A stretch of DNA of 64,000 nucleotides from Alphaproteobacteria bacterium. Its GTDB lineage: Bacteria; Pseudomonadota; Alphaproteobacteria; UBA6615. The DNA lies in contig CBDHDN010000019.1 of the NCBI GenBank assembly GCA_965261585.1, positions 4,684-68,683 on the forward strand, read 5' to 3'. Positions 1 to 64,000 of this stretch are shown here, in pieces (the stretch's first letter is position 1; each line of letters begins with the position of its first letter). The notes under the pieces were generated by a model. It was not told the origin of the DNA. It searched no databases and saw only the letters and a list, made by a program, of their open reading frames with translations. The translations under genes were made by a program, and so were the position numbers.

Positions 1-97
1 CGTCGAGCCAGGCAGACATCGCCGCGAGTTCACGACCGATCTCGTGCGGCGAAAACAGATCGAATATACTGCCCTGGACGGTGCGCTCTTCGCGCAT
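1..97 (-). CDS. Transposase N-terminus (ISNCY/ISDol1-ISRm17-like), continues beyond window start
   Basis: Minus strand from ATG at 97 reads MREERTVQGSIFDLFSPHEIGRELAAMSAWLD, which resembles alphaproteobacterial ISNCY transposase N-termini; SD GGAGGTG at 101-107. Confidence 0.65.
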   Translation of the reverse strand, partial: MREERTVQGSIFDLFSPHEIGRELAAMSAWLD

Positions 98-240
98 GGT
101 CACCTCCGGCGGTTTGGTGTTTGCCTTTGGGTACAGTGGCTTGTTCCCAACAGCATAGCCGAAACCGCCGGAGCCTGGCTCCAAAAATAGACGATTCACT
201 CAGTTATTTCAGTGTTTTAGCGTTTTCGGATGGGCACTAG
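1..240 (-). mobile_element. Left end of an insertion sequence
   Basis: AT-rich leader upstream of the transposase start, ending at CTAG 237-240 (terminus TAGTGCCCATCCGAAAA); the other end is outside the window. Confidence 0.55.
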
Positions 241-309
241 CCTAGGAGCCTTGCGCCCCGGGGTGACGCGGGGCACAGTGGCGCCGCGACCGGCACCAAC
301 GAGGGTTCT

Positions 310-1119
310 ATGGGACTGGAGACCGCGACTTCGGCGCCTGTCGAAGCCGCGCCGTATTTATTGCGCGAGGACGTGGACGGCGTCGCGGCGCTGACGCTGA
401 ACCGTCCGAAGTCGCTGAACGCGCTGTCGGTGGAGATGCTTGCCGCGCTGCAGCAGGTGCTCGACGCGATCGCCGGCGACACAACCGTGCGCGTCGTCGT
501 CGTCGGCGGGGCCGGCCGCGCATTCTGTGCCGGCCATGACCTGAAGCAGATGCGCGCGAATCCCGACCACGGCTATCAGCAGGCGCTGTTCGCGGCCTGC
601 AGCCGCCTGATGCTGACCCTGACGCGGCTGCCGCAGCCGGTGATCGCCCGAGTCCACGGCATCGCCACCGCGGCCGGCTGCCAGCTCGTCGCGACATGCG
701 ATCTGGCGGTTGCCGCGGCGGACGCGCGGTTCGCGACCTCGGGCATCAATGTCGGCCTGTTCTGCTCGACGCCGGGGGTCGCGCTGGGCCGTAACCTGGC
801 CCGCAAGCACGCGATGGAGATGCTGCTGACCGGCGCGTTCATCGATGCCGCGCGGGCGGCCGAGATCGGCCTCGTCAACCGCGTCGTGCCGGCCGACCGG
901 CTGGACGCGGCGGCGCGCGCGCTGGCCGACGTTCTGGCGGCGAAGAGCGCCTACGCGCTGGCGCTCGGCAAGCAGGCCACCTATCGGCAGCTCGAAATGG
1001 GGCTCGAGGACGCCTACGCGTTCGCCGGCGAGGAGATGGCGCGCAACATGATGGACCGGGACGCCGCCGAAGGGATCGACGCCTTCATCGAGAAGCGCCC
1101 GCCGAAGTGGCGGACATGA
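310..1119 (+). CDS. Enoyl-CoA hydratase/isomerase (crotonase family)
   Basis: LTLNRP..NAL, AFCAGHDL, PQPVIARVHGIATAAGCQL, EGIDAFIEKR motifs. Confidence 0.93.
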   Translation: MGLETATSAPVEAAPYLLREDVDGVAALTLNRPKSLNALSVEMLAALQQVLDAIAGDTTVRVVVVGGAGRAFCAGHDLKQMRANPDHGYQQALFAACSRLMLTLTRLPQPVIARVHGIATAAGCQLVATCDLAVAAADARFATSGINVGLFCSTPGVALGRNLARKHAMEMLLTGAFIDAARAAEIGLVNRVVPADRLDAAARALADVLAAKSAYALALGKQATYRQLEMGLEDAYAFAGEEMARNMMDRDAAEGIDAFIEKRPPKWRT

Positions 1120-1607
1120 TGAACGACCTCTATTACCCGGACTGGCTGATCCGCCGCATCCTCGCCGAGACCGACACGATCGCCATGGTCGGGATCAGCC
1201 CGCATTGGAACCGGCCGAGCTATTTCGCGATGAAGTATCTGCAGGAAAAGGGCTATCGCGTGGTCCCGGTGAACCCGCGCGCGGCCGGCCAGGAGATTCT
1301 GGGCGAGACCGCATACGCCACGCTCAAGGACGTGCCCGTCAAGGTCGACATGGTCGACATCTTCCGCCGCGCCGACCAGGTCGGGCCGATCGTCGAGGAA
1401 GCGGTCGCGATCGATGCGCCGGTCGTCTGGATGCAGCTGGGCATCCGCAACGACGCTGCTGCCGCCGTCGGCGAAGCGGCCGGCCGCACGGTCATCATGA
1501 ACCGCTGTCCGAAGATCGAGTACGGGCGGCTGTCCGGCGAGCTCGGCTGGAGCGGCGTCAACACCCGCGTCATCACGAGCCGCCGCAGCAAACGGATCCG
1601 CGCATGA
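1116..1607 (+). CDS. CoA-binding protein (YccU-like)
   Basis: IAMVGIS..RPSY..GYRVVPVNP, VDMVDIFR, WMQLG, MNRCPKIEY; ATG overlaps the upstream stop. Confidence 0.9.
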   Translation: MMNDLYYPDWLIRRILAETDTIAMVGISPHWNRPSYFAMKYLQEKGYRVVPVNPRAAGQEILGETAYATLKDVPVKVDMVDIFRRADQVGPIVEEAVAIDAPVVWMQLGIRNDAAAAVGEAAGRTVIMNRCPKIEYGRLSGELGWSGVNTRVITSRRSKRIRA

Positions 1608-2938
1608 GCACGCACGATGCCGCCAAGTACAAGCCGCCGGGTTTCGAAACGCTGGCACTGCACGCCGGCGCCGCGCCGGACCCGACGACCGGCGCGCGCA
1701 ATGTGCCGATCTATCAGACGAACGCGTACGTGTTCGACGACGTCGACCACGCGGCGTCGCTGTTCAACCTGCAGACCTTCGGCTACATCTACTCGCGGCT
1801 GACCAACCCCACGGTCTCGGCGCTCGAGGAGAAGGTCGCGGCGCTGGAGCACGGCCGGGCCGCGGTGGCAGCGGCGAGCGGCCACGCCGCGCAGCTGCTG
1901 GCGTTCTTCGTCCTGCTCGAGCCGGGCGACGAGTTCGTCACATCCCGCAACCTATATGGCGGGTCGATCACCCAGTTCACGCACACGTTCAAGAAGTTCG
2001 GCTGGACCGCCCATTTCGTCGACCCGACGGACCCGGAGAACTTCCGCGCCGCGCTGACGCCGCGCACCAAGGCGATCTTTGCCGAGAACCTGGCCAATCC
2101 CGGCGGCATCGTCGTCGACATCGAACCGCTGGGCGCGCTGGCGCGCGAGGCCGGCATCCCGCTGATCGTCGACAACACGATGGCGACGCCCTATCTGTGC
2201 CAGCCGTTCGACTGGGGCGCCGACATCATCGTGCACTCGATGACCAAGTTCCTCGGCGGCCACGGCACGGCGATGGGCGGCGCCGTCGTCGAAAGCGGCC
2301 GCTTCGATTGGGGCCAGAACGACAAGTTCCCATCGATGACCCAGCCGGACCCGGCCTATCACGGCCTCACGTTCTACGAGACCTTCGGCGACTTCGGCTT
2401 CTCGACGAAGGTCAAGGCCGTGGCGCTGCGCGACCTCGGCCCGACGCTGTCGCCGATGAACGCTTTCCAGATCCTCACCGGCATCGAGACGCTGCCGTTG
2501 CGCATGCAGCGCCACGTCGAAAACGCCCAGGCCGTGGCCGAGCACCTGGAAGGCCACCCCGCCGTCGCATGGGTCTCCTACGCCGGCCTCAAGTCGAGCC
2601 CGTTCAACGCGCTGGCGGCGAAGTACCTGCCGAAGGGCGCCGGCTCGGTCTTCACGATCGGCGTCAAGGGCGGCTACGAGACCGGCGTCGGCATGGTCGA
2701 GAGCGTCGAGCTGTTGAGCCACCTCGCCAACGTCGGCGACACGCGCTCGCTGATCATCCACCCGGCCTCGACGATCCACCGCCAACTGACCGAGGAACAA
2801 CGCATCGCGGCCGGCGTCGGTCCCGACGTCGTGCGCTTGTCGATCGGCATCGAGACGATCGACGACATCATCGCCGACCTCGACCAGGCGCTGGACCGCG
2901 CGGTGCGTAGGGCGACCTCGGTGAGCGCCGCGGACTAG
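1604..2938 (+). CDS. metY: O-acetylhomoserine aminocarboxypropyltransferase (sulfhydrylase)
   Basis: FETLALHAG, PIYQT, YSRLTNPT, HSMTKFLGGHG (PLP lysine), HLANVGD; start at ATG 1604 (ATGA overlap). Confidence 0.9.
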   Translation: MSTHDAAKYKPPGFETLALHAGAAPDPTTGARNVPIYQTNAYVFDDVDHAASLFNLQTFGYIYSRLTNPTVSALEEKVAALEHGRAAVAAASGHAAQLLAFFVLLEPGDEFVTSRNLYGGSITQFTHTFKKFGWTAHFVDPTDPENFRAALTPRTKAIFAENLANPGGIVVDIEPLGALAREAGIPLIVDNTMATPYLCQPFDWGADIIVHSMTKFLGGHGTAMGGAVVESGRFDWGQNDKFPSMTQPDPAYHGLTFYETFGDFGFSTKVKAVALRDLGPTLSPMNAFQILTGIETLPLRMQRHVENAQAVAEHLEGHPAVAWVSYAGLKSSPFNALAAKYLPKGAGSVFTIGVKGGYETGVGMVESVELLSHLANVGDTRSLIIHPASTIHRQLTEEQRIAAGVGPDVVRLSIGIETIDDIIADLDQALDRAVRRATSVSAAD

Positions 2939-2958
2939 GTCCGGCAAGCGGAACATTC

Positions 2959-3699
2959 ATGTTCTACGGACTGGACGAGAGCAGGCACAAGATCCTTATG
3001 CACGCGATCGGCGTGATCGATACGCTCTATAAGCGGGTCTTTCATGCCGACCACCTGATCGCGATCGAGCGCTGCGTCGGCTTTGTCGACGATCCCCGGT
3101 TCAAGGCCGCCCTCAAGAAATGCGCCACGACGGCGCAGGAGCGCAGCCTGGTCTGGCGGCTGCATACCCAGGCGTGGGCCGCCGGGCACTGTCTCGACAT
3201 CCCCGGCGACTTCGTCGAATGCGGCGTCTACAAGGGGTTCTGCAGCGATTTCGTGATCAACTATCTCGACTTCGCCGACCGCCGGAAGACGTTCTTTCTG
3301 TACGACACGTTCGCCGGCATTCCAGAGGCCCATCGTGCCGACTCTCCCGTCCGGCCCGGCGGCTATCAGGAAGCCGGGCTCTACGAGGCGGCGCTGGCCC
3401 GGTTTGCGCCCTATGCCAACGTCCGGGTCGTCAAGGGCGTGGTGCCGGACGTCTTCGCGGACGTCTGCCCGGAGGCGGTCGCCTATCTGCACCTGGATAT
3501 GAACTCGGCCTCGGCCGAAATCGGCGCCCTCGAGGTGCTGTTCGACCGCGTCCAACCCGGCGGCATGATCGTGCTCGACGACTATGGCTGGCAGTGGTAC
3601 CGCGCCCAGAAGGAGGCCGAGGACAAGTTCTTCGGCGCCCACGGCCACGGGGTCCTGGAGCTGCCGACCGGCCAGGGCCTCGTCGTCAAGCGGGGCTGA
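2959..3699 (+). CDS. TylF/MycF/NovP-family O-methyltransferase
   Basis: GDFVECGVYKG, YDTFAG, HLDMN, GGMIVLDDYG motifs. Confidence 0.85.
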   Translation: MFYGLDESRHKILMHAIGVIDTLYKRVFHADHLIAIERCVGFVDDPRFKAALKKCATTAQERSLVWRLHTQAWAAGHCLDIPGDFVECGVYKGFCSDFVINYLDFADRRKTFFLYDTFAGIPEAHRADSPVRPGGYQEAGLYEAALARFAPYANVRVVKGVVPDVFADVCPEAVAYLHLDMNSASAEIGALEVLFDRVQPGGMIVLDDYGWQWYRAQKEAEDKFFGAHGHGVLELPTGQGLVVKRG

Positions 3700-3721
3700 G
3701 CCGGGCGCACGAGGCCGCGCC

Positions 3722-3735
3722 TTGATCTAGATCAA
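3722..3735 (+). promoter_or_regulatory. FNR/FixK (CRP-FNR family) binding site
   Basis: TTGATCTAGATCAA is a perfect TTGAT-N4-ATCAA, 53 nt upstream of the small ORF at 3789. Confidence 0.75.
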
Positions 3736-3788
3736 GGCGTGCCGACGCCGTTGCCCCCAGTCTGGTGGGACCAGATTGGAGGTTCGCG

Positions 3789-3893
3789 ATGACCGAGGGC
3801 GAAATTGCCGTCCTGGCGATCGTGATAGCCGCGGCGGCCGCGTTCTGCGCCGTTGTCGGCTGGCTGTCGGTGGCGACGCGCAGGAAAACCTGA
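3789..3893 (+). CDS. Small single-pass membrane protein, 34 aa (not in ORF track)
   Basis: GGAGG at 3778-3782; ATG..TGA gives MTEGEIAVLAIVIAAAAAFCAVVGWLSVATRRKT, a hydrophobic helix followed by a basic tail. Confidence 0.7.
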   Translation: MTEGEIAVLAIVIAAAAAFCAVVGWLSVATRRKT

Positions 3894-3943
3894 GCCACTC
3901 CCTCGCTGCAATCCCCCAATTGCAGTGGTGGCTTGGGCAAGAT

Positions 3944-3980
3944 CCCGGGGCCGGCTGTCCCCTCCCCGGCCCCGGGTTTT
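3944..3980 (+). terminator. Rho-independent terminator with C-rich loop
   Basis: CCCGGGGCCGG(3944-3954)/CCGGCCCCGGG(3966-3976) stem followed by TTTT. Confidence 0.75.
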
Positions 3981-3981
3981 G

Positions 3982-4470
3982 TCACTCGGCGGCGGCGCGG
4001 GCCGGCGGCGCCAGCTCGCCGGTGATGGCGTAGCCGAGGGCGGCAACGACCTGCTCGGGCGTCTCGGCCACGGCCAGGGAAGCGGCGTCGACCTCCTTCA
4101 AGGCATGGTTCAGATCGGCCGCGTGCAGCGTGATCAGCGGCGTGCCGCGCGCGGCGGCATAGCCGGCATCGACGGCCGCGTTCCATTGCCGGTAGCGGTC
4201 GCCGAAGCGGACAACAACGACGTCGGCACGCTCGATCAGCGTGCGCGTGCGGATCGCGTTCAGCTTGGCGCCCTTGTGGTCGTGCCAGAACGACCGGTCC
4301 TCGGCACCGAAGATCGCCGCGGCGCAGTCGTCGCTCGTGGCATGGTCGGTGACCGGCGCCAGCAGCTCGACCGGCAGCTCGGAGGCGGCGACGCCGGCGG
4401 CTATGCGTTCGCGCCAGTCCGAGTGGATCTCACCGGACAGATAGACGCGCCAACTCGTTCGATCGGTCAT
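3982..4470 (-). CDS. YtoQ-family protein (nucleoside 2-deoxyribosyltransferase-like fold)
   Basis: VYLSGEIHSDWRE, DHKGAKLNAIRTR, RFGDRYRQWNAA, HALKEVDA; SD AAGGAG before ATG 4470. Confidence 0.85.
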   Translation of the reverse strand: MTDRTSWRVYLSGEIHSDWRERIAAGVAASELPVELLAPVTDHATSDDCAAAIFGAEDRSFWHDHKGAKLNAIRTRTLIERADVVVVRFGDRYRQWNAAVDAGYAAARGTPLITLHAADLNHALKEVDAASLAVAETPEQVVAALGYAITGELAPPARAAAE

Positions 4471-4483
4471 CTCAGTCTCCTTG

Positions 4484-4621
4484 CTATTCGGCCGTCTGCG
4501 GCTGCGGGCCATTCGGCCGCCTGCGGCTGTGGGCTATTCGGCCGCCTGCGGCTGCGGGCCATTCGGCCGCCTGCGGCTGCGGGCCATTCGGCCGCCTGCG
4601 GCTGCGGGCTATTCGGCCGCC
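4484..4621. repeat. 25-bp tandem repeat, about 5.5 units
   Basis: Units c(t/c)attcggccgcctgcggctgcggg start at 4484, 4509, 4534, 4559, 4584 and (partial) 4609. Confidence 0.95.
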
Positions 4622-5808
4622 AGCGGCAACGGCGCGGCCATTGGCCGGTCGCGCGGCAACAGCATAGCCGCGGCGACGACGACAATGGCGGCGGCGCCCA
4701 TAGCGCCGAGCAACCAGACGAACTCTCCCGTCGCCGCCTGAATGCGGGCAACCAGCTGGATCGCCAGCGGCCCGGCGCCGAACGCCAGCACGAACTTCAG
4801 CCCGAAGGCGAGGCCGTGGCGGTGCGCCGGCACGTAGCGCGCCAGCAGCAAATTCTCGGCCGGCAGCGAGCTCGAGTTGAGCGAGACCAGCAGCACGGCA
4901 AGGGCGACCAGCGGCGGGCCGCCGATCGCGGCGGCCGCGAACAGCACCGGCACCTGCAACAGCCAGCTGATGACGTAGACCGTCTTCAGCGGCATGCGGT
5001 CGGCCAGATGGCCCCCCAGCACCTGGGCAAAGGCGCTAACCCCGTAGACCAGCCCGACCAACAGGCCGACGCCCAGCGTGCCGTCGCCGACGATGTCGGC
5101 CAGGCGCAGGTCGAACAGCTTCGGCATCGCCGCCTGGGTCGCCTGAAAGATGATGCCCGAGACGAACATCGTCAGCAGCAGGATCGCGAAGGTCTTCATG
5201 CGATCGTCGCGGCTCGGCAGCGCCGCCGCCGGCTTCTCCGGCCCCTGCTCGGTGATGCGCCCGCTGACGAGGCACGCCAGCATGGCGACGCCGGTCGCAA
5301 CCGTGACCAGGCCCGGCACGATGAACGCGGCGCGCCAGCCCACGCCATCGGCGAGGCCGCCGGCGACGATCCCGGCCATGGCGATGCCGAGGCCGCCGAA
5401 GATGCCGTTGAAGGCGAGGATCTTGCCGCCGCTGCCGATCGAGTTGCGGATGACCCAGGGGATGCCGACCGGATGATAGATGGCGGCGAACGCGCCGATG
5501 CCGGCCAACGCCCAGACCAGGCTCGACGAGCCGCCGGCGAGCCCGGCGGCGACGGAAGAGCCGCCCATGCCGATGAAGAAGATGACCATCATGCCGGTCA
5601 TCGACCAGCGGTTGGCGAGCCAGCCGGCCGGCAGCGCCACGGCACCAACGAGGATCGCGCCCAGCGTCCACAGCGCGATCAGCTCATGATTCGGCATCGC
5701 CCAGACATCTTCCAGCGTCAGGGCGATCGTGAAGTAGAACGCCGTGAACATGTGGATGTAGCTGTGGCCAATCGCCGAGAACAACAGTGACAGGCGCGCC
5801 GAGCTCAT
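4609..5808 (-). CDS. MFS transporter
   Basis: About 12 hydrophobic segments, AGWLANRW and GGHLADRM motif-A-like loops; probable start MSSARLS at 5808. Confidence 0.85.
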   Translation of the reverse strand: MSSARLSLLFSAIGHSYIHMFTAFYFTIALTLEDVWAMPNHELIALWTLGAILVGAVALPAGWLANRWSMTGMMVIFFIGMGGSSVAAGLAGGSSSLVWALAGIGAFAAIYHPVGIPWVIRNSIGSGGKILAFNGIFGGLGIAMAGIVAGGLADGVGWRAAFIVPGLVTVATGVAMLACLVSGRITEQGPEKPAAALPSRDDRMKTFAILLLTMFVSGIIFQATQAAMPKLFDLRLADIVGDGTLGVGLLVGLVYGVSAFAQVLGGHLADRMPLKTVYVISWLLQVPVLFAAAAIGGPPLVALAVLLVSLNSSSLPAENLLLARYVPAHRHGLAFGLKFVLAFGAGPLAIQLVARIQAATGEFVWLLGAMGAAAIVVVAAAMLLPRDRPMAAPLPLAAE

Positions 5809-6012
5809 GGTCCGTACAATGCCAGCGGCGCGGCTGCGCGGCAACCGCGGGCGCCCGCATGGCTGCCATGCGTGTGGGCTGGATGCGCTCGCCCGCCTTG
5901 AGCTGCCCCCCAACTTGCAACTCAGCGTGAGAGTCCGGTTGGTCGACTGTGCCCTGGTGGGTGCTCGTCGTCATCTGTCCGGGGAAACGTCCCTGGACAA
6001 ACAGAAGAGGTG

Positions 6013-6543
6013 TCAGTCGAAAAATTTGTCGATATCGTCCTGCAAAAGACCCCTGCCCTTCAGTTGCGGGCCACTGAGGAGCTTCTCGTCTGCGGTCTTC
6101 TCCCGGTCCGCCCGCACCACGACCTCGGCCAGCTGCTCCTTGCCCCAGAGATCGACAAGCGCGTTAACCCGCTCTTCGACGTAGGTGATGGACCTGACCA
6201 CCTTGTTGATCCGCTGGCCGGTGATGTCCTGGAAAGAGCAGGCCTTGAACACCTCGTTGCCGTTGGCGGCGATCTGGTCAAGCAGCGCCACCTGGTCGGG
6301 ATCGCTGATCCGCTTGCGCAGATTACCGATGGCGTCTTCATTGCTCTCCATACATTCCATGCTCGTGTTGGTGGCCTCTTCCGTGGCCTCGACGATGGCG
6401 TCCAACTGATCGCCCGTGCTGTCGAATTTGTGCTCCTCGTCGGCCGGCCGGTCGATGGCGGCAATCTCCTGACGGACGCGCTGGACATAGCGCCACAGGC
6501 CTTCGAACTCCTGCCTCAACAGGTCCATCGATGTAATCTCCAT
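6013..6543 (-). CDS. cheZ: CheZ-like chemotaxis phosphatase (alphaproteobacterial type)
   Basis: QLDAIVEATEEATNT, ACSFQDITGQRINKV (DxxxQ), LLSGPQL, C-terminal QDDIDKFFD; start uncertain because an IS lies 67 bp upstream. Confidence 0.8.
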   Translation of the reverse strand: MEITSMDLLRQEFEGLWRYVQRVRQEIAAIDRPADEEHKFDSTGDQLDAIVEATEEATNTSMECMESNEDAIGNLRKRISDPDQVALLDQIAANGNEVFKACSFQDITGQRINKVVRSITYVEERVNALVDLWGKEQLAEVVVRADREKTADEKLLSGPQLKGRGLLQDDIDKFFD

Positions 6544-6675
6544 AGCCGACGCAACCTTTGACTTCGGACTGACAAGGGACGGCTGGGGAATCGGACGATA
6601 CCGGCTCCCTGAGTCGGACCCGATTTCCTTGGACACAGAATTGGCTTAATCGAAGTGTCCAAGGAGGACCGGAAC

Positions 6676-7086
6676 ATGACCGATAATTTTGAGAAGAAAG
6701 TTGCTGTTGATGGGCCTGTGGTAAATGCGGGCGAGCTTGGCTCGTCCACGTTTTCCCCAGGCCAGGCTTTGCCGGCAGGCCCGCTGGGACTTGGCCAGCG
6801 ATGGACGGTGGCGCGCAAGCGTGAGGTCGTTCTGCGGCTTTTGCGTGACGAGCCGGTGCAACTTCTGTCGCGCCAGTTGGGCGTAGAGATCTTCCGGCTC
6901 GAGCAGTGGCGTGAGAAAGCGATCGGCGGGATCGACGCCTCGCTCAAGCAACGCAAGGGCGATCCGGTGCAGGCGGAACTGGATAGCGCCATGAAGCGGA
7001 TCGGAGAGTTGACCATGCAGGTGGAACTGCTGGAGGCCAAGACGGAGACCTTCGGCCCTTTGGGGCGGCGGAGGTCGCGGCGATGA
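6676..7086 (+). CDS. IS OrfA (HTH DNA-binding)
   Basis: RWTVARKREVVLRLL..LEQWR..KRIGELTMQVELL; SD AGGAGG upstream of ATG 6676. Confidence 0.8.
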   Translation: MTDNFEKKVAVDGPVVNAGELGSSTFSPGQALPAGPLGLGQRWTVARKREVVLRLLRDEPVQLLSRQLGVEIFRLEQWREKAIGGIDASLKQRKGDPVQAELDSAMKRIGELTMQVELLEAKTETFGPLGRRRSRR

Positions 7087-7988
7087 GTGCCGCCACCTCG
7101 CCCGGCACGGGTCTGGCCTACGGCCTGCGGCGGGTCTGCGCCGCCTGGGGCATGGCCCGCTCCTCGTTCTACGCCATGACCTCCGGCCAGCACGCCGAGC
7201 AGCCGCCGGCAAAGCGTCGGGGACCGAAGCCCGCGATCTCGGACCAGGCGCTGCTGGTGGCGATCGAAGCCGACCTGGAGGCATCGCCCAGGGAGGGCGA
7301 GGGCTACCGCAAGGTCTGGGCTCGGCTTCGGGTCTGTCGCGACATCCGGGTTGCCCGCAAGCGGGTGCTCCGCCTGATGCGCGAGAACAATCTGCTCTCG
7401 CCCCATCGCTGCCGCCGCCGTGGCGGCAATCCCCATGACGGTGAGATCATCACTCATGCCCCGAACCTCATGTGGGGCACCGATGGCGTTCGGGTGTTCA
7501 CGGTGGACGACGGCTGGGGCTGGATCTTCACCGCCGTCGAGCATTGGAACGCCGAGTGTGTCGGCTGGCATGTCTGCAAGCGCGGCGACCGCTTCGCCGC
7601 CCTGCAGCCGATCTCCATGGGGCTTGCCGGGCTGTATGGCTCGACCGCGGCCGGCGCGGCTCGGGGGCTGGCCTTGCGGATGGATCACGGCTCCCAGTAT
7701 CTGTCGGACCACTTCACCAACCAGATCAAGTTCTGGGGCATCCAGCCGTCCTACGCCTTCGTCGCCGAGCCCCAGACCAACGGCGTCGCCGAGCGGTTCA
7801 ATCGCACGCTGAAGGAACAGATCATCCATGGTCGCATCTACCGCAACATCGCGGAGCTGCGGGACGCCGTCCGCGACTTCGTCGAACTCTACAATGCCCA
7901 GTGGATCGTCGAAAAGAACGGCTACCTGAGCCCCGCTCAAGCTCGTCAGGCGTGGCACGCCGCGATCTCAATCAGGCCCGCCGCGTGA
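7083..7988 (+). CDS. IS OrfB, DDE/rve transposase
   Basis: GYRKVWARL, PNLMWGTD, RMDHGSQY, NGVAERFNRTLKEQ; ATGA overlap with orfA. Confidence 0.9.
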   Translation: MSAATSPGTGLAYGLRRVCAAWGMARSSFYAMTSGQHAEQPPAKRRGPKPAISDQALLVAIEADLEASPREGEGYRKVWARLRVCRDIRVARKRVLRLMRENNLLSPHRCRRRGGNPHDGEIITHAPNLMWGTDGVRVFTVDDGWGWIFTAVEHWNAECVGWHVCKRGDRFAALQPISMGLAGLYGSTAAGAARGLALRMDHGSQYLSDHFTNQIKFWGIQPSYAFVAEPQTNGVAERFNRTLKEQIIHGRIYRNIAELRDAVRDFVELYNAQWIVEKNGYLSPAQARQAWHAAISIRPAA

Positions 7989-8102
7989 GACAAACTTGTG
8001 TCCAAGGAACCGGGTGCGCTACACGATACCGGCTCCCAATAGCGCCCATGCCGTACCAACGAGCGACCCGCGAGGGGATGCCGAGGTACTGGGACAGTGA
8101 GC

Positions 8103-8316
8103 CTAGTGCACCGACTCAGTCAGAGCCGTCACAGTGGAAACCTGATTCTGAATACAAAACAACGGGTTGCTCCAGCGCACGGTGAATCATTTGTCTGGAT
8201 CGGTGCACTAGTGCACCGACTCAGTCAGAGCCGTCACAGTGGAAACCTGATTCTGAATACAAAACAACGGGTTGCTCCAGCGCACGGTGAATCATTTGTC
8301 TGGATCGGTGCACTAG
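8103..8316. mobile_element. Tandem pair of 105-bp MITE-like elements (family A)
   Basis: Two identical units with TIR CTAGTGCACCGA..TCGGTGCACTAG; CTAG at 8103, 8208 and 8313. Confidence 0.88.
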
Positions 8317-8329
8317 TATCTCTGCCCTA

Positions 8330-8345
8330 CTAAGCAGTGGTTAAC
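8330..8345. promoter_or_regulatory. Possible CtrA box
   Basis: CTAA-GCAGTGG-TTAAC, one mismatch to TTAA-N7-TTAAC, upstream of the cheZ-like gene once inserted elements are removed. Confidence 0.35.
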
Positions 8346-8394
8346 GGGCTTGACTTGGTTTCCGCCAGCATATGGCCGGCTCGGCGCTGCGCGG

Positions 8395-9780
8395 AGGTAT
8401 AGCTGAATCTTGTGTACGGCGTTGGAAAGAGGGCGGCGTATCCTGGTGATTGTTGCAGTCACCACTTGACCTAAGCCAAGGAAGGATACGCCATGGAAGA
8501 GAATACCGTTGTTGCCTTTCGGAACCCATCGAATTTTCAGGATGACCCGTTGACGGAAGTCCTACGAGCTGGGGCGCGTGAGTTGCTGGCTCAAGCCGTG
8601 GAAGCTGAAGTTGCCGAGTTTCTGGAAGGTCATGCGACGCTGGTTGATGACCGGGGCCGTCGCCGGATTGTACGCAATGGCCACTTGCCGGAACGGCTGA
8701 TACAGACCGGGATCGGCCCGGTGGACGTGCGTCAGCCGCGTGTCCGGGATCGGAGAGCCGGCGAGGGTGCCGGCGCCATCCGGTTCACGTCGGCGATCCT
8801 GCCGCGCTATCTGCGCCGCACCAAGAGCCTGGAGGATTTGCTGCCGTGGCTATACTTGAGGGGCATCTCCAGCGGCGATTTCTCGGAAGCGTTGGCGGCG
8901 TTGCTGGGGGCACAGGCCCCGGGTCTGTCGGCCTCCACGATCGGGCGACTGAAGGAAGTTTGGCAAGACGAGATGGAGCGCTGGCAACGGCGTGATTTAT
9001 CGGCCAAGCGCTACGTCTACTTCTGGGTCGACGGCATCTATTTTGGCGCCCGCCTGGAAGAGGAGAAGCAATGCATCCTGGTTATCATCGGCGCCACGGA
9101 TCACGGAACCAAGGAGTTGATCGCCATCACCGACGGCTACCGCGAGAGCGAACAATCCTGGCGCGAGGTGCTGCTCGATCTCAAGCGGCGTGGTCTCGGC
9201 ATCGGCCCGGAACTGGTGACCGGCGATGGCGCGCTCGGCTTCTGGAAGGCGCTCCGCCAAGTCTACGGGGCCGCCCGCGAGCAGCGCTGCTGGGTGCATA
9301 AGACGGGCAATATCTTGAACAAGCTACCCAAGGGTCGGCAGAACAAGGCCAAGGGTCACTTGCAGGATATCTGGATGGCCGAAACCAGGAAGGACGCGGA
9401 GACCGCCTTCGACTTCTTCCTGGAAGCCTACGGACCGAAGTACGAAAAGGCCACGGCCTGCCTGGCCAAGGACCGGGACGCCTTGCTGAGCTTCTACGAC
9501 TTCCCCGCCGAGCATTGGAAGCATGTGCGGACGACGAACCCCATCGAGAGCACCTTCGCCACGGTTCGCCTTCGCACCTATCGGACCAAGGGTTGCCTGT
9601 CACGCAAGACGGCGATGGCCATGGTCTTCAAGCTTTGCCAGGGGGCCAGCAAGAAATGGCGGAGGCTCAATGGATCAGATCAGTTCGCCGAGATCATTCG
9701 AGGCGTCAAATTCGTGAATGGAGAACGCCAGGATCGCGCCGCCGCATGACAAACCCATACACAACTTTTGACAATAGCTC
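8395..9780 (+). mobile_element. IS256-family element, copy 1
   Basis: Imperfect IRs (aggtatagctgaatcttgtgtacgg / ccatacacaacttttgacaatagctc); GCTGCGCG repeated at 8386-8393 and 9782-9789; ends uncertain by about 1 bp. Confidence 0.9.
8493..9749 (+). CDS. IS256-family (Mutator-type) transposase
   Basis: RNGH, YLRGISSGDF, YFWVDG, TGDGALG, QRCWVHK, RTTNPIES motifs. Confidence 0.95.
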   Translation: MEENTVVAFRNPSNFQDDPLTEVLRAGARELLAQAVEAEVAEFLEGHATLVDDRGRRRIVRNGHLPERLIQTGIGPVDVRQPRVRDRRAGEGAGAIRFTSAILPRYLRRTKSLEDLLPWLYLRGISSGDFSEALAALLGAQAPGLSASTIGRLKEVWQDEMERWQRRDLSAKRYVYFWVDGIYFGARLEEEKQCILVIIGATDHGTKELIAITDGYRESEQSWREVLLDLKRRGLGIGPELVTGDGALGFWKALRQVYGAAREQRCWVHKTGNILNKLPKGRQNKAKGHLQDIWMAETRKDAETAFDFFLEAYGPKYEKATACLAKDRDALLSFYDFPAEHWKHVRTTNPIESTFATVRLRTYRTKGCLSRKTAMAMVFKLCQGASKKWRRLNGSDQFAEIIRGVKFVNGERQDRAAA

Positions 9781-9814
9781 AGCTGCGCGCGCTGGTCCAT
9801 AAACGCGCCGGGCC

Positions 9815-10744
9815 TCATAGACTCCGCATCAGGAGAGCTTCAAGCACCTGCTTATCGGCAGTATTCCTCTTGAAGACCTCGAGCGACTCGGCCATCTGAC
9901 CTATCTCGTCCCTTCGGCCAACTCCAGGCACTTCGACTTGTGCTTCGCCCTTTGCCAAGCGCTGCATGACCGTGGTCAATTTTGCGATCTGGCGCGCGAC
10001 GCCCTGTTTCAGCAGGTATCCCGTGACTGCGGCGAAGAGCAGTGACGCAGCTGCGCCGATGGCCAGCGCCAGGTTCGCCGTCTTAAGGGCTCTTTCCTGA
10101 TCGGTGGCGCGGGTCGCCAGAAGATCCCGTTCAATATTACCGATCTCGTTGACCAAGGCGCGAATACTGTCCATGGACTGCTTGCCGACGCCGCTTGCTT
10201 CTATCCGTCGGGCCTGTTCCTGGGTCGAGACCTGCGACATCAGGGAAATTTCCCTCTGTGCAACGGCCTCATTCCACCGACTAACCAACACGTCCAGGCG
10301 GTCGAGGCGCTTCTGCTGCGCGGGGTTGTCAAGCGTGAGATTCTTGCTGTTTGCTAACGCGGCCTCATAAGCCTTGAGGCCGACGCGATAGGGTCCCAGA
10401 AATCGATCTTCACCGGAGAGCAGGTAGCCGCGTACACCAGTTTCCTGATCGACCAAGGCAGCCATAACATCTTGGATCTCCTCAAGAACCTCATAGGTAT
10501 GCGTCGTCCAGCCGTTGCTCTTCTCAATGAACGCGAGTTTCTGGTGGGTGATAGCGTCGGAGACGAGTGTCACCGCGACAATCACGGCAACGGATACCAC
10601 TAGTGCACCGACTCAGTCAGAGCCGTCACCGTGAAAATCTGATTCCGAATACAAAACAACGGGTTGCTCCAGCGCACGGTGAATCATTTGTCTGGATCTG
10701 TGCACTAGTTTGGATGAGATCGTCAGGTTCGCAACGTACGACAT
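9815..10744 (-). pseudogene. CHASE3-HAMP chemoreceptor/sensor remnant, interrupted by a MITE and lacking a signalling domain
   Basis: ATG 10744 MSYVANLTISSKL|V..; CHASE3 motif DQETGVRGYLLSG; HAMP RRDEIGQMA; stop soon after HAMP; MITE at 10600-10708 brings an in-frame TGA. Confidence 0.8.
10600..10708. mobile_element. 105-bp MITE-like element family A, copy 3
   Basis: Near-identical to the 8103 units; CTAG duplicated at 10600 and 10705. Confidence 0.88.
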
Positions 10745-10896
10745 TGCGGATGCCCCTTCCTGGAGGTTCCACTACAAAACGGCGCGCCATGCTTGATCCG
10801 GGATTTCCCATGTGAGGCCGCGATACAGTTCATGATGCGCCAATCTCGCTTCACGTACAACCAGATCGGGGTTGGGTCGGCGGCTGACCTGCCGCC

Positions 10897-11226
10897 TCAT
10901 CGGGTCTCGGCCCCGTTGGTTTCCGCCTCGATCCAGGCGAAGTAGTCGGCGTTGCCGCCGGTCAGCGGCAGCGCGACGACGCACGGCACGTCGTAGCTGT
11001 GCAGCGCCTTGACGCGCGCCGTCAGCGCCGCGACCCGCTCGGCGCGGGTCTTGGCGATCAAGACCACCTCACCGGCCTCCTGCACCGCACCGTCCCACCA
11101 GTAGAGCGAGCGCATGCCCGGAATGATGTTGGCGCACGCGGCCAGGCGCTCCTCGACGACGGCGCGGCCGATGCGGCCGGCCTCGGCCTCATCCGAACAG
11201 GTGACGTAGATCATCGTGGCGGCCAT
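10897..11226 (-). CDS. cutA: Divalent-cation tolerance protein CutA
   Basis: VEERLAACANI, SLYWWDG, HSYDVPCV. Confidence 0.92.
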   Translation of the reverse strand: MAATMIYVTCSDEAEAGRIGRAVVEERLAACANIIPGMRSLYWWDGAVQEAGEVVLIAKTRAERVAALTARVKALHSYDVPCVVALPLTGGNADYFAWIEAETNGAETR

Positions 11227-11337
11227 GGCTCACCCGAATGGTGGTCGTCCGAGCCGCGCGAGCTTGGCGCAGACTCCCTTCTAGCCTACCATAGGCTCAG
11301 CAGCGGGTGTCGCTGCGCTTGGCCCTGGGGGGAAGAC

Positions 11338-11640
11338 ATGCCGGCTCAAGCTGCCAGCAATGTGATTGCGTTGCCGATCGTACGCGTGGCGCCGCCGCGG
11401 CGCGACCTCCGTGGGCGCCTCAGCGGCTCGCAACGCCGCTGGCTGGCGCGCGGCCTCGCCCAGGCCGGCGGCAAACTGCCGCTGTTCGACAACCACGGCC
11501 GGCGCGTCAACGACCGGACCGTCAAGAGCTGCATTCGCCAAGGCTGGGCAGAGCCCTGGTTCAACAATCCTACCAAGGCCGACTGGCTGGTCTGCAAGCT
11601 GACCGACGATGGCCGCAAGGTGCTCGTCGGCGACGACTGA
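11338..11640 (+). CDS. Conserved hypothetical small protein
   Basis: WLARGLAQAGGKLPLFD..GWAEPWFNNPTKADWLVCKLT; SD GGGGGAA before ATG 11338. Confidence 0.65.
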   Translation: MPAQAASNVIALPIVRVAPPRRDLRGRLSGSQRRWLARGLAQAGGKLPLFDNHGRRVNDRTVKSCIRQGWAEPWFNNPTKADWLVCKLTDDGRKVLVGDD

Positions 11641-11756
11641 GCGTGGCCCGGCGCCGGGCGCCGGCTGCCGCGACGTGTCATCCGAAAAGCGTTGGCATCA
11701 ACCACGACGCTCCGCCGTCGTGGTGACACCTGATGCGCCGAGCCCTGGCCCACATA

Positions 11757-11801
11757 CTTCGACAAGCTCAGTATGAGGGCCTCACCCTGAGCTTGTCGAA
11801 G
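11757..11801. repeat. REP-like palindrome
   Basis: CTTCGACAAGCTCAG..CTGAGCTTGTCGAAG, 15-bp perfect inverted repeat. Confidence 0.75.
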
Positions 11802-11911
11802 GGCGAGGCCCGTCGCACGTACGATACCTGGTACTTAGAGATTGCCCTTGCCGGCCGGCGGTGCGGCCCATAAGTAGGGGCTGTCCTCGCCATGCCGACA
11901 AGGAACCCCCC

Positions 11912-13273
11912 ATGGAGACCGCTCGCCAGAATGCGCCCAAGCCGCTCGAGCTGCTCGACGACCTGATCCGCAAGGCGCGGGCGCGCGGCGCCGATGCCGC
12001 GGATGCCCTGTTGGTCAACAGCGCCTCGCTGTCCCATACCCAGCGGCTGGGCAAGATCGAGAAGCTGGAGCGCGAGGAGAGCAGCGACCTCGGGCTGCGT
12101 GTGCTCATCGGCAAGAAACAAGCGATTGTCTCGTCGACCGACCACAGCGGACAGGCGCTCGACGAGCTGGTCGAGCGGGCGATCGCGATGGCGCGGACGG
12201 TGCCCGAGGATCCCTATTGCGGCCTCGCCGAGCCGGACCAGCTGAGCCGCAAGACGCCCGAGCTCGATATCGCCGACGCGACGGTGCCGACACAGAAATC
12301 GCTGACCGAGCGGGCACGGGCTTGCGAGGATGCGGCCCTGGCGGTTGCCGGCGTGACCAACTCGGAAGGCGCGGAGGCCAGCTGGGGCAGGAGCGAAGTG
12401 GCGCTTGCCGCCTCCAACGGCTTTGCCGGCAGCTACTCCGTTTCGCATCAGGGCGTCGCCGCGTCGGTCATCGCCGGTGAAGGCACCGCGATGGAAAGCG
12501 ACTATGACTATACGAGCGCCGTCTATGGCGCCGATCTGGAGGACGCTGCCGCGGTCGGCAAGCGCGCCGGCGAGCGCGCCGTGCGCCGCCTCAATCCACG
12601 CAAGGTCCCGACGGCGCAGGTGCCGGTCGTCTACGACCCGCGTGTCGCCGGTGGTCTGCTGCGTCACCTAATCGCCGCAATCAGCGGCCCGGCGGTGGCC
12701 CGCGGCACCAGCTTTCTGAAGGACCGCCTGGGCGAAGCGGTGTTCCAGGGCGGCATCACGATCGTCGACGATCCGCATCGCCGCCGCGGCCTGCGCTCGA
12801 AGCCGTTCGATGGCGAAGGCGTCGCCAATGGGCGTTGCGAGATCGTCGCCGACGGCACGTTGACGACATGGCTGATGGACCTGGCCTCGGCCCGCCAGCT
12901 TGGCCTGACGACGACCGGTCACGCCTCGCGCGGCACCTCGGGCCCGCCGGGCCCGTCGCCGACCAACCTCTATCTGGAGCCAAGCGCGGTCGACCCGACG
13001 GCGCTGATCGCCGACATCAGAAGCGGCTTCTACGTCACGTCGTTGATGGGCATGGGCGTCAACGGCGTGACCGGCGACTATAGCCGCGGTGCGTCCGGCT
13101 TCTGGATCGAGGACGGAGAGATCACCTACCCCGTCTCGGAGCTTACGGTCGCCGGCAATCTGAAGGACATCTACCGCAACCTGACCCCAGCCAACGACCT
13201 GACGTTCCGCTTCGGCGTCGACAGCCCGACCGTGCGCATCGAGGCCATGACGGTCGCCGGCGCCGCGGCCTGA
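11912..13273 (+). CDS. pmbA: PmbA/TldE family metalloprotease subunit
   Basis: SFLKDRLG, PFDGEGV, TGHASRG, TGDYSRGASGFWIEDGEITYPV. Confidence 0.9.
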   Translation: METARQNAPKPLELLDDLIRKARARGADAADALLVNSASLSHTQRLGKIEKLEREESSDLGLRVLIGKKQAIVSSTDHSGQALDELVERAIAMARTVPEDPYCGLAEPDQLSRKTPELDIADATVPTQKSLTERARACEDAALAVAGVTNSEGAEASWGRSEVALAASNGFAGSYSVSHQGVAASVIAGEGTAMESDYDYTSAVYGADLEDAAAVGKRAGERAVRRLNPRKVPTAQVPVVYDPRVAGGLLRHLIAAISGPAVARGTSFLKDRLGEAVFQGGITIVDDPHRRRGLRSKPFDGEGVANGRCEIVADGTLTTWLMDLASARQLGLTTTGHASRGTSGPPGPSPTNLYLEPSAVDPTALIADIRSGFYVTSLMGMGVNGVTGDYSRGASGFWIEDGEITYPVSELTVAGNLKDIYRNLTPANDLTFRFGVDSPTVRIEAMTVAGAAA

Positions 13274-13387
13274 ACCGACAGCCGACCGGCGCCTCCGGCG
13301 CCCGCGCCATCCGGCCGCCCCATCTGGCCCGGCCGGGCTCGGGCATGCTATAGGGGGCGATGGAAAACGATAGGGATTCCGGCGGCT

Positions 13388-15223
13388 TTGGACGAGAGCG
13401 CGACCGCTAAGCTGCGGCTCGATGCGTCGACGCGCGCGCTGGTCGAGCGCCTGTGGCGCGATTGGATGCGCGTCCATCTCAGCCGCATGCTTCTGGGTTT
13501 TTCGCTGATGGGCGTCGTCGCGGCGGCGGCGGGCGCCTACCCGGTGCTGATCGGCCAGGCCGTCGACCTGCTTGGCGAGCGCGATCTGACGGCGTTGCTG
13601 GTGCTGCCGCCGGCGATCATCGTCGCCGCCGCGATCAAGGGCGGCGCCAGCTATGGCCAGAGCGTCATCACGATGTCCGTCGCCTTCCGCATGATCGCGG
13701 AAATGCAGAAGGCCATGTTCGCGCATCTGATGCACGCCGACATCGCGCTGTTCCAGGACACCGCGACCGGCAAGCTGATCTCGCGCTTCACCAACGACAC
13801 CAACATGCTGCGCGACGCGATCGCGAAGGCCATGACGAGCATGGTCATGGACGTGCTGATCGGTGCGGTCATGCTCGGCGTCATGTTCTGGCAGGACTGG
13901 GTGCTGGCACTCCTCGTCGTGCTGATCCTGCCGCTCGCCGGGCGGCCGGTGATCCGCATCGGCCGGCGGCTGCGGCGCGTATCGGGCGACACCCAGGTAG
14001 AGTTTGGCGAGCTGACGGCGCTGGTCGGCGAATCGCTGAGCGGGATCCGGCTGATCAAGTCCTACCGGCTGGAGAGCCGGGCGTTCGGCCGCGCCAGCGG
14101 CACGTTCGAGAACATCTACACCCTGGTCATGAAGCTGGTGAAGGGCCGTGCCCGCACCTATCCGATCCTCGAGACGCTGAGCGGCGTCGCCGTCGCCGTC
14201 GTCATCGTCTACGGCGGCTACCGCATCATTTTCGCGAACGCGACGCTCGGCGAGTTCGTGACGTTCCTGACGGCGCTGGCCATGGCGCTGCGGCCGCTGC
14301 GCAGCCTCGGCAACCTCAACGCCGCCCTGCAGCAAGGGCTGGCCGCGGCGCAACGCATCTTCGAGTTGCTGGACAGCCAGCCGGAGATCGTCGAGCGACC
14401 GGACGCCCAGCCGCTGAAGATCGACGGTGGCGCGATCCGGCTGGACACTGTGACGTTCGGCTACACGCCGCACAAATTGGCCCTGGACCAGGTCAGCCTG
14501 GATGTGCCGCCCGGCAAGACGGCCGCGCTGGTCGGGCCGAGCGGCGCCGGCAAGTCGACGGTGTTCAATCTGATCCCGCGCTTCTACGGCGTCGATAGCG
14601 GCCGCATCACGATCGACGGCCAGGACATCCGCGACGTAACCATGGACAGCCTGCGCTCGCAGATCGGCATGGTCAGCCAGGATGTCATCCTGTTCAACGA
14701 TACCATTCGCGCGAACATCGCGCTGGGCCGGCCCGACGCGAGCGACGAACAGATCGCCGCGGCGGCGGAGGCGGCGGCCGCCGCCACGTTCATCGCGGCG
14801 CTGCCGGAGGGCTACAACACGGTGGTCGGCGAGCGCGGGCTCAAGCTCTCGGGCGGCGAACGGCAGCGTATCGCGATCGCGCGGGCGATGCTGAAGGACG
14901 CGCCGATCCTGTTGCTCGACGAGGCGACGAGCGCGCTGGATACGGAATCCGAACGCCTGGTCCAGGCAGCACTCGGCCGCCTGACCACCGGACGCACGAC
15001 GCTGGTCATCGCCCACCGGCTGTCGACCTTCGTCGGGGCCGATCTGATCTACGTCATGGATCGCAGCCATATCGTCGAGTCCGGCAGCCATGCTCAACTG
15101 CTGGCCGCCGGCGGGCTCTACGCCCGGCTGTGCCGGCTGCAGTTCCGCGCCGATATGTCGGCGCTCGCCCCGACGGCGGATGACGCCGACGCGTCCGATG
15201 CGCCGGCGAGCGCCAGCGTTTAG
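13388..15223 (+). CDS. msbA: ABC exporter, TMD+NBD (MsbA-like lipid A flippase)
   Basis: GPSGAGKST, LSGGERQR, LLDEATSALD; adjacent to waaA and lpxK. Confidence 0.8.
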   Translation: MDESATAKLRLDASTRALVERLWRDWMRVHLSRMLLGFSLMGVVAAAAGAYPVLIGQAVDLLGERDLTALLVLPPAIIVAAAIKGGASYGQSVITMSVAFRMIAEMQKAMFAHLMHADIALFQDTATGKLISRFTNDTNMLRDAIAKAMTSMVMDVLIGAVMLGVMFWQDWVLALLVVLILPLAGRPVIRIGRRLRRVSGDTQVEFGELTALVGESLSGIRLIKSYRLESRAFGRASGTFENIYTLVMKLVKGRARTYPILETLSGVAVAVVIVYGGYRIIFANATLGEFVTFLTALAMALRPLRSLGNLNAALQQGLAAAQRIFELLDSQPEIVERPDAQPLKIDGGAIRLDTVTFGYTPHKLALDQVSLDVPPGKTAALVGPSGAGKSTVFNLIPRFYGVDSGRITIDGQDIRDVTMDSLRSQIGMVSQDVILFNDTIRANIALGRPDASDEQIAAAAEAAAAATFIAALPEGYNTVVGERGLKLSGGERQRIAIARAMLKDAPILLLDEATSALDTESERLVQAALGRLTTGRTTLVIAHRLSTFVGADLIYVMDRSHIVESGSHAQLLAAGGLYARLCRLQFRADMSALAPTADDADASDAPASASV

Positions 15224-15226
15224 CCG

Positions 15227-16537
15227 ATGACGGTGCTGGCGGCCTATCGCGGCCTGACCCGGGCGGGGCTGCCCCTGATCACCGCCCTGCTGGCCCATCG
15301 TGCCGGCCGCGGCAAGGAGGACCGCGCCCGGCTGGGCGAGCGCCGCGGCGAAGCATCGGCGCCACGCCCGGCCGGCCCGCTCGTTTGGATCCACGCCGCC
15401 AGCGTCGGCGAGGCGCAATCGATCCTGACATTGGCGGACCGCCTGCTGGGCCTGCGGCCGGATCTGTCGCTGCTGGTGACGACCGGCACGGTTTCGTCGG
15501 CGACGTTTCTGGCCGGGCGGCTGCCGGCGCGGGCGGTCCATCAGTACGTTCCGGTCGACCGGCCGGCCTGGGTGTGCCGGTTCCTCGATCACTGGCGGCC
15601 CGATCTGGCATTGTGGGTCGAATCCGAGCTGTGGCCGAATCTGCTCACGTCGGCGCGCGACCGCGGCGTGCCGATGGTGTTGATCAACGGCCGGCTGTCG
15701 GCCCGCTCGTACGCCAACTGGCGGCGCCTCGGCGGCGTCTCGGCCCGGCTGCTCGGCTGCTTCGACGTTGTGTTGGCGCAGGACGAAGCTAACGGCGAGC
15801 GCCTGCGCGGCCTCGGGGCGGCGCCCGTCGAGGTCACGGGGAGCCTGAAATACTCCGACGCACCCCTGGCCGCCGACGCCGACACGCTCGCCGTGCTGCG
15901 CCGGCAGATCGGCGACCGCCCGGTGTGGCTGGCCGCTAGCACCCACGGCGGCGAGGAGGCGATCGCCGGCCGCGCCCATCGCCGGATCGCCGAGCATCAG
16001 GCCGGCCTGTTGAGCGTGGTCGTGCCGCGCCATCCGCCGCGCGGCGACGCGATCGCAGCCGAGCTGCGGGCGATCGGCCTCACCGTGGCGCAGCGGTCCC
16101 GCGGCGAGGCGGTCAGCGACGCCTGCCAGGTCTACCTCGCCGACGTCCTGGGTGAGCTCGGCCTGTTCTACCGGCTGGCGCCCGTCGTCTTCGTCGGTAA
16201 GTCGCTGATCGAGGATGGCGGCCACAATCCGCTCGAGCCGGCGCGCCTGGACTGCGCCATCGTGCACGGGCCGGGCATGACCAACTTCCGGCCGATCGCC
16301 GACGATCTGCGCGCCGCCGGCGGTGCCTTGACGGTCGACGACGAGGATGGCCTGGTTGCGGCGGTGACGCGGCTGCTCGCCGACCCGACCCAGCGTGACG
16401 CCATCGCCGCGGCCGCCGCGCGCGTGGCGACGGCGAAGGCGGAGATCCTCGACCGTGTCGTCGCGACGATCGAGCCGCTGCTGGCACGCCTGCCGGTGCA
16501 CGACGGCGCCGAGGCGCCGCAGCATGCGCACGCCTGA
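15227..16537 (+). CDS. waaA: 3-deoxy-D-manno-octulosonic acid transferase
   Basis: WIHAASVGE, ESELWPN, AASTH, VPRHP, GGHNPLEPA. Confidence 0.93.
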   Translation: MTVLAAYRGLTRAGLPLITALLAHRAGRGKEDRARLGERRGEASAPRPAGPLVWIHAASVGEAQSILTLADRLLGLRPDLSLLVTTGTVSSATFLAGRLPARAVHQYVPVDRPAWVCRFLDHWRPDLALWVESELWPNLLTSARDRGVPMVLINGRLSARSYANWRRLGGVSARLLGCFDVVLAQDEANGERLRGLGAAPVEVTGSLKYSDAPLAADADTLAVLRRQIGDRPVWLAASTHGGEEAIAGRAHRRIAEHQAGLLSVVVPRHPPRGDAIAAELRAIGLTVAQRSRGEAVSDACQVYLADVLGELGLFYRLAPVVFVGKSLIEDGGHNPLEPARLDCAIVHGPGMTNFRPIADDLRAAGGALTVDDEDGLVAAVTRLLADPTQRDAIAAAAARVATAKAEILDRVVATIEPLLARLPVHDGAEAPQHAHA

Positions 16538-17486
16538 GTTCTGGTACGACCGGCCCGATGGGGCATGGCCCGCCCTGCTCGGCCCCGCGGCGGCGCTCTA
16601 TGCCGCCGCCGGCATCCTGCGCCAGGCGCTGACCTGGGAGCGGCCGGCCCCGGTGCCGGTCGTCTGTGTCGGCAACCTGGTCGTCGGCGGCGCCGGCAAG
16701 ACGCCGGTGGCGCTGGCCGTGGCGGGGCTGGCGCGCGCCGCCGGGGCGGCGCCGGTGTTCCTCACCCGCGGCTATGGCGGGCGCGGGCGCGGCCCCGTGC
16801 GCGTCGACCCGGCGGCGCATACGGCGGCGGACGTCGGCGACGAGCCGCTGCTGCTGGCCGCGGCGGCGCCGACCTGGGTGGCGCCCGACCGGGTCGCCGG
16901 CGCCAACGCGGCCGGCGGCGATGGCACCCTGATCATCATGGACGACGGTTTCCAGAACCCGACGCTGAAGAAGGACCTGAGCTTCGTCGTCATCGACGGC
17001 GCGACCGGCCTGGGCAACGGGCGGGTGATGCCGGCGGGGCCCCTGCGCGAGCCGGTCGGCCACGGCTTGATGCGCGCCGACGCCGTCATCTTGTTGGGCA
17101 AGGACACCAGCGGCACGGCGGCGCGGCTGCATACGACGCTGCCGGTGCTGCACGCGCGGCTCGCCGCGGTCGCCGGCGCCACGCTCGCCGGCCGCCGCGT
17201 CTTCGCGTTCGCCGGGATCGGCCGGCCGGCCAAGTTCTTCGCGACCCTGGCCGAGGCCGGCGCCGAGGTCGTCGGCGAGCGATCCTTCGCCGACCACCAT
17301 CCGTACACCGCGGCGGACCTGGTGGCGCTCGAAGAGGTGGCGGCCGAGGCCGACGCGACCCTGATCACGACCGCCAAGGACGCCGTGCGCCTGCCGCCGG
17401 ACGCCGGCGACGTCGCGGTGCTGATCGTGCGCCTCGAATGGGACGACGAGGCTGCCGTGATGCGGCTGCTGGAACCGCTGCTGTAG
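16524..17486 (+). CDS. lpxK: Tetraacyldisaccharide 4'-kinase
   Basis: VGNLVVGGAGKTP, TRGYG, GDEP, MDDGFQN, PAGPLRE, FADHH, TTAKD. Confidence 0.93.
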   Translation: MRTPEFWYDRPDGAWPALLGPAAALYAAAGILRQALTWERPAPVPVVCVGNLVVGGAGKTPVALAVAGLARAAGAAPVFLTRGYGGRGRGPVRVDPAAHTAADVGDEPLLLAAAAPTWVAPDRVAGANAAGGDGTLIIMDDGFQNPTLKKDLSFVVIDGATGLGNGRVMPAGPLREPVGHGLMRADAVILLGKDTSGTAARLHTTLPVLHARLAAVAGATLAGRRVFAFAGIGRPAKFFATLAEAGAEVVGERSFADHHPYTAADLVALEEVAAEADATLITTAKDAVRLPPDAGDVAVLIVRLEWDDEAAVMRLLEPLL

Positions 17487-17528
17487 GCTTAGGCCAAGTC
17501 CATCCGCCGGCGCCCATGACCGCACACC

Positions 17529-18356
17529 CTAGCCGCCCCCCGGCATCGGGCCGACGACGAGGGCCGGGTCGAGGCGGGTCTGGAACCAATTGATGCGCCA
17601 GTCGAGGTGCGGGCCGGTGGCGCGGCCGGTCGCGCCGATGGTGCCGATGACGTCGCCGTGGCCAACGGCCGCGCCGATGGCGACGTCGACTGACGCCAGG
17701 TGTGAGTAGATCGTCGTCAGCCCGTGGCCGTGATCGACGACGATCGTGCCGCCGGTGAAGAACAGGTCCGCCTCGGCCATGGTCACGGTGCCCGGGGCGG
17801 CGGTCCTGACCGGCGTGCCGACGGGCGCGGCGATGTCGAGGCCGAGATGGGGCCGCCGCGGCTCGCCGTTGAGGATGCGCTGGCTGCCGTAGACGCCGCT
17901 GATACGCCCGGTCGCCGGCCACCGGAAGCCGGCGAGAAACGCGGTCTCGGCACCGTCGCGGGCCCGCGCGGCGCGGATCAGCGCGCCCTCGCGCCGGATG
18001 CGCTCCATGTCGAGCGTGCTCGGCGTGACCTGGCGCGGCGGCAGGCCGTCGATCCGCTGAATGTCGTAAGTGCGCGGGGCGATCGCCAGTGCCTCGACCT
18101 CCTCGCGCCCGTCGGGCAGGCGCACCGTAAGCGCGGCGCTGGGCCCATGGTCGCGGCCGAAGCCGATGACGAAGGTGCCGCTCGCCGCGTCGACGCGTAC
18201 CGCTTCGCCGTCGAGCGTAACCGTTGCCCCCGGTGCCGTGCGGCCGACGACGAGCCCGCCCTGGGCGAGTTGGCCGTCCAGCTCGACCGCCACCGCCGGC
18301 GCGGCGGCCACCAACACAACGGCCATGAGCGGCCACGGAATCGAGAAAAGCCTCAT
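17529..18356 (-). CDS. M23-family metallopeptidase, exported
   Basis: Signal peptide; HLGLDIA, DHGHG, HL, ATGPHLDW. Confidence 0.88.
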   Translation of the reverse strand: MRLFSIPWPLMAVVLVAAAPAVAVELDGQLAQGGLVVGRTAPGATVTLDGEAVRVDAASGTFVIGFGRDHGPSAALTVRLPDGREEVEALAIAPRTYDIQRIDGLPPRQVTPSTLDMERIRREGALIRAARARDGAETAFLAGFRWPATGRISGVYGSQRILNGEPRRPHLGLDIAAPVGTPVRTAAPGTVTMAEADLFFTGGTIVVDHGHGLTTIYSHLASVDVAIGAAVGHGDVIGTIGATGRATGPHLDWRINWFQTRLDPALVVGPMPGGG

Positions 18357-19900
18357 AGCAACGAGCCCTGCTTGTCGCCGGGCTTGGCCGGCGGTGGCTG
18401 CGACTTGCCGCGGTCGGCGACGTGCTCTCGCACGCGCGGCCCCGGCGTGATGACGGCGCCGACCTCGCCGTCGTGAAAGCGCAGGCCGACGCCGCGCCCC
18501 TTGCGGGCCCGCGCGACCGTCGTCAGCGGCGTGCCCACATCGTCCTTGACCAGCACGAAGCCACGCTCCAGCACGCGTTGGTAGGAGAAGCTTTCGAGCA
18601 ACCCATCGAGGCGCATGAGCCGGCTCTCGCCGTCGGCGGCGGCGCGTTGCCAGCCGTGGCCGAGGCGCTCGGCCAGGCCGGCGAGCGCAATGCCCTGGCG
18701 CCCAATCGTCTCGATCGTCTGGCCGCGCTGGACGCGCAGCGCCTGCACGGCGGCGCCGAGCCGCGCGGCCTCCTGATCGAGGTGCTGGCGTGGCGTCGGC
18801 AGGCGAAAGCCGAGCTCGCTGAGCTGGCGGCCGCGCTGATCGAGCCAGCGGTCGATGCCCGGGCGCAGGCGCTCGCCCCACTCGTCGGCACGCTGCATGG
18901 CGGTCTGCAGCAGCGCCTGGGGCTTGGGCAGGCCACGGCCGAGCCCGGCGACCTCGCGCGCCTGCTCGCGCAGCGTGCGCGCCATCGAGGCGATAAGGCG
19001 CGCGCCGTCTCCCGTCACCCGGGCCAGCAATTCGGTGCGCACCGGCACGGCCATCTCGGCCGCGGCGGTCGGCGTCGGTGCGCGCCGGTCGGCAGCTAAG
19101 TCGATGAGCGTCGTGTCGGTCTCATGGCCGACCGCGGAGATCAGCGGGATCGTGCCGGCGGCAACGGCGCGCACGACGGCCTCGTCGTTGAACGCGATCA
19201 GGTCCTCGAGGCTGCCGCCGCCACGGGCGACGATGATGAGGTCGGGCCGCGGCACCGGCTCGCCGGCGACCGGCCCGGCGTTGGCGAGCCCCCCAGGGGC
19301 GATGGCGTTGAAGCCGGCGATGGCGGCGGCGACCTGGGTCGCCGCGGTCTCGCCCTGCACGGCCACCGGCCAAATGATGACCCGGCGCGGGAAGCGGTCG
19401 GCCAGGCGGTGCAGGATGTCGCGGATGACGGCGCCGGTCGGCGAGGTGACGACGCCGATGACCTCGGGCAGGAACGGCAGCGGCCGCTTCGCCGCGTCGT
19501 CGAACAGGCCCTCGGCGGCGAGCCGGCGGCGGCGCTCCTCGATCATGCGCAGGAGCGCGCCCTCGCCGGCGAGCTCCATCTGTTCGATGACGATCTGGTA
19601 GGTCGAGCGGCCGGGGTAGGTGCTGAGCCGGCCGGTGCAGATGACCTCCAGCCCCTCCTCCGGGTGCAACGCCAGCCGCCGCATGGCGCCGCGCCAGACG
19701 ACGCCGTCGAGCACCGCGTCGGCGTCCTTGAGCCGCAGGTAGCAGTGGCCCGAGCCGGCGACCTTCGGCTGCGAAATCTCGCCGCGCACGCGGACGATGG
19801 CGAATTTGTCCTCGACCGTGCGCTTCAGCGCCAGGCTGAGCTCGGTCACGCTCAGCACCGTCGGCAGGTTGTGATCGCTATCCGGCGGCGGCTCGGTCAT
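18353..19900 (-). CDS. xseA: Exodeoxyribonuclease VII large subunit
   Basis: VRGEIS, GHCYLRLKD, VTSPTGAV, RGGGSLEDL, SAVGHETD. Confidence 0.95.
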   Translation of the reverse strand: MTEPPPDSDHNLPTVLSVTELSLALKRTVEDKFAIVRVRGEISQPKVAGSGHCYLRLKDADAVLDGVVWRGAMRRLALHPEEGLEVICTGRLSTYPGRSTYQIVIEQMELAGEGALLRMIEERRRRLAAEGLFDDAAKRPLPFLPEVIGVVTSPTGAVIRDILHRLADRFPRRVIIWPVAVQGETAATQVAAAIAGFNAIAPGGLANAGPVAGEPVPRPDLIIVARGGGSLEDLIAFNDEAVVRAVAAGTIPLISAVGHETDTTLIDLAADRRAPTPTAAAEMAVPVRTELLARVTGDGARLIASMARTLREQAREVAGLGRGLPKPQALLQTAMQRADEWGERLRPGIDRWLDQRGRQLSELGFRLPTPRQHLDQEAARLGAAVQALRVQRGQTIETIGRQGIALAGLAERLGHGWQRAAADGESRLMRLDGLLESFSYQRVLERGFVLVKDDVGTPLTTVARARKGRGVGLRFHDGEVGAVITPGPRVREHVADRGKSQPPPAKPGDKQGSLL

Positions 19901-20004
19901 GTGGGCGCTGTCGCTGGGGCGAGCCGCAAACGCGTCGTCCTCGGCACAAAGCCACTGCTGTCCGGTTTGGCCGATCGCCGGATGAACCCGAGCCTTCTCC
20001 TGGT

Positions 20005-20082
20005 GTCATTGCCGGACCTGATCCGGCAATCCAGTGCGGCGTCGCGGCAATTCTGGATTCGCGGGTCAAGCCCGCGAATGAC
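20005..20082. repeat. REP-like paired palindromes
   Basis: GTCATTGCCGGACCTGATCCGGCAATCCA..TGGATTCGCGGGTCAAGCCCGCGAATGAC. Confidence 0.7.
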
Positions 20083-20262
20083 CCAGATGAAGAGGCCGAG
20101 GATGACGGTCGGAGTGTCCGGCGGTCGCATGCTTACATCCGTCGTTCCGGGCCCTCGTCGCCCAAACCTGCACAGCCGTGGCGAAGCGGCGCGTATGATA
20201 CTCACGCGCCCGATTCGAACAAGAACGGCTGTATCCCGGCGCGCGTTAAGGTGAGGTCAAGC

Positions 20263-21555
20263 ATGCGCATCCTGGTGGTCGGCGGCGGCGGGCGCGAGCA
20301 TGCGCTGTGCTGGGCGATCGAGGCATCGCCGCTGTGCGACGCCCTGTACTGCGCGCCCGGCAATCCCGGCATCGCCGACGTCGCCAAATGCCTGCCGATC
20401 GCCGCCGACGATGTCGACGGGCTCGTCGTGGCCGCGGTCGAGCGGCGCATCGATTATGTCGTCGTCGGGCCGGAGGCGCCGCTCGTCGCCGGCCTCGTCG
20501 ACCGGCTGGCCGATGCCGGCATCAAGGCGTTCGGGCCGACGGCCGCGGCCGCGGCACTGGAAGGCTCGAAGGGCTTCATGAAGGATCTGTGCGCGCGCCA
20601 CGGCATCCCGACGGCCGCCTACCGCCGCTGCACCGACGCCGATGCCGCGATCGCCTGGGCGGCCGAGCGGCTGGCCGCCACCGGCGGCGTCGTCGTCAAG
20701 GCCGACGGGCTTACCGCCGGCAAGGGCGTGACCGTGGCGACGGATCCGGCGACGGCAAATGCCGCCATCGACGCGGCGCTGACCGGGGGCGCGTTTGGCG
20801 CCGCCGGGGCCGCGCTCGTGCTGGAAGAGTTGCTGGTCGGCGAGGAGCTGAGCTTCTTCGCCCTCGTCGACGGCACGACGGCGCTGCCGCTGGCCGGCGC
20901 CCGCGACTACAAGCGCGCCCACGACGGCGACGCCGGCCCCAACACCGGCGGCATGGGCGCGCTTTCGCCGGCGGACACGCTGACCCCGGCGCTCGAGGCG
21001 ACGATCATGGCGACAATCGTCGAGCCGCTGGTCGCCGCCATGGCCGGCGCCGGCGCGCCCTACAAGGGCGTGCTCTATGCCGGCCTGATGCTGACCGACG
21101 ACGGGCCGCAGCTGCTCGAGGTGAACGTGCGTTTCGGCGACCCGGAATGCCAGGCGCTCGTGCCGCGGCTCAAGTCCGACCTCGTGCCGGCCCTGATTGC
21201 GACGACGGATGGGGTGCTGAACGCGTTCGACCTGCGCTGGTACGACGAGGCGGCGGTCACGATCGTCATGGCGACGCGCGGCTATCCCGGCACCTACGCG
21301 AAGGGCAGCGAGATCCGCGGCCTCGCCGCGGCGGCCGACATGGAGGACGTGTTCGTGTTCCAGGCCGGCACCGCGCGCGACGGCGACCGGCTCGTCGCGG
21401 CGGGCGGCCGGGTGCTGGCGGTCACGGCGCTGGGCGCCGACACGGCGGCGGCCAGGGCACGCGCCTACGCCGCGATCGACCGCATCGACTGGCCCGATGG
21501 CTTTTGCCGCCGCGACATCGGCGGGCCGCCGCTGGAGCAGCGCCCAGTATCGTAG
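20263..21555 (+). CDS. purD: Phosphoribosylamine--glycine ligase
   Basis: [44 protein letters not shown]. Confidence 0.96.
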
Positions 21556-21614
21556 ACAGCCGTTTCACCCCCCACCTCGTCCCTCCCCCACAAGGGGGGA
21601 GGGGGAATTTCGCC

Positions 21615-22016
21615 TCACGGGATGGACGATTCGACCTTTATCCACTCGGCCGCCCGAGCGTCGTCGGGGCCGGTGAACTTGACCTCGACCATCGCGCCCG
21701 CCGTAAGGTCGGTGAACGTGCCGTTCAGACTGGCTTGCCTGAGCTTCGATCGGTCGAGCCAGATGCGTGTCATATCGGTCAGCGGGACGACGATCGGGCC
21801 GCTCGGTGCCGCGAGGGTGATCGTGCGCGCCGCCGGATCGACGGCTTCGACGACACCGACGGTCGTCTGCTTGTAGGACACGCCGGGCGACTGGCCGAGC
21901 GGGATGTAGCGCTCCGTCGCCGGGTGACCATGGGCAATCGAGGCGGCGAACAGCGCCGCAAACATGACAGCCGCGCCCATCAGGAGGTGGCGGCGCTTGC
22001 GGGTTCGCTTTCTCAT
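21615..22016 (-). CDS. Exported hypothetical protein (beta-rich, possible OB fold)
   Basis: Signal peptide ending A-H-G; start overlaps the stop of the upstream cytochrome gene. Confidence 0.6.
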   Translation of the reverse strand: MRKRTRKRRHLLMGAAVMFAALFAASIAHGHPATERYIPLGQSPGVSYKQTTVGVVEAVDPAARTITLAAPSGPIVVPLTDMTRIWLDRSKLRQASLNGTFTDLTAGAMVEVKFTGPDDARAAEWIKVESSIP

Positions 22017-22981
22017 CGGGCACCTTCCGCGTTGGTCACGAGCTCGGCCCGGGCCTGCTCCAGCGCGCGGATCGCGCGCCGCACGGAGCGCCGCCGCGCG
22101 AACGAACGAGACGACCGTCCGATGATCGCCTCGGCCCCCTCGAGATGGGCGACCGCCGCGGGATGCAGGCCGGCGCCGGCCAGCACCTGGATCGCGTCGC
22201 CGGTCTCGAAGAACGCCTGCCCGGGGTCGCCGGGGCGGCTGCTCTCGAGCAGCGCGATGCTGGCGCGAATGTTCTCCAGCGCATTGATCACGCGCAGGAA
22301 CGCCGCGACCTCGACGACCTGGGTGGCGTCGAGCCGGATGCCGATGCCGTTGGCACCGGGCAGGTTCGCCAGAAACTGGCCCGCCGGCGAGGCGTTGAAC
22401 GCGTCGCCATTGTAGAACGCGACCGCGCCCTCGATGGTCTCGATCGCGTTGTTGTGGAAGAACGGGCCGGTATCGGCGGCCTCGACGAGCGTCGGCGTGT
22501 TGAACGTGCCGAAATTGCGGTCATTGGGGTCGAGGCCGATGCCAAAGCCGTCGTCGGGCGGGACCAGCTCGTCGGTGAGGTCCTGGGGCTGGTCCGGCAG
22601 GGCCACGACGCCGGTGTTGAAGTTCATGTTGTTGCCTGGCGCGACGTTGGCGCCGGCGTTGGCGTGGCAGACGTTGCACTTGCCGAGTGTGTTGTCGAGG
22701 AAGATCGCCTGACCGCGGCCGGCGACGATGCCGCGCAGCGGCAACGGCAGCGGCAGCTCCTCGCGGCGGCCGAGGGAGAGCTGGAAGACCTCGAGCGCGT
22801 CGAGCTCCGCCTCCGTCGGCATTCGAAAGTCGTAACCGGCGATGCGCTCCAACGTCTTCGGGAAATGCTGGATGACGGCGCCGATGGCAAACGAGCGCAA
22901 CGTCCCGTCGCCTGGCGCGCCGTCGCCCGACCAGCCGGTGCGCGGCCCCTGGGGACTGTCGATCGACGTCGGCAGCGCTAG

Positions 22982-24633
22982 CCCGGATTTCTCACAGCGG
23001 GATTGGTGGTGGCCGAGAGCCAGTTCATCTTCGGCGCTGTTGATGGGTTGCTGTGAAGCAGGCAGGCTGGAGGGTTCCGCCGGCTGCTGGCGGTGGTCTG
23101 AGGCTGGAGTTGATCCTGTGTGGTTGACGGGACGGGCGGAGGCCGGCTGCTGGGGTCAGCCGGTGGCGTTGCATAATCGATGGTGAGCCAGGCGGTATTC
23201 CTGCTGGTAGGGGAACGAAGACGCCATTGCGAACTTGACGCGGCGGACGGAGCGGCGCACCTGGGCGCCGATCTTCAACAGCTTCAAGCGGATGGTGCCG
23301 CAGGTGGCGCGGGCGAAGCGGGTGTGCTTGAGGGCGATGCGGCGCAGCGCGCAGAGCAGCGCATAGGCCATGGCGGCGAACCACAAGCGCAGCTGGTTGG
23401 CCCGCATGGTGGCAGCCGAAGTGCGGTCGGCGAACAGATCGGCCTGGCATTCCTTGATGCGGTTCTCCATGTCGCCGCGGGCGCAATAGACCTTTTCATA
23501 GAGCCGGCGGGCCTTGACCTCGCCGGTGCCGAGCGAGGTGACGACGAAGCGCGGATTGGCCTTACCGTGGGTCCATTCGGCCTTGGCGACGACGCGGCGT
23601 TCGCGGCTCCAGCTCTTACGCGTCGTCCACACCAGCTCCTGGTAGCGGCGGGCCGGCTTGCCGGTGCGCCGGCTGTCGGCGGCGGCGGCGGCGAGAGCGT
23701 TCTCGATCGCGCCGCTGAGCCGCTTGTTCCTGGCCAGCCCAAAGACGTAGTCGACCCGGTTGGCTTCGCACCACGCCATCAGCGCCTCGCGGGCGAAGCC
23801 GGAATCAGCGCGCACCAGAATACGCACGTCCGGCCAGTCGTCGCGGATCTGCTCGACGATCCGGGCGAGCTCCTCGATCGCGCCGGCGGCGCCGTCGATA
23901 TTGGCCGGCCGCAGCTTCGCCGCCAGCAGATGCCGGCCACAGAAGATGTACAGCGGCAGATAGCAGTAACAATCGTAGTAACCGTGGAAGAACCGATCCT
24001 CCTGCTCGCCGTGCAACGGATCGTCGGTCGCGTCGAGGTCGATGATGATCTGCTTCGCCGGCCGCCGGTGCGCGGCCAAGAACAGCGCGACGAACTGGCG
24101 CTCGATCGCCGCCGCGTCGTGGCCGATCTTGTGATAGCGCGACGGCGCCCCCGACGGCGCGTGCTCCAGCCGGTTCAGCGTCGACTTGCCGGCGAGCGGC
24201 GCGCAGTCCGCCCGCCGCGCCTCGAGCTTGCCGGCGAGCACCGCCATCACCGGATCATGGCGCAGCTCGTCGTGGTCGATCAGGTCCTCGTAACCCAGCG
24301 CCAGGGCGAACACACGTTGGCCGACCAGCGTCGCGACGCTGTGCTCCGTCAACGCCGGATCGCGGCCGTCCTGGAAACATCGCGCAAACCCCGCGACCAG
24401 GCCAATCGCCCGCTCCGTGGCCCCCAGCAAAAGCGCGCCGCCGTTCGACGTCACCGCACCGCCGTCAAACGCTGCCTCAACGCGCCGGCTCTCAACGCGT
24501 GCAAATCCGAACAGATCCGAGATACACTCTGTTGGCATTGGGGAGATCCTCCGTCTCAGCTTAAGTTCTTGTTGCAACAATCACTTTCGCTGATTCGGGG
24601 CCCCGATGCACTACTCCGTGCGAGAAATCCGGG
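22982..24633 (-). mobile_element. IS1380-family element
   Basis: IRs CCCGGATTTCTC / GAGAAATCCGGG; CTAG duplicated at 22978 and 24634. Confidence 0.93.
23156..24538 (-). CDS. IS1380-family transposase (DDE_Tnp_1_4)
   Basis: FDGGAVTSNGG, GYEDLIDH, DLDATDD, HGYY, RADSGF, YCARGDMENRIKE; start MPTEC at 24538. Confidence 0.93.
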   Translation of the reverse strand: MPTECISDLFGFARVESRRVEAAFDGGAVTSNGGALLLGATERAIGLVAGFARCFQDGRDPALTEHSVATLVGQRVFALALGYEDLIDHDELRHDPVMAVLAGKLEARRADCAPLAGKSTLNRLEHAPSGAPSRYHKIGHDAAAIERQFVALFLAAHRRPAKQIIIDLDATDDPLHGEQEDRFFHGYYDCYCYLPLYIFCGRHLLAAKLRPANIDGAAGAIEELARIVEQIRDDWPDVRILVRADSGFAREALMAWCEANRVDYVFGLARNKRLSGAIENALAAAAADSRRTGKPARRYQELVWTTRKSWSRERRVVAKAEWTHGKANPRFVVTSLGTGEVKARRLYEKVYCARGDMENRIKECQADLFADRTSAATMRANQLRLWFAAMAYALLCALRRIALKHTRFARATCGTIRLKLLKIGAQVRRSVRRVKFAMASSFPYQQEYRLAHHRLCNATG

Positions 24634-25137
24634 CTAGGGTGTGGGGCACGCCGCGCATGTTGAAGTTCGTCGCGAGGTCGTCGAAGCCGTCCTGATTCTC
24701 CAGGATCAGCCCGAACTGGCGCATCAGCACCGGGTTCTCGAAATTCTCCGCCAAGTCGGGGTTGGTCTCGGCGACGAACAGCGGGTCGTCCAGGGGCAAC
24801 GTCGCGATGAAGGCCGGCGACAGCGCGAAGTTGTCCGCGGCCCTGTGGCAGGTGCCGCAGGTCCGGCCGTTGCCGTCGAAGGTTTCGTTGAAAAAGATCT
24901 GGCGACCCTGCTCCACGAGATCGATCGGCTCGTCCGGTAGCGGCCCGGCGACCTGACACGCCGCCACCAGGCCGGCGACGGACAACATCGCCGCGGCCAT
25001 GGTCCGGCGCTTTCGTGATGCGTTCATCGCAACGCTCCTCCAGAAAGCACACGACCCGCGCGAATTAAGTTTTCGTCAGGCGACGTGAAGATACTGTTAA
25101 CGCGTTAGATTTATTTACATTTGCCGGCCACGGCGGA

Positions 25138-25599
25138 TCAGGCGCGGGGGCGCCTGGCCTGGAAGAAATCGGCAAGCAGCGCGGCGCAGCGGCGCTCGGC
25201 GACGCCGCCATAGACCTCGGGCCGGTGGTGGCAGGTCGGCTGGCCGAAGATGCGCGGCCCATGGTCGACGCCGCCGCCCTTGGGGTCGTAAGCACCGAAA
25301 TAGAGCCGGCGGATGCGCGCGAAAGCGATCGCCTGGGCACACATGGGACAGGGCTCCAGCGTCACGTAGAGGTCGCAGTCGGGCAGCCGCGGCACACCGC
25401 GCGCGGCGGCCGCGGCACGCAGGACGACGAGCTCGGCATGAGCCGTCGGGTCGGCGGTGGCCTCGATGCGATTACCGGCACGGGCCAAGACGGTGCCCGT
25501 GGCGCCGTCGACGACGACAGCACCGACCGGCACGTCGCCGGCGGCGGCCGCCGCCGCGGCTTCGGCGAGCGCGACGTCCATGGGATCGGGGGACGGCAT
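25138..25599 (-). CDS. tadA: tRNA adenosine(34) deaminase
   Basis: VPVGAV, DPTAHAE, LYVTLEPCPMCA, YFGAYDPK. Confidence 0.85.
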   Translation of the reverse strand: MPSPDPMDVALAEAAAAAAAGDVPVGAVVVDGATGTVLARAGNRIEATADPTAHAELVVLRAAAAARGVPRLPDCDLYVTLEPCPMCAQAIAFARIRRLYFGAYDPKGGGVDHGPRIFGQPTCHHRPEVYGGVAERRCAALLADFFQARRPRA

Positions 25600-25828
25600 G
25601 GTGTCGGCGACCCTGCCGGGGCACGAGCCATGGCGTCAAGCGCCGCTTGGCGGTTTGGTAAGCCCGATCCGGCACGCTGGGCCGCGATCCGGCGGCGAAT
25701 TGCGTCGTCAAACCATGACGCCTAGTGGTTCGATGCTGACGGATGGTATCCATCCGTCAGCTGAATCGAACCACGCCGCTTATTGATTCTGTGGGCTGAT
25801 TCACCTAACGCTTGGGGTACCAAGCGTT

Positions 25829-27214
25829 AGGTATAGCTGAATCTTGTGTACGGCGTTGGAAAGAGGGCGGCGTATCCTGGTGATTGTTGCAGTCACCACT
25901 TGACCTAAGCCAAGGAAGGATACGCCATGGAAGAGAATACCGTTGTTGCCTTTCGGAACCCATCGAATTTTCAGGATGACCCGTTGACGGAAGTCCTACG
26001 AGCTGGGGCGCGTGAGTTGCTGGCTCAAGCCGTGGAAGCTGAAGTTGCCGAGTTTCTGGAAGGTCATGCGACGCTGGTTGATGACCGGGGCCGTCGCCGG
26101 ATTGTACGCAATGGCCACTTGCCGGAACGGCTGATACAGACCGGGATCGGCCCGGTGGACGTGCGTCAGCCGCGTGTCCGGGATCGGAGAGCCGGCGAGG
26201 GTGCCGGCGCCATCCGGTTCACGTCGGCGATCCTGCCGCGCTATCTGCGCCGCACCAAGAGCCTGGAGGATTTGCTGCCGTGGCTATACTTGAGGGGCAT
26301 CTCCAGCGGCGATTTCTCGGAAGCGTTGGCGGCGTTGCTGGGGGCACAGGCCCCGGGTCTGTCGGCCTCCACGATCGGGCGACTGAAGGAAGTTTGGCAA
26401 GACGAGATGGAGCGCTGGCAACGGCGTGATTTATCGGCCAAGCGCTACGTCTACTTCTGGGTCGACGGCATCTATTTTGGCGCCCGCCTGGAAGAGGAGA
26501 AGCAATGCATCCTGGTTATCATCGGCGCCACGGATCACGGAACCAAGGAGTTGATCGCCATCACCGACGGCTACCGCGAGAGCGAACAATCCTGGCGCGA
26601 GGTGCTGCTCGATCTCAAGCGGCGTGGTCTCGGCATCGGCCCGGAACTGGTGACCGGCGATGGCGCGCTCGGCTTCTGGAAGGCGCTCCGCCAAGTCTAC
26701 GGGGCCGCCCGCGAGCAGCGCTGCTGGGTGCATAAGACGGGCAATATCTTGAACAAGCTACCCAAGGGTCGGCAGAACAAGGCCAAGGGTCACTTGCAGG
26801 ATATCTGGATGGCCGAAACCAGGAAGGACGCGGAGACCGCCTTCGACTTCTTCCTGGAAGCCTACGGACCGAAGTACGAAAAGGCCACGGCCTGCCTGGC
26901 CAAGGACCGGGACGCCTTGCTGAGCTTCTACGACTTCCCCGCCGAGCATTGGAAGCATGTGCGGACGACGAACCCCATCGAGAGCACCTTCGCCACGGTT
27001 CGCCTTCGCACCTATCGGACCAAGGGTTGCCTGTCACGCAAGACGGCGATGGCCATGGTCTTCAAGCTTTGCCAGGGGGCCAGCAAGAAATGGCGGAGGC
27101 TCAATGGATCAGATCAGTTCGCCGAGATCATTCGAGGCGTCAAATTCGTGAATGGAGAACGCCAGGATCGCGCCGCCGCATGACAAACCCATACACAACT
27201 TTTGACAATAGCTC
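25829..27214 (+). mobile_element. IS256-family element, copy 2
   Basis: Same 1386-bp core as copy 1; CCAAGCGTT duplicated at 25820-25828 and 27215-27223. Confidence 0.92.
25927..27183 (+). CDS. IS256-family transposase
   Basis: Translation identical to 8493-9749. Confidence 0.95.
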   Translation: MEENTVVAFRNPSNFQDDPLTEVLRAGARELLAQAVEAEVAEFLEGHATLVDDRGRRRIVRNGHLPERLIQTGIGPVDVRQPRVRDRRAGEGAGAIRFTSAILPRYLRRTKSLEDLLPWLYLRGISSGDFSEALAALLGAQAPGLSASTIGRLKEVWQDEMERWQRRDLSAKRYVYFWVDGIYFGARLEEEKQCILVIIGATDHGTKELIAITDGYRESEQSWREVLLDLKRRGLGIGPELVTGDGALGFWKALRQVYGAAREQRCWVHKTGNILNKLPKGRQNKAKGHLQDIWMAETRKDAETAFDFFLEAYGPKYEKATACLAKDRDALLSFYDFPAEHWKHVRTTNPIESTFATVRLRTYRTKGCLSRKTAMAMVFKLCQGASKKWRRLNGSDQFAEIIRGVKFVNGERQDRAAA

Positions 27215-27249
27215 CCAAGCGTTAGGATCAGACCACTAGAGTGCCCGCC

Positions 27250-27963
27250 ATGAGCCTGCCCATGATCGGTGTGACCCTCGATAGCGAAGCCGCCGGCGGC
27301 TATTCGAACCTGCCGTGGTACGCCCTGCGCGAGAACTATTGCGCGGCGATCGCCGCTGCCGGCGGCCTGCCGGTCGCCTTGCCCCACGAGCCGGAGCAGG
27401 CCCACGCCTATCTCGACCGGCTGGACGGGCTGGTCGTGACGGGCGGCGCCTTCGACGTCGATCCGGCGATCTTCGGCGCCGCGTCGCGCCACCCCAAGGT
27501 GACGACCAAGGACCGGCGCACGGCGTTTGAGCTGGCGGCGACGCGTGGCGCGGTCGCGCGCGATATACCGGTGCTGGGCATCTGCGGCGGCCAGCAGCTG
27601 CTGCACGTGGTGCTGGGCGGGGCGCTGATCCAGCACATCCCCGACGAGGTGGCCGACGCCCTGGCGCACGAGCAGCCGAACCCGCGCGACGAGCCCGGCC
27701 ATGCCGTGACGGTCGCCACCGGCACGCTGCTGCACACCATCGTCGGCACGGGCGCGCTCGAGGTGAACAGCGCCCACCATCAGGCGGCGAAGGGCGAGCC
27801 GGCCGGCGTGCGCGTAAACGCGGTGGCGCCGGACGGCGTCATCGAAGGCATCGAAGCGGTCGGCAAGCGCTTCTGCCTCGGCGTGCAGTGGCACCCGGAA
27901 TACGGCGTGTCCGCGGGGGATGGGAAGATCTTCCAGGCGTTCGTGCAAGCCGCGGCGGGCTGA
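27250..27963 (+). CDS. Gamma-glutamyl-gamma-aminobutyrate hydrolase family (peptidase C26)
   Basis: PMIGVT, TGG, LGICGGQQ, VNSAHHQA, GVQWHPE. Confidence 0.9.
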   Translation: MSLPMIGVTLDSEAAGGYSNLPWYALRENYCAAIAAAGGLPVALPHEPEQAHAYLDRLDGLVVTGGAFDVDPAIFGAASRHPKVTTKDRRTAFELAATRGAVARDIPVLGICGGQQLLHVVLGGALIQHIPDEVADALAHEQPNPRDEPGHAVTVATGTLLHTIVGTGALEVNSAHHQAAKGEPAGVRVNAVAPDGVIEGIEAVGKRFCLGVQWHPEYGVSAGDGKIFQAFVQAAAG

Positions 27964-28052
27964 GAAGCGATTCTCAAGCAGATGGCATTGCCGGCCCACA
28001 CCCGACCCGACCGCCGTCCAAGTCTCCAAGTGACGGCCAAGGCGCCCCCGCG

Positions 28053-28829
28053 ATGACCGACGTCCTGAGCCAATTCCGGCTCGACGACGCGGTCGCGCTG
28101 GTCACCGGCGCCGCGAGCGGCTTCGGCCGGGCGACGGCCGAGGCGCTGGCCGCCGCGGGCGCCACGGTCGCGGTGACCGATGTGGACGGCGCGGCGGCGG
28201 AGCGGGCCGCGGCGGCGCTCGGCGGCAGCGCGTTCGCGGCGGCGCTGGATATCGGCGACGAGGCGCAAATCGTAGACGTCGTCGCGGCCGTCGCGGCCGT
28301 CGCGGCGCAGCGCGGGCGCCTCGACGTCCTGGTCAACAACGCCGGCATCGGCGCCCGCATGGCGGCCGAGGACATGCCAACGGCGACCTGGGAGCGGGTC
28401 GTCGCGGTCAACCTGACCGGCACGTTCGTCGCCACGCGCGAGGCCGGCCGCCACATGCTGGCGCGCGGCAAGGGCGCGATCGTCAACGTCGCCTCGATCA
28501 TGGGGCTGGTCGGCGGCGGGCTCTACCCGAACCCGGCCTACCAGGCGACGAAGGGCGCGATCGTCAACCTGACGCGCGAGCTGGCGCTGGAATGGGCCGA
28601 CCGCGGCGTGCGGGTCAACGCCGTGGCGCCGACATTCGCGCGCACGCCGCTGACGGAAAAACTGCTGGCCGAGCCGGGGATGGAGCGCCGCATAATCGAG
28701 AACACGCCCATGGGCCGCCTCGTCGAGCCGGCGGAGGTGGCCGCCGCCGTCTTGTTCCTGGCGAGCGACGCGGCGGCCATGATCACCGGCCACACGCTGC
28801 CGGTCGACGGCGGCTGGCTGGCCCGATGA
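28053..28829 (+). CDS. Short-chain dehydrogenase/reductase
   Basis: TGAASGFG, NNAG, YQATK, VNAVAP, VDGG. Confidence 0.92.
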   Translation: MTDVLSQFRLDDAVALVTGAASGFGRATAEALAAAGATVAVTDVDGAAAERAAAALGGSAFAAALDIGDEAQIVDVVAAVAAVAAQRGRLDVLVNNAGIGARMAAEDMPTATWERVVAVNLTGTFVATREAGRHMLARGKGAIVNVASIMGLVGGGLYPNPAYQATKGAIVNLTRELALEWADRGVRVNAVAPTFARTPLTEKLLAEPGMERRIIENTPMGRLVEPAEVAAAVLFLASDAAAMITGHTLPVDGGWLAR

Positions 28830-29653
28830 CGACGGCGGCGGCCGCCGGAAACGGCACAAGCACCGAGGGCGGCGACCAGAGGGCCGGCGACCAGCGCGCT
28901 GGCGAGCGGATCGCCAAGGTGATGGCGCGGGCCGGCCTGTGCTCACGCCGCGAGGCCGAGCGCTGGATCGGCGCCGGCCGCGTCGCCGTCGACGGCAAGA
29001 TCCTGACCAGCCCGGGCGTCGTCGTCACGCCGGCCTCGCGCATCGTCGTCGATGGGCGGCCGCTGCCGGCGGCGGCACCGCCACGGCTGTGGCGCTATCA
29101 CAAGCCGCCGGGCCTGTTGACGACCCGGCACGACCCGCAGGGCCGGCCGACCGTGTTCGCGGCGTTGCCGCCGGCGCTGCCGCGCATCGTCACCGTCGGC
29201 CGCCTCGACATGACGTCCGAGGGCCTGCTGCTGCTGACCAACGACGGCGCGATCGCGCGGGCGCTGGAGCTGCCGTCGACGGGCTGGACGCGGCGCTATC
29301 GGGTCCGCGTGTTCGGCCGTGTCGACGCGGCGGCGCTGGCCGCGCTGGCCCGCGGCGTCACGGTCAGCGGCGTGCGCTACGGGCCGATCGAGGCGGCGCT
29401 GGAACGCCAGGCCGGCGCCAATGCCTGGCTCACGGTGGCGCTGAGCGAGGGCAAGAACCGCGAGGTGCGGATCGTGCTGGAGCATCTGGGCTATGTCGTC
29501 AACCGGCTGATCCGCATCGCCTACGGCCCGTTCCAGCTCGGCAACCTGAAGCGCGGCGCCGTCGACGAGATCAAGCACCGGGTGCTGCACGACCAGCTGC
29601 CGGCATTCTTTGCCAAGGCCCCACGCCGGCGCGATGCGCATCGTCGGCGGTAG
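28826..29653 (+). CDS. rluB: 23S rRNA pseudouridine synthase (RluB/RsuA family)
   Basis: S4 domain ERIAKVMARAGLCSRREAE; KPPG; GRLD; EGKNREVR. Confidence 0.85.
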   Translation: MTTAAAAGNGTSTEGGDQRAGDQRAGERIAKVMARAGLCSRREAERWIGAGRVAVDGKILTSPGVVVTPASRIVVDGRPLPAAAPPRLWRYHKPPGLLTTRHDPQGRPTVFAALPPALPRIVTVGRLDMTSEGLLLLTNDGAIARALELPSTGWTRRYRVRVFGRVDAAALAALARGVTVSGVRYGPIEAALERQAGANAWLTVALSEGKNREVRIVLEHLGYVVNRLIRIAYGPFQLGNLKRGAVDEIKHRVLHDQLPAFFAKAPRRRDAHRRR

Positions 29654-30197
29654 CTACCGGGGCCGCCGCCTGGCCGTGCCCGAGGGCGCGCCGGTGCGGC
29701 CGACGCGCGAACGGGTGCGCGAGGCGCTGTTCGATATCCTGGCGCACGGCATCGGCGTGACGCTCAGCGGCGCCCACGTCGTCGACGCGTTCGCCGGCAC
29801 CGGCGCCCTCGGCTTCGAGGCGCTGTCGCGCGGCGCCGCGGCCGTGACGTTCATGGAGACCGACCGGGCGGCGCGCCAGGCGATCCGCGCTGCCGCGGCG
29901 GCGCTGGACGCGGCGGACCGGGCGCACGTCCTGGCCGCCGATGCGCTGCGGCCGCCGGCGGCGGACGCCGCCTGCACCCTCGCCCTCATGGACCCGCCCT
30001 ACGGTAGCGGCCTGGCGGCCCCGGCCCTGACCGCCCTCGCCGCCGGCGGCTGGCTGGCCGACGGTGCCGTCGCCGTCGTCGAGCAGGGCGCGCGCGCGAC
30101 GCTCGACCCACCGAGGGGCTTCACGCCCATGGATGAACGCCGCTACGGGACGACCCGGCTGGTGTTCCTGGGGTACGCGGCGTCGGCGGGCGGGTAG
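29634..30197 (+). CDS. rsmD: 16S rRNA m2G966 methyltransferase
   Basis: MRIVGG, RPT..REALF, FAGTGALGFEALSRGA, DPPY. Confidence 0.93.
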   Translation: MRIVGGSYRGRRLAVPEGAPVRPTRERVREALFDILAHGIGVTLSGAHVVDAFAGTGALGFEALSRGAAAVTFMETDRAARQAIRAAAAALDAADRAHVLAADALRPPAADAACTLALMDPPYGSGLAAPALTALAAGGWLADGAVAVVEQGARATLDPPRGFTPMDERRYGTTRLVFLGYAASAGG

Positions 30198-30222
30198 CCC
30201 GGCGCGGGCCATACAGATAACT

Positions 30223-30340
30223 GTCATCCCGGACCCGATCCGGGATCCATTCAACGATCAGGCGCGTTGCCGCAGTGCGAGGCGCCATCGCACGATCACG
30301 CCTGAATGTGCCATGGGCCCGGCTCAAGACCGGGGTGACG
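30223..30340. repeat. REP-like paired palindromes
   Basis: GTCATCCCGGACCCGATCCGGGATCCA..TGGGCCCGGCTCAAGACCGGGGTGAC between convergent genes. Confidence 0.6.
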
Positions 30341-30405
30341 AGCCTTGTTTTCGTTGGTCCAATCGGCCAACGGTGCCGCCATGCCGGCGCGATAGGGCGC
30401 GGCTG

Positions 30406-32202
30406 TCACCGCCGGCCGAACAGGCGCTCGATGTCGGCGAGCTTGAGCTCGACGTAGGTCGGGCGGCCGTGGTTGCATTGGCCGGCGTGGGGCGTCGCCT
30501 CCATCTGGCGCAGAAGCGCGTTCATCTCGTCGGCATTGAGGGCGCGGCCGGCGCGGACGCTGCCGTGGCAGGCCATGGTGCCACAGACCGCCTCGAGGCG
30601 CTCCTTGAGCGACAGGGCGGCGTCGAATTCGGCGAGGTCGTCGGCGAGGTCGCGGACGAGCGCGGCGGCGTCGGGGTTGCCCAACAGCGCCGGCACCTCG
30701 CGGACGACGACGGCGCCCCGGCCGAACGGCTCGAGGACGAGGCCGAGCTCGGCGAGTTCGGCGGCGCGCGCGGCGAGGCGGTCGGCGGCGGCCTCGTCGA
30801 GCTCGACAACCTCGGGCAGCAGCAGGCCCTGGCGGGCGACGCCGCCATTGGCGAGCGCCGCCTTCATGCCCTCGTAGACGAGGCGCTCATGGGCCGCGTG
30901 CTGATCGACGATGACTATGCCGTCGCCGGTCTGGGCGACGATGTAGGTGCCGTGGACCTGGGCCCGGGCGGCGCCGAGGGGATAGTCGGTCGCAGCGGAG
31001 TCGGGTGCCGCGGCGGGCGCAGCCAGCGCGGCACCCAGGCCCGGCAAGGCCGAATCGTCCATACCCGGCGGCGCGAAGTAGCGCGCGGCGGTTTCGGCGA
31101 GGCCACGCGGCACGGCGCTGCCGGGGTGCGCGGCGTAGCCGCCGCCACCGTGGCTGCGGAACGCGCCCAGCGCGGCCGCCGCGACGGTCGTCGAGGCGCG
31201 GTGGCCGGCGGCGGCGAGCGCGGCCTTGAGGGCACCGACGATGAGGCCGCGGACATGACCGGCGTCGCGGAAGCGCACCTCGGCCTTGGCCGGATGCACG
31301 TTGACGTCGACCGCGGCCGGGTCGACGTCGAGGAACAGGGCGACGACGGGGTGACGGTCGCGCGCCAGGAAGTCCTGATAGGCGCCGCGCACGGCGCCGT
31401 GCAGCAGGCGGTCGCGCACCGGCCGGCCATTGACGAACAGGTACTGGTGGCGGGCCTGGCCGCGGTTCAGAGTCGGCACGCCGGCGAAGCCGGCCAGGCG
31501 CAGTGTCTCGCGGGCGGCCTCGATGGGCAGCGCGTTGTCGGCGAAGTCGCGGCCGAGCACGGCGGCCAGGCGGTCGAGCCGGCCATCCAACAGGTCCCCC
31601 TGGGCCGCCGCGACCTTGAGCTTGGTCGCATCGTCGGCGACCAGCGTGAAGGCGACGCCGGGGTGGGCCATGGCGAGGCGCTGCACGGCGTCGACGGCGT
31701 GCTCGGCCTCGGTGCGCGGCGTCTTGAGGAACTTGAGGCGCGCCGGCGTCGCGAAGAACAGATCGCGGACCTCGACGCGGGTGCCCGGCGGGTGGGCCGC
31801 CGGCGCGACGGTGCCGACGACGCCGCCCTCGACCGCCAGGCGCCAGGCGGTGTCGGCGCCGAGCGGGCGCGTCGTCAGCGTGAGTCGGCTGACGGCGCCG
31901 ATCGACGGCAGCGCCTCGCCACGGAAGCCGAGGGTGGTGATGCGCGCGAGGTCGTCGTCGGGCAGCTTCGAGGTGGCGTGGCGCTCGACCGCCAGCGGCA
32001 GCGCGGCGGCGTCCATGCCGGCGCCGTCATCGGTGACGGCGATCAGCGTGCGGCCGCCGTCGCACAGCACAATTTCGATGCGCCGGGCGCCGGCGTCGAG
32101 GGCGTTCTCGACGATCTCCTTGACCGCCGCGGCCGGACGCTCGACGACCTCGCCGGCGGCGATGCGGTTGACCAGGCTGTCGGGAAGACGACGAATCTTC
32201 AT
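30406..32202 (-). CDS. mutL: DNA mismatch repair endonuclease MutL
   Basis: [42 protein letters not shown]. Confidence 0.97.
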
Positions 32203-32376
32203 GGCCGCGCGAGTGTGCGCCGATGGCCGGACGGGTGCAAGCGCACACCATACAAATGCCAGTCATCCCGGACCGGACCTAGTTATTTGCCTGGTGAAAC
32301 CGTGAGCACATGGCAGAAGCGATGGCCTACCCTTGGCTTTGACGATCCGCCGAAGGTGAGGCCAGGAACAACGATC

Positions 32377-32539
32377 TGAATCCCCGACCTTGAGCCGGGG
32401 CCCATGAACACGGAGCGAGCTGAGTCTGCGAAGCAACGCGGATCACATCGGGGGGTCGTTGGATCGGAAGAACGCCGGTCCGCGCCCGCTTCACCCAACG
32501 TTCCGTGTTCCTGGGCCCCGGCTCAGGGCCGGGGATTCA
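32377..32539. repeat. Long imperfect inverted repeat (REP pair)
   Basis: TGAATCCCCG..GAGCCGGGGCCCA.GAACACGGA pairs with TCCGTGTTC.TGGGCCCCGGCTC..CGGGGATTCA. Confidence 0.7.
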
Positions 32540-32561
32540 AACCAGTGTGGCCTGCTGGAAC

Positions 32562-33953
32562 CTAACCGCCGCCTTGCGCGGACGTCGGCGCGACGCCCTC
32601 GGGGCGGCCGACGACGACGACGGTGAGGGCATCGGGGTCGAGGAAGCGGCGGGCGACGCGTTCCAAATCGGCGCTCCCAACGGCTTCGATGAAGCCGTTG
32701 CGGCGGTCGATGTAGTCGATGCCGAGATCCTCGAGCTGCATGCCGACGAGGGTGCGGGCGATCGAGCGGCTGTCGCTGAAGCGCAGGGCAAAGCCGCCGG
32801 TCAGATTGGTCTTGGCGTCGGTCAGCTCGGCGGCGCTTACGCCGTCGTCGCGGATGCGGCGCCACTCCTCGCGGATAATGCCGAGGGACTGGCCGACCGT
32901 GGCGTTGTCGGTGCCGACGCCGCCCATCCACATCGCCGCATGATCGAGCGGGTTCAGGTAGCTGTACACGGAATAGGCGAGCCCGCGCTCCTCCCGGACC
33001 TCTTGGTAGAGCCGTGAGGTGAAGCTGCCGCCGCCGAGCACGTGGTTCAGCACATAGGCGGCGTAGTAGTCGGGGTCGGCGCGCTTGAGGCCGGGCTGGC
33101 CGAACACGACCGTGCTCTGGGGCACGTCCTGGGCGACGACGATGACCTCGCCAGCGGCGCCGGCGGAGACCTCCGGCACATGGAACGGCTGGCCGGCCCG
33201 GGGTAAGCTACCGAACGTCTGGTCGAGCAGCGGTGCCAGGGCGTCGGCGGTGATGTCGCCGACGACGCCGAGGGTCAGGGTGTCCCTGGCGAAGCGGGCG
33301 GCGACGAACCCACGCAGGTCGGCGGTCGTGATCGCGGCGACGCTTTCCGCGGTGCCGCGGCGCGGCCGGCCATAGGGATGGTCGGGAAACACGGCCGCCC
33401 AGAACGTGTTGCTGGCGATCGTATCGGGATCGTTCAGCCGGCGCGCCAGGATGGTCTGGATCTGGCTGCGGATGCGCTCGACCGGCTCGGCATCGAAGCG
33501 CGGCTCGGTCAGGGCCAGGCGCATCAGGTCGAACGCTTCGGCATGATTGCGGGTCAACGTGCGCAGGCTGCCGCGGAACGTGTCGAGGAAGCCGTCGAAG
33601 CCGAGCGTGATCGACAGGTCGTCGAGGCGGCCCTGAAAGGCCTGGGAATCGAGGTCGCCGGCGCCCTCGTCGATGACGCTGGAGACCATCTGGGCCAGCC
33701 CCTCCTTGCCGGCGGGGTCGAGCGCGGCGCCGCCGCGGATGGCGAGCTCGAGGGTGATGATCGGCGTCTGGTGGTCCTCGACCAGCCAGGCCTCGATGCC
33801 GCCGGGGCTGACGACGCGCTGGACCTCGACGGCGCGCGCCGGCGCGGCGGCGATGACGAGCAACGCCACGGCGACGCCCCAGGTAACGCCACAGACACGG
33901 GCCGCCGGACGCGGCAGCAGGGATCGCTTGCGCATGCGGGGGGCTCCGTTCAT
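32562..33953 (-). CDS. M16 peptidase, non-catalytic subunit
   Basis: SPGGIEAWLVED, LGGGSFTSRLYQEVREERGLAYSV; no HxxEH. Confidence 0.9.
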   Translation of the reverse strand: MNGAPRMRKRSLLPRPAARVCGVTWGVAVALLVIAAAPARAVEVQRVVSPGGIEAWLVEDHQTPIITLELAIRGGAALDPAGKEGLAQMVSSVIDEGAGDLDSQAFQGRLDDLSITLGFDGFLDTFRGSLRTLTRNHAEAFDLMRLALTEPRFDAEPVERIRSQIQTILARRLNDPDTIASNTFWAAVFPDHPYGRPRRGTAESVAAITTADLRGFVAARFARDTLTLGVVGDITADALAPLLDQTFGSLPRAGQPFHVPEVSAGAAGEVIVVAQDVPQSTVVFGQPGLKRADPDYYAAYVLNHVLGGGSFTSRLYQEVREERGLAYSVYSYLNPLDHAAMWMGGVGTDNATVGQSLGIIREEWRRIRDDGVSAAELTDAKTNLTGGFALRFSDSRSIARTLVGMQLEDLGIDYIDRRNGFIEAVGSADLERVARRFLDPDALTVVVVGRPEGVAPTSAQGGG

Positions 33954-35314
33954 GTCCGTTCCGGCAACAGCACGCCGGTCGTCGAGGTGACGTCGCGCAG
34001 GACCGCGCGCGCCGCCTCGTTCACCTGCTCGACCGTGACCTCGGCGATCCGGTCGGGCCAGGCCTCGACGTCGTCCGCGGTCTGGCCGCTGGCCAGGGCC
34101 GAGCCGAGCGCGCGGGCCGCGGTGCTGAGACTGTCGCGGGCGAAGACCGCGCTGTCGACGAGGCGCTGCTTGGCGCGGGCGACCTCGTCCGCCGTGACGC
34201 CATCGGCGAGCAGCTTCTCGACCTCGGCCGCCAGCGCGGCCTCGATCACGTCGACCTCGACGCCGGGCCGCGGGCTGAAGAACGTGCCGAACGTACCGAG
34301 GTCGAGGCTGTCGGCCTGGTACCAGGCGCCGGCGGAGGCCGCCAACGCCTGCTCGACGACGAGGCTGCGGAACAGCCGGCCGCTGGAGCCGCCACCGAAG
34401 ACCTCGGCCAGGACCTGCAGGGCATAGGCGTATTCGGTGTCGCCGGCGGAGTAGCTGGGGGCGATGTAGCGGCGGTTCCAGCTCGGCTGCTGGACCCGCG
34501 CATCCTCGAGCACGACGCGCCGGGCCGCCCGCTGCGGCGGCTCGGCCGGGCGCCGCCGCTGCGGCAGTACGGCGGCCGGGATCGGGCCATAGTGACGCTC
34601 GGCCAGGGCGTGCACCGCGGCCGGATCGACGTCGCCGGCGACGACCAGGATCGCGTTGTTGGGGGCGTACCAGGTGGCGTAGAAATCCTCGACGTCGGCC
34701 AGGGTGAGGCCGCGGATCTCATGCTCCCAGCCGATCACGGGCAGCCCGTAGGGGTGGTTCTGGAACGTCGCGGCGCGCACCTGCTCGCCGAGGATGCCGC
34801 CGGGCGACGACTCGACGCGCTGGGAACGCTCCTCGAGCACGACCTGGCGCTCGGGCTGGAACACGTCATCGGTCAGCACCAGGCCGGTCATGCGCCCGGC
34901 CTCGAGCTCCATCATCAGGCCGAGCCGGTCGGCGGCGACGGTCTGGAAGTAGCCCGTGTAGTCGTAAGCCGTGAAGGCGTTCTCGCGGCCACCGTTGCGG
35001 GCGATGATGTCGGAGAATTCGCCCGGCGCCCGCGTCTTCGTGCCCTTGAACATCAAGTGCTCGAGGAAGTGGGCAATGCCGGATTTGCCCGGCGGCTCGT
35101 CGGCGGCGCCGACCTTGTACCAGACCATGTGGGTGACGATCGGCGCGCGGTGATTCTCGACGACGACGAGCTGCATGCCATTGTCGAGCGTGAACGTCGT
35201 CGGGCTGAAAACCTGGGCGGGAGCCGCCGTTGCGGCGCCGGCGACGATCAGCCCGGCGACGAGGGCGGGCGACAACCGGGTCAGCGTGCGCCGGGTCGGG
35301 GTGCGCGGAGCCAT
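33950..35314 (-). CDS. M16 zinc peptidase, catalytic subunit
   Basis: GIAHFLEHLMFKGT, NAFT, HPYGLPVIGW. Confidence 0.93.
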   Translation of the reverse strand: MAPRTPTRRTLTRLSPALVAGLIVAGAATAAPAQVFSPTTFTLDNGMQLVVVENHRAPIVTHMVWYKVGAADEPPGKSGIAHFLEHLMFKGTKTRAPGEFSDIIARNGGRENAFTAYDYTGYFQTVAADRLGLMMELEAGRMTGLVLTDDVFQPERQVVLEERSQRVESSPGGILGEQVRAATFQNHPYGLPVIGWEHEIRGLTLADVEDFYATWYAPNNAILVVAGDVDPAAVHALAERHYGPIPAAVLPQRRRPAEPPQRAARRVVLEDARVQQPSWNRRYIAPSYSAGDTEYAYALQVLAEVFGGGSSGRLFRSLVVEQALAASAGAWYQADSLDLGTFGTFFSPRPGVEVDVIEAALAAEVEKLLADGVTADEVARAKQRLVDSAVFARDSLSTAARALGSALASGQTADDVEAWPDRIAEVTVEQVNEAARAVLRDVTSTTGVLLPERT

Positions 35315-35560
35315 GCCTCTACCTTGCGTATAGGTTAGCGGGCGAAACGGTGCAAGAGATATGGCCCGCGCCGGCGCAACTGCAAGCCTGAAGCCGCCGA
35401 GCGGAGCGTCACAAGGGCGCGATGGGCGGTGCCCCTCCGCAAGCCTGCGTCAGGTGAGAAACGCTGTTTGAATCACAGAGGCACGGAGGCACAGAGAAAA
35501 CCAAAAACCCCGCACCGGGTCCACTGCTGTCCGGTCTAGACAGTGACGAACCTCCCCACT

Positions 35561-35653
35561 CTCGTCTTTGGGCTTGTCCCAAGGACCCATGCTTGCGCCC
35601 GCACAGTGGCGTGAGCCTGTGCGATGGGCCCTCGTGTCAAGCACGAGGGTGAC
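35561..35653. repeat. REP-like element, close relative of 61225-61320
   Basis: TTGGGCTTGTCCCAAGG..CATGCTTGCGCCCGCAC..GATGGGCCCTCGTG..CACGAGGGTGAC shared by both copies. Confidence 0.75.
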
Positions 35654-35685
35654 GCGTCTGGGTAGCGGAGGCGGGAAAGAGCCTC

Positions 35686-36324
35686 CTAGAGGAGGCCTTC
35701 CAAGAGGCCGCGTTCCTTGCGCTCGATCCTCGGGGTTTCGCCCTCGGTGACGGGGCGGCCGAGGGCCTGGTTCTCGCGCAGGCGCTGGCCCTCCGCGGCG
35801 GCATCGACGACCGTGCCCTTGGGCTCGTCGAAATTGAGCAGGCGATCGATGAACGTCACGTCGGCCTTGGCCAACACGGCGCTTTCGCGATCGACAATCA
35901 AGCGGATCCCCGGCGCCGCCGTGGCGGCGCCGGCGAGTCTCAACAGCGCGGCCTCGCCGACGGTCGTGGTCTGCACGCCAGCGCGCGGCGCGGCGACGGG
36001 CGCGTCGGGTCCCGCGGCGAGGCTGATTTCACCACCGCCGTTGGCGCCATCGGCACTGCCGGCGTCGAGCCCGAACACGGCCCGGCGCGCCCGCTCGCGC
36101 AGGGCGGCAATCTGCTGCGGCTCGGCGCCGGGCTGCGGCGGCCGCAGGTTGAAATCGGGCGGAATGCTGAGCGGTGGACGCGAGACCACCGCAAACTCGT
36201 CGGGCGCCTTGTTCTCGAGCCCGAAGGTACGCTTCGCGCTCGCGCAGGCGCTCAACGCCGCCGCCGCCGCCAACAGCAACGCGACAGGCAGGCCGACCCG
36301 GCCCCGCAGCATGGTCACTCGCAT
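35686..36324 (-). CDS. DUF3035-family lipoprotein
   Basis: Lipobox LSAC; PDEFAVVSRPPLSIPPDFNLRPP; typical lspA-downstream position. Confidence 0.85.
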   Translation of the reverse strand: MRVTMLRGRVGLPVALLLAAAAALSACASAKRTFGLENKAPDEFAVVSRPPLSIPPDFNLRPPQPGAEPQQIAALRERARRAVFGLDAGSADGANGGGEISLAAGPDAPVAAPRAGVQTTTVGEAALLRLAGAATAAPGIRLIVDRESAVLAKADVTFIDRLLNFDEPKGTVVDAAAEGQRLRENQALGRPVTEGETPRIERKERGLLEGLL

Positions 36325-36341
36325 CGTCGCCTCCGAAACGC

Positions 36342-36839
36342 CTATTCTACCTGTCCCTGCCGGGTAAACAAGCCGTCCGCCAATAGCACGAGGACGCCGA
36401 CGACAATCGCCGAATCGGCGACGTTGAAGGCCGGCCAGTGCCGGTCGAAAGCGTGAAAATCGAGGAAGTCGACGACGGCACCGCGGGCGACCCGGTCGAT
36501 GACGTTGCCGAGCGCGCCGCCCATAACGAGGCCGATGCCGATGGCCAGCGGCCGGGTCTCGGCGCGCCACAGCCAGACGGCGAGGCCAACGACGATGGCC
36601 AGCGCAAGCGCGGTCAGGGACCAACGGGCGAAGCCTTCGCTGCCGCCGAAGAAGCCGAAGCTGATGCCGCGGTTCTCGACATAGACCAGGTTGAAGAACC
36701 CGGTGACCTCGACGACCCAGGGGCGGAACACGACCTGCTGGACGATGGCCAGCTTTGTCGCCTGGTCGACGACGATGATCGCCGCCGTCAGCGCGAACGC
36801 CAGGCGGCGCAAGCCGGGGCGCGGCGGTGTGTCGGTCAC
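36342..36839 (-). CDS. lspA: Lipoprotein signal peptidase
   Basis: DQATK, NRGISFG, GGALGNVIDR, VVDF, PAFNVAD; GTG start overlaps the ileS stop. Confidence 0.95.
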   Translation of the reverse strand: MTDTPPRPGLRRLAFALTAAIIVVDQATKLAIVQQVVFRPWVVEVTGFFNLVYVENRGISFGFFGGSEGFARWSLTALALAIVVGLAVWLWRAETRPLAIGIGLVMGGALGNVIDRVARGAVVDFLDFHAFDRHWPAFNVADSAIVVGVLVLLADGLFTRQGQVE

Positions 36840-39703
36840 GCCGGCACCGTGGCGGCGTCGACGGCGTCGGCGCAGCGCCCGCAAACGCCGGGGTGGCCGA
36901 ACGTGCCGACCTCGGGCAGTACGCGCCAACAGCGCTCGCACTTCTGGCCGGCGGCCGTGCCGGGCACGACGCCGACGCCGGCAAGCCGTGGCTCGTCGAT
37001 GACAAAGGCGCCGGCCGGCGGCGGCGCCGGATCGATGCTGATGGCGGACGTAATGCAGGTCTCGGCCAAATCGACGCCGGCCAACGCCGCGGCCAACTCG
37101 GGCGGCGCGACATGGACGACGGGATGGGCCTGCAGGGACGAGCCGATGCGCTTCTCGGCACGCTCCAGCTCGAGCGCGCCGGTGACGACCCGGCGCACCG
37201 CCCGCACCTTGTCCCACTTGGCGGCGAGCGCGTCGTCGCGCCATGCCGCCGGCACCGCGGGGAACGTGCGCAGATGGACGCTGTCGTCGCCGGCGGCGTC
37301 TACGCCGCCGACACGAGCCAGCCACGCCTCCTCGGCCGTGAAACAGATGATCGGCGCCAGCCACGCCGTCAGGCAGTCGAATACATGGTCCAGCACCGTG
37401 CGGCAGGCGCGCCGGGTCAGGCCGTCGCGCGGGTCGCAGTAGAGGCTGTCCTTGCGGACGTCGAAGTAGAACGCCGACAAATCGACGGCGCAGAAATTGT
37501 GCAGCTGGATCCACAGCGCGTGAAACGCGTAGTCGTCGACCGCGCCGCGGATCGTGCCGTCGAGCTCCCACAGCCGGTGCAGCACCCAGCGCTCGAGCTC
37601 CGGCATGGTGGCCGGCTCGACACGCTCGCCGGCGCTGAAGCCGTCGAGGTTGCCGAGCAGAAAGCGCAGCGTGTTGCGGATGCGGCGGTAGTGGTCGGCC
37701 TGATGCTTCAGGATCTCCGGGCCGATGCGCACGTCCTCGGCATAGTCGCCGGCGATGACCCAGATGCGCAGGATGTCGGCGCCGGACCGCTCGACGATGT
37801 CCTGGGGCGCGACGACATTGCCGAGCGATTTGGACATCTTGCGGCCCTGTTCGTCGAGCACGAAGCCGTGCGTCAGAACGGCGTCGTAAGGCGCGCGGCC
37901 GCGGGTGCCGCAGCTCTCCAGCAGCGAGGAATGGAACCAGCCGCGGTGCTGGTCGGAGCCCTCGAGATAGAGCGTGGCCGGCCAGGCGAGGTCGTCGCGC
38001 GCCTCCAGCACGAAGCTGTGGGTCGAGCCGGACTCGAACCAGACCTCGACGATGTCGCGCACCTGCTTGTAATCGCCGGCGGCATAGCCGTCGCCGAGGA
38101 AGCGTGACGGCGGGCTGGCGAACCAGGCATCGCCGCCCTCCTGGGCGAACACGTCGGCGATGCGGTCGAAGACGGCCTGATCGCGCAAGATCTCGCCGGT
38201 CTCCTTGTGCACGAACACCGGGATCGGCACGCCCCAGGCGCGCTGGCGCGAAATGCACCAGTCGGGCCGCGACTCGATCATCGAGCGCAGGCGGTTGCGG
38301 CCGCGCGGCGGGACGAAGCGGGTGTCGTCGATGGCGCCGAGTGCCTTTTTCCGGAGATCTTTCGTCGCCATGGAGATGAACCACTGCGACGTGTTGCGGA
38401 AGATGAGCGGCGCCTTCGAGCGCCAGGAGTGGGGATAGCTGTGGCGCAGCCTGGCGCGGCCGAGCAGGCCGCCGGCGCCGTCCAGCGCGGTCATGACGGC
38501 CGCGTTGGCATCGCCCTCCTTGCCCGCCTCGGTGAGCACCCGGGTGCCTGCGAACAGCGGCACGTGGCGGTAGAACGAGCCGTCCTCGTCGACCGTCGCC
38601 GGCACCTCGAGGCCGTTCGCGGTGCCGAGGACGAAGTCGTCCTCGCCATGGCCGGGAGCGATGTGCACGAAGCCGGTGCCCTGGTCGAGGGTGACGAAGT
38701 CTGCGGCCAGGAGCGGCACGTCGAAGTCGTAGCCCTGGCCGCGCAGCGGATGGGCGCAGAGAGTACCGGCGAGCGCCTTTCCGGGCAGCCGTGCGACCTC
38801 GTCATAGGCGGCGATGCCGGCGGCCTCGAGAAACGCCGCCCGCAGGTCAGCGGCCGCGGCGACAATGAGCTCGTCGCCCGGCCGCGCGCGGCCGCCCCCG
38901 GCGACCGCCGCAACCTCGCGCACGCGCAGGCGCACATAGTCGGCCGCGGCGTCGTAGGCGATGCCGCGGTTGCCGGGGATCGTCCACGGCGTCGTCGTCC
39001 AGATGACGACCGCGGCGCCGGCGGTCGCCGGCGGCCCGCCGATGACCGGGAAGCGGACGAAGATCGAGGGCGAGGTGTGGTCCATGTACTCGACCTCGGC
39101 GTCAGCCAGCGCCGTGCGCTCGACGGCCGACCACAGGACCGGCTTGGCGCCGCGATAGAGGCCGCCGTTCATGGCGAACTTGGCGATCTCGCGGGCGATC
39201 TGGGCCTCCGCGGCGAAGGCCATCGTCATATAGGGGTTGGCCCAGTCGCCGATCACGCCGAGGCGCTGGAACTCGGCCGACTGGACGCCGATCCAGTGGG
39301 CCGCGAAGTCGCGGCATTCCTTGCGGAACTCGACGATCGGCACCTCGTCCTTGTTCTTGCCGGCGGCACGGTAGCGCTCCTCCACCTTCCATTCGATGGG
39401 CAGGCCGTGGCAGTCCCAGCCGGGCACGTAGTTGGCGTCCTTGCCGAGCATCTGCTGGGCCCGGTTGACGACGTCCTTCAGGATCTTGTTGAACGCGGTG
39501 CCAACGTGCAGGTTGCCGTTGGCGTAGGGCGGGCCGTCATGGAGGATGAACTTCTCACGCCCGCGGGCGGCCTGGCGCTGCTTTTCATAGAGCCCGATCC
39601 GGCGCCAGCGGGCGAGCAGCTCGGGCTCCTTCTTGGGCAGGCCCGCGCGCATCGGGAAATCGGCGCGCGGCAGGAAGATCGTGTCCTTGTAGTCGGTCGT
39701 CAT
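36836..39703 (-). CDS. ileS: Isoleucine--tRNA ligase
   Basis: HDGPPYANG, GWDCHGLP, EGSDQHRGWF, KMSKS, C-terminal CERCW zinc motif; start MTTDYK. Confidence 0.97.
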   Translation of the reverse strand: MTTDYKDTIFLPRADFPMRAGLPKKEPELLARWRRIGLYEKQRQAARGREKFILHDGPPYANGNLHVGTAFNKILKDVVNRAQQMLGKDANYVPGWDCHGLPIEWKVEERYRAAGKNKDEVPIVEFRKECRDFAAHWIGVQSAEFQRLGVIGDWANPYMTMAFAAEAQIAREIAKFAMNGGLYRGAKPVLWSAVERTALADAEVEYMDHTSPSIFVRFPVIGGPPATAGAAVVIWTTTPWTIPGNRGIAYDAAADYVRLRVREVAAVAGGGRARPGDELIVAAAADLRAAFLEAAGIAAYDEVARLPGKALAGTLCAHPLRGQGYDFDVPLLAADFVTLDQGTGFVHIAPGHGEDDFVLGTANGLEVPATVDEDGSFYRHVPLFAGTRVLTEAGKEGDANAAVMTALDGAGGLLGRARLRHSYPHSWRSKAPLIFRNTSQWFISMATKDLRKKALGAIDDTRFVPPRGRNRLRSMIESRPDWCISRQRAWGVPIPVFVHKETGEILRDQAVFDRIADVFAQEGGDAWFASPPSRFLGDGYAAGDYKQVRDIVEVWFESGSTHSFVLEARDDLAWPATLYLEGSDQHRGWFHSSLLESCGTRGRAPYDAVLTHGFVLDEQGRKMSKSLGNVVAPQDIVERSGADILRIWVIAGDYAEDVRIGPEILKHQADHYRRIRNTLRFLLGNLDGFSAGERVEPATMPELERWVLHRLWELDGTIRGAVDDYAFHALWIQLHNFCAVDLSAFYFDVRKDSLYCDPRDGLTRRACRTVLDHVFDCLTAWLAPIICFTAEEAWLARVGGVDAAGDDSVHLRTFPAVPAAWRDDALAAKWDKVRAVRRVVTGALELERAEKRIGSSLQAHPVVHVAPPELAAALAGVDLAETCITSAISIDPAPPPAGAFVIDEPRLAGVGVVPGTAAGQKCERCWRVLPEVGTFGHPGVCGRCADAVDAATVPA

Positions 39704-39878
39704 GCCGGCATCCTCGGCTGGGCAGCGCAGGCGGCAGTGCCCTCGGTCATCTGGCGAATCGGTGCAGGCGCCTCTGCCTATAGACGATGCGCCCGGCGAC
39801 GACCAGGGCGGCGACGAACGGGGGTGGGCTTGTCTCAGCTGGCTGGCGGCAGTTCGGCGGCGCGGGAACCCCGGCCCC

Positions 39879-39944
39879 TCACGCGAGGGCCGGGCCGATA
39901 ATTCGCGCCCCACGCCGGGGCCGTGATGGCGACCGTTCGAACAT
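39879..39944 (-). promoter_or_regulatory. Candidate ileS leader peptide with overlapping hairpin
   Basis: MFERSPSRPRRGARIIGPALA*; tandem Ile codons ATT ATC directly before the hairpin CCCGGCCCTC-GCGT-GAGGGGCCGGG. Confidence 0.4.
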
Positions 39945-39995
39945 GGCGCGACCATAGGCGGGCAGCCGGTGGCGGTCAAGAAACTGGGGGGGGCC

Positions 39996-40988
39996 TTAGG
40001 ACGGTACGCCCTCGCCGAAGGCGGGCGGCCGGCCCCCCGCGGGCGCAGCCGAGTGGCGGCGCAGGATCTCGTGTGCCTGCCGGCTGTCCTCGGCCATCTT
40101 GGCCTGCAGCGCCGGCAGGGTGTCGAACTTGATCTCCGGGCGCAGGTAGTCGACGAAGGCGACGCGCAGGTGGCGGCCATAGAGGTCGCCGGCGAAATCG
40201 AAGAGGTGGACCTCGAGGAGCAGCGTCTTGCCGTCGACCGTCGGCCGGACGCCGAGGCTGGCGACGCCGTCGTGCCACGCGGTCGCGGCCCCGGCATCGA
40301 TGCCGGCGCGCACGGCATAGACGCCGTAGGCCGGGCGCAGATAGTCGCCGAGCTCCAGGTTCGCCGTCGGATAGCCGAGCGTGCGGCCGCGCTGGTCGCC
40401 GAGGATGACGCGGCCCTCGACCTCCCACAGGTGGCCGAGCAGGGCCGCGGCGCGCGCCGCCTCGCCCTGCCGCAGGCAGCGGCGGATCAGGCTCGAGGAG
40501 AAGATCTCGGCCCCCGGATCGCGGACCGCATCGACGATCGTGACGGCGAAGCCGAGCGTTTGCGCGCGCGCCGCCAGCAGCGCGGGCGTGCCCAGGCGCT
40601 TATGCCCGAAGCGGAAATCGTGGCCGATCACGACATGGCGCGCGGCGAGGCCGCCGTGGAGCACGACGGCGACAAAATCCTCCGCCGTCATGCGGGAAAA
40701 CGCCGCATCGAAGCGGAGGACGACCAGCACGTCGACACCCAGCGCCTCGAGATGGCGCGTGCGGGTGCGGAAGGCGGTCAGGCGAAACGGCGGCGCATCG
40801 GGTTGGAAAACGGCGCGTGGATGCGGCTCAAAGGTGAGCACAGCAAGCGGCACGCCGGCCTGGGCCAGGGTGCGGGCCTGGGCGATAACCGCCTGGTGGC
40901 CGCGATGCACGCCGTCGAAGTTGCCGAGCACGACGACCGCGCCGCGGGCCTCCTGGGTCAGGTCGTCGAAGTGGCGAAAGACATGCAT
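39996..40988 (-). CDS. ribF: Bifunctional riboflavin kinase/FAD synthetase
   Basis: GNFDGVHRGH, TFEPHP, SSSLIR, GRTLGYPTAN, EVHLFDF. Confidence 0.95.
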   Translation of the reverse strand: MHVFRHFDDLTQEARGAVVVLGNFDGVHRGHQAVIAQARTLAQAGVPLAVLTFEPHPRAVFQPDAPPFRLTAFRTRTRHLEALGVDVLVVLRFDAAFSRMTAEDFVAVVLHGGLAARHVVIGHDFRFGHKRLGTPALLAARAQTLGFAVTIVDAVRDPGAEIFSSSLIRRCLRQGEAARAAALLGHLWEVEGRVILGDQRGRTLGYPTANLELGDYLRPAYGVYAVRAGIDAGAATAWHDGVASLGVRPTVDGKTLLLEVHLFDFAGDLYGRHLRVAFVDYLRPEIKFDTLPALQAKMAEDSRQAHEILRRHSAAPAGGRPPAFGEGVPS

Positions 40989-41076
40989 GTCGTCGGGCGC
41001 GGGTGTACCCGCGGCCGGGCCGACTGGCAAGGCCGCCTAGGCAAGTCAGATGCGCGGCCGCGCCGGCAGGGACGGC

Positions 41077-41589
41077 TCAGGCGTCGGCGGCGGGCCGGTT
41101 CGGCACCAGGATCGTCGCCTCGCCGTCGACGACCACGGTCTCGCCGACGGAGCACACCGTCGTCAGGATGCAGCGCCGGCGCGCCCGGTCAATGTCCTTG
41201 ATCGTCGCCCGGGCAACGACGGTCTCGCCGGCCCGGACCGGGGCCTTGAACTTCAGCGACTGACCAACATAGATGCAGCCGGGGCCCGGCAGCTTCATGC
41301 CGATGACCGTCGAGATGAAGCTGGCCGTCAGCATGCCGTGGGCGATCGGGCCGGCTAACTTGGTGCCGATGGCGAACTCGTGGTTCAGGTGGACCGGGTT
41401 GTTGTCGCCGGAGATGCCGGCGAACAGGACGATGTCGGCCTCGCTGACCGTCTTGGCATAGACCGCGGTCATGCCGGGCTCGAGATCCTCGAGATAGAGC
41501 CCGTGCAGCTCCGACATCTCGAACTGCGCCCGCCCGCTGCCGCCGTTGCCCGATCCGCCCTGGCCCCGCCCGTTATTGCGATCCAACAT
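41077..41589 (-). CDS. MaoC-family (R)-specific enoyl-CoA hydratase (PhaJ-like)
   Basis: FAGISGDNNPVH, IAHGML, LPGPG, FKAPV; start may instead be 41517. Confidence 0.88.
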   Translation of the reverse strand: MLDRNNGRGQGGSGNGGSGRAQFEMSELHGLYLEDLEPGMTAVYAKTVSEADIVLFAGISGDNNPVHLNHEFAIGTKLAGPIAHGMLTASFISTVIGMKLPGPGCIYVGQSLKFKAPVRAGETVVARATIKDIDRARRRCILTTVCSVGETVVVDGEATILVPNRPAADA

Positions 41590-41599
41590 GGTCTATCCC

Positions 41600-41722
41600 C
41601 TAGTGTTTCGATGCCGACGGATGGGGACCCATCCGTCAGCTGAATCGAACCACCAGCTTATTGATTCTGTGGGCTGATTCACCTAACGCTTGGGCACCCA
41701 AGCGTTAGGATCAGACCACCGG
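41600..41722. mobile_element. Two-hairpin element family B, copy 2 (right CTAG degenerate)
   Basis: Near-identical to 56294-56416. Confidence 0.82.
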
Positions 41723-42071
41723 CCGCCGATAACGCAGTGCAACATATGCTGCTGCATTGCACTATAACCGGACACTGATATCGGTCAAGTTGCCCCAGGA
41801 TTCGCGGGTTTGACGCGACTTCGTTAATATTGCGTTGCCGAACGCGCCCGCGGATCCGGGTGCCAGTGCTGCGGCGCGACAGGTGGTCGGCCGGGGCCAG
41901 GCCGAATCGCCACTGGCCGATCGCCGTGTCGAGAACATTCTGAGTTGACCGGTTTATGTACCATATGAGTTGACCGCTTCTGTTGCGGTTTCTGGCCCTG
42001 TGGGGAAGTGGTCGGTCGCGGAGCGGCTGTCCACTTGTCCACAGGGCGCCGGTCGGTCGCGTCGAAGCGGG

Positions 42072-45000
42072 TCACGCGGCCTCGCGGGTTTGGCTGTCGA
42101 TCGGTTGGCCATCGGCGTGGTATCGCGCCAGACATCGCGGTCCATGGAAGACGGCCATTGTGCCGTCGGGGTATTCGTGGACGCGGACCCTGGCCTTGAC
42201 GTAATGGCGGCGGTGGCGGCCGGCGGGGATCTGAAGTGCCAGGCGCTTGTAGCGCACCGTGTTGTCGTTTGAGACGGTGCGTTCCTCGTGGATGCACAGG
42301 ATGTCGTCGAGCGCGCCGGTGAAGGGGACGAAGGCGGTGCCCTGGTCCTCGGCCGGGGTCGCGAAGCGGGCGTTGTGTTGTTGCAGGAAGACCTCCTTGA
42401 GGAAGCGGTTGGCCTCGACCATGTCGGTGATGCCGGCGAGCCTGAGTTCCTGGGGCAGGCGCTTCTGCAAGGTGCCGAACATGCGCTCCGAGCGCCCCCT
42501 TGCCTCGGGCGAGTAGGCCGGGATCAACTCGATGCCGAGCTGCGCCAGGGCGCGGCCGACCTGGGTCGGGGTGTCCTTGTCCACCTTGCCGCCGGCCTCG
42601 GGCGTGTTCCAGTAGTGGCTGGCGCGGTCGGCGTAGAGCGAGCAGAACAGGCCCTTGGCCCGGATCGCCTCGGACACCCCCTGGAAGCTCGACATGGTGC
42701 CCTCTTCGGCGACGAAGAAGGCCGAGTAGATATCGCTGGTCGCATCGTCCATGGTGACGATCAGGTCCCACCATCGACCGGGGACCCACTCGTGGCTCGA
42801 GCCGTCCTGGTGCAACATCATGCCGGGCAGGGCACGGCGCGGCCGCTTGCGCCGGTGCGCCCCACGCCTGGGCGCCGCGCGCCTGCGCCCATGGGCTTGC
42901 AAGCTCAGCCGCAGCCAGTTGTAGCTGCGCTTGAAGCCGTGATCGGCCACCAGCTTCTCGTGGAAGTGCTTGGCCGTGAAGTCCCAGTAGCGGGTGTCGA
43001 ACAACTCCAGCACCCGCGCCACCTCGTCCACCGGCGCGCGCCGCGCCGAGAGGCGGCCCAGGCGGCGGTCGTAGAGACCGTCGGCTCCCTCCGCCTCGTA
43101 GCGGTCGCGCCAGCGCCGGAAGGTGCGCTCCGAGACACCCAGAACCTCCGCCGCCTCCGCCTGGCTCAGTAGAGTCGGGGGCTGGCGCGCCAGCTTTAAG
43201 GGTCCGGTGGCGGTTCCGTCGCTTTCGCTCCGGGCCTCAGTCCGGCTCCCGTGGCCACGTTTCCAGTCCCCCGCTCATCAAACCGGACGTGCGGATCTCT
43301 CGCATCCGGCTTTCGGACGAGATCATACCTTCGCACTCGGAAGGCCTATCGTCTGCCGCGTGAGACGCGTGAGGCCATATTCATCGTATAGCCGGGCGTC
43401 CGGGAAATGCACGAATTTCCCGAACCGCGTCTTGTGCTTTCGACAGAGCCACTGACGGAGCCGCCTGACCGCGTGTTGGTTGACCGCGCTATAAGCTGGG
43501 CTGACCTGACCAAGACAGAAGTAGTTCGCCCACCCGACGATGGTCCGGTTCAGGCGTTCCACCACCATTTCCGACGGCAGCAGCTGGTAGCGTGGCGTGG
43601 TGATATCGCTGATCGTGCGGCAAATGCTCTGGACGCTCGCTTTGCTGGGTCGGGTTCCAGTGTAGGTCCCCTCCCCGGTCGGGCGGTAGTTGCGTCCGAT
43701 GCGGTAGCCCAGAAACTCCAATGGCCCCTCCGGGCACCGCAAGCATCGGGTCTTCCGTTCGTTGACCGGCAGCTTCAGACCCTCCATGAGCCGCTCGACC
43801 GCCGTCAGCATTTCCGCCGCCGGGGCCTTGCCGAGCACGCAAAGGTCGTCCGCGTAGTTCACGATTTCCGAACGGAAGCGCCGGGCATAGCCCAGCACCT
43901 TCCAACCCAGTATGAAGCGCCGCATATAGAGGTTGCTGAGCAGCGGCGAGATCGGCGCCCCTTGCGGGGTTCCTTTCCGCTCCCTGCGCGCCCGGTTCGT
44001 GCGGCTGGTGCCGCCCTTGCCGTCGTCCTCCTCCACCGGCATCTCCAGCCACGCCTTGATGAGTCCGAGCATCCGCCCGTCGCTGATGCGCCGGGCGAGG
44101 CTTTTCATCAATTCGGCGTGCGGAATTTCGCCGAAGTAGTTGGACAAATCGCAATCAACCACCTCGTTGTGCCCCCTGTACAGGAGACGATGAACGCGTT
44201 GTACCGCGTCGAGGGCGCTCCGCTCCGGCCTGTAGGCGTACTGCTCCGGTTGCAAGTCGGCTTCGAACATCGGTGTCAGCACGAGCATGGCCGATGTCTG
44301 CGCCACTCGGTCCCGTATGCAGGGAATGCCCAATGGCCGGAACTTGCCGGGCTGTTTCTTCGGGATCAGAACCTGTCGCACCGGCTTCGGTGTGTAGGTG
44401 GCATCCCTCAGTTCCCGCGCCAGTTCCCCGAGCCAGCGGTCCACGCCGTACGCCTTGATGTCCGCGAAGTTCTCTCCGTCCACCCCGGCAGCGCCGCCAT
44501 TGCGGCGAACCTGCCTCCAGGCTTCCATCAAGAAGTCCTCGCGCCACACCTTGTCAATCAGCGAATGGAACCGCCGTCCGGGTTCTTCCTTAGCTTTCGC
44601 ATGTAACACGGTCTGGAATTTCCGAACCTTTTCTGACCCTGTTAGGCTCTCGCCAGTGGTCACGTCTTGCTTCCTTTCCGTATTGCTCTCGAACCAGGGC
44701 TCCTTTCCTCCGCCGGCATTACCCGGCCTCCGCGGTACTACGAGCCCATCCGCCACCCTGCCGGCCCGGCCTGCCCCTCACGGGGTTCCGGTTGGTGAGT
44801 GCACACCACCGACAGGGCTTCCCGTGTTGCTCCCATCCTCCTGCTCCATGCGTGCAGCCACCATTACCCCGGCGGAGCCGGCCGGTGCGCGTGTCGTTCT
44901 CTTCCCGGCCGGTGGCAGCCTTCCCCGAGTAGCTGACGGGTCGGCTTCCGCATTCCAAGTTTCGAGGCCTGCTCGGTGTTCACTCGCGTTGCGGCCCGCA

Positions 45001-45230
45001 TGGTCGCTGAACCGCCCAGGGCGGTCCGTTTCTCGGAGTGCTTCAAACGATGTCGTTACCTCCATCATTCGCTCTGATTGCTACCGGCTGGAACGACAGT
45101 TGCCGGGCGGGATTTTCACCCGCTGAAGGATGGTGCCTTTCCACGGCACACAGCCACCCCGATGGGTGCGCCCGTAAACCTCCTCGAACTTCATCAATCT
45201 CAGTCCCTGTACCTGCTCCGTCCAACGCAT
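42072..45230 (-). CDS. Intron-split transposase (exon 1 45152-45230, exon 2 42072-43168; 391 aa spliced)
   Basis: MRWTEQVQGLRLMKFEEVYGRTHRGG-L-SQAEAAEVLGVSERTFRRW..HQDGS..YADRAS..ARGRSERMFGTLQKRL; joined length 1176 nt is in frame. Confidence 0.88.
43169..45151 (-). ncRNA. Group II intron (1983 nt)
   Basis: 5' GUGUG, 3' ..CUCUAC; domain V AAGCCGGAUGCGAGAGAUCCGCACGUCCGGUUU at 43280-43312; RT ORF directly upstream of DV. Confidence 0.93.
43323..44663 (-). CDS. ltrA: Group II intron reverse transcriptase/maturase (no endonuclease domain)
   Basis: GAAGVDG, RPLGIP..DRVAQ, GTPQGAPISPLLSN, YADD, FLGY, GWANYF; GTG start inferred. Confidence 0.93.
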   Translation of the reverse strand: MTTGESLTGSEKVRKFQTVLHAKAKEEPGRRFHSLIDKVWREDFLMEAWRQVRRNGGAAGVDGENFADIKAYGVDRWLGELARELRDATYTPKPVRQVLIPKKQPGKFRPLGIPCIRDRVAQTSAMLVLTPMFEADLQPEQYAYRPERSALDAVQRVHRLLYRGHNEVVDCDLSNYFGEIPHAELMKSLARRISDGRMLGLIKAWLEMPVEEDDGKGGTSRTNRARRERKGTPQGAPISPLLSNLYMRRFILGWKVLGYARRFRSEIVNYADDLCVLGKAPAAEMLTAVERLMEGLKLPVNERKTRCLRCPEGPLEFLGYRIGRNYRPTGEGTYTGTRPSKASVQSICRTISDITTPRYQLLPSEMVVERLNRTIVGWANYFCLGQVSPAYSAVNQHAVRRLRQWLCRKHKTRFGKFVHFPDARLYDEYGLTRLTRQTIGLPSAKV

Positions 45231-45390
45231 CGCCTCCCTCCATGGCTTGGAGGCGTTCTAAAACCGGACAGATCATCTGGTACATAAACCGGACATATCG
45301 CGTGTTACCGACACACTGGCCGATCGCCGTTGGCGGCGGCTGCCGCGTAGGCTAAGAGTGGCCCCTCGCGCAACCGGAGGGGCCGACGGC

Positions 45391-45609
45391 ATGGCCGGGC
45401 GATTCCCGAAAATTCCCAAGGTTCGCCAACGGGCGGAGCTGTTCCTGGCCGACGGCAGCCGGCTGGCCGGCCACGTGTTCGTCGAGGCGACGAGCCGCAT
45501 CCAGGACGTGCTGAACCGACCGGAGCGCTTTTTTCCCTTCGTCGACGAGGCCGGCGACATTCAGCTCGTCAACAAGGAGCTGGTCGTGCGGGTGCGGCCG
45601 GAGGACTGA
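45391..45609 (+). CDS. Small conserved hypothetical protein
   Basis: GGAGG upstream; DGSRLAGHVFV..RIQDVLN..FFPF..LVNK; stop overlaps the next ATG. Confidence 0.65.
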   Translation: MAGRFPKIPKVRQRAELFLADGSRLAGHVFVEATSRIQDVLNRPERFFPFVDEAGDIQLVNKELVVRVRPED

Positions 45610-46238
45610 TGGCGGCACTGGTCGGCGCGCTGGCGACCGACGGGCCGGCGCGGGCGCCGGCGACGGTCGTGCTGGCCCACGGCGCCGGCGCGCCGATGGA
45701 CACGCCGTTCATGAACACGGTAGCCGGGGGACTGGCCGGGCGGGGCCTGCGCGTCGTGCGCTTCGAGTTTCCCTACATGGCGGCACGGCGCAGCGACGGC
45801 AGGCGTCGCGGGCCGGACCGGCCGGCGGTGCTGCACGAGGCCTGGCACGAGGTGGTGGCGCGCCTGGCCGGCGCCGAGCGGCTGGTCATCGGCGGCAAAT
45901 CGATGGGCGGTCGGATCGCCAGCGAGGTCGCTGACAAAGCCAACGTCACCGGCGTCGCCTGCCTGGGCTATCCGTTCCACCCGCCGGGCCGGCCGGACAA
46001 GTTGCGCACCGCGCACCTGGCCGAAATGACGACGCCAATGCTGATCGTGCAGGGCGAGCGCGACACGTTCGGCACGCCCGAAGAGGTCGGCGCATACACG
46101 CTGTCGCCGGCGATCCGGGTCGTGTGGATCCGCGACGGCGACCACTCGCTGAAGCCGCGCAAATCGTCGGGCGTGACCGAGACCGAGAACCTGAGCGCGG
46201 CGGTCGACGCCGTCGCCGATTTCGTGGCCGCGCTCTAG
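45609..46238 (+). CDS. Alpha/beta hydrolase (KANL3/Tex30-like)
   Basis: LAHGAGA, GGKSMGGR, LGYPFHPPG, QGERD, GDHS. Confidence 0.9.
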   Translation: MAALVGALATDGPARAPATVVLAHGAGAPMDTPFMNTVAGGLAGRGLRVVRFEFPYMAARRSDGRRRGPDRPAVLHEAWHEVVARLAGAERLVIGGKSMGGRIASEVADKANVTGVACLGYPFHPPGRPDKLRTAHLAEMTTPMLIVQGERDTFGTPEEVGAYTLSPAIRVVWIRDGDHSLKPRKSSGVTETENLSAAVDAVADFVAAL

Positions 46239-46693
46239 GCGTCCGCCTTCTGCTCCCAGCCGCCGGTGTCGGTCTGCTGCCAGTAGGTGAGCGCGTGGCC
46301 GGCATCCTTGTAATCGGCCCAGCGCCGGCGTGCTTCGCCAACGGCGGTGGCGTCGTTGCCGTCGAACAGCTCGCATACAAGGTCATAGTCGCCGAGGCGG
46401 GCCGAGCCGGCCCCGTCGGTCAGGAACAGGACGCGGGCGCCGTTGGGGTTCTCGTCCTCGTTGGTCAGCCAGACCGGCTGCGTCTCGGCGAAGCCGTCGA
46501 CGTTGCTGCCGTGGGGCAGGAAGCCGCGGTCGGTGAAGGTCCAGAGGTGGACACACAATGCCTCGACGCGCTCGTCCGAGCGCGCCATGACGACGGCGCG
46601 GCGGCCATCACGGTCGAGGGTCCGCTGCAGCATGACCGGCAGCGTGTCCTCGAGCGGGCGGCGCGTCAGATGATAGAACCGGACCTCGGTCAT
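46235..46693 (-). CDS. holC: DNA polymerase III chi subunit
   Basis: MTEVRFYHL, LWT..FLPHG, QPVWLT, ARRRW. Confidence 0.92.
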   Translation of the reverse strand: MTEVRFYHLTRRPLEDTLPVMLQRTLDRDGRRAVVMARSDERVEALCVHLWTFTDRGFLPHGSNVDGFAETQPVWLTNEDENPNGARVLFLTDGAGSARLGDYDLVCELFDGNDATAVGEARRRWADYKDAGHALTYWQQTDTGGWEQKADA

Positions 46694-46734
46694 CGGAGTT
46701 TGGCTTGGTTTTGGCGGCACCGGCCGACGAGACC

Positions 46735-48228
46735 CTAGCCCTCAAAATTATCCTGCATGAAGCGGTCGAGCAGCTGAACGCCGAAGCCGGTCGCGCCCTT
46801 GGCCATGGTCGGCTTGTCCTTGTCGGACCAGGCCACGCCGGCGATGTCCAGGTGCGCCCACGGCACGCTGTTCGTGAAGCGCTGGAGGAACTGTGCGGCG
46901 GTGATGCTGCCACCCCAGCGGCCGGCGCCGATGTTCTTGACGTCGGCGGCGGGGCTGTTGATCTGGCGGTCATAAGCCTCCCCGAGCGGCATCCGCCAAA
47001 CGCCCTCGCCGACCGCCGTACCAGCGTCGATCAGCTGCTGCGCGAGCTTGTCGTCGTTGGCGAACAGGCCAGCAAACTCGCGGCCCAGGGCAACCATGAT
47101 CGCACCGGTCAGGGTCGCCAGATCGACCATGACCTGCGGCTTGAAGCGGTTTTGCGTGTACCAGAGCGCGTCGGCCAGGACGAGCCGCCCCTCGGCATCC
47201 GTGTTCAGGACCTCGATCGTCTGGCCGGACATCGAGGCGACGATGTCGCCGGGGCGCTGCGCCGTGCCCGACGGCATGTTCTCGACAAGACCGACGACGC
47301 CGACGACGTTGACCCGCGCCTTGCGGCCGGCGAGCGCGTGCATCACACCGATCACCGCGCCGGCACCGCCCATGTCCCACTTCATCTCCTCCATGCCACC
47401 GGCGGGCTTGATGGAGATGCCGCCGGTATCGAACGTTACGCCCTTGCCGACGAGCGCCACCGGCTTTTTCATGCGGGCCGCGCCGGTCCATTGCATGACG
47501 ACGAGCTGCGATTCACGGGCGCTACCGTGGCCAACGCCCAGGATGGCGCCCATGCCGAGGGCCTGCATCTGCTTCTCGCCCAGCACTTCGACCTTGACGC
47601 CGAGGCGGCTGAGCTTGCGGCACTCGGCGGCGAGGCTGGCCGGATAGATGACATTGCCGGGCTCCGAGACCAGATCGCGGGTGACGTCGACGGCGTGCGC
47701 CAGGACATCGAGTGGCCGATGGGCGCGGCGCGCCGACGGTGGGGCGGCGACCATGACCGTGAGCTTCGCCAGCGTCGGCTTCTTGTCCTCCGGCTCCTTG
47801 GTCAGGTACTTGTCGAAGCGATAGGCACGCAGCTGGGCGCCGTAGGCGATGTGGGCGGCGCGCTGAGCGTCGCTCATGCCACTGCCGCGCAACGGATCGA
47901 TCATGATCGTGGCGCTGCCGGCGCGGGCCGCGTTCGCCACATGCCAGATGCGCGCGCCGACGGCCTGCAGCTTCACGGTGTCGAGCTCCCTGGCGTCACC
48001 AAGGCCGACGAGGATGATGCGCGCCTCGGGCAGGCCGGTCGGCGCAACGATCGACAGGGTCTCGCCATGCTTGCCGGTGAAGCTGCTCGCCTGGACGACG
48101 CGCGAAACCGTGTCCTTGGTCTTGTGGTCGAGCGCCTTGGCGCTGGCGCTGAGGTCGCCCTTGGCGAGCACGGCAGCAACGATCGTGCCTTTGCTCGGCA
48201 GGCTTGGTTCCGCAAATGCGACCTTCAT
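46735..48228 (-). CDS. pepA: Leucyl aminopeptidase
   Basis: GKGVTFDTGG, MKWDMGG, NTDAEGRL, ATLTGA, HLDIAG. Confidence 0.95.
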   Translation of the reverse strand: MKVAFAEPSLPSKGTIVAAVLAKGDLSASAKALDHKTKDTVSRVVQASSFTGKHGETLSIVAPTGLPEARIILVGLGDARELDTVKLQAVGARIWHVANAARAGSATIMIDPLRGSGMSDAQRAAHIAYGAQLRAYRFDKYLTKEPEDKKPTLAKLTVMVAAPPSARRAHRPLDVLAHAVDVTRDLVSEPGNVIYPASLAAECRKLSRLGVKVEVLGEKQMQALGMGAILGVGHGSARESQLVVMQWTGAARMKKPVALVGKGVTFDTGGISIKPAGGMEEMKWDMGGAGAVIGVMHALAGRKARVNVVGVVGLVENMPSGTAQRPGDIVASMSGQTIEVLNTDAEGRLVLADALWYTQNRFKPQVMVDLATLTGAIMVALGREFAGLFANDDKLAQQLIDAGTAVGEGVWRMPLGEAYDRQINSPAADVKNIGAGRWGGSITAAQFLQRFTNSVPWAHLDIAGVAWSDKDKPTMAKGATGFGVQLLDRFMQDNFEG

Positions 48229-48432
48229 TGCAACGCCTCCGCGCGTCAGATACCGCCCCAGTCCGCTGGGCGTCCCCATTGCGCTCGGTGTAGATCACGA
48301 TACGAGTGCTGGCAAGGGGCCGGGCGGTTCCGGCGCCGGGTGGTTCCGCGGGTCCGGTCGATCTGCTAAGAGTGCTGCGCGGGCAACCTGGTTGGGCCGA
48401 CCCGAGCCCAAACGCCAAGCGAGCGTTGTGCG

Positions 48433-49584
48433 ATGATCAATCGCTACATCACGCACCAGATAGTTCTTGCGACCGCTTGTGTCACGGTGATCGCGACGTT
48501 GTTGATGTTGCTGATCCGCTCGTTGCGCCTGATCGACTTCGTCATCAATCGCGGGCTGCCGATCGAGGTCCTGTTCGTCATGACCGGGCTGCTGGTGCCG
48601 ACATTCATCGGCATCGTGCTGCCGATCTCCCTCTTCGCCGGCGTGCTGTTCGTCTACAACAGGATGCTGGGCGACAGCGAGATCATCGTCATGCGCGCGG
48701 TCGGGGTCAGTTCGCTCAGGCTCGCGCGCCCGGCGATCGTGGCGTCCCTGCTGATCGTCGGCCTCGGCTATGGCCTGTCGCTGTACGCAATGCCGGCGAG
48801 CTTCACCGAGTTCAAGGAGCGCGAGTTCGCCTACCGCAACACCTATGGCAGCGTGTTGCTGCAGGAAGGGCGCTTCAACAACCCGACCGACGGCCTGACG
48901 ATCTATGTGCGGGCGCGCAACGGCAGCGAGGAGCTGTTGGGTATCTTCGTGCACGATGCGCGCAACCGCGACCGACCGGTTACGGTGATGGCGGAACGCG
49001 GCCAACTGGTCAGGGGCGACGCAGGCGGCGCCCGCGTCATCATGTTCAACGGCAACCGGCAGGAGGTCGATATCGAATCCGGCCGGCTGACGCTGTTGTA
49101 TTTCGACCAGAACTCGGTCGATCTGGGCCTGTTGAACCCGAACCTCGAACGGCAGTGGCGCGAGCCGAAGGAGCGCTTCGTCAGCGAACTGTTGAACCCC
49201 GGCGATTCGGCGAACGAGCGCTACTACGCGAAGAACCTGATCGCCGAGGGCCATCGCCGGCTGTCGGGACCGCTGTACTCCCCGGCCTTCGTATTGATCG
49301 CGCTGGCCAGCCTGTTGACCGGCGAGATCAACCGCCGCGGCCAAACGATACGCGTGCTGGGCGCCGTCGGCATGGTCGCCGTGCTGCAGGGGCTCGGCCT
49401 GACGGCACTGAACTTCGCCTCGACGTCGCTGGGCTTCGTGCCCGTATTCTACATTCTGCCGCTGGCGACCGTCGCCATCGCCGGCTACATGCTGGCGAGC
49501 CGGCCACGCAAGCGTGGCCGGCGCCGCGCAATGCGGCCGCCTGATGCCGCAGGGGGCCTAGCGGCGGCCCCACGGGTCCCATGA
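48433..49584 (+). CDS. lptF: LPS export ABC permease LptF
   Basis: YjgP/Q architecture, DSEIIVMRAVG; divergent from pepA. Confidence 0.9.
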   Translation: MINRYITHQIVLATACVTVIATLLMLLIRSLRLIDFVINRGLPIEVLFVMTGLLVPTFIGIVLPISLFAGVLFVYNRMLGDSEIIVMRAVGVSSLRLARPAIVASLLIVGLGYGLSLYAMPASFTEFKEREFAYRNTYGSVLLQEGRFNNPTDGLTIYVRARNGSEELLGIFVHDARNRDRPVTVMAERGQLVRGDAGGARVIMFNGNRQEVDIESGRLTLLYFDQNSVDLGLLNPNLERQWREPKERFVSELLNPGDSANERYYAKNLIAEGHRRLSGPLYSPAFVLIALASLLTGEINRRGQTIRVLGAVGMVAVLQGLGLTALNFASTSLGFVPVFYILPLATVAIAGYMLASRPRKRGRRRAMRPPDAAGGLAAAPRVP

Positions 49585-50513
49585 CGGATACCGAGCAAAC
49601 CGCCCCACGGATCGGCGTCGTCGCCGCGACCGGTCGGGTCGGCCGCGCGCTGGTGCGCATGCTCGAGGCGCAGGGCCGACGAGTCGTCGCGGTCGCCCGG
49701 AACCCGACGGCGTTGACCTCGCTCAACGGCGCCGCCGAGCGGCGGGTCGCCGACTTGGAGGACCACGACGGCCTGGCGACGGCGCTGGCCGATCTATCGA
49801 CGATCGTGAGCTGTGCCCATGCCCGCTTTGCCCGCCAGATCTGCGCGGCGGCGCCGGCCGGGCTGAACGGCCTGACGCTCATCGGGTCGACGCGCCGGTT
49901 CACCAGGTATCCCGACGCCGCGGCTGCACAGGTGCGCGCCGGCGAGGCGGTCCTCAAGGACTCCGGCCACCCTTGGACGATGATCCACCCGACGATGATC
50001 TACGGCGCCGACGGCGAGAACAACGTCGTCCGTATCGCCGCCTATATCCGCAGGTTCGGAGTGATCCCCCTGCCCGACGGCGGCACATCACTGATCCAGC
50101 CAATCCATATCGACGACGTCGCCCGCGCCCTCGCCGCGGCGGCGCTACGCCCGGGCGACGGCCAGAGCATCGTTGTCGCCGGGCCGCAGGCGCTGCGCTA
50201 TGCCGATTTCGTCCGTGCCGTTGCCCGGGCGATCGGCCGCACGGTGCGGATCGTGCCGCTGCCGGGGACGGTCCTGGCCGCCCTGGCGGGATTGACCCGG
50301 CTCGTTCCCGGCGTGCCGACGGTGACCGCGGGAGAGGTGCGGCGGCTGCTCGAGGACAAGGCCTTCGATGTCACCGCGATGCGCCACCTGCTTGGTGTCG
50401 AGCCGATCAGCCTGGAGACCGGGTTGCGCCTGACATTCGATCGTGGCGTCCCGTTCGCGCGTCGCGCACGCGCCGTGTCGGCGTCGCCGCGGCAAAGTGG
50501 GTTCTTGGACTGA
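49581..50513 (+). CDS. NAD(P)-binding atypical SDR (epimerase/NmrA-like)
   Basis: AATGRVG, PTMIYG, QPIHIDDVA; ATGA overlap with lptF. Confidence 0.8.
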   Translation: MTDTEQTAPRIGVVAATGRVGRALVRMLEAQGRRVVAVARNPTALTSLNGAAERRVADLEDHDGLATALADLSTIVSCAHARFARQICAAAPAGLNGLTLIGSTRRFTRYPDAAAAQVRAGEAVLKDSGHPWTMIHPTMIYGADGENNVVRIAAYIRRFGVIPLPDGGTSLIQPIHIDDVARALAAAALRPGDGQSIVVAGPQALRYADFVRAVARAIGRTVRIVPLPGTVLAALAGLTRLVPGVPTVTAGEVRRLLEDKAFDVTAMRHLLGVEPISLETGLRLTFDRGVPFARRARAVSASPRQSGFLD

Positions 50514-50600
50514 CCAAACGGCTCTAGTATTCACTGCGTTGGCGTCGACCGACAAGGGCGGTGCGGCGCCCTCACGCGGCAGCGGGTAAGATCCTACGAC

Positions 50601-51704
50601 ATGCAGGTTTCCGGTACCATCTCGACCTACCTGAGCCGACAGTTCTTCGTCTGGTTCATCATCGTCTTCCTCGGTATCTCGGGACTGCTGCTGGCGGTCG
50701 ATTCGGTCGAGTTGATGCGGCGGTCGGCCAACAAGCCAGACGCGACCGTCGCCGTCGCGCTGCACATGGCGTTCCTCCACCTGCCCCATCTGGCCCAGGA
50801 GTTCGTGCCGTTCGCGATCCTGTTCGGCGGCCTGTTGAGCTTTGCCCGCCTGACACGCAGCCACGAGCTGGTCGTCGTGCGGGCCGCCGGCGTCTCGGTC
50901 TGGCAGTTTCTGCTGCCGGCGTTCGCGGTCGCCCTTGCCATCGGCGTCGCCAAGGTCGCCATACTCAACCCGGTGGCCGCCGGCATGCTGTCGAAGTACG
51001 AGCAGCTGGAAGGCCGGTTCCTGACCGGACGGTCCTCCCTGCTCGCCGTTACGTCGACCGGCCTGTGGCTGCGGCAGCTGAACGAGCGCAGCGGTGGCGG
51101 GCAGTCGGTCATCCATGCGCGATCGGTGCTCGCGGACCGGATGGAACTGCAGAACGTCATCGTCTTCCAGTTCGACGCGGAGGACAGGTTCATCGGCCGC
51201 ATTGATGCGCGGAGCGCCCGACTGCTGGGCGGCAACTGGGAGCTGCGCGACGCCCTGCTGAGTACGCCGGAACGCACGGGGCGCGCGCTGGAAAGCTACT
51301 TGCTGGCGACGGACCTGACGCCGGAGACGATCCAAGAGAGCTTTGCCAGCCCAAGCACCGTCTCGTTCTGGCAGCTGCCACGGTTTATTCGGGTGCTGGA
51401 GGAGACAGGCTTCTCCGGCCTGCCACACCGCCTGCGCTGGCACGCGCTGATTGCCGAACCGGTCCTGGCCCTGGCGATGGTGCTGATCGCGGCGACGTTC
51501 TCGCTGCGTCTGACACGCCGTGGCGGCACCGTTCTACTGGGTATTGCCGGCGTCCTCACCGGCTTCCTGCTGTTCCTGCTGTCCAACCTGGTGCAGGCAT
51601 TGGGCCTCGGTGCCAGCCTGCCGGCCGCGCTGGCGGCGTGGACGCCGGCCGGCGTCAGCCTGTTGCTGGGCGCGGCCATGCTGCTGCACCTGGAAGACGG
51701 CTGA
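50601..51704 (+). CDS. lptG: LPS export ABC permease LptG
   Basis: ELVVVRAAGVSVWQF, GLWLRQ, C-terminal LLHLEDG. Confidence 0.92.
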   Translation: MQVSGTISTYLSRQFFVWFIIVFLGISGLLLAVDSVELMRRSANKPDATVAVALHMAFLHLPHLAQEFVPFAILFGGLLSFARLTRSHELVVVRAAGVSVWQFLLPAFAVALAIGVAKVAILNPVAAGMLSKYEQLEGRFLTGRSSLLAVTSTGLWLRQLNERSGGGQSVIHARSVLADRMELQNVIVFQFDAEDRFIGRIDARSARLLGGNWELRDALLSTPERTGRALESYLLATDLTPETIQESFASPSTVSFWQLPRFIRVLEETGFSGLPHRLRWHALIAEPVLALAMVLIAATFSLRLTRRGGTVLLGIAGVLTGFLLFLLSNLVQALGLGASLPAALAAWTPAGVSLLLGAAMLLHLEDG

Positions 51705-51708
51705 GCGG

Positions 51709-53874
51709 ATGGGCGGGCGCCGCGGCGCGTGGCGGCGCTGGGCGTGGCTCGCTCTTGTTCTGTTCGCCGTCGGCGCCCCCGGCCTGAGCCCTCCCGCCGT
51801 GGCGCAGGAGGAGGGCGGCGGAGCAGACCCGCCCGTGCTCGTGACGGCGGACGAGCTGACGTTCGATCAGGATACCGGCACGGCAACGGCGACCGGCAAT
51901 GTGGAGATCACGCAGGGCGACCGCGTGCTGCAGGCCGATGTCGTGACGTTCAACGAACGCTCGAACGTCGTCACGGCAACCGGCAACGTCGTCCTGCTGG
52001 AGCCGACCGGCGAAGTCATCTTCGCCGAGTTTGCCGAGCTGTCGGATTCGATGAAGGAGGGCTTCATCCGCGGCTTCCGCATGCTGTTGCAGGACGATGC
52101 GCGCCTAGTCGCCGTCAACGCACAGCGCCGCGGTGGCGTCGAAACGGTACTCGACAGGGCCGTCTACTCGCCGTGCCGGCAGTGCCTGGAGCACCGCCCG
52201 AGCCCGCCGCTGTGGCAGATCAAGGCGCGCCGGGTGGTGCACAACCAGGAAACCCACGACATCATCTACCGCGACGCACGGCTGGAGATTCTGGGCGTGC
52301 CGGTCGCCTATACACCGTTCCTCAGCCACCCGGACCCGACCGTACGGCGCCGTACCGGCATTCTGACGCCAACTTATGGCTCCTCGACGGACCTGGGTTT
52401 CTCGGTCCAGGTCCCGTTCTTCTGGGCGATCAAGCCGGACCGCGACCTGACGCTCGACCCGATCCTGACCACGGACGAAGGCGTCGTCGCCTCGGGCGAG
52501 TACCGGCAGCGCTTCAGCGACGGTGAGCTGCGCGCGCGGGCCAGCGCCACCCCGGAAGAGCAGCCGGAGTCGGGCGACGGCTTTCGCGGCCACCTCGACC
52601 TGTCGGCCCGCGCCGACATCAACGACATCTGGCGCTGGGGTACCGACGTTAATGTCGCCAGCGACGACACCTACCTGAAGAAGTACGGCTTCGCGGGCAA
52701 CGACACCCTGACATCGCAGGCGTTTGTCGAGGGGTTCGCCGGGCGCAACCACGCCCGCGCCGAGGGCCTCTATTTCCAAGACCTGCGCGCGGACATCGAT
52801 CAAGACGAGGTGCCGATCGTCGCGCCGAAGCTGGACTACGCGGTGGTCAGCCAGCCGAGTACCATCGGCGCCCGCTGGACCCTTGACGCCAACACCCAGG
52901 CGATCAGCCGACGCACCGGAACCAACAGCCAGCGCCTGTCGCTGATCGGCGGCTGGCAGCTGCCGCACGTCGGCCCGCTGGGCGAGCTCTATACCTTCGA
53001 GGCGACGGTCCAGACCGACCTTTACAACGTCAGCCGGCCGGACGGCGACCCGGTGTCGGATTTCGAAGGCGTCACCGGCCGGGTGTTCCCCCAGGCGACT
53101 CTGGACATCCGCTATCCGCTGGTGCGCACGGCCGGCAACACGCAGCAGCTGATCGAGCCGGTCGCGGCGATCGTCGTCAGCCCGAACGACGCCAACTCCG
53201 ACGCGATCCCCAACGAGGACAGCCTGGTCTTCGAGTTCGACGAGACGAACCTCCTGGTGCCCGACCGCTTCGCCGGGCGCGACCGGGTCGCCGACGGTCA
53301 ACACGTCGCCTACGGCCTGCGGGCCGGTGTCTTCGGCCTTGGCGGCGGCAGCACGACGGCTTTCTTCGGCCAGTCCTACGAGTTCCAGACGGGCGATGCG
53401 TTTGGCCCCGGAACCGGCCTGGAGGACAACCTGTCCGACATCGTCGGCCGCGTGACGGTGACCCCGGGGCGGTTGCTCGACGTCTCCTACAAGACCCGCC
53501 TCGCCACGGACAAGCTGAAGTTCAGCCGCAACGAAGCGCAGCTCACGGCGGGACCGAGCCTGCTGCAGCTCGGCGTCGACTACGTGTTCTTCGACCGCAC
53601 CGCGGAATTCGCGGATCGTGAGGAGATCGGCGTGCGCCTGTCGTCGCAGGTCACCGAACAATGGAACATCTCGGGCGGCACGCGACAGGACCTGACGTCG
53701 GGCGGCGGGGCGCTGGCCCACAGCCTGTCATTCAACTATGTGTGCGACTGCCTGAACATGAGGATCGACCTGCAGCGGACCTTCACACGGGACCGCGACA
53801 TCCCGCCCAACGACTCCATTTTTGTGCGGGTGGTCTTCAAGACGCTCGGCGAGTTGAAGGGCCAGGTCTTCTGA
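51709..53874 (+). CDS. lptD: LPS-assembly outer membrane protein LptD
   Basis: OstA-like N-domain, YSPC..C, WQIKA, PNEDS, terminal FKTLG. Confidence 0.92.
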
Positions 53875-54765
53875 CTTCGTAATTCATCGAGGGCGTTTCC
53901 AATTGCCCGCCAGAGGTCATCGACGGTTCTGGCGCCGACCTTGCGGAGAATGGCTTTGAGCTTGGCGAAGACCTGTTCGATGGGATTGAGATCGGGGCTG
54001 TAGGGCGGCAGGTAGAGCGGGGTTGCGCCGACCGCCTCAATGGCCTCGTGTACGCCGGCGACCTTGTGGGAGGAGAGGTTGTCCATGATGACGATGTCGC
54101 CCGCGGACAGGGTCGGGACCAGGGCTTGCTGGACCCAGGCAAGGAAGCTTGCGCCGTTGATCGGGCCATCGAAAACGCAGGGCGCGGTGATCCGGTCGTG
54201 ACGCAGGGCGGCAATGAACGTGGTTGTCTTCCAGTGGCCATGGGGAATGGCCGCCACCACCCGTTCGCCGCGCGGTGCCCGGCCATAACGCCGGGCCATG
54301 TTCGTCCGCGCCCAGGTCTCGTCGAGAAAGACCAGCCGTTCGGCAATCAGCCCAGCTTGCTCGTTGCGCCAAGTGGCTCGCGCCGCCGCGACGTCAGGGC
54401 GCTCCTGCTCGGCGGCGTGGGCTGTCTTTTTTTGCGACTCAGCCCCTGAGCCAGAAGAAAGTCGCCAAGCGTCGAGCGCTTCGCCTCGATCCCCTCGGCG
54501 GCCAGCAAGACGCAAAGCTCGTCAATGGTGATGTCGCAATTCTCCATCACCAGAGCCCGAATGCGATCGCCATGGGGAGCCAGTTTCGATTTCTTCCAGC
54601 CACCGTATTTGTCGGCTTTGATCGTGCCCCGCTGCTTCCAACGCTGCATCAGCTTCACAACAAAGCTGATGCTCACATCAAATTGCTTCGCCGCCGCATT
54701 GCGAGAGGTCCCCGATTCAACAACTCGAACTGTAGCGCACCCGGTTCCTTGGACACAAGTTTGTC

Positions 54766-55671
54766 TCACGCGGCGGGCCTGATTGAGATCGCGGCGTGCC
54801 ACGCCTGACGAGCTTGAGCGGGGCTCAGGTAGCCGTTCTTTTCGACGATCCACTGGGCATTGTAGAGTTCGACGAAGTCGCGGACGGCGTCCCGCAGCTC
54901 CGCGATGTTGCGGTAGATGCGACCATGGATGATCTGTTCCTTCAGCGTGCGATTGAACCGCTCGGCGACGCCGTTGGTCTGGGGCTCGGCGACGAAGGCG
55001 TAGGACGGCTGGATACCCCAGAACTTGATCTGGTTGGTGAAGTGGTCCGACAGATACTGGGAGCCGTGATCCATCCGCAAGGCCAGCCCCCGAGCCGCGC
55101 CGGCCGCGGTCGAGCCATACAGCCCGGCAAGCCCCATGGAGATCGGCTGCAGGGCGGCGAAGCGGTCGCCGCGCTTGCAGACATGCCAGCCGACACACTC
55201 GGCGTTCCAATGCTCGACGGCGGTGAAGATCCAGCCCAAGCCGTCGTCCACCGTGAACACCCGAACGCCATCGGTGCCCCACATGAGGTTCGGGGCATGA
55301 GTGATGATCTCACCGTCATGGGGATTGCCGCCACGGCGGCGGCAGCGATGGGGCGAGAGCAGATTGTTCTCGCGCATCAGGCGGAGCACCCGCTTGCGGG
55401 CAACCCGGATGTCGCGACAGACCCGAAGCCGAGCCCAGACCTTGCGGTAGCCCTCGCCCTCCCAGGGCGATGCCTCCAGGTCGGCTTCGATCGCCACCAG
55501 CAGCGCCTGGTCCGAGATCGCGGGCTTCGGTCCCCGACGCTTTGCCGGCGGCTGCTCGGCGTGCTGGCCGGAGGTCATGGCGTAGAACGAGGAGCGGGCC
55601 ATGCCCCAGGCGGCGCAGACCCGCCGCAGGCCGTAGGCCAGACCCGTGCCGGGCGAGGTGGCGGCACTCAT
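54766..55671 (-). CDS. IS OrfB DDE transposase
   Basis: As 7083-7988 with two amino-acid differences. Confidence 0.9.
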   Translation of the reverse strand: MSAATSPGTGLAYGLRRVCAAWGMARSSFYAMTSGQHAEQPPAKRRGPKPAISDQALLVAIEADLEASPWEGEGYRKVWARLRVCRDIRVARKRVLRLMRENNLLSPHRCRRRGGNPHDGEIITHAPNLMWGTDGVRVFTVDDGLGWIFTAVEHWNAECVGWHVCKRGDRFAALQPISMGLAGLYGSTAAGAARGLALRMDHGSQYLSDHFTNQIKFWGIQPSYAFVAEPQTNGVAERFNRTLKEQIIHGRIYRNIAELRDAVRDFVELYNAQWIVEKNGYLSPAQARQAWHAAISIRPAA

Positions 55672-56078
55672 CGCCGCGACCTCCGCCGCCCCAAAGGGCC
55701 GAAGGTCTCCGTCTTGGCCTCCAGCAGTTCCACCTGCATGGTCAACTCTCCGATCCGCTTCATGGCGCTATCCAGTTCCGCCTGCACCGGATCGCCCTTG
55801 CGTTGCTTGAGCGAGGCGTCGATCCCGCCGATCGCTTTCTCACGCCACTGCTCGAGCCGGAAGATCTCTACGCCCAACTGGCGCAACAGAAGTTGCACCG
55901 GCTCGTCACGCAAAAGCCGCAGAACGACCTCACGCTTGCGCGCCACCGTCCATCGCTGGCCAAGTCCCAGCGGGCCTGCCGGCAAAGCCTGGCCTGGGGA
56001 AAACGTGGACGAGCCAAGCTCGCCCGCATTTACCACAGGCCCATCAACAGCAACTTTCTTCTCAAAATTATCGGTCAT
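55668..56078 (-). CDS. IS OrfA
   Basis: As 6676-7086 with one S/L difference. Confidence 0.8.
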   Translation of the reverse strand: MTDNFEKKVAVDGPVVNAGELGSSTFSPGQALPAGPLGLGQRWTVARKREVVLRLLRDEPVQLLLRQLGVEIFRLEQWREKAIGGIDASLKQRKGDPVQAELDSAMKRIGELTMQVELLEAKTETFGPLGRRRSRR

Positions 56079-56293
56079 GTTCCGGTCCTCCTTGGACACT
56101 TCGATTAAGCCAATTCTGTGTCCAAGGAAATCGGGTCCGACTCATCAACAACTCGAACAACTCGTTCACGAAGATCTTCCGAATAAGGTCGTGTCATCCA
56201 TGGCTGGCCTCCTTTAACCCAGCTCATAGCTTGAATCACTTTTTGCGACCCTTGGGAATCCCCTTTTTTGATTCTGTCTATGCCGGACCCGCT

Positions 56294-56416
56294 CTAGTGG
56301 TTCGATGCTGACGGATGGGGACCCATCCGTCAGCTGAATCGAACCACCAGCTTATTGATTCTGTGGGCTGATTCATCTGACGCTTGGGCACCCAAGCGTT
56401 AGGATCAGACCACTAG
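56294..56416. mobile_element. Two-hairpin element family B, copy 3 (complete)
   Basis: CTAGTGGTTCGAT..ATCAGACCACTAG; arms CTGACGGATGG/CCATCCGTCAG and ACGCTTGGG/CCCAAGCGT. Confidence 0.88.
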
Positions 56417-56436
56417 GGTTACGTGCGAGGACAATT

Positions 56437-57726
56437 GTGTCGAAGATGAAAGCAATCGCTGGCTGGCTCCACGCGGCGGCACGGTACGCGGCCATCATCG
56501 CGGCGCTTGCCGCGTTCGCGCAGACCGCGGCGGCGCAACAGGTGCTGCGCATCGCGGCCGTCGTCAACGATGACGTGATCTCCGCCTTCGACCTGCAGCA
56601 GCGCCTGCGCATGGTGCTGTTGACGTCGGGCCTGCAGGACACGCCGGAACAGCGCCGGCGGCTGGCGCCGCGGGTGCTGCAGATCCTGATCGACGAGCGG
56701 CTGCAGGCCCAGGAGGCGGCGCGGCTCAACGTCCGCGTGACCGCGCAGGAGGTCGATCAGGGCATGCGGCAGATCGAGCGCAACAACAATCTGCCAAGCG
56801 GCGGGTTCGATGCCTTCGCACGCCAGGCCGGCGTGTCGGCCGCCGCCGTCGAGGAGGGCATGCGCGCCAACATCCGATGGCAGAAAATACTGGCGCGGCG
56901 CATCGTCCCGACAATCGAGATCGGCCCCGACGAAATCGACACCGTCTTGGAGCGCATCATGGCCAACAGCGGCCGCACCGAATATCGCGTCGCCGAGATC
57001 GTGCTGCCGATCGACGACCCGGCGGAAGAGGCCGAGGTGATTGGCCTGGCCGACCGGCTGGTCGCGCAGCTGCGCGAGGGCGCGAATTTCGCTGCCGTCG
57101 CGCGCCAGTTCAGTCAGAGCGCCACGGCAGCCCAGGGCGGCGACATCGGCTGGGTCCAGGAGGGCCAGCTGGGGTCCGAGCTGGATGCCGCCCTGGCCAG
57201 GATGGCGGCCGGACAGCTGTCGCCGCCGATCCGCGCGCCCGACGGGATCCGCATTCTGGCGCTCATTGATCGGCGACGGGCGCAGGCGCCGGGCGAGGAC
57301 GAGATCGAGGTCGCCGTGCGCCAGTTGTTGTTGCCGTTCGCCGCCGGTGCGGCGGAGAACGAGATCGAGAGCCAGATCGCCCTGGCGGCGCAGGTCGGCG
57401 AAGCGGCCGAGAGCTGTGCCGATTTTGCCGAGCTCGCCGACCAACTGGGCGCCCCGCAGCCGGCCGAGCCGATCCGCCTGCAAGTCGGCAATCTGAGTGA
57501 ACAGCTGCGCGACGTCGTCGCGGCGCTGCCGGTGGGAGACGTCAGCGCACCGCTGCGCACGCCCAACGGGGTACAGCTGGTGATGCTGTGCGAGCGCGAC
57601 GATTCGGCCACGGAGGCGACGCGGGAGCGGATCGGTGACACGCTGCGGCGCGAGCGCCTGGACATGCTGGCGAACCGCTATCTGCGCGACCTGCGCCGCG
57701 CCGCCTTCATCGACCGCCGGGTTTGA
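56437..57726 (+). CDS. surA: SurA-like periplasmic chaperone/PPIase
   Basis: RIAAVVNDDVIS, LIDERLQ, FAAVARQFS..GGDIGW, YLRDLRR. Confidence 0.88.
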   Translation: MSKMKAIAGWLHAAARYAAIIAALAAFAQTAAAQQVLRIAAVVNDDVISAFDLQQRLRMVLLTSGLQDTPEQRRRLAPRVLQILIDERLQAQEAARLNVRVTAQEVDQGMRQIERNNNLPSGGFDAFARQAGVSAAAVEEGMRANIRWQKILARRIVPTIEIGPDEIDTVLERIMANSGRTEYRVAEIVLPIDDPAEEAEVIGLADRLVAQLREGANFAAVARQFSQSATAAQGGDIGWVQEGQLGSELDAALARMAAGQLSPPIRAPDGIRILALIDRRRAQAPGEDEIEVAVRQLLLPFAAGAAENEIESQIALAAQVGEAAESCADFAELADQLGAPQPAEPIRLQVGNLSEQLRDVVAALPVGDVSAPLRTPNGVQLVMLCERDDSATEATRERIGDTLRRERLDMLANRYLRDLRRAAFIDRRV

Positions 57727-58601
57727 CCCGGGCGTCGCCGACCGGTTCCGCAGCGCCGTCGCCGGCCCTGCCACCGCCGAACCTGCCGCCGCTGCGCGAG
57801 GTGATCGCTCGGCACGGCCTGCGGGCCAAACGATCGCTCGGCCAGCACTTCCTGCTCGACCTCAACCTGACGCGCCGCATCGTCGGCGCCGCCGGCGATT
57901 TGGCGGGCAGCCATGTCGTCGAGATCGGGCCGGGACCGGGCGGCCTGACGCGGGCGCTGCTGGACAGCCCGGCGGCGGGGGTCGTGGCGGTCGAGCGCGA
58001 CGACCGCTGCCTGGCGGCGCTGGCCGAGCTCGCCGCGGCGTACCCGGGCCGCCTGCGTTGCGTCGCCGGCGACGCGCTCGTCATCGACCCGGCGACGCTG
58101 TGCCCGGCGCCGCGCGCCATCGTCGCCAACCTGCCCTACAACATCGCCACGCGGCTCGTGCTGAACTGGCTCACGGCGCCACAGGCCCACTCCGCCATCA
58201 CAGTGATGCTGCAGAAGGAGGTGGCACAGCGCCTCGCCGGGCAGCCGGGCACCAAGAGCTATGGCCGCCTGTCGGTCATCGTGCAGTGGCTGTGCGAAGT
58301 GCGCATCGCCTTCGACGTGGCGGCGACGGCGTTCACACCGCCGCCCAACGTCGTGTCCAGCGTCGTCCGGCTGGTGCCGCGCGCAGCGCCGCTGTTTCCG
58401 GCCGAACGGGCGACGCTCGAACGCGTCACCGCCGCCGCGTTCGGCCAGCGCCGCAAGATGCTGCGGACGAGCCTCAAGCAGCTCGTCGCCGACCCGTTGC
58501 CGGTGCTGGCCGAAGCCGGGATCGACCCGCGGGCGCGCGGCGAGGCGCTGTCGATCGAAGAGCTGTGCGAACTGGCGCGCGCGTTCGCCGCGCACCACTA
58601 A
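57723..58601 (+). CDS. rsmA: 16S rRNA dimethyltransferase
   Basis: KRSLGQHFL, EIGPGPGGLT, ANLPYNI, QKEVA, QRRKML. Confidence 0.95.
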   Translation: MTRASPTGSAAPSPALPPPNLPPLREVIARHGLRAKRSLGQHFLLDLNLTRRIVGAAGDLAGSHVVEIGPGPGGLTRALLDSPAAGVVAVERDDRCLAALAELAAAYPGRLRCVAGDALVIDPATLCPAPRAIVANLPYNIATRLVLNWLTAPQAHSAITVMLQKEVAQRLAGQPGTKSYGRLSVIVQWLCEVRIAFDVAATAFTPPPNVVSSVVRLVPRAAPLFPAERATLERVTAAAFGQRRKMLRTSLKQLVADPLPVLAEAGIDPRARGEALSIEELCELARAFAAHH

Positions 58602-59251
58602 CGCCCCATGCGCAGGGCGCGGATGAACTCGGCGAGGCCGACCTGGCGGTCGCGGCGCAGGCGCTCGGCGTCGAGGATCGCCTGCGCCTTGGCGACGCTG
58701 GTGCCGACGTCGGTGTTGACGATGATGTAGTGATACTCACTCCAATGGGTCATCTCGTCGGCCGCCTTGGCCATCCGGTCGGCGATGACCCGGTCGCTGT
58801 CCTGGGCGCGCGCGATCAGCCGGCGCTCGAGCTCGGCGGTCGACGGCGGCAGCACGAAGACGCTGACCAGGTCCTCGCGCGCCGTCTCCTCGAGCTGCTG
58901 GGTGCCCTGCCAGTCGATGTCGAACAGCACGTCGCGGCCGGCGCCGAGCGCCGCCTCGACCGGGCCGCGCGGCGTCCCGTAGTAGTGCCCGAACACCTTG
59001 GCGTGCTCGAGCAGCTCCTGCCGGTTGACCATCAAATCGAACGTGGTGGGGTCGAGGAAGCGGTAGTCGGCGTTGGCGACCTCGCCGGGGCGCTTCGGCC
59101 GCGTCGTCACGGAGATCGACATCGTCAGGTTCGGGTCGCGGTCCAGCAGCGCGCGCGAGATCGTCGTCTTGCCGGCGCCCGAGGGCGACGACAGCACGAG
59201 CATCAGGCCGCGCCGCGAGATGTTGCCGGGCTCCGGATCGCGCTCTGCCAA
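58598..59251 (-). CDS. gmk: Guanylate kinase
   Basis: SSPSGAGKTT, TTRPKRPGE, YYGT, DIDWQG; TTG start after GGAGCA repeats. Confidence 0.93.
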   Translation of the reverse strand: MAERDPEPGNISRRGLMLVLSSPSGAGKTTISRALLDRDPNLTMSISVTTRPKRPGEVANADYRFLDPTTFDLMVNRQELLEHAKVFGHYYGTPRGPVEAALGAGRDVLFDIDWQGTQQLEETAREDLVSVFVLPPSTAELERRLIARAQDSDRVIADRMAKAADEMTHWSEYHYIIVNTDVGTSVAKAQAILDAERLRRDRQVGLAEFIRALRMGR

Positions 59252-59268
59252 CGCTCCTGCTCCTGCTC

Positions 59269-60155
59269 CTACTCGACGTTCTGCACCTGCTCGCGCAGCT
59301 GCTCGATGACCTCTTTCAGCTCGAGGCCGATGTTGGTCAGCGCCAGGTCCGCGGCCTCGAGCACAGCGTGTTGGCCTCGCGCAACAGCTCCTGACACAGG
59401 AAGTTGAAGCGGCGGCCGCTGTCGCCCGTCGCATCGATCATCGCCCGCGCCGCGGCGACATGGGCCTGCAGCCGGTCGAGCTCCTCGCGCACGTCGGCCT
59501 TGCCGGCGAGCAACGCCGCCTCCTGGGCCAAGCGTTCCTCGGGCAGGGCCGGCGCGGCCTCGAGCAACTCGGCCAGCTGCTCGACGAGCCGGGCCTTGAT
59601 GGCCGACGGCTGGGCGGCGGCCGACGCCTCGGCGCGGGCGACCAGGTCGGTCACGGCGTCGAGCCGGCCGCCGAGGATCGCGGCGATGCGCGCGCCCTCC
59701 TCCGACCGGGTCGCGGCAAGGCTCGCGAGCGCTTCGTCGAGGGTCGCGGCAAACGCCTTGTCGCGGGCGGCCCGCGCCGCGTCGGACGGCGCCTCGTCGA
59801 CCGGCTCCAGCATGCCGCGGATGGTGAGCAGGCCGGTCAGGCCCGGCGGCCCCGGCTCGGTCACATCGGCCAGCTCGGCACGCAGCGCCAGCACCTGGTC
59901 GAGCAGCTCGCGATTGATGCGGTAGCGGGCCTTGGCACTGGCCTCGTCGAGGGTCAGCGTCAGCGCCACGTTGCCGCGCTTGAAGCGCTCGGCCACGGCG
60001 GTGCGGGCGGCCAGCTCCAGCTCCTCCCAGCCGGCGGGAAAGCGGCAGCGGACGTCGAGGGACTTGCCATTGACGCTGCGCGCTTCCAGGGTCCAGGCGA
60101 GAGTGTCTGAGCGGCCGTGGGCGCGGGCGAAGCCCGTCATACTGGCGAGCGGCAC
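59269..60155 (-). pseudogene. yicC: YicC/YloC-family endoribonuclease with a -1 frameshift near the C-terminus
   Basis: SMTGF, RSVNGK, EELDRL, GRRFNFLCQE..REANTLCS then frame break at about 59357; AADLALTNIGLELK..REQVQNVE continues in another frame. Confidence 0.85.
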
Positions 60156-60279
60156 GTGTGATCCTCCGCGAGGCACCGGCGGGAAGCGCGTCCTTATAGC
60201 CCGCGTGCGACCGCGCCGCCAAGCGGGCCGGCACTGGCGCGGCCGGGCGCCGAACACTCGCGACGGGGAGGTCAGATCG

Positions 60280-61083
60280 ATGCGCGATCCGTTGTCCGTG
60301 CTGATTACCGGTGCGTCGAGCGGCATCGGCGCGGCGCTGGCGCACGCCTATGCCGGGCCGGGGCGGCGGCTCGTGCTGGGTGGACGCAACCGCGCGCGGC
60401 TGGAGGCGGTGCGCGAAGCCTGTGCCGCGCGGGGCGCCGCGGCGGTGGCCGCCACTGTCGACGTGACCGATCGCGCGGCCCTGATCGCTTGGATCGAGGA
60501 CGCGTGGCGGGAGCAACCGCTCGACCTGGTCATCGCCAATGCCGGATTCTCTGCCGGCACCGGCAACGGCGAAGCCGGCGAAACGGCGGCCCAGGTCGAG
60601 GCGATTTTCGCGACCAACCTGACGGCGGTACTGGACACAGTGCACACGGCGCTGCGGCTGATGCGGGCGCGCCCGCCAGAGGCCGGCCGGCCGCGCGGTC
60701 AGATCGCCGTGATGTCGAGCCTGGCGGCGTTCCGCGGCTTCGCCGGGGCGCCGGCCTATTGCGCCAGCAAGGCGGCGGTGCGGCTCTATGGCGAGGCGCT
60801 GCGCGACCAGCACGCCGCCGACGGCATCGAGGTGTCGGTGATCTGCCCGGGCTTCGTGCGCACGCCGATGACCGACGTGAACGAGTTCCGCATGCCGCTG
60901 CTGATGGAGGCCGACCGGGCCGCGGCGATCATCGAGCGCGGCCTCGCCCGCAACCGCGCGCGGATCGTCTTTCCGCGGCGGCTCTACTGGATGATCCGCG
61001 CCGTCGACCTGGGCACCGGCCCGCTCACCGACCGGGTCATGCACCGCGTTCCGCGCAAGCCGGCCGACGCCGGCCTGTCCTGA
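60280..61083 (+). CDS. Short-chain dehydrogenase/reductase
   Basis: TGASSGIG, ANAG, YCASK, PGFVRTPM. Confidence 0.9.
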   Translation: MRDPLSVLITGASSGIGAALAHAYAGPGRRLVLGGRNRARLEAVREACAARGAAAVAATVDVTDRAALIAWIEDAWREQPLDLVIANAGFSAGTGNGEAGETAAQVEAIFATNLTAVLDTVHTALRLMRARPPEAGRPRGQIAVMSSLAAFRGFAGAPAYCASKAAVRLYGEALRDQHAADGIEVSVICPGFVRTPMTDVNEFRMPLLMEADRAAAIIERGLARNRARIVFPRRLYWMIRAVDLGTGPLTDRVMHRVPRKPADAGLS

Positions 61084-61224
61084 AGGCATTCATGCATCTC
61101 CGCAGACCCCGATCGTGAAGTTTCGATGAGCCGGCCATTGCGTAATCCATTGGCCGCGCTACGCGCCGCGGGATAAGTGAACCTGGCTGGCTCGAGACGG
61201 GTGGTTCTCACGAATCTCCACACT

Positions 61225-61320
61225 CTCGTCGTCCTTGGGCTTGACCCAAGGATCCATGCTTGCGCCCGCACGGTGGCGCGCGCCCGTGCGATGGGCCCTC
61301 GTGCCAAGCACGAGGGTGAC
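61225..61320. repeat. REP-like element, relative of 35561-35653
   Basis: CCTTGGGCTTGACCCAAGG..GGGCCCTCGTGCCAAGCACGAGGGTGAC. Confidence 0.75.
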
Positions 61321-61450
61321 GGCATCAACTGAGCTTCCTGCATCCAAACGGCAGCCCACCCACGATGTGCAAATCTCGTAGCGGCTGAACAGCGGCCCGC
61401 CGTCAAGCCTTCAATCTACCGGCGAAGAAGCCGCGTTGCATATCTTGTCG

Positions 61451-62512
61451 TCAGCGATCGCCCTGCCTGCGCTGCACGCGGCGCCAGCGGGCGACGTTGC
61501 GGTTGTGCTCGGTGAGGGTGCGGGCGAAGACGTGGCCGCCGCTGCCGTCGGCGACGAAATAGAGCTCGTCCGTCGCCAACGGGTTGAGCACGGCCTCGAT
61601 GCTGGCGCGGCCGGGATTGGCGATCGGCCCCGGCGGCAGGCCGCGAACGACGTAGGTGTTGTACGGATGAATCGAGCGTAAATCGGCGCGGCTGAGCGGC
61701 CGGCCGAGCGGCCCCTGCCCGTTCGTCAAGCCATAGACGACGGTCGGGTCCGACTGGAGCCGCATGCCGCGCCGCAGCCGGTTGACGAAGACCGCGGCGA
61801 CGCGCGGCCGCTCCTCAACCAGCGCCGTCTCGCGCTCGACGATCGAGGCCAGGATGACGGCGTCCTCACGTGTCGTCAGCGGCAGGTCCGCGGCCCGGAC
61901 CGGCCACAGCGCGTCGATCGTATCGACCATGGCGCGGCGCATGCGGGCGACCATGTCGGTCGCGTCGTCGCCCCAGCCGTAGTGATAGGTCTCGGGCAAC
62001 AGCGTGCCCTCCGCGGGCGCGCTGTCGATGCCGCCGGTGAGGCCCTCGGTCGCGGCAACGAGCGCCAGTGTCTGGGCGACGGTGAGCCCTTCGGGAATGG
62101 TCAGGCGGCGGACCACGGTCTCGCCGGACTGAATGATCGCCAGGACGGCGCGGGCGCCGACGCGCGGCGGAAACGCAAACTCGCCGGCGCGCAGCGGCCG
62201 TGCCCGGCCGAGCAGCCGCTGCGCCAGCGCCACCACGCCAGCGTCCTCGACGACACCGGCCGCTTCCAGCCTGGCGGCAATCTCATCGATCGAGGCGCCG
62301 CGGGGAATGACCAGCGTCGTCGCCTCGGCAAGCGGCCCCTCGCGGCTCAGCAGAACGCCGAAATAGGCGGCGGCGGCGCCGAGCATCGTCAGCCCGACAG
62401 CGGCGATCGCCAACAGCCGGATGAACCAGCGTCCGCCGCGGCGCGGCCGGGCGCGCGCTGCAGCCGCGGCCCCGACCGACCGCTCTACCGATTGCTCGGG
62501 GGTGTCCCCCAT
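61451..62512 (-). CDS. mltG: Endolytic transglycosylase MltG
   Basis: TIPEG, EGTLLPETY, LASIVERET, NRLRRGMRLQSDPT, YNTY, GLPPGPI. Confidence 0.93.
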   Translation of the reverse strand: MGDTPEQSVERSVGAAAAARARPRRGGRWFIRLLAIAAVGLTMLGAAAAYFGVLLSREGPLAEATTLVIPRGASIDEIAARLEAAGVVEDAGVVALAQRLLGRARPLRAGEFAFPPRVGARAVLAIIQSGETVVRRLTIPEGLTVAQTLALVAATEGLTGGIDSAPAEGTLLPETYHYGWGDDATDMVARMRRAMVDTIDALWPVRAADLPLTTREDAVILASIVERETALVEERPRVAAVFVNRLRRGMRLQSDPTVVYGLTNGQGPLGRPLSRADLRSIHPYNTYVVRGLPPGPIANPGRASIEAVLNPLATDELYFVADGSGGHVFARTLTEHNRNVARWRRVQRRQGDR

Positions 62513-62531
62513 GGGGCCGTCACGGCGCCCC

Positions 62532-63800
62532 TTAGGGCGCGGCCTTGATGATCAGGGACGCGTTCGTGCCGCCGAAGCCGAACGAGTTGCTGAGCACCGT
62601 CCGGACGCGGCGCTCCTTGGCCTCGTGCGGGACGAGGTCGATCGGCGAGTCCTCGGAGGGGTCGTCGAGGTTCAGGGTCGGCGGCACGACGCCGGTGTTG
62701 ATCGCCAGGATCGAGTAGATGGCCTCGACGCTGCCGGCGGCGCCGAGCAGGTGGCCGATCGCCGATTTCGTCGACGACATCGAGATCTTCATCGCCGCGT
62801 CGCCGAACAGGCGCTCGACGGCGCGCAGCTCGATCTCGTCGCCCATCGGTGTCGACGTGCCGTGGGCATTCACATAGTCGATGTCGTCGGGCGCCATGGC
62901 GGCGCTGCGCAGGGCATTGCGCATCGACCGATAGCCGCCGTCGCCATCGGCGGCCGGTGCGGTGATGTGATGGGCGTCGCCCGACATGCCGTAGCCGGCG
63001 ATCTCGGCATAGATCTTGGCCCCACGGGCCCGTGCGTGCTCCAGCTCTTCCAGCACGACGACGCCCGAGCCTTCGCCCATGACGAAGCCGTCGCGCCCGC
63101 GGTCCCAGGGCCGCGAGGCCTTGGCCGGCGTGTCGTTGTAGGCCGTCGACAGTGCCCGGCAGGCGTTGAATCCGGCAATGCCGATGCGGCAGATCGACGC
63201 CTCGGCACCGCCGGCGATCATGACGTCGGCGTCGTCCAGCTTGATCAGCCGGGCGGCGTCGCCGATGGCGTGGGCGCCGCTGGAGCAAGCCGTCACGACG
63301 GCGTGGTTCGGCCCCTTGAAGCCGAACTTGATGGAGACGTGGCCGGAGCACAGGTTGATGAGCGCCGAGGGGATGAAGAACGGGCTGATCCGGCGCGGGC
63401 CGCGCTCTTTCAGCGTGACCGAGCTTTCGTAGATCGCCTGCAACCCGCCGATGCCGGAGCCGATCATGACGCCGGTCCGCTCCAGCCCCTCCGGGTCGGT
63501 CGGCCGCCAGCCGGAATCCTCGATCGCCTGGGTCGCCGCGGTCAGCCCGTAGACGATGAACTCGTCCATCTTGCGGCGGTCCTTGGCCGGCACCCAGTCG
63601 TCGGGATTGAAGTGGCCGTTCCGCCCGCTGTCCTCGCCGCGCGGAATCAGGCCGCCGATCTTCGTGGCCAGATCGGACACATCGAAGGCCTGGATGCCGC
63701 CGATGCCCGAATGCCCGGCCGTCAGACCATCCCAGTTGGTCTTGATGCCGACGCCCAGCGGCGTGACCAGGCCCAGACCGGTAACGACGACCCGTCTCAT
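62532..63800 (-). CDS. fabF: 3-oxoacyl-ACP synthase II
   Basis: MRRVVVTGLG, TACSSG, NAHGTST, GHLLGAAG, SNSFGFGG. Confidence 0.96.
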   Translation of the reverse strand: MRRVVVTGLGLVTPLGVGIKTNWDGLTAGHSGIGGIQAFDVSDLATKIGGLIPRGEDSGRNGHFNPDDWVPAKDRRKMDEFIVYGLTAATQAIEDSGWRPTDPEGLERTGVMIGSGIGGLQAIYESSVTLKERGPRRISPFFIPSALINLCSGHVSIKFGFKGPNHAVVTACSSGAHAIGDAARLIKLDDADVMIAGGAEASICRIGIAGFNACRALSTAYNDTPAKASRPWDRGRDGFVMGEGSGVVVLEELEHARARGAKIYAEIAGYGMSGDAHHITAPAADGDGGYRSMRNALRSAAMAPDDIDYVNAHGTSTPMGDEIELRAVERLFGDAAMKISMSSTKSAIGHLLGAAGSVEAIYSILAINTGVVPPTLNLDDPSEDSPIDLVPHEAKERRVRTVLSNSFGFGGTNASLIIKAAP

Positions 63801-63859
63801 GCTGCTATGATCGCCAGGCACCGCTCGCGCATGCGCATGCCTGCCCCCAGCGAGCGCCG

Positions 63860-64000
63860 TTACGACGCCGTGTGCTGCTCGAGGAAGGTGACGGCGTCTC
63901 CGACCGTCAGGATCTTCTCGGCCGCGTCATCGGGTATCTCGCAGCCGAACTCTTCCTCGAAGGCCATCACCAGTTCGACCGTGTCGAGACTGTCGGCGCT
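63860..64000 (-). CDS. acpP: Acyl carrier protein, C-terminal part
   Basis: [36 protein letters not shown]; upstream of fabF. Confidence 0.93.

Follow-up and report, generated by a model that had tools for sequence, protein, structure and literature searches.

Small membrane proteins are routinely missed by genome annotation; those that have been studied proved to be subunits of respiratory enzymes, transporters and sensor kinases, or to switch them. One such group is formed by the CydX-type subunits of cytochrome bd, membrane peptides of fewer than 40 aa that are accessory to a low-oxygen respiratory enzyme. Class II FNR/FixK-dependent promoters, of which those of fixNOQP and hemN in rhizobia are examples, carry a TTGAT-N4-ATCAA box centred near -41.5 and a -10 element about 23 nt downstream of it. 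A -35 hexamer is not expected in activator-dependent promoters. A small membrane protein and an FNR-type box are combined in CcoM of the Pseudomonas stutzeri cbb3-1 oxidase, which is described in PMC4742706 as a 36-aa protein with one membrane helix that binds CcoN and is found almost only in Pseudomonas. According to that paper, ccoM is a stand-alone gene with an ANR/FNR box, adjoins a DNA-repair gene and was annotated just as 'hypothetical' until its product was found in a crystal structure (PMC4742706). CydX-type small subunits are also mentioned there (PMC4742706).

Here we describe a 34-aa membrane peptide gene found in a 64-kb stretch of alphaproteobacterial DNA, referred to below as the window. 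CcoM is the closest analogue of this peptide, since it too is a small single-helix peptide made from a stand-alone gene behind an FNR-type box. However, the peptide family described here is alphaproteobacterial and most of its carriers are without a cbb3 oxidase. FixQ/CcoQ (PF05545) is likewise small, has a single helix and belongs to the low-oxygen regulon of FixK/FNR, but the gene studied here lies outside any ccoNOQP/fixNOQP operon and the conserved residues differ. With CydX the peptide shares its size of under 40 aa and its place in the membrane. The promoter resembles the rhizobial class II FNR/FixK promoters in its box, its putative weak -10 about 23 nt further on, its lack of a -35 element and the E--SR regulator encoded in the genome; it differs in that the target is a lone 34-codon gene and in that several carriers seem to be without the regulator. 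Genes of this kind, in which a class II FNR/FixK box precedes the coding sequence of a small membrane protein, are known already; the peptide family is not, and has neither a model nor a name. Judged from sequence and comparison, the locus is quite likely a monocistronic gene for a conserved single-pass membrane peptide of 34 aa, transcribed from an activator-dependent class II promoter.

Layout of the unit and geometry of its predicted promoter

The unit occupies positions 3718-3980, between the stop codon of a TylF-type O-methyltransferase gene and that of a convergent ytoQ-like gene, in a genome whose assembly comprises 4.88 Mb and is 86.5% complete. All the parts listed in the original prediction (the box, the -10-like CAGTCT, GGAGG, the 34-codon ORF and two hairpins followed by UUUU) were found in their places and are collected in Table 1. 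The U-run of hairpin 2 reaches to within 2 nt of the ytoQ-like gene's stop codon. A GTG at 3765, which would give 42 aa, was considered as the start codon and rejected since it has no Shine-Dalgarno sequence, lies upstream of the predicted transcript start and precedes the ATG from which the relatives align.

Table 1. Features of the peptide locus and its two neighbours (positions in the window)
Feature	Position	Strand	Basis or remark
TylF-type O-methyltransferase gene	2959-3699	+	upstream neighbour
22-bp perfect palindrome, core = FNR/FixK-type box TTGAT-CTAG-ATCAA	3718-3739 (core 3722-3735)	none	sequence
-10-like hexamer CAGTCT	3758-3763	+	begins 23 nt past the end of the box
Predicted transcription start	3770	+	calculated as box centre 3728.5 + 41.5
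Shine-Dalgarno GGAGG	3778-3782	+	six bases ahead of the ATG
34-aa peptide ORF, MTEGEIAVLAIVIAAAAAFCAVVGWLSVATRRKT	3789-3893, stop included	+	translated frame and family conservation
Hairpin 1 of the 3' UTR: 5+9 bp stem, internal loop, apical loop CCCCCA	3894-3932	+	fold
Hairpin 2: 11-bp G+C stem (3944-3954 with 3966-3976), loop CUGUCCCCUCC, then UUUU (3977-3980)	3944-3980	+	
ytoQ-like nucleoside 2-deoxyribosyltransferase-family gene	3982-4470	-	convergent neighbour

The box, TTGATCTAGATCAA, is an exact TTGAT-N4-ATCAA and the single occurrence of this pattern in the window, and none of 100 dinucleotide shuffles contained any match. Across the 4.88-Mb assembly there are four exact sites and 136 sites with at most one mismatch, the latter corresponding to about 0.004 per 130-nt upstream stretch. 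At the loci homologous to the peptide gene, TTGA(T/C)-N4-ATCAA with at most one mismatch was found in 42 of 47 cases, so the association of box and peptide goes far beyond chance. The outer 4+4 palindromic bases around the box are confined to the window. The distance from the start of the box to the start codon is 67 nt in the window and 64-72 nt in 33 of the 42 box-bearing loci. When these 42 loci were aligned on the box, a conserved cAnnTt appeared 23-28 nt past it, the place at which the window has CAGTCT. The Shine-Dalgarno sequence of the relatives is AAGGAG or GGAG at the equivalent place.

A strict consensus scan called no sigma-70 promoter at the locus. TTGAC was tried as an ordinary sigma-70 -35 element and rejected, as the gap of about 30 nt to the -10 is too long. 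Two further observations concern the box in relatives. One relative (G063) has a frameshifted ORF and a box with three mismatches, which suggests that ORF and box decay together. In relatives with small genomes, the peptide promoter is among very few consensus boxes that are intergenic, which number 2 of 5 in G005 and 3 of 6 in G029.

The original prediction had named one alternative, in which the palindrome acts only as the terminator of the upstream gene. The fold of the palindrome has a z of -1.9, with 7 of 200 shuffles folding as well, and it is followed by no U-tract. Moreover, the box travels with the peptide gene into surroundings that have nothing in common, and in relatives lies opposite a divergent uvrB, where a terminator would be needless; the terminator-only reading is therefore refuted.

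In the mechanism that we favour, a Crp/FNR-family dimer would bind TTGAT-N4-ATCAA, with the middle of the site about 41.5 bp ahead of a transcription start near 3770, and from there would recruit RNA polymerase to the weak -10 CAGTCT, presumably under low oxygen. The resulting transcript, about 210 nt long, would open with a 19-nt leader that contains GGAGG and would then run through the ORF into a 3' UTR that forms two hairpins, of which the second would serve as the terminator.

Conservation of the peptide and its box

In the window peptide a single hydrophobic helix spans about residues 6-28; the N-terminus is acidic and the C-terminal tail basic. By the positive-inside rule the peptide is predicted to have its N-terminus out and its C-terminus in, and it would thus insert in the inner membrane with the basic tail inside. 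Translation was assessed in 16 ungapped 44-codon genes of the family. Summed column entropy was 28.3, 22.9 and 45.7 at codon positions 1, 2 and 3, and mean pN was 0.24 compared to a mean pS of 0.57; pN/pS in close pairs included 0.010/0.062 and 0.058/0.171. The concentration of variation at third positions and the excess of pS over pN indicate that the ORF is under selection as a protein. An alignment of 33 family sequences has invariant M1 and L9, F19 in at least 90% of the rows, an aromatic residue (W, Y or F) at position 25 and an acidic or amide residue at positions 4-5. The window peptide itself is nearer to a 34-aa type, 'MT.GE(I/L/M)..L'.

Relatives were found at the protein level. Searching the DNA of window positions 3690-3990 against 60 relatives gave short chance matches only; the genus of the window genome is represented by this single genome. 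A six-frame search of the taxonomic family with the 34-aa peptide gave weak matches only, each of which turned out to be an ORF of 42-44 aa that fits MP(V/I)EN..L.I...F..V..WL... and lies behind TTGA(T/C)-N4-ATCAA. A profile built from these sequences was then run over all 46 genomes in the order and identified one copy in 29 of them, the window genome included (28 of the 45 others), spread over 9 of 18 genera. The homologous peptides of the order have 30-44 aa and a single helix, and in 28 of these 29 cases a box with no more than one mismatch lies in the 160 nt upstream.

The search was extended to the class with a three-sequence profile run against 401 sampled genomes, and the 28 matches listed were inspected. 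Among these, 18 were ORFs of 28-55 aa with the N-terminus, helix and basic tail of the family, and 14 of the 18 were preceded, 64-93 nt ahead of the ATG, by a box with no more than one mismatch, adding at least 11 further GTDB families. None of the 10 listed matches judged to be noise (long ORFs or wrong frames) had a box. A pattern scan combining box, spacing and the first nine codons was also conducted with one genome per species (185,579 species). It returned 25 places, 18 of which continue into a single-helix ORF of 29-59 aa and 7 of which are chance. The records of 17 of these 18 ORFs are named as, or are compatible with, Alphaproteobacteria (Tagaea, Kiloniellaceae, Pelagibius, Reyranella, Hyphomicrobiales, Rhodospirillales, Rhodospirillaceae and Alphaproteobacteria, with four records named just Proteobacteria or Pseudomonadota), and one is labelled Sulfotelmatobacter.

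An exhaustive HMMER search with the 33-sequence alignment found 1230 representative proteins at E <= 0.001 and 25 at E <= 1e-10. Nearly all are 29-66 aa long and are matched from residue 1. The 80 relatives present in the protein collection have 'hypothetical protein' as their sole name. No match to the peptide family was found in Pfam, NCBIfam or the PDB sequence library, and a set of 72,556 plasmids likewise yielded no tblastn match. The nearest clusters in the ESM Atlas were 33-34-aa 'hypothetical protein' entries at 0.88-0.89, which is under the level that counts. A full-text literature search found no description of the family in the article texts, supplementary tables being beyond the reach of that search. 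Likewise, the portions of the small-proteome literature on rhizobia that were available held nothing relevant; its supplements could list such peptides.

The surroundings of the unit vary. In most genera of the order it sits between a divergent uvrB and a co-directional gene for a 400-aa class I/II aminotransferase. The corresponding uvrB-aminotransferase site of the window genome contains no unit, the unit being located elsewhere in that genome. In other families the neighbours are all different, and none is conserved across families. These differences between lineages show that the unit stands alone and that the box belongs to the peptide gene. The proposal of an unannotated, self-contained transcription unit was upheld by the conservation of box, spacing, -10-like element and peptide across many genomes. 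Conservation in relatives had been envisaged for the hairpins as well; peptide and box are kept, but the 3' sequences are unalignable between genera.

The candidate regulator and the 3' hairpins

In the window genome, three Crp/Fnr-family proteins were detected above the Pfam cut-off. One of them comprises 244 aa and is encoded on the minus strand at C1:86860-87591. It combines a cNMP_binding domain with an HTH_Crp_2 domain, and its recognition helix, ...TTETVSRTI..., is of the E--SR type, which reads TTGAT. As it has no N-terminal cysteine cluster, this regulator is FixK-like, and it is the cognate candidate for the box. Its gene adjoins a divergent OmpR-type response-regulator gene. With no Fe-S cysteine motif in the protein, any oxygen control would be indirect. 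C-x2-C-x7-C combined with ETVSR, the FnrN/FnrL type, was seen in 9 of the 11 best-matching proteins of relatives. The dimer at the box would accordingly be of a FixK-type protein with the ETVSR helix in the window genome and of an FnrN/FnrL-type protein with C-x2-C-x7-C in most of the relatives examined.

The strongest alternative, though an unlikely one, is that the unit is real and the palindrome is read not by an oxygen-responsive FNR/FixK protein but by a different dimeric factor or for a different signal, in which case the gene would not be a low-oxygen gene. The lack of an Fe-S cysteine motif in the regulator of the window genome is consistent with this, as is the distribution of regulators. 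Within the order, the presence of the peptide is not associated with that of a Crp/Fnr HTH: 20 of the 46 genomes have both, 9 have the peptide only, 11 the HTH only and 6 neither. Of the 28 genomes in the order that bear the peptide besides the window genome, 9 yielded no Crp/Fnr HTH. Five of these relatives have an intact box and peptide: G010 (100% complete), G033 (98%), G020 (98%), G064 (89%) and G021 (86%). The result for G021 comes from one search, while the other four were rechecked with PF13545 at a looser threshold and with PF00027, and the matches were inspected. In such carriers another factor may read the box, or the regulator may have been lost recently. The other three exact boxes of the window genome also fit a different factor, since none of them adjoins classical low-oxygen genes. 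The genes near them include transposases, a peptidase, an NDUFS4-like gene and a lipoprotein ORF, among others, and none is diagnostic. Together with the failure to find a cbb3 or bd oxidase in the 86.5%-complete assembly, this means that a typical FixK regulon is not evident in this genome.

Against this alternative, class II FNR/FixK promoters have as their signature just such a box followed about 23 nt further on by a -10 element, and regulators with the E--SR helix are encoded not only in the window genome but also in 19 further members of the order that carry the peptide. Regulator-less genomes account for three of the four degenerate units, as would be expected if the unit depended on the regulator. 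The assemblies are also incomplete and mutually related, which reduces the weight of the counts given above. We continue to prefer activation by a Crp/FNR-family protein.

Downstream of the ORF, region 3890-3985 folds into two hairpins at -55.3 kcal/mol (z = -5.6), and none of 200 shuffles folds as well. Hairpin 2 is probably the intrinsic terminator of the unit, judging from its stem and U-run. A strict terminator scan made no call at the locus because the U-run has only four U.

A separate RNA function of these hairpins is possible but unsupported. In its most specific form the transcript would have a dual function, with the hairpins of the 3' UTR and their C-rich loops acting as, or giving rise by processing to, a base-pairing small RNA that targets G-rich ribosome-binding sites; we regard this as improbable. 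Both loops in the window are C-rich, and the second holds the anti-Shine-Dalgarno word CCUCC. In the 39 3' regions compared there are 32 runs of four or more C compared to 11 runs of four or more G, and the unpaired runs number 16 for C and 0 for G. The same layout of two hairpins, C-loops and a U-tail is present in G121 and G289, which belong to another family. However, the 16 unpaired C-runs come from just 11 of the 39 loci, several of which are close kin. CCUCC occurs at 11 of 54 loci compared to 9.0 expected, a count reached by 277 of 1000 shuffles. No match at E <= 1 was obtained when window positions 3000-5000 were searched on both strands with the Rfam 15 covariance models, and the failure of the 3' sequences to align between genera also argues against a shared RNA. 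An excess of C over G could arise as well from ordinary terminators or rho-utilisation stretches in a genome of 67% G+C. The 'C-rich hairpin RNA' of the original prediction was thus not borne out as a conserved feature.

Oxidase subunits and the possible role of the peptide

Another explanation is that the peptide belongs to a high-affinity terminal oxidase (cbb3 or bd) as a subunit resembling CcoM, CcoQ or CydX. The architecture of the locus is that of Pseudomonas ccoM (PMC4742706), and part of the family shows a faint resemblance to FixQ/CcoQ. Sub-threshold matches to FixQ/CcoQ were obtained with 3 of 30 family representatives, at 15-17 bits (best 16.6) against a cut-off of 29, and hhalign of the family against the FixQ of relatives gave a probability of 78.6% over 23 columns. 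This hhalign match has 9% identity and lies within the membrane helix. The window peptide itself had no match to PF05545.

The distribution of oxidases points the other way. Neither FixO nor CydA was found in the window genome (86.5% complete), and its only oxidase genes are two A-type COX1. FixO was also not found in 20 of the 29 peptide-bearing genomes of the order, 13 of the 20 being at least 97% complete. Since FixO is missing in most carriers, the phyletic pattern argues against an oxidase tie. Genomes that do have a cbb3 oxidase carry a separate true FixQ in the cco operon, at 63-77 bits. Three family profiles were searched against all PDB chains, the CcoM entry included, and gave unrelated chance matches only at E <= 10.

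Membership of each known subunit family was considered and rejected. CcoM was rejected for want of sequence similarity (M17, F20, F24 ladder) and of co-occurrence with a cbb3 oxidase; FixQ/CcoQ because the scores fall under the gathering cut-off and the gene is not in a fixNOQP operon; and CydX because no Pfam match was found with 10 family members at E <= 10, there is no CydA and the gene is not in a cyd operon. A tie of the peptide to a cbb3 or bd oxidase is therefore disfavoured, and we consider membership in such an enzyme very unlikely. Least credible of all, and hardly worth entertaining, is that the ORF is fortuitous and the transcript a non-coding RNA, or that the palindrome merely terminates the methyltransferase gene: the genome has 67% G+C, the ORF is a short one rich in alanine and the 22-bp palindrome can form a hairpin, but the third-position variation and low pN, amino-acid conservation that extends over at least 12 families despite DNA that cannot be aligned, the conserved Shine-Dalgarno sequence and start, the match of the 1230 relatives from residue 1, the weak fold of a palindrome with no U-tract and the position of the box in a divergent promoter region in relatives all speak against it.

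The reading that we prefer remains a stand-alone gene for a small membrane peptide behind a class II FNR/FixK promoter. By analogy with the small membrane proteins that have been studied, the most likely role of the peptide would be that of a small subunit, accessory or modulatory, bound to a larger membrane protein, and this partner would be something other than a cbb3 or bd oxidase. A broader view can be offered tentatively, with somewhat less than even confidence. It is that membrane peptides of 30-45 aa, in at least 1230 clusters at 50% identity, keep their own class II FNR/FixK promoter through relocation across many orders, form an overlooked core member of the low-oxygen response and act on a ubiquitous membrane target that is neither a cbb3 nor a bd oxidase. 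Candidates for that target would be the A-type oxidase, another respiratory complex or a membrane sensor kinase in an MgrB-type feedback loop.

The clean regulatory signature offers a direct experimental handle: there are carriers in culture, such as Pelagibius, Tagaea or Reyranella strains, in which defined promoter bases could be mutated and the peptide tagged. A model of the family would also be worthwhile, because annotation pipelines would then no longer pass over such genes. For the organisms that carry it, the peptide raises the question of what changes in the membrane of alphaproteobacteria without high-affinity oxidases when the FNR/FixK circuit fires.

Location of the peptide unit

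In relatives, the unit formed by the FNR/FixK-type box (TTGAT-N4-ATCAA) and the single-helix membrane peptide is flanked by uvrB on one side and, on the other, by a gene for a 400-aa aminotransferase. The corresponding site in the window's own genome, G000 (C15:~3100-4290, locus L223), was inspected and neither the box nor the peptide was found there. Instead, a 259-aa ORF on the opposite strand occupies the gap between the two genes and, therefore, the 34-aa-type copy of G000 is located elsewhere than in the order's other genera. Several genera also share a conserved motif, GGGACTAG(G/T)TTCGC, ahead of the aminotransferase gene (listed below); this motif may serve to regulate the aminotransferase gene itself.

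The ytoQ-like gene, the convergent neighbor of the unit in the window, has a tandem repeat of 5.7 copies of a 25-bp unit (94% matches; consensus ATTCGGCCGCCTGCGGCTGCGGGCC) beside it. This repeat overlaps the 3' end of an MFS-transporter ORF (4609-5913, minus strand).

Boxes and other elements in G000 and its relatives
Feature	Location	Context
25-bp tandem repeat	window 4486-4627	directly upstream of ytoQ-like gene start (4470, minus strand)
Exact box TTGATCTGGATCAA	G000 C64:220014-220027 (L120 3015-3028)	directly after tRNA-like stretch
Consensus box TTGACGCACATCAATG	G029 C27:4096-4109 (L217 1501-1514)	directly past 3' end of FnrN/L-type regulator gene
GGGACTAG(G/T)TTCGC motif	60-100 nt 3' of peptide stop	examples L059, L060, L065, L073

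Carriers of the unit and the Crp/Fnr family

A Crp/Fnr-family regulator was searched for in the whole assemblies of five carriers of the same order (G010, G033, G020, G064, and G021) and was not found; the box and peptide unit are intact in all five. The weak HTH matches inspected in this group read, from their sequences, as DtxR/MntR- or Lrp-like. Two Crp-like genes in the group are apparently truncated or broken.

The box and a family-type 55-aa peptide were also seen in a contig (L172, 70% G+C) binned as an acidobacterium and labelled Candidatus Sulfotelmatobacter. Either this is a mis-binned alphaproteobacterial contig or the peptide unit occurs outside the class.

Boxes away from the peptide gene

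The exact box on contig C64 of G000, which directly follows a tRNA-like stretch, lies ~0.9 kb downstream of a transposase gene and ~1 kb upstream of an ORF with weak resemblance to a transposase. In this setting, the site resembles the edge of an island more than it does a promoter. A one-mismatch box lies 570 nt beyond it, ahead of a 95-aa lipoprotein-like ORF.

Intergenic consensus sites are few in two other carriers, with only two of five in G005 and three of six in G029, the peptide promoter included. The G029 box next to the regulator gene is followed by an ORF of 132 aa, which shares the minus strand with it, and this position between the regulator gene's end and the ORF suggests a small local regulon.
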